A model generated the notes under the pieces. The model ran no database searches. It had not been told where the DNA came from and worked only from the letters and a program-made list of their open reading frames with translations. 33,278 nucleotides of DNA from Calditrichia bacterium (GTDB lineage Bacteria; Calditrichota; Calditrichia; RBG-13-44-9), in contig JARRQT010000039.1 in NCBI GenBank assembly GCA_037381445.1, forward strand, positions 2,041 through 35,318, in the 5' to 3' direction. Positions 1 to 33,278 of the stretch are shown here, one piece after another. Numbering within the stretch: the stretch's first letter is position 1; every line of letters starts with the position of its first letter. Both the position numbers and the translations under genes were made by a program.

Positions 1-3
1 TTT

Positions 4-609
4 ATGATGAATATGAGGAATACAACGTCAGCGGTTCTTGCCGGAGGGAAAAGCAGCCGGTTTGGCAGTCCCAAAATCAATGCCAGAATCGGGGAGCATA
101 CGCTCCTGGAAAAAATGCTGCACATTGCACGACATATTTCACCGAACGCAATGCTTATTTTGGGCAGGAATAATCTCGCTGTTTCCCAGGAAACTCCGGT
201 GTACCCGGACCTGATTCCGGATTGCGGTCCATTAGGCGGTATCTATACCGCTCTATATTATTCCTCCCTTCCGTATGTTTGTATCCTTCCCTGTGATATG
301 CCTTTGCTGAAGCCAGCTATTTACAGATTACTCTGTCACTTTTTATCAGACCACGCACCGGTCGTGGCGGTTTCCGGGAAAGGAATTGAACCTCTGGTCT
401 CCGTCTGGCCCAAAAAATTACTTCCGATTATTCACGATGAAATACTTGGCGGCAATTTTCGAATTAAACATACCTTGCAGAAACTGCAGGCTGTCCAGGT
501 TGATATAAAAAGTCATTTAACTGAATATTCGCAAGACATATTCCGTAACATCAATTTTCAAAGCGATCTCCAACATATTCAGAATACAGGTGAACTCTAT
601 GGCAGTTGA
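4..609 (+). CDS. mobA: Molybdenum cofactor guanylyltransferase (MobA-like NTP transferase)
   Basis: Motifs VLAGGKSSRFG, GPLGGIYTAL, PCDMP, EPL and C-terminal FRNIN; about 200 aa. Exact start uncertain (ATG at 4, 7 or 13). Confidence 0.85.
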   Translation: MMNMRNTTSAVLAGGKSSRFGSPKINARIGEHTLLEKMLHIARHISPNAMLILGRNNLAVSQETPVYPDLIPDCGPLGGIYTALYYSSLPYVCILPCDMPLLKPAIYRLLCHFLSDHAPVVAVSGKGIEPLVSVWPKKLLPIIHDEILGGNFRIKHTLQKLQAVQVDIKSHLTEYSQDIFRNINFQSDLQHIQNTGELYGS

Positions 610-1273
610 TTCTTTGGGCTCCTATCAAAGAGAACAAACGGAAATCAAAAACTCAGCGCCTCGTGAGCATGATTTTTCCCGGGATACGGTTTTAATCGCA
701 GTTTTTGGTGCTTTATGGGGCCTCATGGAAGCGACCCTGGGAGTATTTCTTAAAGGCCTGCGGATTCCCATGGGGGGAGCCATTTTGACGGCGATGGCCA
801 CAATCATTCTTTTGACCGGCCGCTATTATGTGCGCCGTAGAGGGTCTGTTCTCATGATGGGCGCTGTGGCAGCAGTATTGAAGCTGTTTTCCATCGGAAC
901 GGTGATTGCGGGTCCTTTCATGGCAATTTTGCTCGAAGCGCTTTTTGCGGAGATAATTATATCCATCCTCGGTGTAAATCGATTTAGTTATATCTTAACC
1001 GGAATGTTTTTGATGCTTTATACCATTGTTCATCCTTTCATCGCCCAGGGACTGATTTTTGGGGATGATATCTATACCGTTTATCTGGAAACTTTTCGCA
1101 AGGCTGCCCAATTATTGAAATTGCATGCGAATCATCTGGGATTGGTGCTGGCCCTTTATGGAGGAATTCATGCATTGTTTGGCTCCGTGGCGGGCTGGCT
1201 CGGTTACCGGTTGCCGGAGAAAGTTAGACGGGAAATGCAGCAATTGGAAAAGTCAGCGGAAGAACTTTCATGA
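599..1273 (+). CDS. Multi-pass membrane protein resembling an ECF-transporter substrate-binding (S) component
   Basis: About 5-6 hydrophobic segments, FGALWGLME motif. ATG at 599 follows AGGTGA (588-593) and overlaps the end of mobA; the ORF track start is GTG 590. Confidence 0.55.
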   Translation: MAVDSLGSYQREQTEIKNSAPREHDFSRDTVLIAVFGALWGLMEATLGVFLKGLRIPMGGAILTAMATIILLTGRYYVRRRGSVLMMGAVAAVLKLFSIGTVIAGPFMAILLEALFAEIIISILGVNRFSYILTGMFLMLYTIVHPFIAQGLIFGDDIYTVYLETFRKAAQLLKLHANHLGLVLALYGGIHALFGSVAGWLGYRLPEKVRREMQQLEKSAEELS

Positions 1274-1824
1274 AAAAGAGTCTCCTAATTCTGACGATTT
1301 TCCTGGGAATCGCAGTTTCCCTGAATATCAAAAATCAGTGGTTTTTGGTACCGGCAGTTTTGGGGATTATTTTCCTGATGGACAGAAAAGTTTTCAGGAT
1401 CATCCTGAAATGGAAATTCCTGTTTTTTCTTGCCCTGCTGGTTCTGGCAGTCCCTCTGTTTGCCGGAATAAAGGACGCCGCTTTTTACGGAATATCATAT
1501 TCTTCACAAATGTTTCATATGAGCGTGGTGATGGCTGGCCGTAGTATCATTATTCTTCTCTCTTTGAGATTGTTTACGTCCAGAATTTCGGTAGAACAAC
1601 TGGCGGAGGGGATGCAGCGGATCCATTTAAGGCAATTCAGCCAGGTTTTCGCCCTCTCTATGCAGACCCTGCCGCAGATCAGGACGATTGCTGGCACAGC
1701 CTATCGGGAATACCGTGATAAACCGCGGCGGAAGAATATTTTCGCATATTTTTTCAATTTGGCCGTAATATTAGTTGTAAGAATTTTGGAATTTGCCAAT
1801 ACCCTCTCTTCATCCAAAGCCTGA
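1270..1824 (+). CDS. Membrane protein, short ECF T-component (CbiQ/EcfT)-like
   Basis: Hydrophobic N-terminal helices, then LFTSRISVEQLAEGMQRIHL...FALSMQTLPQI, which resembles the EcfT region 'TT..el..al..l....l.l.lrflP.l'. ATGA overlap with the upstream gene. Confidence 0.5.
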   Translation: MKKSLLILTIFLGIAVSLNIKNQWFLVPAVLGIIFLMDRKVFRIILKWKFLFFLALLVLAVPLFAGIKDAAFYGISYSSQMFHMSVVMAGRSIIILLSLRLFTSRISVEQLAEGMQRIHLRQFSQVFALSMQTLPQIRTIAGTAYREYRDKPRRKNIFAYFFNLAVILVVRILEFANTLSSSKA

Positions 1825-1837
1825 AGGGATATCATAA

Positions 1838-3802
1838 ATGATCAATCATTTTTTTGCAGACGCATTTATCCTGCTGATATTTGTAATGCTTCCGAATCTT
1901 GAGGCCCGAACACCTGCAGATACACTGAAGACTTACCATATGAGCGAAATTGTGGTGCTGGGCGAAAAGCTGCCGCAGATCGATATGGCAACGGTGCATG
2001 AAATCCATCAGAAACAAATCAAACTGCTGGATATACATGATGCCCGGGATGCGCTGAAATTCACGCCGGGGATCTATTTTTCACGAAATACAAAAAATGA
2101 GACTACTTTCCGGCTGAGAGGATTCGAACAGCGGCAGGTGAGTGTTTTTCTGGATGGCGTTCCAATTTCAGTCCCATATGACGGAATTGTGGATATCTCG
2201 CAGCTGGCCGGTGACAACATCGAAAATATCCGCATCTCCAAAGGCGTATCTTCGGTGCTCTACGGGGCAAATACGCTGGGAGGCGGCGTCAATATTATAA
2301 CCGGAATTCCCAAAAAACAGCATGCTTTTCAGCTTCGTCTGGAGGGCTCCGATCAGTCACGAATATATGGTGCCATGAACTACTACGGGAGTCTGGGACG
2401 GCTGCGCTATGTGACTGCCTTGAGCTTTGAAAACGCTCCAAATTTTCGATTACCGCAAAAGACAAAAGCAATGCTGAATGAAAACGGGGGAGCGAGGGAC
2501 AATAGCGCATTTCAAAAAAGCAGTGCTTCGCTGAAGCTGCACTATGACCTTAATTCTACTCATCATGTGGGATTCCATGTCAACTGGATCAAAAATCGTT
2601 TTAATGTTCCTCCCAATGCTTTGGAAAACCGCCCCCGCTATTGGCAATTCCCCGACTGGCAAAAAAATGTGATGAGCCTGAACAGCGAACATTTATTTTC
2701 CGGCAGGTTTGTTTTGCGCACCGTCTGGTATTACGATAAATACAAGAATGTTCTGCAATCATATGATGACGCCAGCTACTCCGCCCAGACATTCCGGTAT
2801 GCTTTCAAATCGATTTATGATGATTACTCCCTGGGAAGCATCTTGTATCCGGAGTGGAGTATTCTGCCCTTTGGCACCAGTCACGGCGTCATTTCCTTCA
2901 AGCAGGATGTGCATCGCGAGAAGGCCGCCGATAATGCGCCTTTTCAGAGATATTCAATGGAAACCTGGACCGTCGGTCTCGAACAGGATATCCGCTTTTC
3001 GCAGAAATTACTGGGAAAGGCCGGGGCAGATTTGAATTATCTCAAGCCTTTTTTTGCAAACAATGCCGATTTACGAAAGCCGATTTTGCTTGCGAACGGT
3101 CAGATCGCTTTTCAGTATCAACTGGGGGACAACCGGACATTACATGCTTCTGTCGGAAAGAAGAGCCGTTTTCCAACTTTGAAGGAGCTTTACAGTGAGC
3201 GACTGGACCGGAATATTCCAAATCCTGATTTGAAGGCCGAACATTCTGTCAATTTCGAAATCGGTACCGGCTGGACAGGGAAGAAAATCAATTTCACTGT
3301 CAGCGGCTTTTATAATCGCCTGGCCGATCTAATTGTCAATCGACAATTGGGCAATGGCCTTCAACAATCCAGTAACATCGGCAGGGCAAGCCTGTGGGGA
3401 CTGGAAACCGGCTGGCAAGCACAATGGGGCAGAGTAGATGGGAATGTTAACTATACTTTTTTAAACGCCCGCAATTTGTCGGATGAAAGCGCTACAAAAT
3501 ATCTGGAGTACCGTCCGGCCCACCGGGTGAATGCCATTTTCTCGTGCACCTTGAATTCCCGTCTGCGGGTAGCATCCGAGGCCAGCTATACCGCCAGTCA
3601 GTATTATCAAAATCCCAATAGCCTGAAATGGGAAAAGCTGAATAATTTTGCTTTATTCAATCTTAAGGCCAACTATAATTTTTCCGGGAACAGCTCCATT
3701 TATCTCCGCATCAATAATCTGACCGACAAATTCTATTACAGCGAATACGGCATACCCATGCCGGGACGCGAGATAGTTACCGGTTTCCGTTTTGGAGTCT
3801 GA
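1838..3802 (+). CDS. TonB-dependent outer-membrane receptor
   Basis: Signal peptide, TonB-box-like SEIVVLG, plug motifs (LRGFEQRQVSVFLDGVP; IENIRISKGVSSVLYGANTLGGGVNIIT), NPDLKAE, INNLTDKFY and PGREIVTGFRFGV terminus. Confidence 0.95.
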   Translation: MINHFFADAFILLIFVMLPNLEARTPADTLKTYHMSEIVVLGEKLPQIDMATVHEIHQKQIKLLDIHDARDALKFTPGIYFSRNTKNETTFRLRGFEQRQVSVFLDGVPISVPYDGIVDISQLAGDNIENIRISKGVSSVLYGANTLGGGVNIITGIPKKQHAFQLRLEGSDQSRIYGAMNYYGSLGRLRYVTALSFENAPNFRLPQKTKAMLNENGGARDNSAFQKSSASLKLHYDLNSTHHVGFHVNWIKNRFNVPPNALENRPRYWQFPDWQKNVMSLNSEHLFSGRFVLRTVWYYDKYKNVLQSYDDASYSAQTFRYAFKSIYDDYSLGSILYPEWSILPFGTSHGVISFKQDVHREKAADNAPFQRYSMETWTVGLEQDIRFSQKLLGKAGADLNYLKPFFANNADLRKPILLANGQIAFQYQLGDNRTLHASVGKKSRFPTLKELYSERLDRNIPNPDLKAEHSVNFEIGTGWTGKKINFTVSGFYNRLADLIVNRQLGNGLQQSSNIGRASLWGLETGWQAQWGRVDGNVNYTFLNARNLSDESATKYLEYRPAHRVNAIFSCTLNSRLRVASEASYTASQYYQNPNSLKWEKLNNFALFNLKANYNFSGNSSIYLRINNLTDKFYYSEYGIPMPGREIVTGFRFGV

Positions 3803-3803
3803 T

Positions 3804-4289
3804 ATGCCGGACCGCTTGTTGTCCCCGGTATTGATTGTGGGCAGAAAAAATTCCGGGAAAACCGCCTACCTCGAATATCTTATCCGAAAAATGAAAGAAA
3901 TGAATTTATCCGTCGGCGGTATTCTGAGTGTCGGAGAACCGGCGGGTGGTGATAAAGAAACCTATTTTTTAAAGAATATAGATACCGGGGAGAAGTTTTT
4001 GCTGGCCTCCAAAATCAGGGATTCATCGCGGTCACTGAAATATGGTGATTATTATTTTAATCCCGATTCTTTTGCCAGGGGTAGTCGAATTATGAAAGGC
4101 TGTCTGTCCGCTGATGCAATTATTCTGGATGAATACGGTCCGGTGGAACAGATGGGAAAAGGCTTCAGCGAAGCGCTGGAATTTCTGCTCCGCCACTATC
4201 GGGGATTTCTGTTCATTGCAGTCCGGCCCGTGGTACTTCCCCATTTGAAATCCGTATTGCTGAATAATCTCGGGGAAAGAATAAAATGA
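3804..4289 (+). CDS. P-loop NTPase (DUF2478 / NTPase_1 THEP1-like)
   Basis: Walker A GRKNSGKT, VGGILS, Walker B AIILDEYGPVE..GKGF. ATG 3804 follows GGAG at 3794. Confidence 0.8.
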   Translation: MPDRLLSPVLIVGRKNSGKTAYLEYLIRKMKEMNLSVGGILSVGEPAGGDKETYFLKNIDTGEKFLLASKIRDSSRSLKYGDYYFNPDSFARGSRIMKGCLSADAIILDEYGPVEQMGKGFSEALEFLLRHYRGFLFIAVRPVVLPHLKSVLLNNLGERIK

Positions 4290-4855
4290 CTATGGATACT
4301 GAAAAGCTCTGGAGGGACTTCAACCAAAAATTGGAAGGATTCATTATAAAACGGATCAATGATGCGGAAGATGCGCGGGATATCCTGCAGGAAGTCTATC
4401 TAAAGATTCATTCATATGCCGAAAAAATATCCGGCCTGCGGAATACGGAAAACTGGCTCTACAGCATTACCAGCAACACTATCATCGATTATTACCGGAC
4501 GCGAAAGAATAAAAAACAATTGCCGGAGGAATTGAGTGCGATGCCGGAATTAGATAGCGGGGATGTTAAAAAGCAGCTTGCCCCTGCCATCAGATCCATG
4601 ATAGATACACTGCCGAATCCTTACCGGGAAGCGCTTATCTTCACGGAATATCAGGGAATGACCCAAAGTGGGCTGGCCCAAAAAATGGGAATTTCCCTTT
4701 CCGGGGCAAAATCCAGAGTGCAGCGCGCCAGAAAAATGCTGCGGGATATTATGGACGAATGCTGCCACTATGAACTGGACCGCTTCGGATGCGTCATCGA
4801 TTATCAGCCTAAATGTCAATACTGCTTCCATCATATTCCACGCCCCAAAAAATAA
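4286..4855 (+). CDS. sigZ: ECF RNA polymerase sigma factor, SigZ-like, with Cys-rich C-terminus
   Basis: Region 2 DARDILQEVYLKI...WLYSITSNTIIDYYR; region 4 LPNPYREAL...GISLSGAKSRVQRAR; C-terminal ECCHYELDRFG typical of SigZ. Confidence 0.85.
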   Translation: MTMDTEKLWRDFNQKLEGFIIKRINDAEDARDILQEVYLKIHSYAEKISGLRNTENWLYSITSNTIIDYYRTRKNKKQLPEELSAMPELDSGDVKKQLAPAIRSMIDTLPNPYREALIFTEYQGMTQSGLAQKMGISLSGAKSRVQRARKMLRDIMDECCHYELDRFGCVIDYQPKCQYCFHHIPRPKK

Positions 4856-4857
4856 TC

Positions 4858-4885
4858 TGCGTCCTTTTTCCGGATGATTCGTCTA
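4858..4885 (+). promoter_or_regulatory. Putative ECF (SigZ-dependent) promoter TGCGTC-N16-CGTCTA
   Basis: CGTC -10 element with a 16-nt spacer, the geometry of SigW/SigM-type ECF promoters. Lies directly after sigZ and before the AAGGAG RBS of the methyltransferase. Confidence 0.5.
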
Positions 4886-4909
4886 TGGTAATAAAAAAGG
4901 AGAAAGACG

Positions 4910-5731
4910 ATGAATTCTGAGGATAAGAAAAGGACAGAAAATTCGGAGCAGCCTGCAAAAAGAATTCCCCAGATAACAAAATCTGATCAAATTGAAAATG
5001 GATGCTGCGCTTGTCACTCTGGAAGAATGGAAAAGGGAATATTGGCGGAATTTGATTTAGGGCCAGGGAATAATTCTCACATCGAAATTAGCAGTCAGCC
5101 TTATTTCCAGCAAATCGCGACGGAGTGGGAAAACATGCGCAGGAGCTTTTTTTCGGAATCGGTAAGGGAAAAAGCGTACCGGGCTGCCGGAATCGAGCCT
5201 GGAAAAGTGGCAGCCGATCTTGGCGCAGGCAGCGGCTTTATGACAGAGGGACTGCTGCGAGCAGGATTGAAGGTAATCGCGGTGGACCAGTCCTCCAATA
5301 TGATAAAGGAGATGCGCAGAAGGTTTGCGGAAAATGAAAATGTTGAATACTGCCTGGGTGACGCCCACAGTTTGCCGCTGCCGGATGGCTCCGTAGATTA
5401 TGTTTTTGCCAACATGTATCTCCATCATGTGGAATCTCCGGTGCGTGCAATAAAAGAAATGCGCAGGATTCTGAAACCGGGCGGCAAACTGGTCATCGTC
5501 GATCTGGAGGAACATAATTATGAATTTTTGAAGACCGACCAGCACGATCGCTGGCTGGGATTCAGGCGGCATGGTATTCTAAACTGGTTCAGAGCAGCCG
5601 GTTTAAAAAATATATCGGTGAGTTTCCCGGAGGAAAACTGCTGTTCATCTTCAGCCTGCGGCCGCGGCCCAGCGACAATCCGCATTTTTCTGGCCTCTGG
5701 TGAAGCTGCCGAGCAATCATGTTGTATTTAA
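4910..5731 (+). CDS. Class I SAM-dependent methyltransferase with Cys-rich N- and C-terminal segments
   Basis: Motif I AADLGAGSG, VIAVDQS, GDAHSLPLPDGSVDYVF, RILKPGGKL, HDRWLGF. Cys clusters GCCACH, NCCSSSAC and SCCI. Confidence 0.85.
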   Translation: MNSEDKKRTENSEQPAKRIPQITKSDQIENGCCACHSGRMEKGILAEFDLGPGNNSHIEISSQPYFQQIATEWENMRRSFFSESVREKAYRAAGIEPGKVAADLGAGSGFMTEGLLRAGLKVIAVDQSSNMIKEMRRRFAENENVEYCLGDAHSLPLPDGSVDYVFANMYLHHVESPVRAIKEMRRILKPGGKLVIVDLEEHNYEFLKTDQHDRWLGFRRHGILNWFRAAGLKNISVSFPEENCCSSSACGRGPATIRIFLASGEAAEQSCCI

Positions 5732-5793
5732 AGAGATGATCTGTAATTCGACTGGTTTATTCAATAAACACATTCATAGTTGAATATTTTATT

Positions 5794-5822
5794 TTGTGAA
5801 TGCCGGTAAGCTACCATATATT
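5794..5822 (+). promoter_or_regulatory. Putative sigma70 promoter for the cytochrome cluster (TTGTGA-N17-TATATT)
   Basis: 17-bp spacer. The predicted +1 falls at or near the ATG at 5829, which has no SD sequence (possible leaderless start). Confidence 0.35.
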
Positions 5823-5828
5823 GTCACA

Positions 5829-6672
5829 ATGAAAAGAACAAAAATTCACCAGCTATTTATTTTTATATTGATTTTTGTAATTTGCCGGAATACTGGCTAT
5901 AAGTGAAAATAAATGGTTAGTTGCAGATCAGGGCGCGCAAATGATCAGCATGGTGGATGAGACACAGGGAAAGATTTCTCCGATAAGCCGGCACAAGAAA
6001 TTGCCATCTCCGGTCGGGATTTGCAGAATGGAGTCAGCCGGCTATCTGCTTACCGATTCCCAATTGGAAAAGATTTTTATTTACCGCGAACAAGATAACC
6101 GGCTTGGCATACTGAACGAGAACCTTGTTTTGAAGCGCCCTACCGGAATCTGCTTTCTGGCAGCACGGGGTGAAATCTGGGTTGTCGAAACCCTGCTGCA
6201 CCGTATCACAATTCTGAACAAGGCAGGCGAGATGCTGCGCACAATAGGAAAAAGAGGCACTGCAGCAGGCGAATTTAATTTTCCCACCCATATCTGGGCT
6301 GATAAATCCGGTACCGTGTATGTTGTGGACGCCATGAATTTCCGGGTTCAGATTTTTTCAGCGGAAGGTGAATATCTTTCCTCTTTTGGCCAGCCCGGCG
6401 ATGCCAGCGGTTATTTTGCCCGGCCGCGGGGAATCGCGACGGATTCGTTCGGAAATATTTATGTTGTAGATGCCCTTTTTCATGCTGTGCAGATTTTTGA
6501 TGCAAAAGGCAACTATTTATCCCATTTCGGAGAGCAGGGGAGGGAAGCGGGACAATTCTGGCTCCCGGCGGGCATCTATATTGACGAAAATAATTATGTG
6601 TATGTAGCAGACAGCTTTAATGGTCGGATTCAGGTGTTTCAGCTTGTCCGCGGGGGGCCTGGTGAAAATTGA
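5829..6672 (+). pseudogene. NHL-repeat six-bladed beta-propeller protein with disrupted 5' end (frameshift or deletion; could be a sequence error)
   Basis: Signal-peptide ORF MKRTKIHQLFIFILIFVIC... (5829-5906) is in a different frame from the NHL frame, which is open from 5881 (FAGILAISENKWLVADQG) to 6672. It contains GEFNFPTHI, GYFARPRGIATD and GQFWLPAGIYID repeats. Confidence 0.6.
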
Positions 6673-8353
6673 AAAATTTGTCATTATATTTTTCAGTTTC
6701 TTTACGGCGGAATTTTTATCGGCGCAATCGGTTATCAATAGCGTTCACAATCTTTCGGTCAGCGGCCCGGGCACGATTAGGGCTGCAGAAGAATCCGAAA
6801 TCTGCATTTTTTGCCATACCCCGCATAGTTCCAGTCCCCGTCAGCCGCTCTGGAACCGGCCCGACCCGGGGATAAGCTATAACCTTTATCAGAGCTCAAC
6901 AACACAGGCGCTTTCCGGTCAGCCCACCGGTGCTTCTCTGCAGTGTCTCTCCTGCCATGACGGAACCATCGCCCTGGGTAATGTTCTGAGCAGAAACCGG
7001 CCCATAGATTTTTCGGGAGGGATAACGACGCTGCCCTCCGGAACTTCCAATCTTACATCCGATTTGTCCGATGACCATCCCATTTCATTTATTTATAATT
7101 CGACCCTGGCCATTTCGGACGGAGAGCTTGCCGACCCGGCTTCTTTAGCTGGTCCCGTCATGTTAAGCGACAGCCGCATGGAATGCACCTCCTGCCATGA
7201 TCCGCACCAGAATCTTTTTTCCGACTTTCTGGTAGTCTCAAATCAATACTCCGATCTATGCCTGTATTGCCATCATAAGAATTACTGGGAGCAGACCAGT
7301 CACAGGCTGTCTCTCGCTGACTGGAACGGCAGCGGGCAGAATCCCTGGTTTCATACCCCATTCGAAACTGTCTCCGAGAACGGGTGCGAGAATTGCCATA
7401 ATCCTCATAATTCGCGGGGACATTCCAGACTAATGAATTATCTGGCTGAGGAGAGCAATTGTCTCGCCTGTCATGATGGGAATGTGGCGGGGCGGGATAT
7501 ACAGGCGCAGTTCAGCAAACCCTATCGCCACGAAATTTATCATTATAACCAGATATATGATCCCGAAGAGCCAAATACTGTTCAGGTCAGGCATGTGGAG
7601 TGTGAGGACTGCCATAATCCGCACGCCAGCAGGCAGGCAGAGGCAGCACCGCCAAATGCCAATGGTTTTGTTGCGGGGACAAGAGGAATTGACAGCAATG
7701 GGAATCCCGTAGATCCTGTGCGGTATGAATATGAGCTGTGCTATCGGTGTCATGCGGACAGCCCCGATAAACCGGGCTCGCCCACGGCCCGGCAGATTGA
7801 GCAAAATAATGTTCGTCTGGAATTCGCCATGGCCAATCCTTCATATCATCCGGTTGAAGGCGAGGGCAAAAATCCGAATTCGCCAAGCCTGATTTCGCCC
7901 CTAAGCGAAACCAGCATCATCTATTGTACGGATTGTCATGCCAGCGACGGCAGCAGTGCGCCGGCCGGTCCTCACGGCTCACTATATGCGCATATCCTCA
8001 AGTTCCGTTACGAAACGGCTGACAATACGATCGAATCATATGAAAATTACCGATTATGCTATGAATGCCATGACAGGAATACCGTTACAAACGGCGCGGG
8101 GCAGTTTGCGCGCCGGATCCACAGGCTGCATATTGTGGGCGAGAACACGCCCTGCAATGCCTGCCACGATCCCCATGGCATTAACAGCGCACAGGGGAAT
8201 TCTGCAAATAATACACATCTGATAAATTTTGACATTGCAATAGTTTCCGCTGATCCGGGCAGCGGGCGGCTGGAGTTTGTAGATCTGGGAAATTTCAGCG
8301 GACGCTGCTACTTAAGGTGTCACGATGAGACACATAATCCCAAATCATATTAA
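6662..8353 (+). CDS. Secreted multiheme c-type cytochrome (11 CxxCH + 1 CxxxCH) with OmcE-like N-terminal tetraheme domain
   Basis: GTG 6662 start with signal peptide. Motifs: CIFCH, CLSCH, CTSCH, CLYCH, CENCH, CLACH, CEDCH, CYRCH, CTDCH, CYECH, CNACH and terminal CYLRCH. Confidence 0.9.
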   Translation: MKIEKFVIIFFSFFTAEFLSAQSVINSVHNLSVSGPGTIRAAEESEICIFCHTPHSSSPRQPLWNRPDPGISYNLYQSSTTQALSGQPTGASLQCLSCHDGTIALGNVLSRNRPIDFSGGITTLPSGTSNLTSDLSDDHPISFIYNSTLAISDGELADPASLAGPVMLSDSRMECTSCHDPHQNLFSDFLVVSNQYSDLCLYCHHKNYWEQTSHRLSLADWNGSGQNPWFHTPFETVSENGCENCHNPHNSRGHSRLMNYLAEESNCLACHDGNVAGRDIQAQFSKPYRHEIYHYNQIYDPEEPNTVQVRHVECEDCHNPHASRQAEAAPPNANGFVAGTRGIDSNGNPVDPVRYEYELCYRCHADSPDKPGSPTARQIEQNNVRLEFAMANPSYHPVEGEGKNPNSPSLISPLSETSIIYCTDCHASDGSSAPAGPHGSLYAHILKFRYETADNTIESYENYRLCYECHDRNTVTNGAGQFARRIHRLHIVGENTPCNACHDPHGINSAQGNSANNTHLINFDIAIVSADPGSGRLEFVDLGNFSGRCYLRCHDETHNPKSY

Positions 8354-8463
8354 TGAGCGCAGGAGATGTGAGTTGAAGAACAGGTATTTAGAATAAAATG
8401 ACAGTTTCTTAATTAAGTAGTCTTGAGCATCATGAAACTTCACCATAAGGGAAAGGAGTATCC

Positions 8464-9093
8464 ATGAGAATGAATCGACTGCTTTATTTTTGCCTGCCAG
8501 CTTTTATGTTCCTGCTTTCCACAGAAAAAGCAAATTGCCAAAGTATTATTGGTTCCGCCCACGATTTTTCATCCGAAACCTGGAACACCACGGGACAAGT
8601 CTGCATTGTTTGTCATGCCCCCCACAATACAGAGGTCGCTGTGACTGATGCGCCGCTGTGGAATCATCAATCCTCCGTCGCAGCTTTCAGCCCCTACAGC
8701 AGCGCGACATTGAACGCGGTGGTCGGGCAGCCGGATGCTTCGTCAAAATTATGCCTGAGCTGTCATGATGGGACTGTGGCCGTCGATAATTTTGGCGGGA
8801 CCACTTCTGGCACCTATTTTATCAGCGGACGGACTCTGATTGGAACGGATCTGCGGGATGATCACCCGGTCTCTTTTACCTATGACGCTGCATTGGCACT
8901 GGATGATGGCGAACTCGCCGATCCGACAACCGCCAATTCAGGTTTGGGCGGAACGATTGATGAAGATATGCTTATCGGCCATCAGGTTCAATGTGCATCG
9001 TGCCACGATGTACACAACAGCAGCGGCATTGATAAACTGCTGAAAAAATCAAATGCCCAGAGCGCACTTTGTCTGACCTGCCATGTCAAATAA
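8464..9093 (+). CDS. Tetraheme c-type cytochrome, OmcE-like (cytochrome nanowire subunit family)
   Basis: Signal peptide; 4 CxxCH (CIVCH, CLSCH, CASCH, CLTCH). Signature order HDFS, CxxCHxPHN, PLWN, CLSCHDG, GTDLRDDHPVSF, CxSCHDVH, LCxxCHxK-stop matches Geobacter OmcE as recalled. Strong SD AAGGAG at 8453. Confidence 0.85.
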   Translation: MRMNRLLYFCLPAFMFLLSTEKANCQSIIGSAHDFSSETWNTTGQVCIVCHAPHNTEVAVTDAPLWNHQSSVAAFSPYSSATLNAVVGQPDASSKLCLSCHDGTVAVDNFGGTTSGTYFISGRTLIGTDLRDDHPVSFTYDAALALDDGELADPTTANSGLGGTIDEDMLIGHQVQCASCHDVHNSSGIDKLLKKSNAQSALCLTCHVK

Positions 9094-9151
9094 TGGCGTT
9101 TGATGCAATATTACTGCACTCTAATTCAGAATAGCCGGAGAATAAAAGGAA

Positions 9152-10222
9152 ATGGCTGCAAGGAAAAAATTTGTCTTTTTTGTGATCTTATTTTCAGTAT
9201 GCTGTGCCAATCTACTGCTGGCGGGAGGGAAGCAGCCCCGGCAAAGGCCCGAGGCTGTCATCTTTCCTCCTCCGCCTGATACGACCCGCATTCAGTTTCT
9301 GACGCGGATCAGCACTTCCGCGGACGTGACCGGCAGACGCAGCGGATTTCTGAGATACATTATGGGGGAGGAAAAAGAACGCCCCATTATCAAGCCCTAC
9401 GGCCTCGCAGCTTTTCGGGGGAAAATTTATATCTGTGACACCATTCTCGGCGGACTTGAAATTATCGATCTGAAATCCAAAACATTTGAATATTTTACCC
9501 CCGAAGGCCGCGGAAAGCTTCGCAAACCCATAAACTGCGCGGTTGACGACCGGGGGGATCTGTATGTAGCCGACTCGGAAAGAAGACAGGTTGTGGTTTT
9601 TGACAGCAACGGTAACTATCACAGCAGTTTCGGCAATCCGGATTCGCTGAAACCAACAGATGTTTTCATTACACCGGGCACGGTATGGGTCTGCGATATC
9701 CTGGCAAAGAAAATCCGGGCGTATGATCAAAACAGCTATCGCCCCCTCATGTCATTTCCCCATGCGGCTGCGGGCGAATCAGGCTATCTGTTTTCTCCAA
9801 CCAATCTTTATGTCAGAAATGACCGCATATATGTCAGTGATTTTGGGGACTTCAAAATCAAGATTTTTAATATTGAAGGCAAATATCTGAAATCCATCGG
9901 AAGTTACGGCCGGAACGTCGGGCAGTTCGTACGTCCCAAGGGCATCGCAGTGGATGAGGAGGACAATCTCTTTGTGGCGGATGCCGGTTTTGAAAATGTC
10001 CAGATATTTAATTCCCGGGGAAAAATATTGATGTTTTTCGGCGGAAGCTATAAAGGTCCGGGCAACATGTGGCTGCCCGCCAAAGTGGTGATTGACTATG
10101 AAAATACAGATTTCTTCAGAGAATTTGTTGATCCCGCTTTCAACTTAAAATATCTCATCTATGTCACAAACCAGTACGGACCGGACAAAATCAGCGTATA
10201 CGGATTTGTTGAACCCAGGTGA
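9152..10222 (+). CDS. Secreted NHL-repeat six-bladed beta-propeller protein
   Basis: Signal peptide, FPPPPDTTRIQFL, and repeats KPYGLA, KPINCAVD, KPTDV, SPTNL, GQFVRPKGIAVD, GNMWLPAKV. Confidence 0.9.
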   Translation: MAARKKFVFFVILFSVCCANLLLAGGKQPRQRPEAVIFPPPPDTTRIQFLTRISTSADVTGRRSGFLRYIMGEEKERPIIKPYGLAAFRGKIYICDTILGGLEIIDLKSKTFEYFTPEGRGKLRKPINCAVDDRGDLYVADSERRQVVVFDSNGNYHSSFGNPDSLKPTDVFITPGTVWVCDILAKKIRAYDQNSYRPLMSFPHAAAGESGYLFSPTNLYVRNDRIYVSDFGDFKIKIFNIEGKYLKSIGSYGRNVGQFVRPKGIAVDEEDNLFVADAGFENVQIFNSRGKILMFFGGSYKGPGNMWLPAKVVIDYENTDFFREFVDPAFNLKYLIYVTNQYGPDKISVYGFVEPR

Positions 10223-10256
10223 GATTAAAACTGTGATTTTTGCGGGCAGGTGCAAA

Positions 10257-10820
10257 ATGGGTCTTCATTTTTTGAAATTTTTATTCCCGTTATGTTTGCT
10301 GGTTTTCACCGCATGCGCATCGTCGGGAAATTATAAAATTCTGTCTTTTTTCTTCGACGGCGTGGAAAATAAAAGTGAAATCAAAAATCAGCCGGCGGAT
10401 TCCCTGAAGGCCGAATCCGCGCTGCAGCAGTCGGCGCAGGGATTGAAAACGGCATCGGGGCCCGGGTATTTCTACCACGCTGTGTATCAGGAACGGGCCT
10501 GCGGTTCCTGTCATGATAGCGAAAATGGCTACAAATTATTGGAACCTGTGCCGGACCTGTGTTATGAATGCCATGAAAACTTCAGCGACAAATACAGTTA
10601 TTTGCACGCTCCGGTAGAAGCCGGAGAGTGCACGACCTGCCATCATCCCCACTTTTCTCGAAATGACCATCTGCTGGTTCGGACGGGACAAGATTTATGC
10701 TTTTCCTGCCATGCCAGCGAGGACATTCTGGGGAGTGAAACCCATTCCGAAATTGGGGAAACAGTCTGCACGGAGTGCCATAATGCCCACGGGGGCGAGG
10801 ATGAAACACTTTTCAATTAA
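10257..10820 (+). CDS. Pentaheme c-type cytochrome lipoprotein
   Basis: Likely start ATG 10257; lipobox-like VFTA-C; LSFFFDGV segment; CGSCH, CYECH, CTTCH, CFSCH, CTECH. Confidence 0.85.
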   Translation: MGLHFLKFLFPLCLLVFTACASSGNYKILSFFFDGVENKSEIKNQPADSLKAESALQQSAQGLKTASGPGYFYHAVYQERACGSCHDSENGYKLLEPVPDLCYECHENFSDKYSYLHAPVEAGECTTCHHPHFSRNDHLLVRTGQDLCFSCHASEDILGSETHSEIGETVCTECHNAHGGEDETLFN

Positions 10821-10860
10821 CGAAAAACTGCATATACAGGGAACGGTTTTTCTGATTACC

Positions 10861-12825
10861 ATGAAAATTGAACACAAAATTATATTTGTTCTTTTCGTAT
10901 TGTCCTCCTTGAGCATGGAAAGCATGGCGGAGATAAACGGTTTCGGCGGGAGTTTCTGGAATCAACAGTCTCTGAATGGGGCAGTCATTCTGGAAGGAAG
11001 ATACCGCAGCCTGAAAACAGTGCTGGAAAACAGGTTCGATGAATTCCAGAAAACTGCTATAGCCACCGGACGTCTGCTGCTCCGCTCCAGAAGTTATATC
11101 TGGCATCCCAACTTCATGCTGCTGAATATTGATCTTGATTACCAGCCTGGCAACCGCCGCGATAACTACCTGGTCATTCCGGACCGCTCGGAAACGCAGA
11201 TTGCGGAGCGAGGACATATTGAGGCCGCTTTTTTTGATCAGCGTCCCCTCTCTGTGGTGCTCTTTTCAAACCTGAATCATAGTTATATCAACCGTGAGTT
11301 GTTAACAAATATCGAAACGTACAAAACCGATTTTGGCGGAATGCTGCGTTTCCGGAATCGCAGTTTTCCTTCTTCGCTTCGCTATCTGCAGGAACGGTGG
11401 AGCCAAAAAGAGCTTGCAACCGGCCGGCAATTCAGGAACCGGCGGAAAAATCTGACCTGTAATGTTAGTCAATCATTTTCTTCGCGGGATGCCCATCAAT
11501 TATTGTTTGCCTGGGATGATTATCGCAGAGATTACGGATCGGGCCAATTCATCGAAAACAAGGTATCCAGCATTAATTTGAGGGATAATTTTTTCTTTGA
11601 TAAAGAACAGAGCAGCAGCCTGAATTCGCTGGTCTGGTATTATCATCAAACCGGAAATGAGCAACTTAACAGGTTCCAGTTGTTCGAAAATGTCGGTGTC
11701 CGTCTGCCCAAAAATTTCAGATTTCTGGGGAATTACCAGTATGCAAGGTTCAGCCAACCGACACTGTCCTCTAACCGGCACAATTTCAACAGCCGGCTGG
11801 AGCATCAATTGTTTTTAAGCCTGCGCAGCATGATTTTCTATGAGTATTCATTTTTACGGCAATCGCATTTCAGCGAACTGAATAATACCGTGGGTTTGGG
11901 TCTGAAGTACCGCAAAAAAATACCATACGGCATATTCATGCTGAATTATGAATTCAGAAGGCGCCACCAGAACCGCTCCAGCCGTCCCGGTGTCTTGACC
12001 ATAGTCAATGAAGAGCATCGACTGGAGGATGCGGCCGTAATTCTGCTGGACAATCCGTTTGTCATCGCCGGCAGCGTTGTCGTGCATGACGCCACCGGAA
12101 CAATTATTTATCAGGAAAATCTGGACTATGTTCTGATTCAGCAGGGAAATTTTCTGGAAATTCAGAGATTGCCGGGCGGGGAGATACCGGCCGGCGCCGC
12201 CATTTTCATAAATTATACAGCCGAGCAGCAGCTATCCTTTCAATTTAACAGCTTTGGAAATAACGTTGGCACAAACGTCTCTTTGTTCAACCAGTTAATG
12301 GAATTTTATTTCACCTTTTTTAACCAGGACAACAGCAATTATTCTCTGCCGGAGAGCCGGATATTGAAATACATTACCCGCCGCGTATATGGCATTCGGA
12401 GTTCCTATAGTTTTATTTCCGCGGGATTTGAATTTGATGATTATAACAGCAACATTATCCCCTACGAATCAAAACGTTTCTATATCGCCGTGAGCGGTCA
12501 ATTGGCAGAGAGGGTGGATGCGGTCATCACAGGAAATTACAGGGACTACCTTCTGAATGCGGACAATGAAAGGCAAAAATTTTCGGACTTTTCGGGAAGG
12601 GTAAATTACCGGATTTTTCAGAATTCGCGATTCAGCATGGAAGGGGGATACCGTATCCAGAACGGCCGCGGCATCGACCTGAAGTTATCCACCTTCCGCG
12701 GTGAATTTTCAACGCTTTACCGCAGGATTATTCTGACCCTTGGCTATGAAACCTACTTCCGCAAATTTTCAGATGAGAGAAGAAACTTCAACGGCACTTT
12801 TCTGCGAATCCAACGGCAATTCTGA
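10861..12825 (+). CDS. Large outer-membrane beta-barrel protein (porin-like) with inserted soluble domain
   Basis: Likely start ATG 10861 with signal peptide. Alternating aromatic/polar beta-strand pattern throughout; C-terminal FLRIQRQF BAM-type beta-signal. Confidence 0.75.
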   Translation: MKIEHKIIFVLFVLSSLSMESMAEINGFGGSFWNQQSLNGAVILEGRYRSLKTVLENRFDEFQKTAIATGRLLLRSRSYIWHPNFMLLNIDLDYQPGNRRDNYLVIPDRSETQIAERGHIEAAFFDQRPLSVVLFSNLNHSYINRELLTNIETYKTDFGGMLRFRNRSFPSSLRYLQERWSQKELATGRQFRNRRKNLTCNVSQSFSSRDAHQLLFAWDDYRRDYGSGQFIENKVSSINLRDNFFFDKEQSSSLNSLVWYYHQTGNEQLNRFQLFENVGVRLPKNFRFLGNYQYARFSQPTLSSNRHNFNSRLEHQLFLSLRSMIFYEYSFLRQSHFSELNNTVGLGLKYRKKIPYGIFMLNYEFRRRHQNRSSRPGVLTIVNEEHRLEDAAVILLDNPFVIAGSVVVHDATGTIIYQENLDYVLIQQGNFLEIQRLPGGEIPAGAAIFINYTAEQQLSFQFNSFGNNVGTNVSLFNQLMEFYFTFFNQDNSNYSLPESRILKYITRRVYGIRSSYSFISAGFEFDDYNSNIIPYESKRFYIAVSGQLAERVDAVITGNYRDYLLNADNERQKFSDFSGRVNYRIFQNSRFSMEGGYRIQNGRGIDLKLSTFRGEFSTLYRRIILTLGYETYFRKFSDERRNFNGTFLRIQRQF

Positions 12826-12894
12826 TTTTAATTCTATTCAAATTGCAGCTAAAGTCTGCTGCTGATATTTTAGCTTGTGGTTTAGGAAAAACTA

Positions 12895-15800
12895 TTATCT
12901 TAATAGAATCATTTTCTTTGCTTCAGCAAAGTTGCTCCCAATCTTTATGGAATAAAAATAAATTCCCGAAGAAAGCGAGGCGGCATCAAAATGTATGCTG
13001 TATTGCCCCGGCTGCTGATAACTGTCAACCAATGATTTTATCATCCTTCCTCCAAGGTCGTAGATTTTTAGTTCGACCCTAGCCGCCTGCTTAACATCAT
13101 AGGATATGGTGGTTGTGGGATTAAATGGATTGGGATAATTTTGATACAGGCAAAAGTCCCGGATCAATTTATCATTTCCGGTTTCTATTCCGGTAACGAC
13201 CTCCTGCTCCCGGCTGAAAAGGGAGCCGCAGAAATTATTGTCGATACTCTGAATGCTCCAGTAGACCGGCCCGTCGGGCACATCCTTAATCACCCACTGT
13301 TTGTTATGATTAACATTCCCAAGCTTTGGTTGATTCAGAACCCCAGTCTCGGGATTCGACATTGCCGATTTTATCTCCTGTCCACCCGGCGTTGTGCCAA
13401 TCCGCAGGTTATAGGTCAGGGCGGCGCGTTCGGTTTCCTTATCCGAACCATCACCCCAGGTGAAGACCAGATCGTTCTCCTGCCAGGATGCGCTCAGATC
13501 CACAGGTGGTTGGGGTGCGGTATTCGCTATATCCATACCATTTTTGAAGATATGTGTTTGCGGGCCATAGAAAAAATTCATGCCGGTTATCATGAAATCC
13601 AAATCACCATCATTGTCGTAGTCCGCCCAGGCAATTGAACCATGTTCGATTCCTGTAAAATCAACGCCAATATCAACAAAACTTCCCTTGTAATTTTCGT
13701 AGATGCCAGCGTAAAAGCATGAATCCCGGTCACTGTAACCGGTCATGAGCACATCAAAATCGCCATCGTTATCATAATCGCCCCATACAACATTGCCACC
13801 GCTCACCGGCTGCAGTGCCGCGAGGATATCGGTAAAAGAGCCGTTATCATTATTATATATTTTTGTGACCGGTCCGGCGTTCGCCCGCCCGCTTAAAATG
13901 ACATCCAAATCTCCATCGTTATCATAATCGCCAAAGCTGGTGGCTGAAAAAGAAACCGGCTCAAAGATATTATCAGAAAGGACAAATGAACTGTCTGAAT
14001 TTATGTAAAGTGACGCGATTCTACCGTTCATAGTCTCTCCTGAAATTAGTAAATCCAGGTCTCCATCATTATCATAATCCCCCCAGGCAACGTCACCATA
14101 ATCAACGCCTGGCAGCGAAATACCGGACTCCACAAAGGAAGTGCTGTCGTTCCTGTATATTTTTGTGGCCGGGCCACCGGCAGCAAACCCACTAATGACC
14201 ACATCGAGATCTCCATCATTGTCATAGTCGCCCCAATCGGCGGCACCGCCAAAAACGTTCATAAAATTCTGACCACTATTGACGAAATGCCCTTCGTCAT
14301 TTCTGTAAAGAATTGTGGTGTCTCCAAGATCACTGAAGCCGGCAATCAACAGGTCCAGATCATTATCGTTGTCGTAATCGCCCCATTCGCACAACCCCCA
14401 GTTACCCCCAATAATACCGGTCTGAAGCGCTTCAAATGTGCCTTCATCATTACGGTAAATATCGGCTACCAGCCTGGTAGTATAATCGCTGGAACCCGAA
14501 TACGCCAGGTCCAGGTCGCCGTCATTATCATAATCCCCCCAGGCAATGCAGCTTTGAATCAGCGTTGGCAAATTGCTGGATGCTTCTTCAAAAACGGTTT
14601 TCTCAGGCAAATTGATAATCCATATGATGAAAGTCGTATCTACAAAGCCGCTGAATTTATCAAATGCCGAGACCTGAATTTTCACTTCGCCGGTATCTAC
14701 CGGCAGTACACTCAGATGATATTCATCGAGCAGAACCTTTGCCTTGCTTGTGTCTTCGGACAATGCTGTTATCTGCAAATCATTGCCTTCGGGATCGTTA
14801 AAGATCCGCGGGCTTGATAAGAGGTTTCGCTGAAACACATCCCGTCCCAAGACCAGCGCCTGGTTTGGAATAGCATTTTCAACATACGGCTTCTGGTTAT
14901 TTGGATCGAAAAATACGGTAAACTCTCCTGCATCACAAAAAGGCGACCCTGCATAGCCGGCATTTATGGATTGTACACGCCAGTAGTAGGTACCGGGAGA
15001 TAAATTGACGATCTTTTTTTGGCGGGCATAACCGGCATTTCCAGGCCGGGCGACTTTTCGTCTCCCGTTAGTGAGGCTGGCCATCGGACTAACGATATCG
15101 CCCAGTCCGGGCTGTGTCCCAACCATTACATTATACGAATAACTTCCGGAATCCACCTGAACGGAATCCCAGGCCAACACAACCCTATTATTTTCGACCA
15201 GGGCCCACAGGCTGTCGGGGATGTGCAGGTTATGCACGGTATCCGGCAGGGTGGTATTCCTGTAGAGCACACTTTTACCGCTGCCGGTAATAAAAATATC
15301 CAGATCACCGTCACCATCAAAATCAGCAGCCGGTGCAGCACCGGCTCCCACAGCTTGAAACATGAAGTCACTTTTTACAAAATCCTGCCCAGTGTTTATG
15401 TAAAGATTGCTCCGTTGAACATATTGGGTACCATTGCCGGTAATAAAAATATCCGGCAATTCATCATTATTAAAATCTCCCCAGGTGGCATACCCCAGTC
15501 TAAGGTTTTCAAATATTGCCGGGACTTTTGTAAAACCGTCTGAATCGTTTCTATACAATTCCGATACTGGCCCGGATGCGGAACCAGCAAGAAACAGGTC
15601 TGCATAGCCATTCAAATCATAGTCGCCCCAACCAAAGAAACTATCAAGAAAACCGGTAAATTCATGGGCCAGAAAAAATCCTCCGTCCTTATTCTCATAA
15701 AGCTGTGATAGGCTTTGCCCATCCTGATTTTCGCCGGTCAGAAAAATATCAGGATCCGAATCATTATCATAATCGATCCAGTCCGCTTTCCCCCTAGATA

Positions 15801-16389
15801 TACCCGGGAGCGCAATCTCCTTTTTATTAAAGGTGTTATATCCAACATTTTCATAGACATAGGTAAATGTGCCGTCCGGCATTGAGGCACCACAGACCAG
15901 TATATCCAAATCACCATCACAGTCATAATCCCCCCACCTTGCACTCCCTGTATTGAAAGGTCTCAAGACGGCGTTTATATCCACAAAATTGTCATTATCG
16001 TTTCGATATATTTTAGTTATGCCCTGGGTATCATTGATAAATCCGGTTATTATCAGATCCAGATCTCCATCATTATCATAATCACCCCAATCGCACGATC
16101 CGCTGCAGACGTTGAGAATATTGGCATTTATATTTACAAAGACGCTGTCGTCATTCCTGTAGATGATTGATAATGAACGCTCACCGGCATCAATGACAGC
16201 CAGACCCACAACACATAAATCCATGTCTCCATCATTATCATAATCCCCAAATGCCGCGTCCACTCCATAAAAGCCCGGAATATCCACCGGCATTTCTTCG
16301 AATGTCTGCGCATCCAAATTAGGACTCAACAGCGACAGACAGAGTGAAAAGCATAACGTAAGATAAAGGAAATCCTTTTTTGTTTTCAT
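12895..16389 (-). CDS. FG-GAP/VCBS repeat protein (2 x 7 repeats, FN3-like and Ig-like domains) with T9SS C-terminal domain
   Basis: 14 WGDYDNDGDLD-type repeats in two blocks, LSPGTYYWRVQSI, and C-terminal YQNYPNPFNPTTTISY...SGIYFY...KKMILLR. Confidence 0.9.
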   Translation of the reverse strand: MKTKKDFLYLTLCFSLCLSLLSPNLDAQTFEEMPVDIPGFYGVDAAFGDYDNDGDMDLCVVGLAVIDAGERSLSIIYRNDDSVFVNINANILNVCSGSCDWGDYDNDGDLDLIITGFINDTQGITKIYRNDNDNFVDINAVLRPFNTGSARWGDYDCDGDLDILVCGASMPDGTFTYVYENVGYNTFNKKEIALPGISRGKADWIDYDNDSDPDIFLTGENQDGQSLSQLYENKDGGFFLAHEFTGFLDSFFGWGDYDLNGYADLFLAGSASGPVSELYRNDSDGFTKVPAIFENLRLGYATWGDFNNDELPDIFITGNGTQYVQRSNLYINTGQDFVKSDFMFQAVGAGAAPAADFDGDGDLDIFITGSGKSVLYRNTTLPDTVHNLHIPDSLWALVENNRVVLAWDSVQVDSGSYSYNVMVGTQPGLGDIVSPMASLTNGRRKVARPGNAGYARQKKIVNLSPGTYYWRVQSINAGYAGSPFCDAGEFTVFFDPNNQKPYVENAIPNQALVLGRDVFQRNLLSSPRIFNDPEGNDLQITALSEDTSKAKVLLDEYHLSVLPVDTGEVKIQVSAFDKFSGFVDTTFIIWIINLPEKTVFEEASSNLPTLIQSCIAWGDYDNDGDLDLAYSGSSDYTTRLVADIYRNDEGTFEALQTGIIGGNWGLCEWGDYDNDNDLDLLIAGFSDLGDTTILYRNDEGHFVNSGQNFMNVFGGAADWGDYDNDGDLDVVISGFAAGGPATKIYRNDSTSFVESGISLPGVDYGDVAWGDYDNDGDLDLLISGETMNGRIASLYINSDSSFVLSDNIFEPVSFSATSFGDYDNDGDLDVILSGRANAGPVTKIYNNDNGSFTDILAALQPVSGGNVVWGDYDNDGDFDVLMTGYSDRDSCFYAGIYENYKGSFVDIGVDFTGIEHGSIAWADYDNDGDLDFMITGMNFFYGPQTHIFKNGMDIANTAPQPPVDLSASWQENDLVFTWGDGSDKETERAALTYNLRIGTTPGGQEIKSAMSNPETGVLNQPKLGNVNHNKQWVIKDVPDGPVYWSIQSIDNNFCGSLFSREQEVVTGIETGNDKLIRDFCLYQNYPNPFNPTTTISYDVKQAARVELKIYDLGGRMIKSLVDSYQQPGQYSIHFDAASLSSGIYFYSIKIGSNFAEAKKMILLR

Positions 16390-17078
16390 TTTGGGGCTCC
16401 GAAGATTAATTGCAGGATATTTATCAGGATGTCACATGTAATCTTTCCAAGCGACTGACTGGATGCGATTTTATATTAAAATTTAATAATTGCGTGAATT
16501 TGTGCACCCTTTCCATGGTGACATCTTGAATATATTTTTTCAAACACTAACAATCAATAGGAAAGATATTTTTCGAGAATAATCACTTATTGCAGCAATG
16601 AGCCTGAGGCTTCCCCATACTTAATCTTGAGAAACAGTTTTGAGAAGCCATACATGTAAGAGTGAATCATTGTTATTCCAAATATCTTTCCCAAGCATCT
16701 GCTCATTCTTAAAGCGGGCAAAGTTAAAGCATAATAATGCAGCCGTGGGGAGAGAAGCCTTACTTTATGTGCATGTTATGCTTAATTCTCGAAAACAATG
16801 GGCCCGGAGCAGCGTCATTGCGGGACATTATGAAAATTGGGAGTAGTTTCGGAATCTTGACAAACACCAATCGGCTCTTGGCCTGTTCTGGTTTTCATTT
16901 TTCTTCAAAAATATGTCCGTTCCAACGATAAGAGGACTTGCCTAAAACTCCCATATATTTCCTGCTGTTTACTCTTCCTCCATGCAACATATGCTTGTGC
17001 AGATATATTTGGCGGTGAAATGCAATAATGCTGCAAATCTGCTCATTAATTTGAGACCTATGCTACGGGCTGATCTGT

Positions 17079-18236
17079 CTATTTAAGGAGCATCATTTTT
17101 TGCTTCTGCACAGAATTTCCCGCATTCAAACAACAAACATAAATCCCGCTGGCCAGATGCCCGGCTTCAAAAACATATTTATGCCTGCCGGCGGCAAGCA
17201 TTTTATTTGTAAGGGTAACGACTTCCTCTCCCAAAACATTATAGATTCTTAAAGTCACCAGCTCCGATCGCGGCAGAATAAATTCAATGGTCGTGCTGGG
17301 ATTAAAGGGATTCGGATAGTTTTGCAATAACCCAAAATCTTGCGGCGGATTTTTGGCATTTTTGATTCCAACCGGGCCCTGCGGGACTATTTTTTCAACC
17401 GTATTTACCGCCTGGCCGCCTTCGCCGATTCCGCCTACAACATAAAGATTATCCAGATATTTGGCCGTCGCCATCCAGTATCGCTCACTGCTTAGTTCAA
17501 ATCCATCCAGATGCCATTCATTCGCAGGAATGTCATAGGCAATGATGCTTTTGTACCAATCGCCGCCGATGCAATAAATGGTGCTGTCAAGAATGCCCAT
17601 GCCGCAAGCGTTTACCGGGTAGGGAGAATCCGCCAGTTGTGTCCATCGATCGATTTCCGGCGAATATTTATAAAACCCGGAAGAATAGTACCCGATAACG
17701 TAAATTTCATTATCAAAGAGGACCGACCTTAAACCGGCATCACCGTTGGCCGGACTATCCGCTATAGATGTCCATTCATCCGCGGCAATTTCGTAGCGAT
17801 AATTGTAACCATCAGGTAGAAAAAGGTAAATATAACCATCGAAATATTCCGCAGTAACACCCCAGGTCCAGATCGTACTGGGTCTGTGAGCGGGCGTAAA
17901 CCATGTCCCTTCCTCCAAAGAATACCGCTTGAAATAAAAACTCATACCCGGAAAACCGCCCAGCAGGTAAACATCGTTGACTGCCAAAACAGATTCCACG
18001 CCCCACAAGGCATTATAGGGAATGCTGTCGTGATATGCCCAGCTCCCGTCATACCTGTAGATGCGCTGATAAAGAAGCGAGGCTATGTCATCATTTGAGC
18101 CCCCGAAATGATAAACAGTGTTATGCCAGACTTCACAGGTCCCTGCGCCAATGGGGACCGGGAGGTCGGGCAAATCCTGCGCAATAAGCTGGCTCAGCAA
18201 CGCGCAGATAAAAAATATCCCTGTACAAATCTTCAT
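17079..18236 (-). CDS. Kelch-repeat beta-propeller protein with T9SS C-terminal domain
   Basis: Signal peptide; Kelch signatures VYHFGG, VYLLGG, IYVIG, IYCIGG, LYVVGG with Y...W; LQNYPNPFNP CTD. Confidence 0.9.
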   Translation of the reverse strand: MKICTGIFFICALLSQLIAQDLPDLPVPIGAGTCEVWHNTVYHFGGSNDDIASLLYQRIYRYDGSWAYHDSIPYNALWGVESVLAVNDVYLLGGFPGMSFYFKRYSLEEGTWFTPAHRPSTIWTWGVTAEYFDGYIYLFLPDGYNYRYEIAADEWTSIADSPANGDAGLRSVLFDNEIYVIGYYSSGFYKYSPEIDRWTQLADSPYPVNACGMGILDSTIYCIGGDWYKSIIAYDIPANEWHLDGFELSSERYWMATAKYLDNLYVVGGIGEGGQAVNTVEKIVPQGPVGIKNAKNPPQDFGLLQNYPNPFNPSTTIEFILPRSELVTLRIYNVLGEEVVTLTNKMLAAGRHKYVFEAGHLASGIYVCCLNAGNSVQKQKMMLLK

Positions 18237-18967
18237 AAGGTTCTCCTTCGTAAAAATTTAGAATATATTTCATTAAATTGATTTTATGCGAAACTCAATT
18301 TGAAATCATTTGAGATATGTCCCCGCGGAACTGCGTCGCAGGACAAAGAAGTTCTTATTATGGCGAAATCTGATGTTCTCATGTTTTGCCCGGCGCGGAT
18401 TTTGATAGCTTTGGTCTGATTAATATAATAATTGGAAAATAAGGATTGTCCCTTGCCGGCCATTATGAACCGATACCTGATTTTCCGATTTATGAAATCA
18501 ATCTTTTCATCAATCCGAATCTATCTATTTGGAAGAGATGGTCGAGCCGCATCATCCCTAAAATATCCGCAAGATCGACATCATTTTGCCGGGGCAGGGG
18601 ATAATGATTCAGTGCAGAGCAGGGAAGCACCGGATGGCGAAATCATAAGGGGTGTCGTGTTTTGGAGAGCAAGTTTGCTAGCAGAAGACTCCATTCAATT
18701 TTCCTGATTTTCCCAGCCAAAATTCATTTTTTGAAGCGTTTCTCAAAAATCCTGCTTTAAAACCAGTTCTTCAGGTAATTAAATTCACAATAAAATATAA
18801 AGGCATAGATAATAAAAAACAATATCTATGTGCCTGCCATGCAGATGTCAACAGATAAAGGGTACTATTTAAGGGGATGCAAATTTTTTGACAGGGCGGG
18901 TCATCGACAAAACATATTTTGATTCTGGATTTCCAGATTTTCAGAACAACAATACCAAAATACATAT

Positions 18968-19010
18968 AAAAAAGGCAGCTCACACAAATTATTTGCGCTG
19001 GTTGCCTTTA
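18968..19010 (-). terminator. Rho-independent terminator downstream of the AGE-family gene
   Basis: Minus strand reads AAGGCAAC-CAGCGCAAATAATTTGTGTGA-GCTGCCTT followed by a T-run. Confidence 0.6.
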
Positions 19011-19052
19011 TTAACTCAATTCCTCAAATAAATATTTTGCTGAAAATAATTT

Positions 19053-20855
19053 CTACTTCAGCAGAATGAGTTTGCGGGTTTGTGCAATATTGTCCGATTG
19101 CAGGCGGTAATAGTAGATCCCGCTCGCCAACTTGCCGGCATTCCATTGATATTCATATTCCCCGGTCGCCAGCCTGCCGGAAACCAGGGTCGCGACTTCC
19201 TTTCCCAGCACATCATAAATCTTTAGTGTTACGAAGCCGGGTTTCGGCAGCATAAAGCCGATAGTCGTAGTGGGATTGAAAGGATTGGGATAATTCTGGT
19301 ATAATTCCATGCTTTCCGGAAGAACGGGATTGTCCCGGCCTGCAATAATTGTCGCCGGTACCCTGCCGAAGGTGACCACAAAATGTCCGCCGGTTCCGGC
19401 AGGCAAAGTCAGCATTCGATTGCGCGAATCAAAATTTGCATAATTCTGTCCTTCCCTGTAAACAGAGCGGATTTCCAGTTCAGTGTCCTTAATGGCAAGC
19501 GGTGTGAGCAGAATCTCCCGCTGCTCCGGCGATGGAAAGAAATAATAATGCAGGATCGCCGGCTCATTTTTCACAAACAGCTTGCCATATAAATAGGCAT
19601 AGTAGCCCAGTTCAATGGAATGATAGCCGGCCTTACCGCCATTGCCTTTGTCTTCATTCCAGGCCATTTTCCCGTAGCGGGTGCGGTCCGAATAAACCTC
19701 GCCATACTGGCGGTCCACAAAATAATTCATGAAAAAATCCAGCGATTCATCCGCCATCCGCAGATAGAGTGAATCGGCGGTAATATCGAACATCTGAAGG
19801 CCGGCGGTGACGGCCTGCTCCATCTGCCACCATGCCTTGGCAGTATCAGGAAGTCCCCACAACAGCATTTCGCCGGTCACGCGGTTGAAGTCCTTGTAGG
19901 GGCCCCCGAATTCATGATCATATCCCTTCTCCCAAACATTGCCTATCAGCTTTTTGGCGGTACTGATATAGGAGGTATCGGGATCATTCTGATAAATACG
20001 GGCAAGGCACCAGCCTGATTTCAGAACATGCCCCATGATGGTCATGGTCTCGCTGTTGTCCCAGTTCCAGTTCGAATCATAATGCTCCACAAATCCCATG
20101 GCCTGTGCGGGCATGCTGGCCGCCAGATGATCGATAATCTCCCGCGCCATCTCCTCCAGCCGCGACTTGTAGGCGGGATCTTCGGTCAAAAGATAGAGAT
20201 AGAGGAGATGGGTGGTGACGGCATCCACCGTGGCATTGAAACTCTTATTGTAGGGATTGCCTCCCAGGTAATTTGTGGCGTCATAATAACCCGAATATGC
20301 CGGGCGGGAATCCCAGAACCGGGCTTCCAGGTGATCGTAGCTTTTCATCAGCCAGTTCCATGCGGTGGTGTCGCCGGTGGCCTCGTAATAGGCCATAATT
20401 CCCAGCATGGCATAATGCTGATAAAAAGCGGTCTTGTCGGAAAAAGGATATAACGCATTGCCGTTTTTATCCAGTTCCTGATACCAGCCGCCGTAGTTCA
20501 GGTCCCAGGCATGCTGATACATGAAATTGAGCGCTTTTCCGGCCAGGGACAGGTAGGTGGTATCCCCGGTCAGCATAAATGCCCGCACCAAACCGTAGGC
20601 ATTTCTGGCCTGGGTGAGCATGTTTTTATTAGTCCCGTACCCGGTGATGACATTACCGTATTTATTGATGTTGGTATAAAATCCGCCGCTGCTCTCATCC
20701 CAGGTGTTCAGCCAGAATTGGGCGCAGCTGTCCACATAACCAATGGCATTATCCGGATTCCGGAGATAGGGGGAGTGGATGGTTGTCTGCGATGCGGCGG
20801 ATACAGCCATAAATACAATTAAAAAGAAGATCAGGAATGTGAAGCGGCATTTCAT
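19053..20855 (-). CDS. AGE-family (N-acylglucosamine/cellobiose 2-epimerase-like) (alpha/alpha)6 protein with signal peptide and T9SS C-terminal domain
   Basis: WDESSGGFY, TQARNAY, AWDLNYGGWY, MGHVLKSGW, GYDHEFGG, AWWQMEQ, FVDRQYGE, KAGYH; YQNYPNPFNP CTD. Confidence 0.85.
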   Translation of the reverse strand: MKCRFTFLIFFLIVFMAVSAASQTTIHSPYLRNPDNAIGYVDSCAQFWLNTWDESSGGFYTNINKYGNVITGYGTNKNMLTQARNAYGLVRAFMLTGDTTYLSLAGKALNFMYQHAWDLNYGGWYQELDKNGNALYPFSDKTAFYQHYAMLGIMAYYEATGDTTAWNWLMKSYDHLEARFWDSRPAYSGYYDATNYLGGNPYNKSFNATVDAVTTHLLYLYLLTEDPAYKSRLEEMAREIIDHLAASMPAQAMGFVEHYDSNWNWDNSETMTIMGHVLKSGWCLARIYQNDPDTSYISTAKKLIGNVWEKGYDHEFGGPYKDFNRVTGEMLLWGLPDTAKAWWQMEQAVTAGLQMFDITADSLYLRMADESLDFFMNYFVDRQYGEVYSDRTRYGKMAWNEDKGNGGKAGYHSIELGYYAYLYGKLFVKNEPAILHYYFFPSPEQREILLTPLAIKDTELEIRSVYREGQNYANFDSRNRMLTLPAGTGGHFVVTFGRVPATIIAGRDNPVLPESMELYQNYPNPFNPTTTIGFMLPKPGFVTLKIYDVLGKEVATLVSGRLATGEYEYQWNAGKLASGIYYYRLQSDNIAQTRKLILLK

Positions 20856-20920
20856 ATCATTTTCTCTCGCTGTTTTTAGAATTTGTCCCGGCTTGGAAAA
20901 TTAATCTGCACGCATCTCCG

Positions 20921-20955
20921 ATAAAGCGGGAAAGGCGCATCCAATAGCCTTTCCC
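20921..20955 (-). terminator. Hairpin / probable terminator after the beta-helix gene
   Basis: Perfect inverted repeat GGGAAAGGC (20928-20936) / GCCTTTCCC (20947-20955); weak T-tract on the minus strand. Confidence 0.45.
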
Positions 20956-20988
20956 TATAACGGAATTAAAGTGAATTTAGTAACCCGG

Positions 20989-23370
20989 CTATTTCATCAA
21001 AACCAATTTTTTTATTTGATGATAAGGTCCGCTGTCCAGACGGTAGAAATACACGCCGCTGGCCAATCCGCTGGCATCCCAATCATATTTATATTTGCCG
21101 GCTGGCAAATTTTTGGAAACAAGCGTTGCGATCTTTCTGCCGGTAACATCGTACACTGCCAGCGTGACAAAGCTGTTCGCTGATAGTTGAAAGCTGATGG
21201 CTGTTGTGGGATTGAAAGGATTGGGAAAGTTTTGAAAGAGCACGGAAGATTTCGGAATACCGGCTATCGGCCGTGGTTCAATACCCACAACAAAAAATTC
21301 GTCGGCGCCCATATCCGGTGAGAGTCCCATTGGCCGGGCCTCGCCTTCAAAATCCTCTGAGGGACAGTTACAGATCATACCCCCAAAGTCATGCGAGGTA
21401 ATCCCTGCATCTCTGCAGGGGCTGGCAGGGGAGAGGTGGCAGAGGGTATCGCCCGGTATAAATTGAGGATCGGCGTCAATATTCCCGTTCATCCAGCTTA
21501 TGGTTGCTGCCGAATCAATGGCAATGCTGTCCTGCCCGAATTGCACGTCAGAGTATGCAACCTGCAATGTCCCACCCCACATTTCGATTTCCGGACCATG
21601 CGGCGAATTATTACCCCAGCAGATGGTGTTCATCAAAACAACTTTTGCGTTATCACAAACAATGGCTCCTGCCGTATCGGCGGCATTGCCGGTAATGGTA
21701 TTATTTATTATTTGTACAAGATGGCTCCCTCCAGATTCATCCCCATTAAAAATACCACCACCCCAATGCGCTGTGTTGCCACAAATAATATTATTTGTAA
21801 TTTGATAATTGCCGAAATAAGTGAGCACCGCCCCACCGTACTTGGCACTATTTTCGATGAAAAGGTTTTTCGAAAAGCTTATATTAGAATTTTCAACATC
21901 ACATGCGCCACCCGATCTGTTACTAAGAATTGCTCCGCCCCAACCATGCGCCTCGTTAGCGACAAAGGTGTTATTTATAATCTGGTAGTTCCCGGAATAG
22001 TTAAACAATGCTCCGCCGTATATAGCCTGGTTTTCACTGAAGAGATTGTTTTGAATGGTCAAGCTTGATTGCTGAAAATAAAACGCACCCGCAGTAGTAT
22101 CAGCGGTGTTTTTTATAAATTCATTATCTGTGACAGTACCTCCGGTTGAGCTCTGTTCATAGATACCTCCGCCATATTCACTTGTATTCCCTTCAAGGCG
22201 GTTATTCTGAACTGTTACACCCGATATCTCTTCGAAGCATATTCCTCCCCCGACACCAATTTTGCCCCCGGTCGCTGAATTATAAGAAATGATATTATTC
22301 TTCAATACACTGATTTCTTTTGCTCTCCACAATCTTACCCCTGCGCCAATACCGCGGCTGCCTCCCGTCCGATTATGAATTATTATATTATCCCAAATTT
22401 GAACATTACAAAATACGACATCAATGCCTCCGCCATATCCGCCATAAGTTCCGGGTGTTTCGGCCTGATTGTCGCTAATGGTGTTTCCTGAAATAACGAC
22501 CAGCGTTCTGGTGGCGGTATCCTCACATTGTGCTCCAATTCCGCCGCCCCCGGCAAAAATTGGCTGGCCGGTGACCGTATTGAAACGGATTGTGTTTCCC
22601 GTAATTCTTCCCTTTACGATATGAATTCCTCCTCCGGAAATATAGCTTGCAGTGCTGGATGAAGATATCGTATTCGATTCGATAATATTGTTCTCAATAA
22701 TAACAAATCGTGCAGTTGCATTGCTGAGCGGCCAATAGCCAATGCCTCCGCCTGCACATTCATTATTATGATTGACCGTATTAAAGATGATTTTATTGTG
22801 CACAATACGTGCCCCTGAATTTGCACAATAAATACCTCCGCCGACCCGGGTGGCTGCATCATACATAGTACCCGTCCCGCCGGTAATGGAGAATCCGTAA
22901 ATCACCGAGTTGGTATCCTCCCCAGTGACAAAAAATACCACCGAGCCGGCATTGGGATTGAGCGGCTGGCTGCCGTCGATAATGGTGCTGTTAATGTGAT
23001 TGGTATCCTGATCCATAATATAATAGCTGGCAACGGTGATGGCCTTCCCCATGAAATTGATATTTTCGTAGTAGGTGCTGTCTGCCACCAGCACCGTGTC
23101 GCCGTTAACCGCAGCGTTAATCCCGGCTTGAATGGATGGCTGGTCTTCCGGCACCCGAATAATACCATCTGGAGACCAAACAATGGTTTCGTTCGGCAGC
23201 ATGTTTATGTGGCTGCTTTGTTGGCTGTGGGTTAATACACTGCTTTTGACTACTGCAGGAATGCTGGGCCGGATTTGAGGTGTTTTCGGCAACTTGCTTT
23301 TTATTCCGGCATACGGCCAGCCAACCATGAAAAACATAATAGTGATGATAGTGATAACAGAATATTTCAT
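20989..23370 (-). CDS. Right-handed parallel beta-helix (pectin-lyase-like) repeat protein with T9SS C-terminal domain
   Basis: IRVPEDQPSIQAGINAAVNGDTVLVADSTYYENINF start, many GGGI and N..I..N repeats, GNIDADPQF, SPCRDAG, PDMGADE; FQNFPNPFNP CTD. Confidence 0.9.
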   Translation of the reverse strand: MKYSVITIITIMFFMVGWPYAGIKSKLPKTPQIRPSIPAVVKSSVLTHSQQSSHINMLPNETIVWSPDGIIRVPEDQPSIQAGINAAVNGDTVLVADSTYYENINFMGKAITVASYYIMDQDTNHINSTIIDGSQPLNPNAGSVVFFVTGEDTNSVIYGFSITGGTGTMYDAATRVGGGIYCANSGARIVHNKIIFNTVNHNNECAGGGIGYWPLSNATARFVIIENNIIESNTISSSSTASYISGGGIHIVKGRITGNTIRFNTVTGQPIFAGGGGIGAQCEDTATRTLVVISGNTISDNQAETPGTYGGYGGGIDVVFCNVQIWDNIIIHNRTGGSRGIGAGVRLWRAKEISVLKNNIISYNSATGGKIGVGGGICFEEISGVTVQNNRLEGNTSEYGGGIYEQSSTGGTVTDNEFIKNTADTTAGAFYFQQSSLTIQNNLFSENQAIYGGALFNYSGNYQIINNTFVANEAHGWGGAILSNRSGGACDVENSNISFSKNLFIENSAKYGGAVLTYFGNYQITNNIICGNTAHWGGGIFNGDESGGSHLVQIINNTITGNAADTAGAIVCDNAKVVLMNTICWGNNSPHGPEIEMWGGTLQVAYSDVQFGQDSIAIDSAATISWMNGNIDADPQFIPGDTLCHLSPASPCRDAGITSHDFGGMICNCPSEDFEGEARPMGLSPDMGADEFFVVGIEPRPIAGIPKSSVLFQNFPNPFNPTTAISFQLSANSFVTLAVYDVTGRKIATLVSKNLPAGKYKYDWDASGLASGVYFYRLDSGPYHQIKKLVLMK

Positions 23371-23394
23371 AAAGTACCCCCCTTGTGTTTTTAT

Positions 23395-23424
23395 CCTTCT
23401 GGGGTTTTCAATGTCTCCAGAAGG
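23395..23424. repeat. Intergenic inverted repeat (hairpin without U-tract on the coding strand)
   Basis: CCTTCTGG / CCAGAAGG arms between the protease and beta-helix genes. Confidence 0.4.
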
Positions 23425-23452
23425 TTTGATCGTTTTGCTTTTGACGTTAAAT

Positions 23453-26359
23453 TTACCTGATTAAAAGCATTTTCTTTGTTTGCACAAAATCGCCGGTATC
23501 TAATCTGCAAACATACACTCCACTCGCCAGGCCGCTGGCATCCCAAATTACACTGTAATATCCCGCCGGCTGCTTTGCAGATACCAGAGTGGCCACTTTT
23601 TGACCAAGGAGGTTATAGATGCTCAATTCCACTTCGCTGCTGATCGGCAACTGATATTTTATGATGGTCAGTGGGTTAAACGGATTGGGGTAATTTTGCT
23701 CTAATTTCCAGGTGCTGGGAAGATTAGTTGCCGCCTCTGTGTTTTCCATACCGACTGGAACGGATCGAATCTCTATATCATCGATCACGACTCCGTAATT
23801 GGTATTCTGTCCATCGGATACAAAACGAAAGCGTATCCATACTTTTGAGACATCAAGTTTTGGCAAATCGACTTTGCGCTGTTTCCAGACAAAATCAATT
23901 CCGGATAGCGAATCCAGTTTTTGCCAGATCAGGCTATCACCGCTTATTTCCAGATAGCAGATATCCTTGTCGAATTCCGTTTGATATCTGGTCCAGTAAC
24001 TCAGTGTGACATGGCCTGCTTCGCGGTAATCAAATCCCCTTTTATAGGTGATGGCGTCGTTCATGTTATTGGAATAAGGAATTTTCCCACCATTAACATG
24101 AATTGATTTATCACCCCAATGGCTGGCGATTTTGGTGATACCCCAGCCTCCTTCAAAAGTCCATAAACCTGTTTCGGTTTCGAATCCGTCAACCATACTG
24201 GAAAAGCTGATGCTAGATCGAATCGACTTATCATAGGAGTGATACTCATGGGGAAAATTAACCACAGAAACCTGAGCCTCAGACGCGCCAGGATTTCCCG
24301 GGGAGAATGTTTCAAATTTGATGACTTCCGTGGCTCCGGAGATGATTTCCTGCACATGCGTCGTATCGCAATACTCCTGTGAACTGATGCTGCAAACCAG
24401 ATCGAAATCGGTCGCATCATTGATACCATGATTAATAAGTTCTACTGATGGTTGAATAGGTGTATAAAGCGGTATACTTATAGCAGGCACATTTATTTTT
24501 TGCAGGGCAATGCCATAATCTGGTGCTTTCAATTTCATATCCAATAAAAATTGTGCTGCAGGCAGCGTTGTGTCATTTGATGAAAAGAGTATCCTTCCCC
24601 GGTAATCACCCGGAACCAGGTTCCTGGTTTTTATCTCCATATCAATTAAAATTGATTCGGACGGAGCTATAACGCCTCCGCCCTCCGGAATGGCTATCCA
24701 GTCAGCCCGGCCTATCGTGAATCCCGATTTCTTAATAGCTGGCGTATCTTCACCATGATTTTCGAATATCATGCCGCCATTGTCAGAGACAATAATATCA
24801 TCAACGAAAAATCCTTTCAGGGATGCATCATCCAGTGTGCAATATCCTCCATCAGAAGCCATTGCGAAACGGATCACGACGCTATCGGATTTAAATGAGG
24901 AAAGATTCATATCAATGGGAATCCATCCCTCGCTAATTCCCGCCCAACCGGGGATGTAGGGGCCCATGTTCCAGCATGTTGGATGTCCAAAGCTGTAAAT
25001 GCTCCGGAAATTGTATGGGGGGCTCAACGGCTGGATAACCTGAAAATTTTGACCGTTATCAACTGAAATCCAGACATTACACCCGTCCCAGCCGTCAAAT
25101 GGATAGACAGCGGGACCCGATACCTCCGGATCCTCCAGCATCCAGGAACCCAGGAAGGACAATATCGGCTCTGTGGCACCTGTCAGGTTCAGAGCAGGCA
25201 AATCCAGGTATTGCAGCCAGGAATTTTCATAACCGCCAACGCCTGGATTTCCACACCACCAGGAGACCTTGTCCAGGGAATTAAGACTATCCGGATGAAA
25301 ATAGGAACGAAGCGGAATTTCAAAATCGATTGGAGTTATGCTCAATGCGGTCATGCTCTGATTGGAGACAGTAATATCGTAGGCTGTTGAATCACCGACA
25401 AAAAGAGCAATGTCCAGATGATCCGGTGATACAGCAACTGCAGGGCCACCGGTGAGTTCATCCCAAATAAAAGGCAGATACGTTCCCATATCGCATTGCC
25501 CCCACTTGATGCGGAAATAACCGGATTCGCCCCAGTCGGCACTCCAGCTGTTTTTACAAAGCCAACTCTGTTCTTCATCATTCCAGCCGACAATTAATAT
25601 AAAATGCCCGCCTTCGAATTGACCGGATACATGTTCGTAAATGCCGCTGGAGTAGGCAAATAAATCAGAATATACGGATAAATAAGCCGAAACCGGGTGC
25701 TGGTAAATGGCATTCTTGATGTTTTGCACGATGGGTTCATCCAGCGTAATAAAACCCCAACCGGGAATTTTCACCGCTTCATCCCGCCAGTTGTCACAAG
25801 CGTCGCTGCAAGACACCTGATCATCTGCACTGTATTTTAGACAGGCTTCTGAGGGCAACCCTTCAGCGGCTATAAAATCCAAAGCTGAGAAGGCGCTTCC
25901 ACCGTCACAGGAACCGGCGTTGCCGCAGGAGAGAATAAACTGCTCGGAGAGATCGATCATGGAATCTGGATTGTTGTAGTAAATTTTCCACCATGATTCG
26001 ACCTGCGCCACCGCCGAAAAATCCCAGCAACTTCCGCAATTGCCCTGGTTCTTAACTGGCGTTACCCAGTTACCATTATTATTGCGCCAGTCGAATTTTG
26101 AAGGTATTTCCTTGGCTTCCGACAATCTTAGCAGTCGGGATTGTGCATTTTGTGGGATATCAGGCAGACCGCCGCAGAGTGCTCTTCGCTCATCGGGGGT
26201 AAGCCTCATTACCCAATTGTCGGAAGCCGTCCAGTTGGCTCCACTTGCTCTGATGGCCTCCCTTATTTGGTCGATATCCCGTGTGTCGGTCGCATTTAAA
26301 TGCTGATATAATAAGATTAGGTAGGGTAAAAGCAAAATAATTAAGATACTCTTTTTCAT
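23453..26359 (-). CDS. Papain-family (C1A) cysteine protease with C-terminal beta-sandwich domains and T9SS C-terminal domain
   Basis: FDWRN, PVKNQGNCGSCW (catalytic Cys), DLSEQ, GGHFILIVGW (His), KNSW..DWGESGYF (Asn); LEQNYPNPFNP CTD. Confidence 0.93.
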   Translation of the reverse strand: MKKSILIILLLPYLILLYQHLNATDTRDIDQIREAIRASGANWTASDNWVMRLTPDERRALCGGLPDIPQNAQSRLLRLSEAKEIPSKFDWRNNNGNWVTPVKNQGNCGSCWDFSAVAQVESWWKIYYNNPDSMIDLSEQFILSCGNAGSCDGGSAFSALDFIAAEGLPSEACLKYSADDQVSCSDACDNWRDEAVKIPGWGFITLDEPIVQNIKNAIYQHPVSAYLSVYSDLFAYSSGIYEHVSGQFEGGHFILIVGWNDEEQSWLCKNSWSADWGESGYFRIKWGQCDMGTYLPFIWDELTGGPAVAVSPDHLDIALFVGDSTAYDITVSNQSMTALSITPIDFEIPLRSYFHPDSLNSLDKVSWWCGNPGVGGYENSWLQYLDLPALNLTGATEPILSFLGSWMLEDPEVSGPAVYPFDGWDGCNVWISVDNGQNFQVIQPLSPPYNFRSIYSFGHPTCWNMGPYIPGWAGISEGWIPIDMNLSSFKSDSVVIRFAMASDGGYCTLDDASLKGFFVDDIIVSDNGGMIFENHGEDTPAIKKSGFTIGRADWIAIPEGGGVIAPSESILIDMEIKTRNLVPGDYRGRILFSSNDTTLPAAQFLLDMKLKAPDYGIALQKINVPAISIPLYTPIQPSVELINHGINDATDFDLVCSISSQEYCDTTHVQEIISGATEVIKFETFSPGNPGASEAQVSVVNFPHEYHSYDKSIRSSISFSSMVDGFETETGLWTFEGGWGITKIASHWGDKSIHVNGGKIPYSNNMNDAITYKRGFDYREAGHVTLSYWTRYQTEFDKDICYLEISGDSLIWQKLDSLSGIDFVWKQRKVDLPKLDVSKVWIRFRFVSDGQNTNYGVVIDDIEIRSVPVGMENTEAATNLPSTWKLEQNYPNPFNPLTIIKYQLPISSEVELSIYNLLGQKVATLVSAKQPAGYYSVIWDASGLASGVYVCRLDTGDFVQTKKMLLIR

Positions 26360-26532
26360 GATGAACCTCGGTGATTTAAATTATTGCCATGTCGGCTAAG
26401 GCGTTGCATGAGATTAGCTTATCAATAAGGTTTAAATTTATTCTTCTCATGCAGACTTTGCATCTAATATTGATCGCATATATTTCTCAAATTATAGCGC
26501 GCAAATTAGTGACAATCCCGCTGGAACTGATC

Positions 26533-26901
26533 CTATAAGATGCTTTTTATCAAAATCGGCAGATCGGACAGACTTTCTTTTAATACATAGGCGCATACCC
26601 CGATATTTTTTGCTTTCTCACGATATGCCGCGTCAGCGTAATGGGTAACGATGATTATTTTGGCATCCGGATGTTCCGCTTTGATTTTCCGGGAAGCGGT
26701 CAGCCCGTTCATGAGCTCCAGCCTGATATCCATCAGAACCCAGTCCGGCTTCAATATTTCATACAAATCAACGGCCTCCTGCCCGTCGCGGCACCTGTGA
26801 ATGGCGCCCACTTTGCCCAGTCCATGCATGAGAATATTATGAATCATATCCTGCATTTTGGCGTTGTCCTCAACAATCAGGATTTTCATTTCGAACCGCA
26901 T
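26533..26901 (-). CDS. Single-domain response regulator receiver protein
   Basis: KILIVED, PDWVLMDI, NGL, IIIVT, AYVLKE; no output domain. Start may be ATG 26889. Confidence 0.9.
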   Translation of the reverse strand: MRFEMKILIVEDNAKMQDMIHNILMHGLGKVGAIHRCRDGQEAVDLYEILKPDWVLMDIRLELMNGLTASRKIKAEHPDAKIIIVTHYADAAYREKAKNIGVCAYVLKESLSDLPILIKSIL

Positions 26902-27075
26902 GAATTTATTATCTGAAAAAGTTGGAAAAGAATTATCAGCAGGAGACTCAGTCAGTAACGGATCACACCGGGTAATAACGATTGTTGGTTATCCGTTTTC
27001 GGCCATGGGCCTGAATTACAGGACGCCGGGCCTTCATAACATTTCATTATATAAAAAGGATTGATAATTGTAAAG

Positions 27076-27137
27076 ATGGGGGAGTGCTCATTTTAATGGG
27101 AACATGCCTGCTCATTTTGTTGAGTACGAATACTCAT
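27076..27137. promoter_or_regulatory. Putative NarL/LuxR-family response regulator binding sites
   Basis: Palindrome TGAGTA-CGAA-TACTCA (27121-27136) plus two more TGCTCAT copies at 27085 and 27109, upstream of the single-domain receiver gene. Confidence 0.45.
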
Positions 27138-27252
27138 TCGGAAAGTCAATATCGTTATAAATCCTTTGATTGAACAAATTGCAGCTTGAATATTCCGGAA
27201 GAAATGTACCATTATTTGCTCTCATATTTTGTAAGGCAGGAGAAGCGCCAAA

Positions 27253-27906
27253 CTAGAAAGACGATTTATTTTCGATGGCAAATTCCAAAAGCTTGTTGTA
27301 TCCTTTAAGCCCCAATTTCCGGCAAATATGAGTGCGGTGGTTTTGGACGGTCCGAACGCTGACAAAAATCTCATCTGCAATCTCCCGGCTGGTCTTGTTC
27401 TCTGCGATCAGTCTCAGAACTTTTTTCTCCGTGGCGGTCAGCCGTTCCAGGGCCGGGTGTCTTCGGATCAGGGATTTGATCCGGTCATGCCGGTTAATCA
27501 GATAATGTGAGATTTGAGGACAGATATAATAGTGCCCCTCCTTCACCGCTTTCAGACAGTTCACTATTTCGGAAAGCGCCGTATCTTTCAGAAGATATCC
27601 CTTCACGCCCAATTTTATGGCAGCATCAAAATATTCCTCATCCTTGTACATGGTGAGAATGATAAAATCCACCCGCAGCTTTTCTTTTGCGGCACCGCTC
27701 AGGATATCCAGTCCGCTCATATTGGGTAGCGAGATGTCCAGCACCGCCATATCCGGCTTGTGCATTTTTATCAGCGGGATAACTTCCGCGCCGTCGCCGC
27801 TTTGGGCGGCAACTTTAAAGCAGGCATCCTGCTCAATTGTTTTTATTAACCCATGACGCACCACCGGGTGATCGTCCACCACAATAATTTTTATTTTATC
27901 ATCCAT
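27253..27906 (-). CDS. NarL/FixJ-family DNA-binding response regulator (REC + LuxR HTH)
   Basis: VVDDHPVVRHG, LDISLPNMSG, GYLLKD; LTATEKKVLRLIA...TSREIADEIFVSVRTVQNHR. Confidence 0.95.
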   Translation of the reverse strand: MDDKIKIIVVDDHPVVRHGLIKTIEQDACFKVAAQSGDGAEVIPLIKMHKPDMAVLDISLPNMSGLDILSGAAKEKLRVDFIILTMYKDEEYFDAAIKLGVKGYLLKDTALSEIVNCLKAVKEGHYYICPQISHYLINRHDRIKSLIRRHPALERLTATEKKVLRLIAENKTSREIADEIFVSVRTVQNHRTHICRKLGLKGYNKLLEFAIENKSSF

Positions 27907-28019
27907 TTCATACTCTTTTTAGATTTCCGGGCAAGACTGCAATATTAAAAATTAATATTCAACCATTTTTATCAAAAGCCACAATTTTATTAACACGCCA
28001 GGCGGCATATGGATTATTG

Positions 28020-29348
28020 TTATAATACTTTTTGAATTGGTACCGCCATATTTAGCTGCGTGCCATTTCCTTTATTGGAAGATATTTTGAAATCAGCCTT
28101 CAGCAGCCGGGCGCGCTCTGTCATGTCCGACATGCCGTAGCCGATTGGCTCCTTACCTGTTGACACGTCTTGCCGGAGATAAAATCCTTTCCCGTTATCC
28201 TTTATGACCACACAAATTTGGTCCGGTTTCCTGCTGATCTCGACTATCGCTTCGGATGCCCCCGAATGTTTTACAATGTTGTTCAGCGCTTCCTGAATAA
28301 TGCGGTAAAAGTGGATCTCAAGCGGCGGGGGAAGCACCTGATCGACATCATCTATCCTGCTGTCGAAACGGATGACAGTGGGGTGGGCGATCCTGTTTAT
28401 CGAGGATTGAATTGCCTTTGTCAAGCCCAGACGTTCCAACTGGTGGGGATGCAGGTTTTGGGCAATTTCCCGGGTTTCATCGATGGATTCCTGTATCAAT
28501 CCGCAAATTCGGCGCAGATCCTGTCTGCGGGATTTTCGGTTCTCAAGATATTGAGCAAGTTCGTTGCTGATGATGAGCAGATTCTGTCCCAGACTGTCAT
28601 GCAGCTCGGATGCAATGCGTTTGCGCTCCCGCTCCTGCGATTCAATCAGTTTTTGTGAGAATTGCTCCTGCTCCCGACGGGATTTCTCCAGTTCCTGATA
28701 TCGTTCCAGCAACGCATCATGCGCCTCGATCATCCCTCGAACCGCAGAACGTGCCGAGAGCGTCCACATCACTTTTTTCTGCAGCCAGGAAGGCGTTATC
28801 ATCGGACGCGAAAAAGCATTCTCATAAACCGCTCCCCGCGGTATCCATTCCATTTTTACATTTACGTCCAGATATCCTTTGAAACCCGGGACATAACGCA
28901 TTGCTCCCTTGACAAAAAGGAAATGCTCGCGACAAAATTCATAGTCATCCTTTACTCTCAGTGTGACTTTGAATCCATTGGGACCCATATCAGCCAACCG
29001 GAAGTCGATACAGGAAAAAAATTGGTTCCCCGCCCGCTGCAGCGCCGCCTGCGTCCAATGAAGCGATTTCCCCATATTGAAAAAAAGCCTGGTCATGATC
29101 GCCCAGGGTCGATAGAGAGGGCTTTTGGCCCATATCCAACCGATCTCTTCGAAATCATCATCAGAAAAGAGCGGCCGCAGGTTTTTCAATAACCGGCAAT
29201 ACACATGCCATTCAATACGTTCATTCTTATTTTGCAGGCATGCTGTCGGGTAAGGAATACCCTTCAGCCATATTTCAGGCGGCACCTCTTTATTTTTAAT
29301 CGCTTCCAATATGGGTGCAATTATCCTGCATGTCACTTCTTTCTCCAT
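28020..29348 (-). CDS. Soluble sensor histidine kinase (HisKA_3 / NarX-UhpB class)
   Basis: ERERKRIASELHDSLGQ H-box, YRIIQEALNNIVKHS, DNGKGF, GYGMSDM.ERA, GNGT; no clear transmembrane helix. Confidence 0.93.
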   Translation of the reverse strand: MEKEVTCRIIAPILEAIKNKEVPPEIWLKGIPYPTACLQNKNERIEWHVYCRLLKNLRPLFSDDDFEEIGWIWAKSPLYRPWAIMTRLFFNMGKSLHWTQAALQRAGNQFFSCIDFRLADMGPNGFKVTLRVKDDYEFCREHFLFVKGAMRYVPGFKGYLDVNVKMEWIPRGAVYENAFSRPMITPSWLQKKVMWTLSARSAVRGMIEAHDALLERYQELEKSRREQEQFSQKLIESQERERKRIASELHDSLGQNLLIISNELAQYLENRKSRRQDLRRICGLIQESIDETREIAQNLHPHQLERLGLTKAIQSSINRIAHPTVIRFDSRIDDVDQVLPPPLEIHFYRIIQEALNNIVKHSGASEAIVEISRKPDQICVVIKDNGKGFYLRQDVSTGKEPIGYGMSDMTERARLLKADFKISSNKGNGTQLNMAVPIQKVL

Positions 29349-29746
29349 CAGAGAAAAGACCTCCTGCTACAGATTACGGATATGAAATATTTTTGGGAAA
29401 ACATATCCACACATGCGAATTGAGACACAGCCTTTCTCATTTGAACTGTGCCGAGGCATTTCCGATTCCCAAAGTAAGGGAAAATCGCAGAGAAGGCCGG
29501 TAAAAAGCAAAAATGAGGATAAATAAGACGGCAGGAGGCAGAGAGGAAGGCGAGGCCCTCTGGTTATACGTGCAGGATGATTTTTATCCATACCGACCAC
29601 GGAAATTACCTTCTTTTTTTGCTCAAATCATTATTGAACAAATTTCCTTTCCGGCCGGCAGCGGTGTTACTTTTATCGGATCATCGTGCCATAAAATACA
29701 ATAATTTTATAGAATTGTCAATTTTATTCAACATAAACATATAGAA

Positions 29747-29776
29747 TTTACAAATCTCGATCGCAGATGGTATAAA
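29747..29776 (+). promoter_or_regulatory. Putative sigma70 promoter TTTACA-N18-TATAAA with extended -10 TG
   Basis: Near-consensus hexamers with TGG immediately before TATAAA, directly upstream of a GC-rich self-complementary block. Confidence 0.35.
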
Positions 29777-29786
29777 TTGAAGTTTC

Positions 29787-29958
29787 AGGGAGGGCGAAGA
29801 AAATGTTCAGAAGGGAATTGGAAACCAACAGTGAGGCAAATGCCGCTATGGATCAACGTTGCAAGGCGTACCGCCCGGGAACTCCCCTTTGCATCCCGGG
29901 TCCCGAAGGCCCGGAATGCTCTCAAATCCTCTCTCCCCAATTCTATCTATTATTTTAA
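29787..29958 (+). other. Self-complementary GC-rich element / 51-codon small ORF (29803-29958)
   Basis: GGGAGGG (SD-like) is complementary to TCTCTCCC near 29930. Internal hairpin GCATCCCGGG..CCCGGAATGC. The ORF reads MFRRELETNSEANAAMDQRCKAYRPGTPLCIPGPEGPECSQILSPQFYLLF. Confidence 0.25.
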
Positions 29959-30272
29959 GGCAAGCTTAACGGCAAATTAATGGTCGTTTTTAAACGCTCA
30001 ATAGGCGTTTATATCACGTGATAAAGATATATGCATAAAATATGAAAAGCAAGCACAATATTAACAGATTTTATAAATGGGTTTTTAAATCCCTCTGAAT
30101 ATCGGATATAGCTCAATATTACTGTACTTATGCTGAATGCCGCTGTTTATGGAACAGGTCATAAAACAATCATTTTGCCTTGAACATATGCGTATAAATA
30201 CACAAGATTATGCATTCTATGGCATGTAATTCCAGTCTTTTTATATAAAAAATTTTTTGGGAAAAATACCGC

Positions 30273-30324
30273 AAAAAGGAAGGGGGTAATCATGAGATGT
30301 TTTGAAAAATATCATGATTACCCC
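30273..30324 (-). terminator. Rho-independent terminator after the DUF5916 gene
   Basis: 13-bp perfect inverted repeat GGGGTAATCATGA (30283-30295) / TCATGATTACCCC (30312-30324), followed on the minus strand by CTTCCTTTTT. Confidence 0.7.
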
Positions 30325-30335
30325 GCCAATGCCAA

Positions 30336-32759
30336 TTATATGGAGCGGAAAAGATACTGAAATTTAATAAACAGGGTCTGATCGGTGGTCCGCATATCCG
30401 GCCAGTTCAGGTAAAAATTATTCTGCGCGCCGATATGTCCCCCCAGATAGAAGACGGAAAAGGCATTCATCTTGTAACTGAAAAGCGGCTCCAGGCTGAA
30501 ATACTTCTGACGGATGAGCTGTTCGTATGGCCCGCTGTAGTATTCCACCTGATTATACTCCCCGATCAGCCGGACCATCATGCTTTTATTGAACTGATAG
30601 GAAAAGCTATTCCTCCAGATGCGCTGTCCGCGTATCTTTTCCTGTCCCCACCCATTCCACAGGCTGAAGAACTGATATTCCAGCACATCATCGAATTTTG
30701 CCTGCGGTTTAAAAGTGACCGCCCAATTATAGGTGAGACTGGGGACAATGTCAAACGGGTTGCGGGGATTGCCCCGCACGCCAAGCCGGTTGATCTCTTT
30801 CCCTACGCGCATGAAAAAGTTGCCTGAAACAGCGTTCAGCGTGTTATTCTCCACATATATCCAGGCGCTGCGGGCATCGCCGAACTGCTTCCCGTATAAA
30901 TTTTCCCGGTTAAATATGAATGCCGAGGCGCTCACATTGGTTTGCTTATTGAGAAAGAAGACAATACTGGTCCGCAGTCCCGTATCTTTGACGATGCCGT
31001 CATAATTGTATTTGCGCCAGACGCTCATTCGCGGGCGGATTGCGGTAAAAACGGGATTCTGCTCGAAGCGGAAATAATATCCGGTGATGTATTCAAGCGC
31101 CCGGTAACTGTTGGAGGTAATGAATCCGTTATCGGCCCGGAAACCGGGAGAAAAATCCTGGAAGGCCAGGGTGGCGATCCAGTGCCGGGAATCGCGGTTC
31201 AGTTTCGCCCGCAGGAGTTTTCCGTAAAATGATTCGCCGTCAAAGGCGGCCGTTTTCATTCCGTTTCCTGCTTCGAAATATCCGCTGCCCATTTGCGATG
31301 ATAATTCGGGATCATTGGCTTCCCGGGTATGACTCAGGGCGGTGAGCAGCGAGAAATTATATTTGTCGGATAGGCGCACCGTGGCATCCAGTGAAGCCAC
31401 CGAGTTTTCACCGCTCCCTTCCGCCAGCCGGCGGTCCGTGAGGATGAAACCCACCGCCGAGCGGTTGCCCAGGTCATATTTCATGCGCAGCACATTGCTG
31501 TAGGAATTCCGGTCCGTGGAGAGCACCGCGCTTCTTTCCTCGAAAGGAATGACAAAAGGGGTATTGCGGTCATAGGCCGAGGTGTAGCCGAAACTTATCC
31601 GGCCCTTTCTGCCGGAGAGCTTGGCCGCCATCATGGGGTCGTTGATGCTGCGGGAATAAAAAAGATTGATGTACTGGTCAATGGCGATGCCGGCGGTGGA
31701 ATTGTAGTCCACCTGGTATACATCGCTTCCTTCCTGGAAAAAAGGCCGTTTTTCATTATAAAACAGCGCGAAGGGATTATTAATGCTGATCTGGCCGGCA
31801 TCCGATTCAATCTGGCTGAAATCCGGGTTGTAGGTAAAATCCGTTATCAGATTGGAGGAGAGGCTGTATTTCAGGCCGAACCCGAACCTGCTCTCCGGCT
31901 GCTGTGATTCCCACTGACCCACCGTTCCCTCCGCCGGATCCTGTATGCGGTAGCTTTGCTGAGTGGCGACGGCATAGGGCAGCACTTCCAAATTATTTGC
32001 CGGGGAGGAGCTGCGGGAAAGGGAAAACTGAATGGTGCCGGCCTGGCCCATCAGCGAGTTGTTGTTGGCGGAAATCGGCATCCATGAATACTTGTACTGA
32101 TTTTCCCGGGGGTAATTTCTGATAAAATGGATCCGCCAGTTTTGATTTTCATCGCTGGGAAATCGCAGGCTCTCAAATGGGATTTTCATTTCTGCCGTCC
32201 AGTAACCCTCGAAGATGGAGGCATCTCCCTGCCAGACCAGATCGAAACTCTCATCCTCGGTGCCGTTGGCCTGCCAGAGCCGGTCCCCCTGTATTCCCCG
32301 CGCATTGATGTAAAATTCATAGGCCTTCTGCTGGTCGTTGTAGGGATCGATACTCACACAAACCCAGTCGTCATTGTACATCTTGTCGCGGTCTGTTAGC
32401 GAGGCCCGCAGTTGTGAAATGTCGGGGTCCTGGCAGACGAAAGCGATATACAGGTTCTCCCGATCATAAGTCAGATAACCGCCCGTAACGACGTCCGGCC
32501 GCTTATTTTCGGACGGTTCAAACTCGGTGAAATTATCGAAACTGGCATTGGCGAACCAGGCGGAGTCGAGAATGCCGTCAACGGAAATGGGTTGATTAAT
32601 AAGAACCGGACGAAGCGTGGTAAGCGAATTGGGAATAAATTCCCCATGATATGTTTCAGAATTTAAAATGGAATTGATATCTGCCTTCGCATTTTCCCGT
32701 GGAAAAAGAAAGCAAATTATTCCTGCTGCCAAAAGAAAAACAGTAAATATACCTTTCAT
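30336..32759 (-). CDS. CBM9-like + DUF5916 domain outer-membrane protein
   Basis: PISVDGILDSAW, YDRENLYIAFVC.DP, WTAEMKIPFESLRF, NPDFSQIESD, FYNEKRPFFQEG, YSRSI; beta-strand C-terminus FIKFQYLF. Confidence 0.85.
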   Translation of the reverse strand: MKGIFTVFLLAAGIICFLFPRENAKADINSILNSETYHGEFIPNSLTTLRPVLINQPISVDGILDSAWFANASFDNFTEFEPSENKRPDVVTGGYLTYDRENLYIAFVCQDPDISQLRASLTDRDKMYNDDWVCVSIDPYNDQQKAYEFYINARGIQGDRLWQANGTEDESFDLVWQGDASIFEGYWTAEMKIPFESLRFPSDENQNWRIHFIRNYPRENQYKYSWMPISANNNSLMGQAGTIQFSLSRSSSPANNLEVLPYAVATQQSYRIQDPAEGTVGQWESQQPESRFGFGLKYSLSSNLITDFTYNPDFSQIESDAGQISINNPFALFYNEKRPFFQEGSDVYQVDYNSTAGIAIDQYINLFYSRSINDPMMAAKLSGRKGRISFGYTSAYDRNTPFVIPFEERSAVLSTDRNSYSNVLRMKYDLGNRSAVGFILTDRRLAEGSGENSVASLDATVRLSDKYNFSLLTALSHTREANDPELSSQMGSGYFEAGNGMKTAAFDGESFYGKLLRAKLNRDSRHWIATLAFQDFSPGFRADNGFITSNSYRALEYITGYYFRFEQNPVFTAIRPRMSVWRKYNYDGIVKDTGLRTSIVFFLNKQTNVSASAFIFNRENLYGKQFGDARSAWIYVENNTLNAVSGNFFMRVGKEINRLGVRGNPRNPFDIVPSLTYNWAVTFKPQAKFDDVLEYQFFSLWNGWGQEKIRGQRIWRNSFSYQFNKSMMVRLIGEYNQVEYYSGPYEQLIRQKYFSLEPLFSYKMNAFSVFYLGGHIGAQNNFYLNWPDMRTTDQTLFIKFQYLFRSI

Positions 32760-32978
32760 TGTGCTGCCTTTCTGTTTTGTTAACCCACAAAATTGCTTCA
32801 GAAATACGGAACAAAATCCGGAAAGTTGTGATAAATTTTACATGAAAATTAAATCTCCTTAATTTCATGCGCGGTATTTAACGGAGCTATGCATTAAGGT
32901 TCCCGGTCCCGGTCTGATAATTGAACCGGGCTGCCGGAAAAACGTATGCAAAGGAAACCGAAGCGAGAGAGAAATGAT

Positions 32979-33278
32979 ATGTCAAAAACCATCTTCATGA
33001 TTCACGGCATGTGGGGAACTCCCTGGTACTGGGAATATTACAGGAATTATTTTAAGGAAAAGGGATACCAGTTCCTAACACCCACCCTCCGCTATCATGA
33101 CATGAATCCCGGGGATTTACCGGATCCCCGGCTGGGAACAACCAGCCTGCTGGATTACGCGGCAGACCTGGAGCGGGAAATCGGGCAACTGGATGAGAAG
33201 CCCATTATTATGGGCCATTCCATGGGCGGGCTGCTGGCCCAGATGCTGGGGAGCAGGGGGCTGGGGCAGTCGCTGGTA
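32979..33278 (+). CDS. Alpha/beta-fold hydrolase (partial; runs off the window end)
   Basis: Not in the ORF track. Manual translation gives MSKTIFMIHGMWG...PIIMGHSMGGLLAQ, with an HG oxyanion motif and a GHSMG nucleophile elbow. Confidence 0.9.
   Translation, partial: MSKTIFMIHGMWGTPWYWEYYRNYFKEKGYQFLTPTLRYHDMNPGDLPDPRLGTTSLLDYAADLEREIGQLDEKPIIMGHSMGGLLAQMLGSRGLGQSLV

Follow-up and report, generated by a model that had tools for sequence, protein, structure and literature searches.

A candidate OmcE-type cytochrome filament locus with a distinct predicted outer-membrane barrel in a Calditrichota bacterium

The window, the whole 33,278-nucleotide stretch of DNA that was analysed, contains six co-oriented genes on the + strand (5829-12825), coding for three haem proteins, two propellers and one predicted barrel. 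The first encodes an NHL beta-propeller (5829..6672, start at 5829/5941; Pfam NHL E 4e-20) that is predicted to be secreted and non-lipidated. It is followed by a 12-haem cytochrome (6662..8353), which has an N-terminal OmcE-like tetrahaem head and eight further haems, and by an OmcE-family tetrahaem cytochrome with four CXXCH motifs (8464..9093), the predicted filament subunit. A second NHL propeller (9152..10222; Pfam NHL E 1e-14), a pentahaem lipoprotein cytochrome with five CXXCH motifs (10257..10820) and a predicted 654-aa outer-membrane beta-barrel of an unnamed family (10861..12825) complete the cluster. Signal peptides were assigned by eye. The haem motifs add up to 12+4+5 = 21, one of them CX3CH. 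ORF and motif analysis thus agreed with the gene arrangement, the motif total and the 12-haem count given in a preliminary description of this DNA. A methyltransferase gene and a gene with a T9SS tail flank the cluster.

The first propeller gene is interrupted at 5883, and its signal peptide is indeed disconnected in the window, as had been described. The 51 propeller-1 relatives tested are 300-400 aa long and, among the matches listed, align only from their own residue ~70-120, at window ~5884-5980. In run X3, which stems from another sample, a contig (record 17, about 96% identical) carries 194 extra letters at 5883; by frame arithmetic from their length, these would restore the frame of propeller 1 to give 345 aa. 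The contig of run X1, marked as a possible source, continues at 5883 with 202 letters foreign to the window, and the window junction is bridged by no record among those listed. The longer relatives and the 194-nt gap speak against a point frameshift or a true pseudogene, and the break is probably an assembly error that left out these 194 nucleotides. By a crude pattern, a lipobox-like Cys is present in 1 of the 51 propeller-1 relatives and in 38 of 65 propeller-2 relatives; that of the window propeller 2 is ambiguous. Propeller 2 shares 24% identity over 318 aa with the propeller adjoining a Geobacter-type omcE.

Related loci are carried by Calditrichota, KSB1, Bacteroidota, Ignavibacteria and Chlorobi (FCB phyla), so the cluster is not peculiar to one lineage. 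Where a locus extends 9.5 kb or more to either side, all six genes occur together in 36 of 38 cases, which supports their conserved co-occurrence. From the motif scan, 28 of 51 loci were inspected, those of at least 9 kb. Among 86 Calditrichota genomes the barrel is found in 33, the OmcE profile matches in 36 and both in 32 (counted from tables). Carriers make up 4 of the 301 Flavobacteriaceae genomes sampled. The cultured Gaetbulibacter aquiaggeris KEM-8 (L074) has all six genes, and the barrel is present in cultured Caldithrix abyssi DSM 13497, in Lutimonas zeaxanthinifaciens and in Aestuariivivens marinum. The cluster had been described as a self-contained kit. This is doubtful, since in 59 of 70 related loci the barrel is followed by one more multihaem gene, which is missing from the host genome. 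No orthologue of this downstream 13-haem gene was found in the assembly; the closest loci (L001-L004) are likewise devoid of a downstream cytochrome. The 13-haem gene of FCB relatives is 35-39% identical over about 310 aa to the Geobacter-type 9/10-haem gene. Inside 15 related loci lie a histidine kinase and a sigma-54 regulator, and 14 of the kinases have one CXXCH, which suggests redox control. A literature report of an OmcE-type cluster in these FCB phyla was not found.

The only PDB sequences matching the tetrahaem protein are the two solved OmcE filaments, 9YUQ (E 2.2e-23) and 7TFS (E 3.7e-21), with residues 16/29-209 aligned, a full-length match within a family of about 200-230 aa. These are the OmcE proteins of D. 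soudanensis and G. sulfurreducens, respectively (PMC13712944, PMC12954529). OmcE family profiles match at E 1e-41 and 1e-39, and the protein is an OmcE homologue, as first proposed. All eight haem histidines align with both OmcE structures, the distal ligands being His33, His54, His134 and His184; the four CXXCH motifs and the four distal His are kept in 60-63 of 63 relatives. OmcS, which is a hexahaem protein unlike the tetrahaem here, gave only a weak profile match (E 7e-8 over about 35 positions). An additional histidine, His68 in the motif LWNH, is present in 57 of 63 FCB copies, a ninth His that sets them apart from Geobacter-type OmcE; Arg occupies this position in both solved OmcE proteins and in 6/6 Geobacter-type copies. 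An OmcE-like protein with nine histidines has been proposed to terminate a filament (Petersen et al., PMC13712944). The FCB copies are 30-36% identical to Geobacter-type OmcE and are split from it by a starred branch (98/91). Phages carry the tetrahaem gene alone, with the same LWNH in 5/5 distinct copies, and no match was found among annotated plasmids or phages.

The longest ORF of the 12-haem gene is 6620-8353, but GTG 6662 has the better Shine-Dalgarno sequence and is the likely start. Its motifs are 11 CXXCH and one CX3CH; the count of twelve is right because the CX3CH is kept in 51 of 52 aligned relatives. Sixteen non-motif His are available for the 12 haems, each kept in 50 or more of 52-53 relatives. 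The OmcE-like head, residues 33-220 of the 6620 ORF, aligns with 7TFS (E 1.6e-25) and 9YUQ, and the heads of the 12-haem proteins form their own clade (support 100/99). In the pentahaem protein, the lipoprotein Cys20 is invariant in 51/51 aligned sequences and the five distal ligands, His74, His117, His132, His163 and His178, are conserved. Its gene lies directly upstream of the barrel gene in 56/56 loci with enough flank, and the protein is predicted to be a membrane-anchored relay beside the barrel.

The 654-aa protein had no match in Pfam, NCBIfam or PDB by sequence and profile searches. When 67 homologues were compared with Pfam, no MtrB or other porin family was found, and there was one weak OMP match (E 0.049). 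It is predicted to be an outer-membrane beta-barrel from its 27 alternating segments (mean 17.8, maximum 26 in 200 shuffles) and from a terminal Phe that is present in 87 of 92 barrel sequences; the C. abyssi homologue is annotated in UniRef as an outer-membrane beta-barrel protein. In the ESM Atlas, the matches at 0.99 were to unnamed clusters (Bacteroidota, Planctomycetota, Thermodesulfobacteriota); a further match at 0.89, to a Porin_4 cluster, is a lead only. Within the barrel gene, a segment of ~85 aa (11983..12237, + strand) is the best conserved, with a mean column conservation of 0.60 versus 0.49-0.50 in the rest. It is confined to this barrel family among the sequences compared, has no Pfam or significant PDB match, and is unlike SprA and every other protein of the genome; it is possibly a plug-like insert. 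The FCB and Geobacter-type barrels align with an HHalign probability of 2.1% and E 0.023, in an alignment confined to the last 80 columns (E 0.26 for the reversed control), and the L140 barrel matches the FCB barrel profile at 5.6e-9. The barrel thus appears to belong to a different or very remote family relative to the Geobacter type, and a remote kinship may exist.

A strong Shine-Dalgarno sequence, AGGAG (8454..8458, + strand), precedes the omcE-like gene; its anti-SD duplex of -8.5 kcal/mol ranks second among the cluster starts tested. Codon bias of the window omcE is unremarkable (65th percentile). Of 55 relatives, 31 have a terminator-like hairpin (z <= -3) downstream of omcE, as do 6/6 Geobacter-type loci tested; hairpins of this strength are rare after the 12-haem gene (1/51) and after the barrel (1/73). 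Such an omcE-specific terminator is what one would expect if a major subunit were produced in larger amounts than the products of its assembly genes. The window omcE has no such hairpin (z 0.2). A sigma-54 promoter motif lies upstream of omcE in 0/16 loci with the regulator, in 1/43 without it and not in the window; overall, the promoter and terminator scan came out close to chance (17 vs 11.0 and 6 vs 7.9).

The host, a sediment bacterium, belongs to Calditrichota, with RpoB 89% identical to that of a Calditrichaceae genome. This assignment, which had been suspected from the start, rules out a Desulfuromonadia origin of the contig, and comparison with contigs of other runs gave no sign of chimerism across the cluster borders. 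The assembly is 91.85% complete in 401 contigs. A Pfam search of the window found no ccm/ccs genes, as noted earlier; they are placed on other contigs, with Ccm A, B, C, E and F on contig C44. The genome also provides candidate quinol oxidases, namely three multihaem-plus-cytochrome-b proteins, a NapC-like hexahaem protein and alternative complex III. The organism had been called T9SS-bearing, which holds only in part: SprA and PorV-family genes are present; GldM and GldN gave no match in the genome search, in which the controls gave none anywhere either. Export of the cytochromes by T9SS was rejected because no cluster protein has a sorting tail.

The nearest known system is the omcE cluster of Desulfuromonadia, for which a nearby barrel and propeller have served as the criterion of a nanowire-capable omcE and the minimal set is given as two multihaems, two propellers, OmcE and a large barrel (Petersen et al. 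2026, PMC13712944). The window genes supply this set, the barrel being called from its sequence pattern. The likeness extends to a homologous tetrahaem with four CXXCH and four aligned distal His, two other multihaems, two propellers of which one is homologous, a large Phe-terminated barrel and, in FCB relatives, the terminator after omcE. However, the Geobacter-type barrel is about 745-800 aa long and has no significant homology to the one here. None of 7 Geobacter-type loci (L142 and L148 being duplicates) has the OmcE-headed 12-haem protein, the place of the pentahaem lipoprotein is taken there by an 8-haem protein that bears an N-terminal domain, and the window cytochrome partners match the Geobacter-type 8-haem and 9/10-haem proteins only locally. 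Both propellers are lipoproteins in the Desulfuromonadia type, whereas propeller 1 of the window is predicted not to be one, and the flanking purHDE-resB-ccsB or glycosylation genes are absent here, where maturation is by Ccm. The kinship to the Geobacter locus drawn in the preliminary description therefore stands for the gene count and fails for the barrel and the two extra cytochromes, which are not orthologous; the cluster is a variant of that locus, not a copy. The text of the omcE survey names five phyla, none of them FCB (PMC13712944). The omcS/osc cluster of G. sulfurreducens likewise places a filament-subunit gene with a barrel and helper proteins (PMC13712944). MtrCAB, OmbB-OmaB-OmcB and PCC3/PCC4 (He et al. 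2017, PMC5566968) share a predicted barrel gene beside multihaem cytochromes that include a lipoprotein. Unlike them, the window cluster has an OmcE homologue and two propellers. It shows neither a porin of a described family nor an MtrA-like periplasmic decahaem (DmsE/MtrA-type models score far under cut-off), and it lacks the five-helix inner-membrane protein of PCC3/4. The D. ferrophilus IS5 clusters DFE_448-451 and DFE_461-465, tied to extracellular electron uptake (Deng et al. 2018), resemble it by description in their multihaem cytochromes and two NHL propellers, but there the propellers replace the barrel (PMC5815863).

On balance, we lean slightly towards a reading in which the OmcE-family tetrahaem and its conserved partners build an OmcE-type filament, predicted to be exported and anchored at the dedicated barrel, that would hand electrons from respiration on to minerals or partner cells. 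In its favour are the OmcE homology with its histidine pattern, the complete minimal gene set, the conserved co-occurrence of the six genes, the terminator after omcE in relatives, the 16 conserved non-motif His of the 12-haem protein and the Ccm genes. Quinol oxidases would feed electrons into the periplasm, and the pentahaem lipoprotein at the barrel would relay them to the 12-haem protein, whose OmcE-like head may join the end of the filament by the same shared-haem histidine contact as between OmcE subunits. This makes the 12-haem protein a candidate base or cap adaptor. OmcE would be made in excess and polymerise, with the two propellers as putative assembly factors. Counted against a filament are His68, the separate OmcE branch, the barrel without detectable homology to the Geobacter type, the window omcE without a hairpin, its codon bias, the missing 13-haem gene and the disputed role in Geobacter.

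Some of these same features would suit a porin-cytochrome conduit that makes no filament. The pentahaem and 12-haem proteins would thread or cap the barrel, with the tetrahaem as a surface terminal, monomeric or in short chains, that uses its ninth His for its own end haem. The extra conserved His68, the constant adjacency of pentahaem and barrel genes, and the separateness of both the barrel family and the OmcE subfamily favour such a conduit, which we nevertheless regard as unlikely: none of the four OmcE distal His is lost, which makes His68 surplus rather than a replacement, the omcE-specific terminator common to Geobacter-type loci implies an excess subunit, and the lone tetrahaem with LWNH in phages points to a self-assembling or add-on subunit more than to a component of fixed stoichiometry.

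It is improbable, in our estimate, that a filament or surface wire is made mainly for something other than mineral respiration, such as electron uptake, syntrophic exchange, a fermentative electron dump or a biofilm tether. Heterotroph-rich groups such as Flavobacteriaceae are among the carriers, and the C. abyssi genome paper gives fermentation and nitrate reduction, its main text containing neither 'ferric' nor 'extracellular electron'. OmcE bundles have been proposed to act in biofilms and between cells (PMC13712944), and the physiological role of G. sulfurreducens cytochrome filaments is disputed, since Fe(III) oxide reduction persisted in a triple deletion (PMC11077965). Several multihaem quinol-oxidase-like genes in the genome argue for respiration instead, as do the CXXCH-bearing kinases of related loci. 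The direction of electron flow cannot be read from sequence. Decay of the cluster in this organism, with propeller 1 truly broken and the 13-haem gene, regulators and omcE terminator lost, is more improbable still. The break at 5883 and the two absences would fit it, but run X3 has the missing letters and run X1 departs from the window at that very position; apart from propeller 1, every gene of the cluster is intact and has all its ligands, the closest loci lack the downstream cytochrome too, and the genome is incomplete and fragmented.

Among bacteria, solved OmcE filaments come from Desulfuromonadia alone, and their secretion, anchoring and termination still await an explanation; no filament anchor or tip was found in the Desulfuromonadia operons by the 2026 OmcE paper (PMC13712944). 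One small operon now offers a candidate anchor, the OmcE-headed 12-haem protein, together with a different barrel. As a tentative and broader proposal, which is rather doubtful at present, FCB heterotrophs may carry a second OmcE nanowire architecture, with the different barrel and its plug-like insert as usher and the OmcE-headed 12-haem protein as anchor or tip, and large phages may tap the system with their own subunit. If so, roughly one in three Calditrichota species would have a wire to minerals or partners. Since the cluster occurs in cultured strains as well as in roughly one third of Calditrichota genomes, filament assembly and the exchange of electrons between common sediment heterotrophs and solids would be directly testable.

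The six co-oriented genes at 5829..12825 (+ strand) are borne out by the sequence and by ORF and Pfam analysis of the window. They are propeller 1, a 12-haem gene (6662..8353), the tetrahaem gene omcE (8464..9093), propeller 2, a pentahaem lipoprotein and a 654-aa predicted barrel (10861..12825). The 21 haem motifs of the preliminary description were found as 12 (11 CXXCH and one conserved CX3CH), 4 and 5; signal peptides were called by eye. The disconnected leader of propeller 1 was also confirmed, the ATG at 5829 being out of frame with the propeller body, and relatives have ~55-70 residues more than the window copy at the break region. A contig (record 17, ~96% identical) of sequencing run X3, from a different sample, covers 4800-5883 and 5883-7513 with 194 letters more between the two, which restores the frame to give 345 aa. 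A contig of another run, X1, which may be the source run, also departs from the window sequence at 5883. The break at 5883 is likely an assembly gap, a minority deletion allele being a possible alternative. The X3 contig joins the upstream methyltransferase to the cluster and the X1 contig joins the cluster to the downstream gene, so there is no sign of the chimerism considered earlier. The omcE-type cluster is real and conserved.

The only PDB matches of the tetrahaem are 9YUQ (E 2.2e-23) and 7TFS (E 3.7e-21), the OmcE filaments of D. soudanensis and G. sulfurreducens, respectively, according to the accessible text of PMC13712944 and PMC12954529. Its four distal His align with both structures and are conserved in 60-63 of 63 relatives, which supports its proposed identity as an OmcE relative. 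A ninth His (His68) is conserved in 57/63 relatives, whereas both OmcE structures and 6/6 Geobacter-type copies have Arg in its place. The 12-haem protein opens with another OmcE-like domain, which matches 7TFS at E 1.6e-25, and it has 16 conserved non-motif His for its 12 haems. In a 59-row tree, midpoint-rooted for drawing purposes only, a 98/91 branch puts the OmcE copies of the FCB taxa (Calditrichota, KSB1, Bacteroidota, Ignavibacteria and Chlorobi) and most phage copies on one side, which excludes Geobacter-type OmcE and the heads of 12-haem proteins.

The phage copies are stand-alone OmcE-like tetrahaems in five distinct phage-like contigs (seven records; IMG/VR, up to 536 kb), at L085:9986-10627, L086:9917-10534, L087:9989-10579, L088:7541-8221 and L098:6004-6639. 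They encode a leader peptide and the LWNH motif, and their surroundings lack a barrel gene and any further multihaem gene. Phage genes surround them in four of the five contigs per PHROGs.

The 654-aa protein has no family match and no PDB match. It contains 27 alternating hydrophobic segments (mean 17.8 and maximum 26 in 200 shuffles), 87/92 homologues have Phe at the C-terminal end, and it is predicted to be an outer-membrane beta-barrel. Ushers are barrels with a plug; by analogy, the best-conserved part of the protein, an internal 85-residue segment, may be an usher-like plug.

The barrel profile, run against one genome per species, gave 116 candidates; 111 of them were confirmed and 80 were kept. 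The carriers, as labelled in the records, belong to the five FCB taxa. Among these loci, chosen by barrel and including kin that are not independent, those with at least 3.5 kb upstream have the pentahaem-type gene (56/56), propeller 2 (56/56) and omcE (53/56). The full six-gene set, whose recurrence elsewhere had been in question, is present in 36 of the 38 loci flanked on either side by 9.5 kb or more, and a further multihaem gene follows the barrel in 59/70 with sufficient downstream flank. In the host's own phylum the barrel matches 33/86 genomes (29 below E 1e-100) and the OmcE profile 36/86, 32 having both; in a Gaetbulibacter family sample at least 4/301 genomes match. Cultured G. aquiaggeris KEM-8 (L074) carries all six genes, and the barrel occurs in cultured C. 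abyssi DSM 13497 (Calab_1270), L. zeaxanthinifaciens and A. marinum. The closed genome G011, from the same class, has the full cluster, regulators, a 13-haem gene and a second omcE. A histidine kinase and a sigma-54 response regulator lie within the cluster in 15 loci, between the 12-haem gene and omcE (L009:4474-7337 and 14 others), and 14/15 kinases have one CXXCH; the window cluster has neither regulator. Extra 4- and 5-haem OmcE paralogues lie beyond the downstream 13-haem gene at L008:13346-14017, L009:13263-13949, L010:13265-14750 (four paralogues) and L061:13398-13970, the 5-haem form recalling the 'leaky' OmcE family proposed in the accessible text of PMC13712944. L008:15261-21936 and the genomes G008, G018, G019 and G034 contain a distant second type of barrel of ~660 aa (E 1e-33 to 1e-47); its neighbour in L008 is a 23-haem cytochrome, and a longer OmcE-like gene is also present in these genomes.

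Scanning for motifs brought up 51 metagenome loci. Of the 28 inspected, those of at least 9 kb, seven were Geobacter-type, two being duplicates. These seven have an 8-haem gene (7/7), a 9/10-haem gene (5/7), propellers and a ~745-800-aa barrel. In locus L130 OmcE matches 7TFS at E 1.9e-119 and is flanked by purD-purE-resB-ccsB and glycosyltransferases, a flank described for omcE loci in the available part of PMC13712944. The OmcE-headed 12-haem gene of the window occurs in none of the seven, and the window barrel has no significant similarity to Geobacter-type barrels (HHalign probability 2.1%; reversed control 0.2%). However, the L140 barrel, a member of the Geobacter-type alignment, matches the FCB profile at 5.6e-9, so a remote kinship of the two barrel types is possible. 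The FCB 13-haem gene, not found in the host genome, compares at 35-39% with the Geobacter-type 9/10-haem gene. Judged by sequence, the cluster differs by its barrel and by a built-in OmcE-headed adaptor candidate. The variant probably extends beyond FCB, since L137 and L151, from other organisms, have its architecture in rearranged form and the ESM Atlas holds similar-looking 12-haem clusters from several other phyla. Another cluster type (L110, L122, L127, L143, L154) has several trihaem cytochromes, a propeller, an OmcE-headed 11-haem protein (770-870 aa) and often a 640-680 aa Phe-terminated gene.

The RpoB of the host shares 89% identity with its counterpart in the L001 genome (Calditrichaceae), 68% with KSB1, 66% with another Calditrichia genome, 63% with Ignavibacteriaceae and 59% with Gaetbulibacter, placing the host nearest Calditrichaceae and not in Desulfuromonadia. 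Cytochrome c maturation genes and candidate quinol-oxidising genes, sought elsewhere in the assembly (completeness 91.85%), were found. The best-matching metagenome comes from a salt marsh and may be where the assembly originated. Contig C44 bears the genes for CcmA, B, C, E and F. The genome further carries a second CcmF-like gene and encodes three multihaem proteins of 11, 18 and 19 motifs, each with a tail that resembles cytochrome b, as well as a NapC/NirT-like hexahaem and alternative complex III. On host contig C334 (L159:3839-6337) a 16-haem gene adjoins a cytochrome gene of at least 11 haems where the contig ends; the pair may form a second locus for extracellular electron transfer. 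The "T9SS-bearing" label held in part: SprA and 24 PorV-family genes scored above cut-off, but GldM and GldN had no match in the host genome, with uninformative controls. None of the six cluster proteins has a T9SS tail. Five consecutive genes at window:12895-26359 (- strand) have T9SS sorting tails (FG-GAP repeats, Kelch, epimerase-like, unknown and papain-like protease). Upstream, window:4-5731 encodes a MobA-like transferase, two membrane proteins, a TonB-dependent receptor, an NTPase, a SigZ-type sigma factor and a Cys-rich methyltransferase, possibly a cofactor-uptake unit without demonstrated link to the cluster.

There is a somewhat better than even chance that an OmcE-type filament is exported at the barrel and fed via the pentahaem lipoprotein and the 12-haem adaptor. 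Electrons would pass from the lipoprotein to the adaptor and on to the filament, and the barrel would be the export site. A hairpin (z <= -3, against shuffles of two-letter blocks) lies 3' of omcE in 31/55 relatives and in 6/6 Geobacter-type loci tested, compared with 1/51 after the 12-haem gene and 1/73 after the barrel, a pattern expected if one subunit is produced in excess. The window omcE has a strong SD, ordinary codon bias and no such hairpin (z 0.2). The main counterweights to the filament reading are His68 and the dispute over Geobacter filament physiology in the available text of PMC11077965; a non-filament conduit is rather unlikely. That a wire is made but serves mainly another role, or runs in another direction, is improbable, and decay of the cluster in the window's strain more improbable still. 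The cluster is probably intact.

A literature search of titles and abstract openings, with subscription papers largely outside its coverage, found no report of the cluster in Calditrichota or Bacteroidota and nothing on Calditrich, OmcE and multiheme extracellular electron transfer together; accessible parts of PMC5317091, PMC5815863, PMC12133095, PMC5566968, PMC13194489, PMC12977616 and PMC9473688 were also considered. Five phyla are named for OmcE in the available text of PMC13712944, neither Calditrichota nor Bacteroidota among them, and the cluster belongs to a phylum other than those named there for omcE-type clusters.
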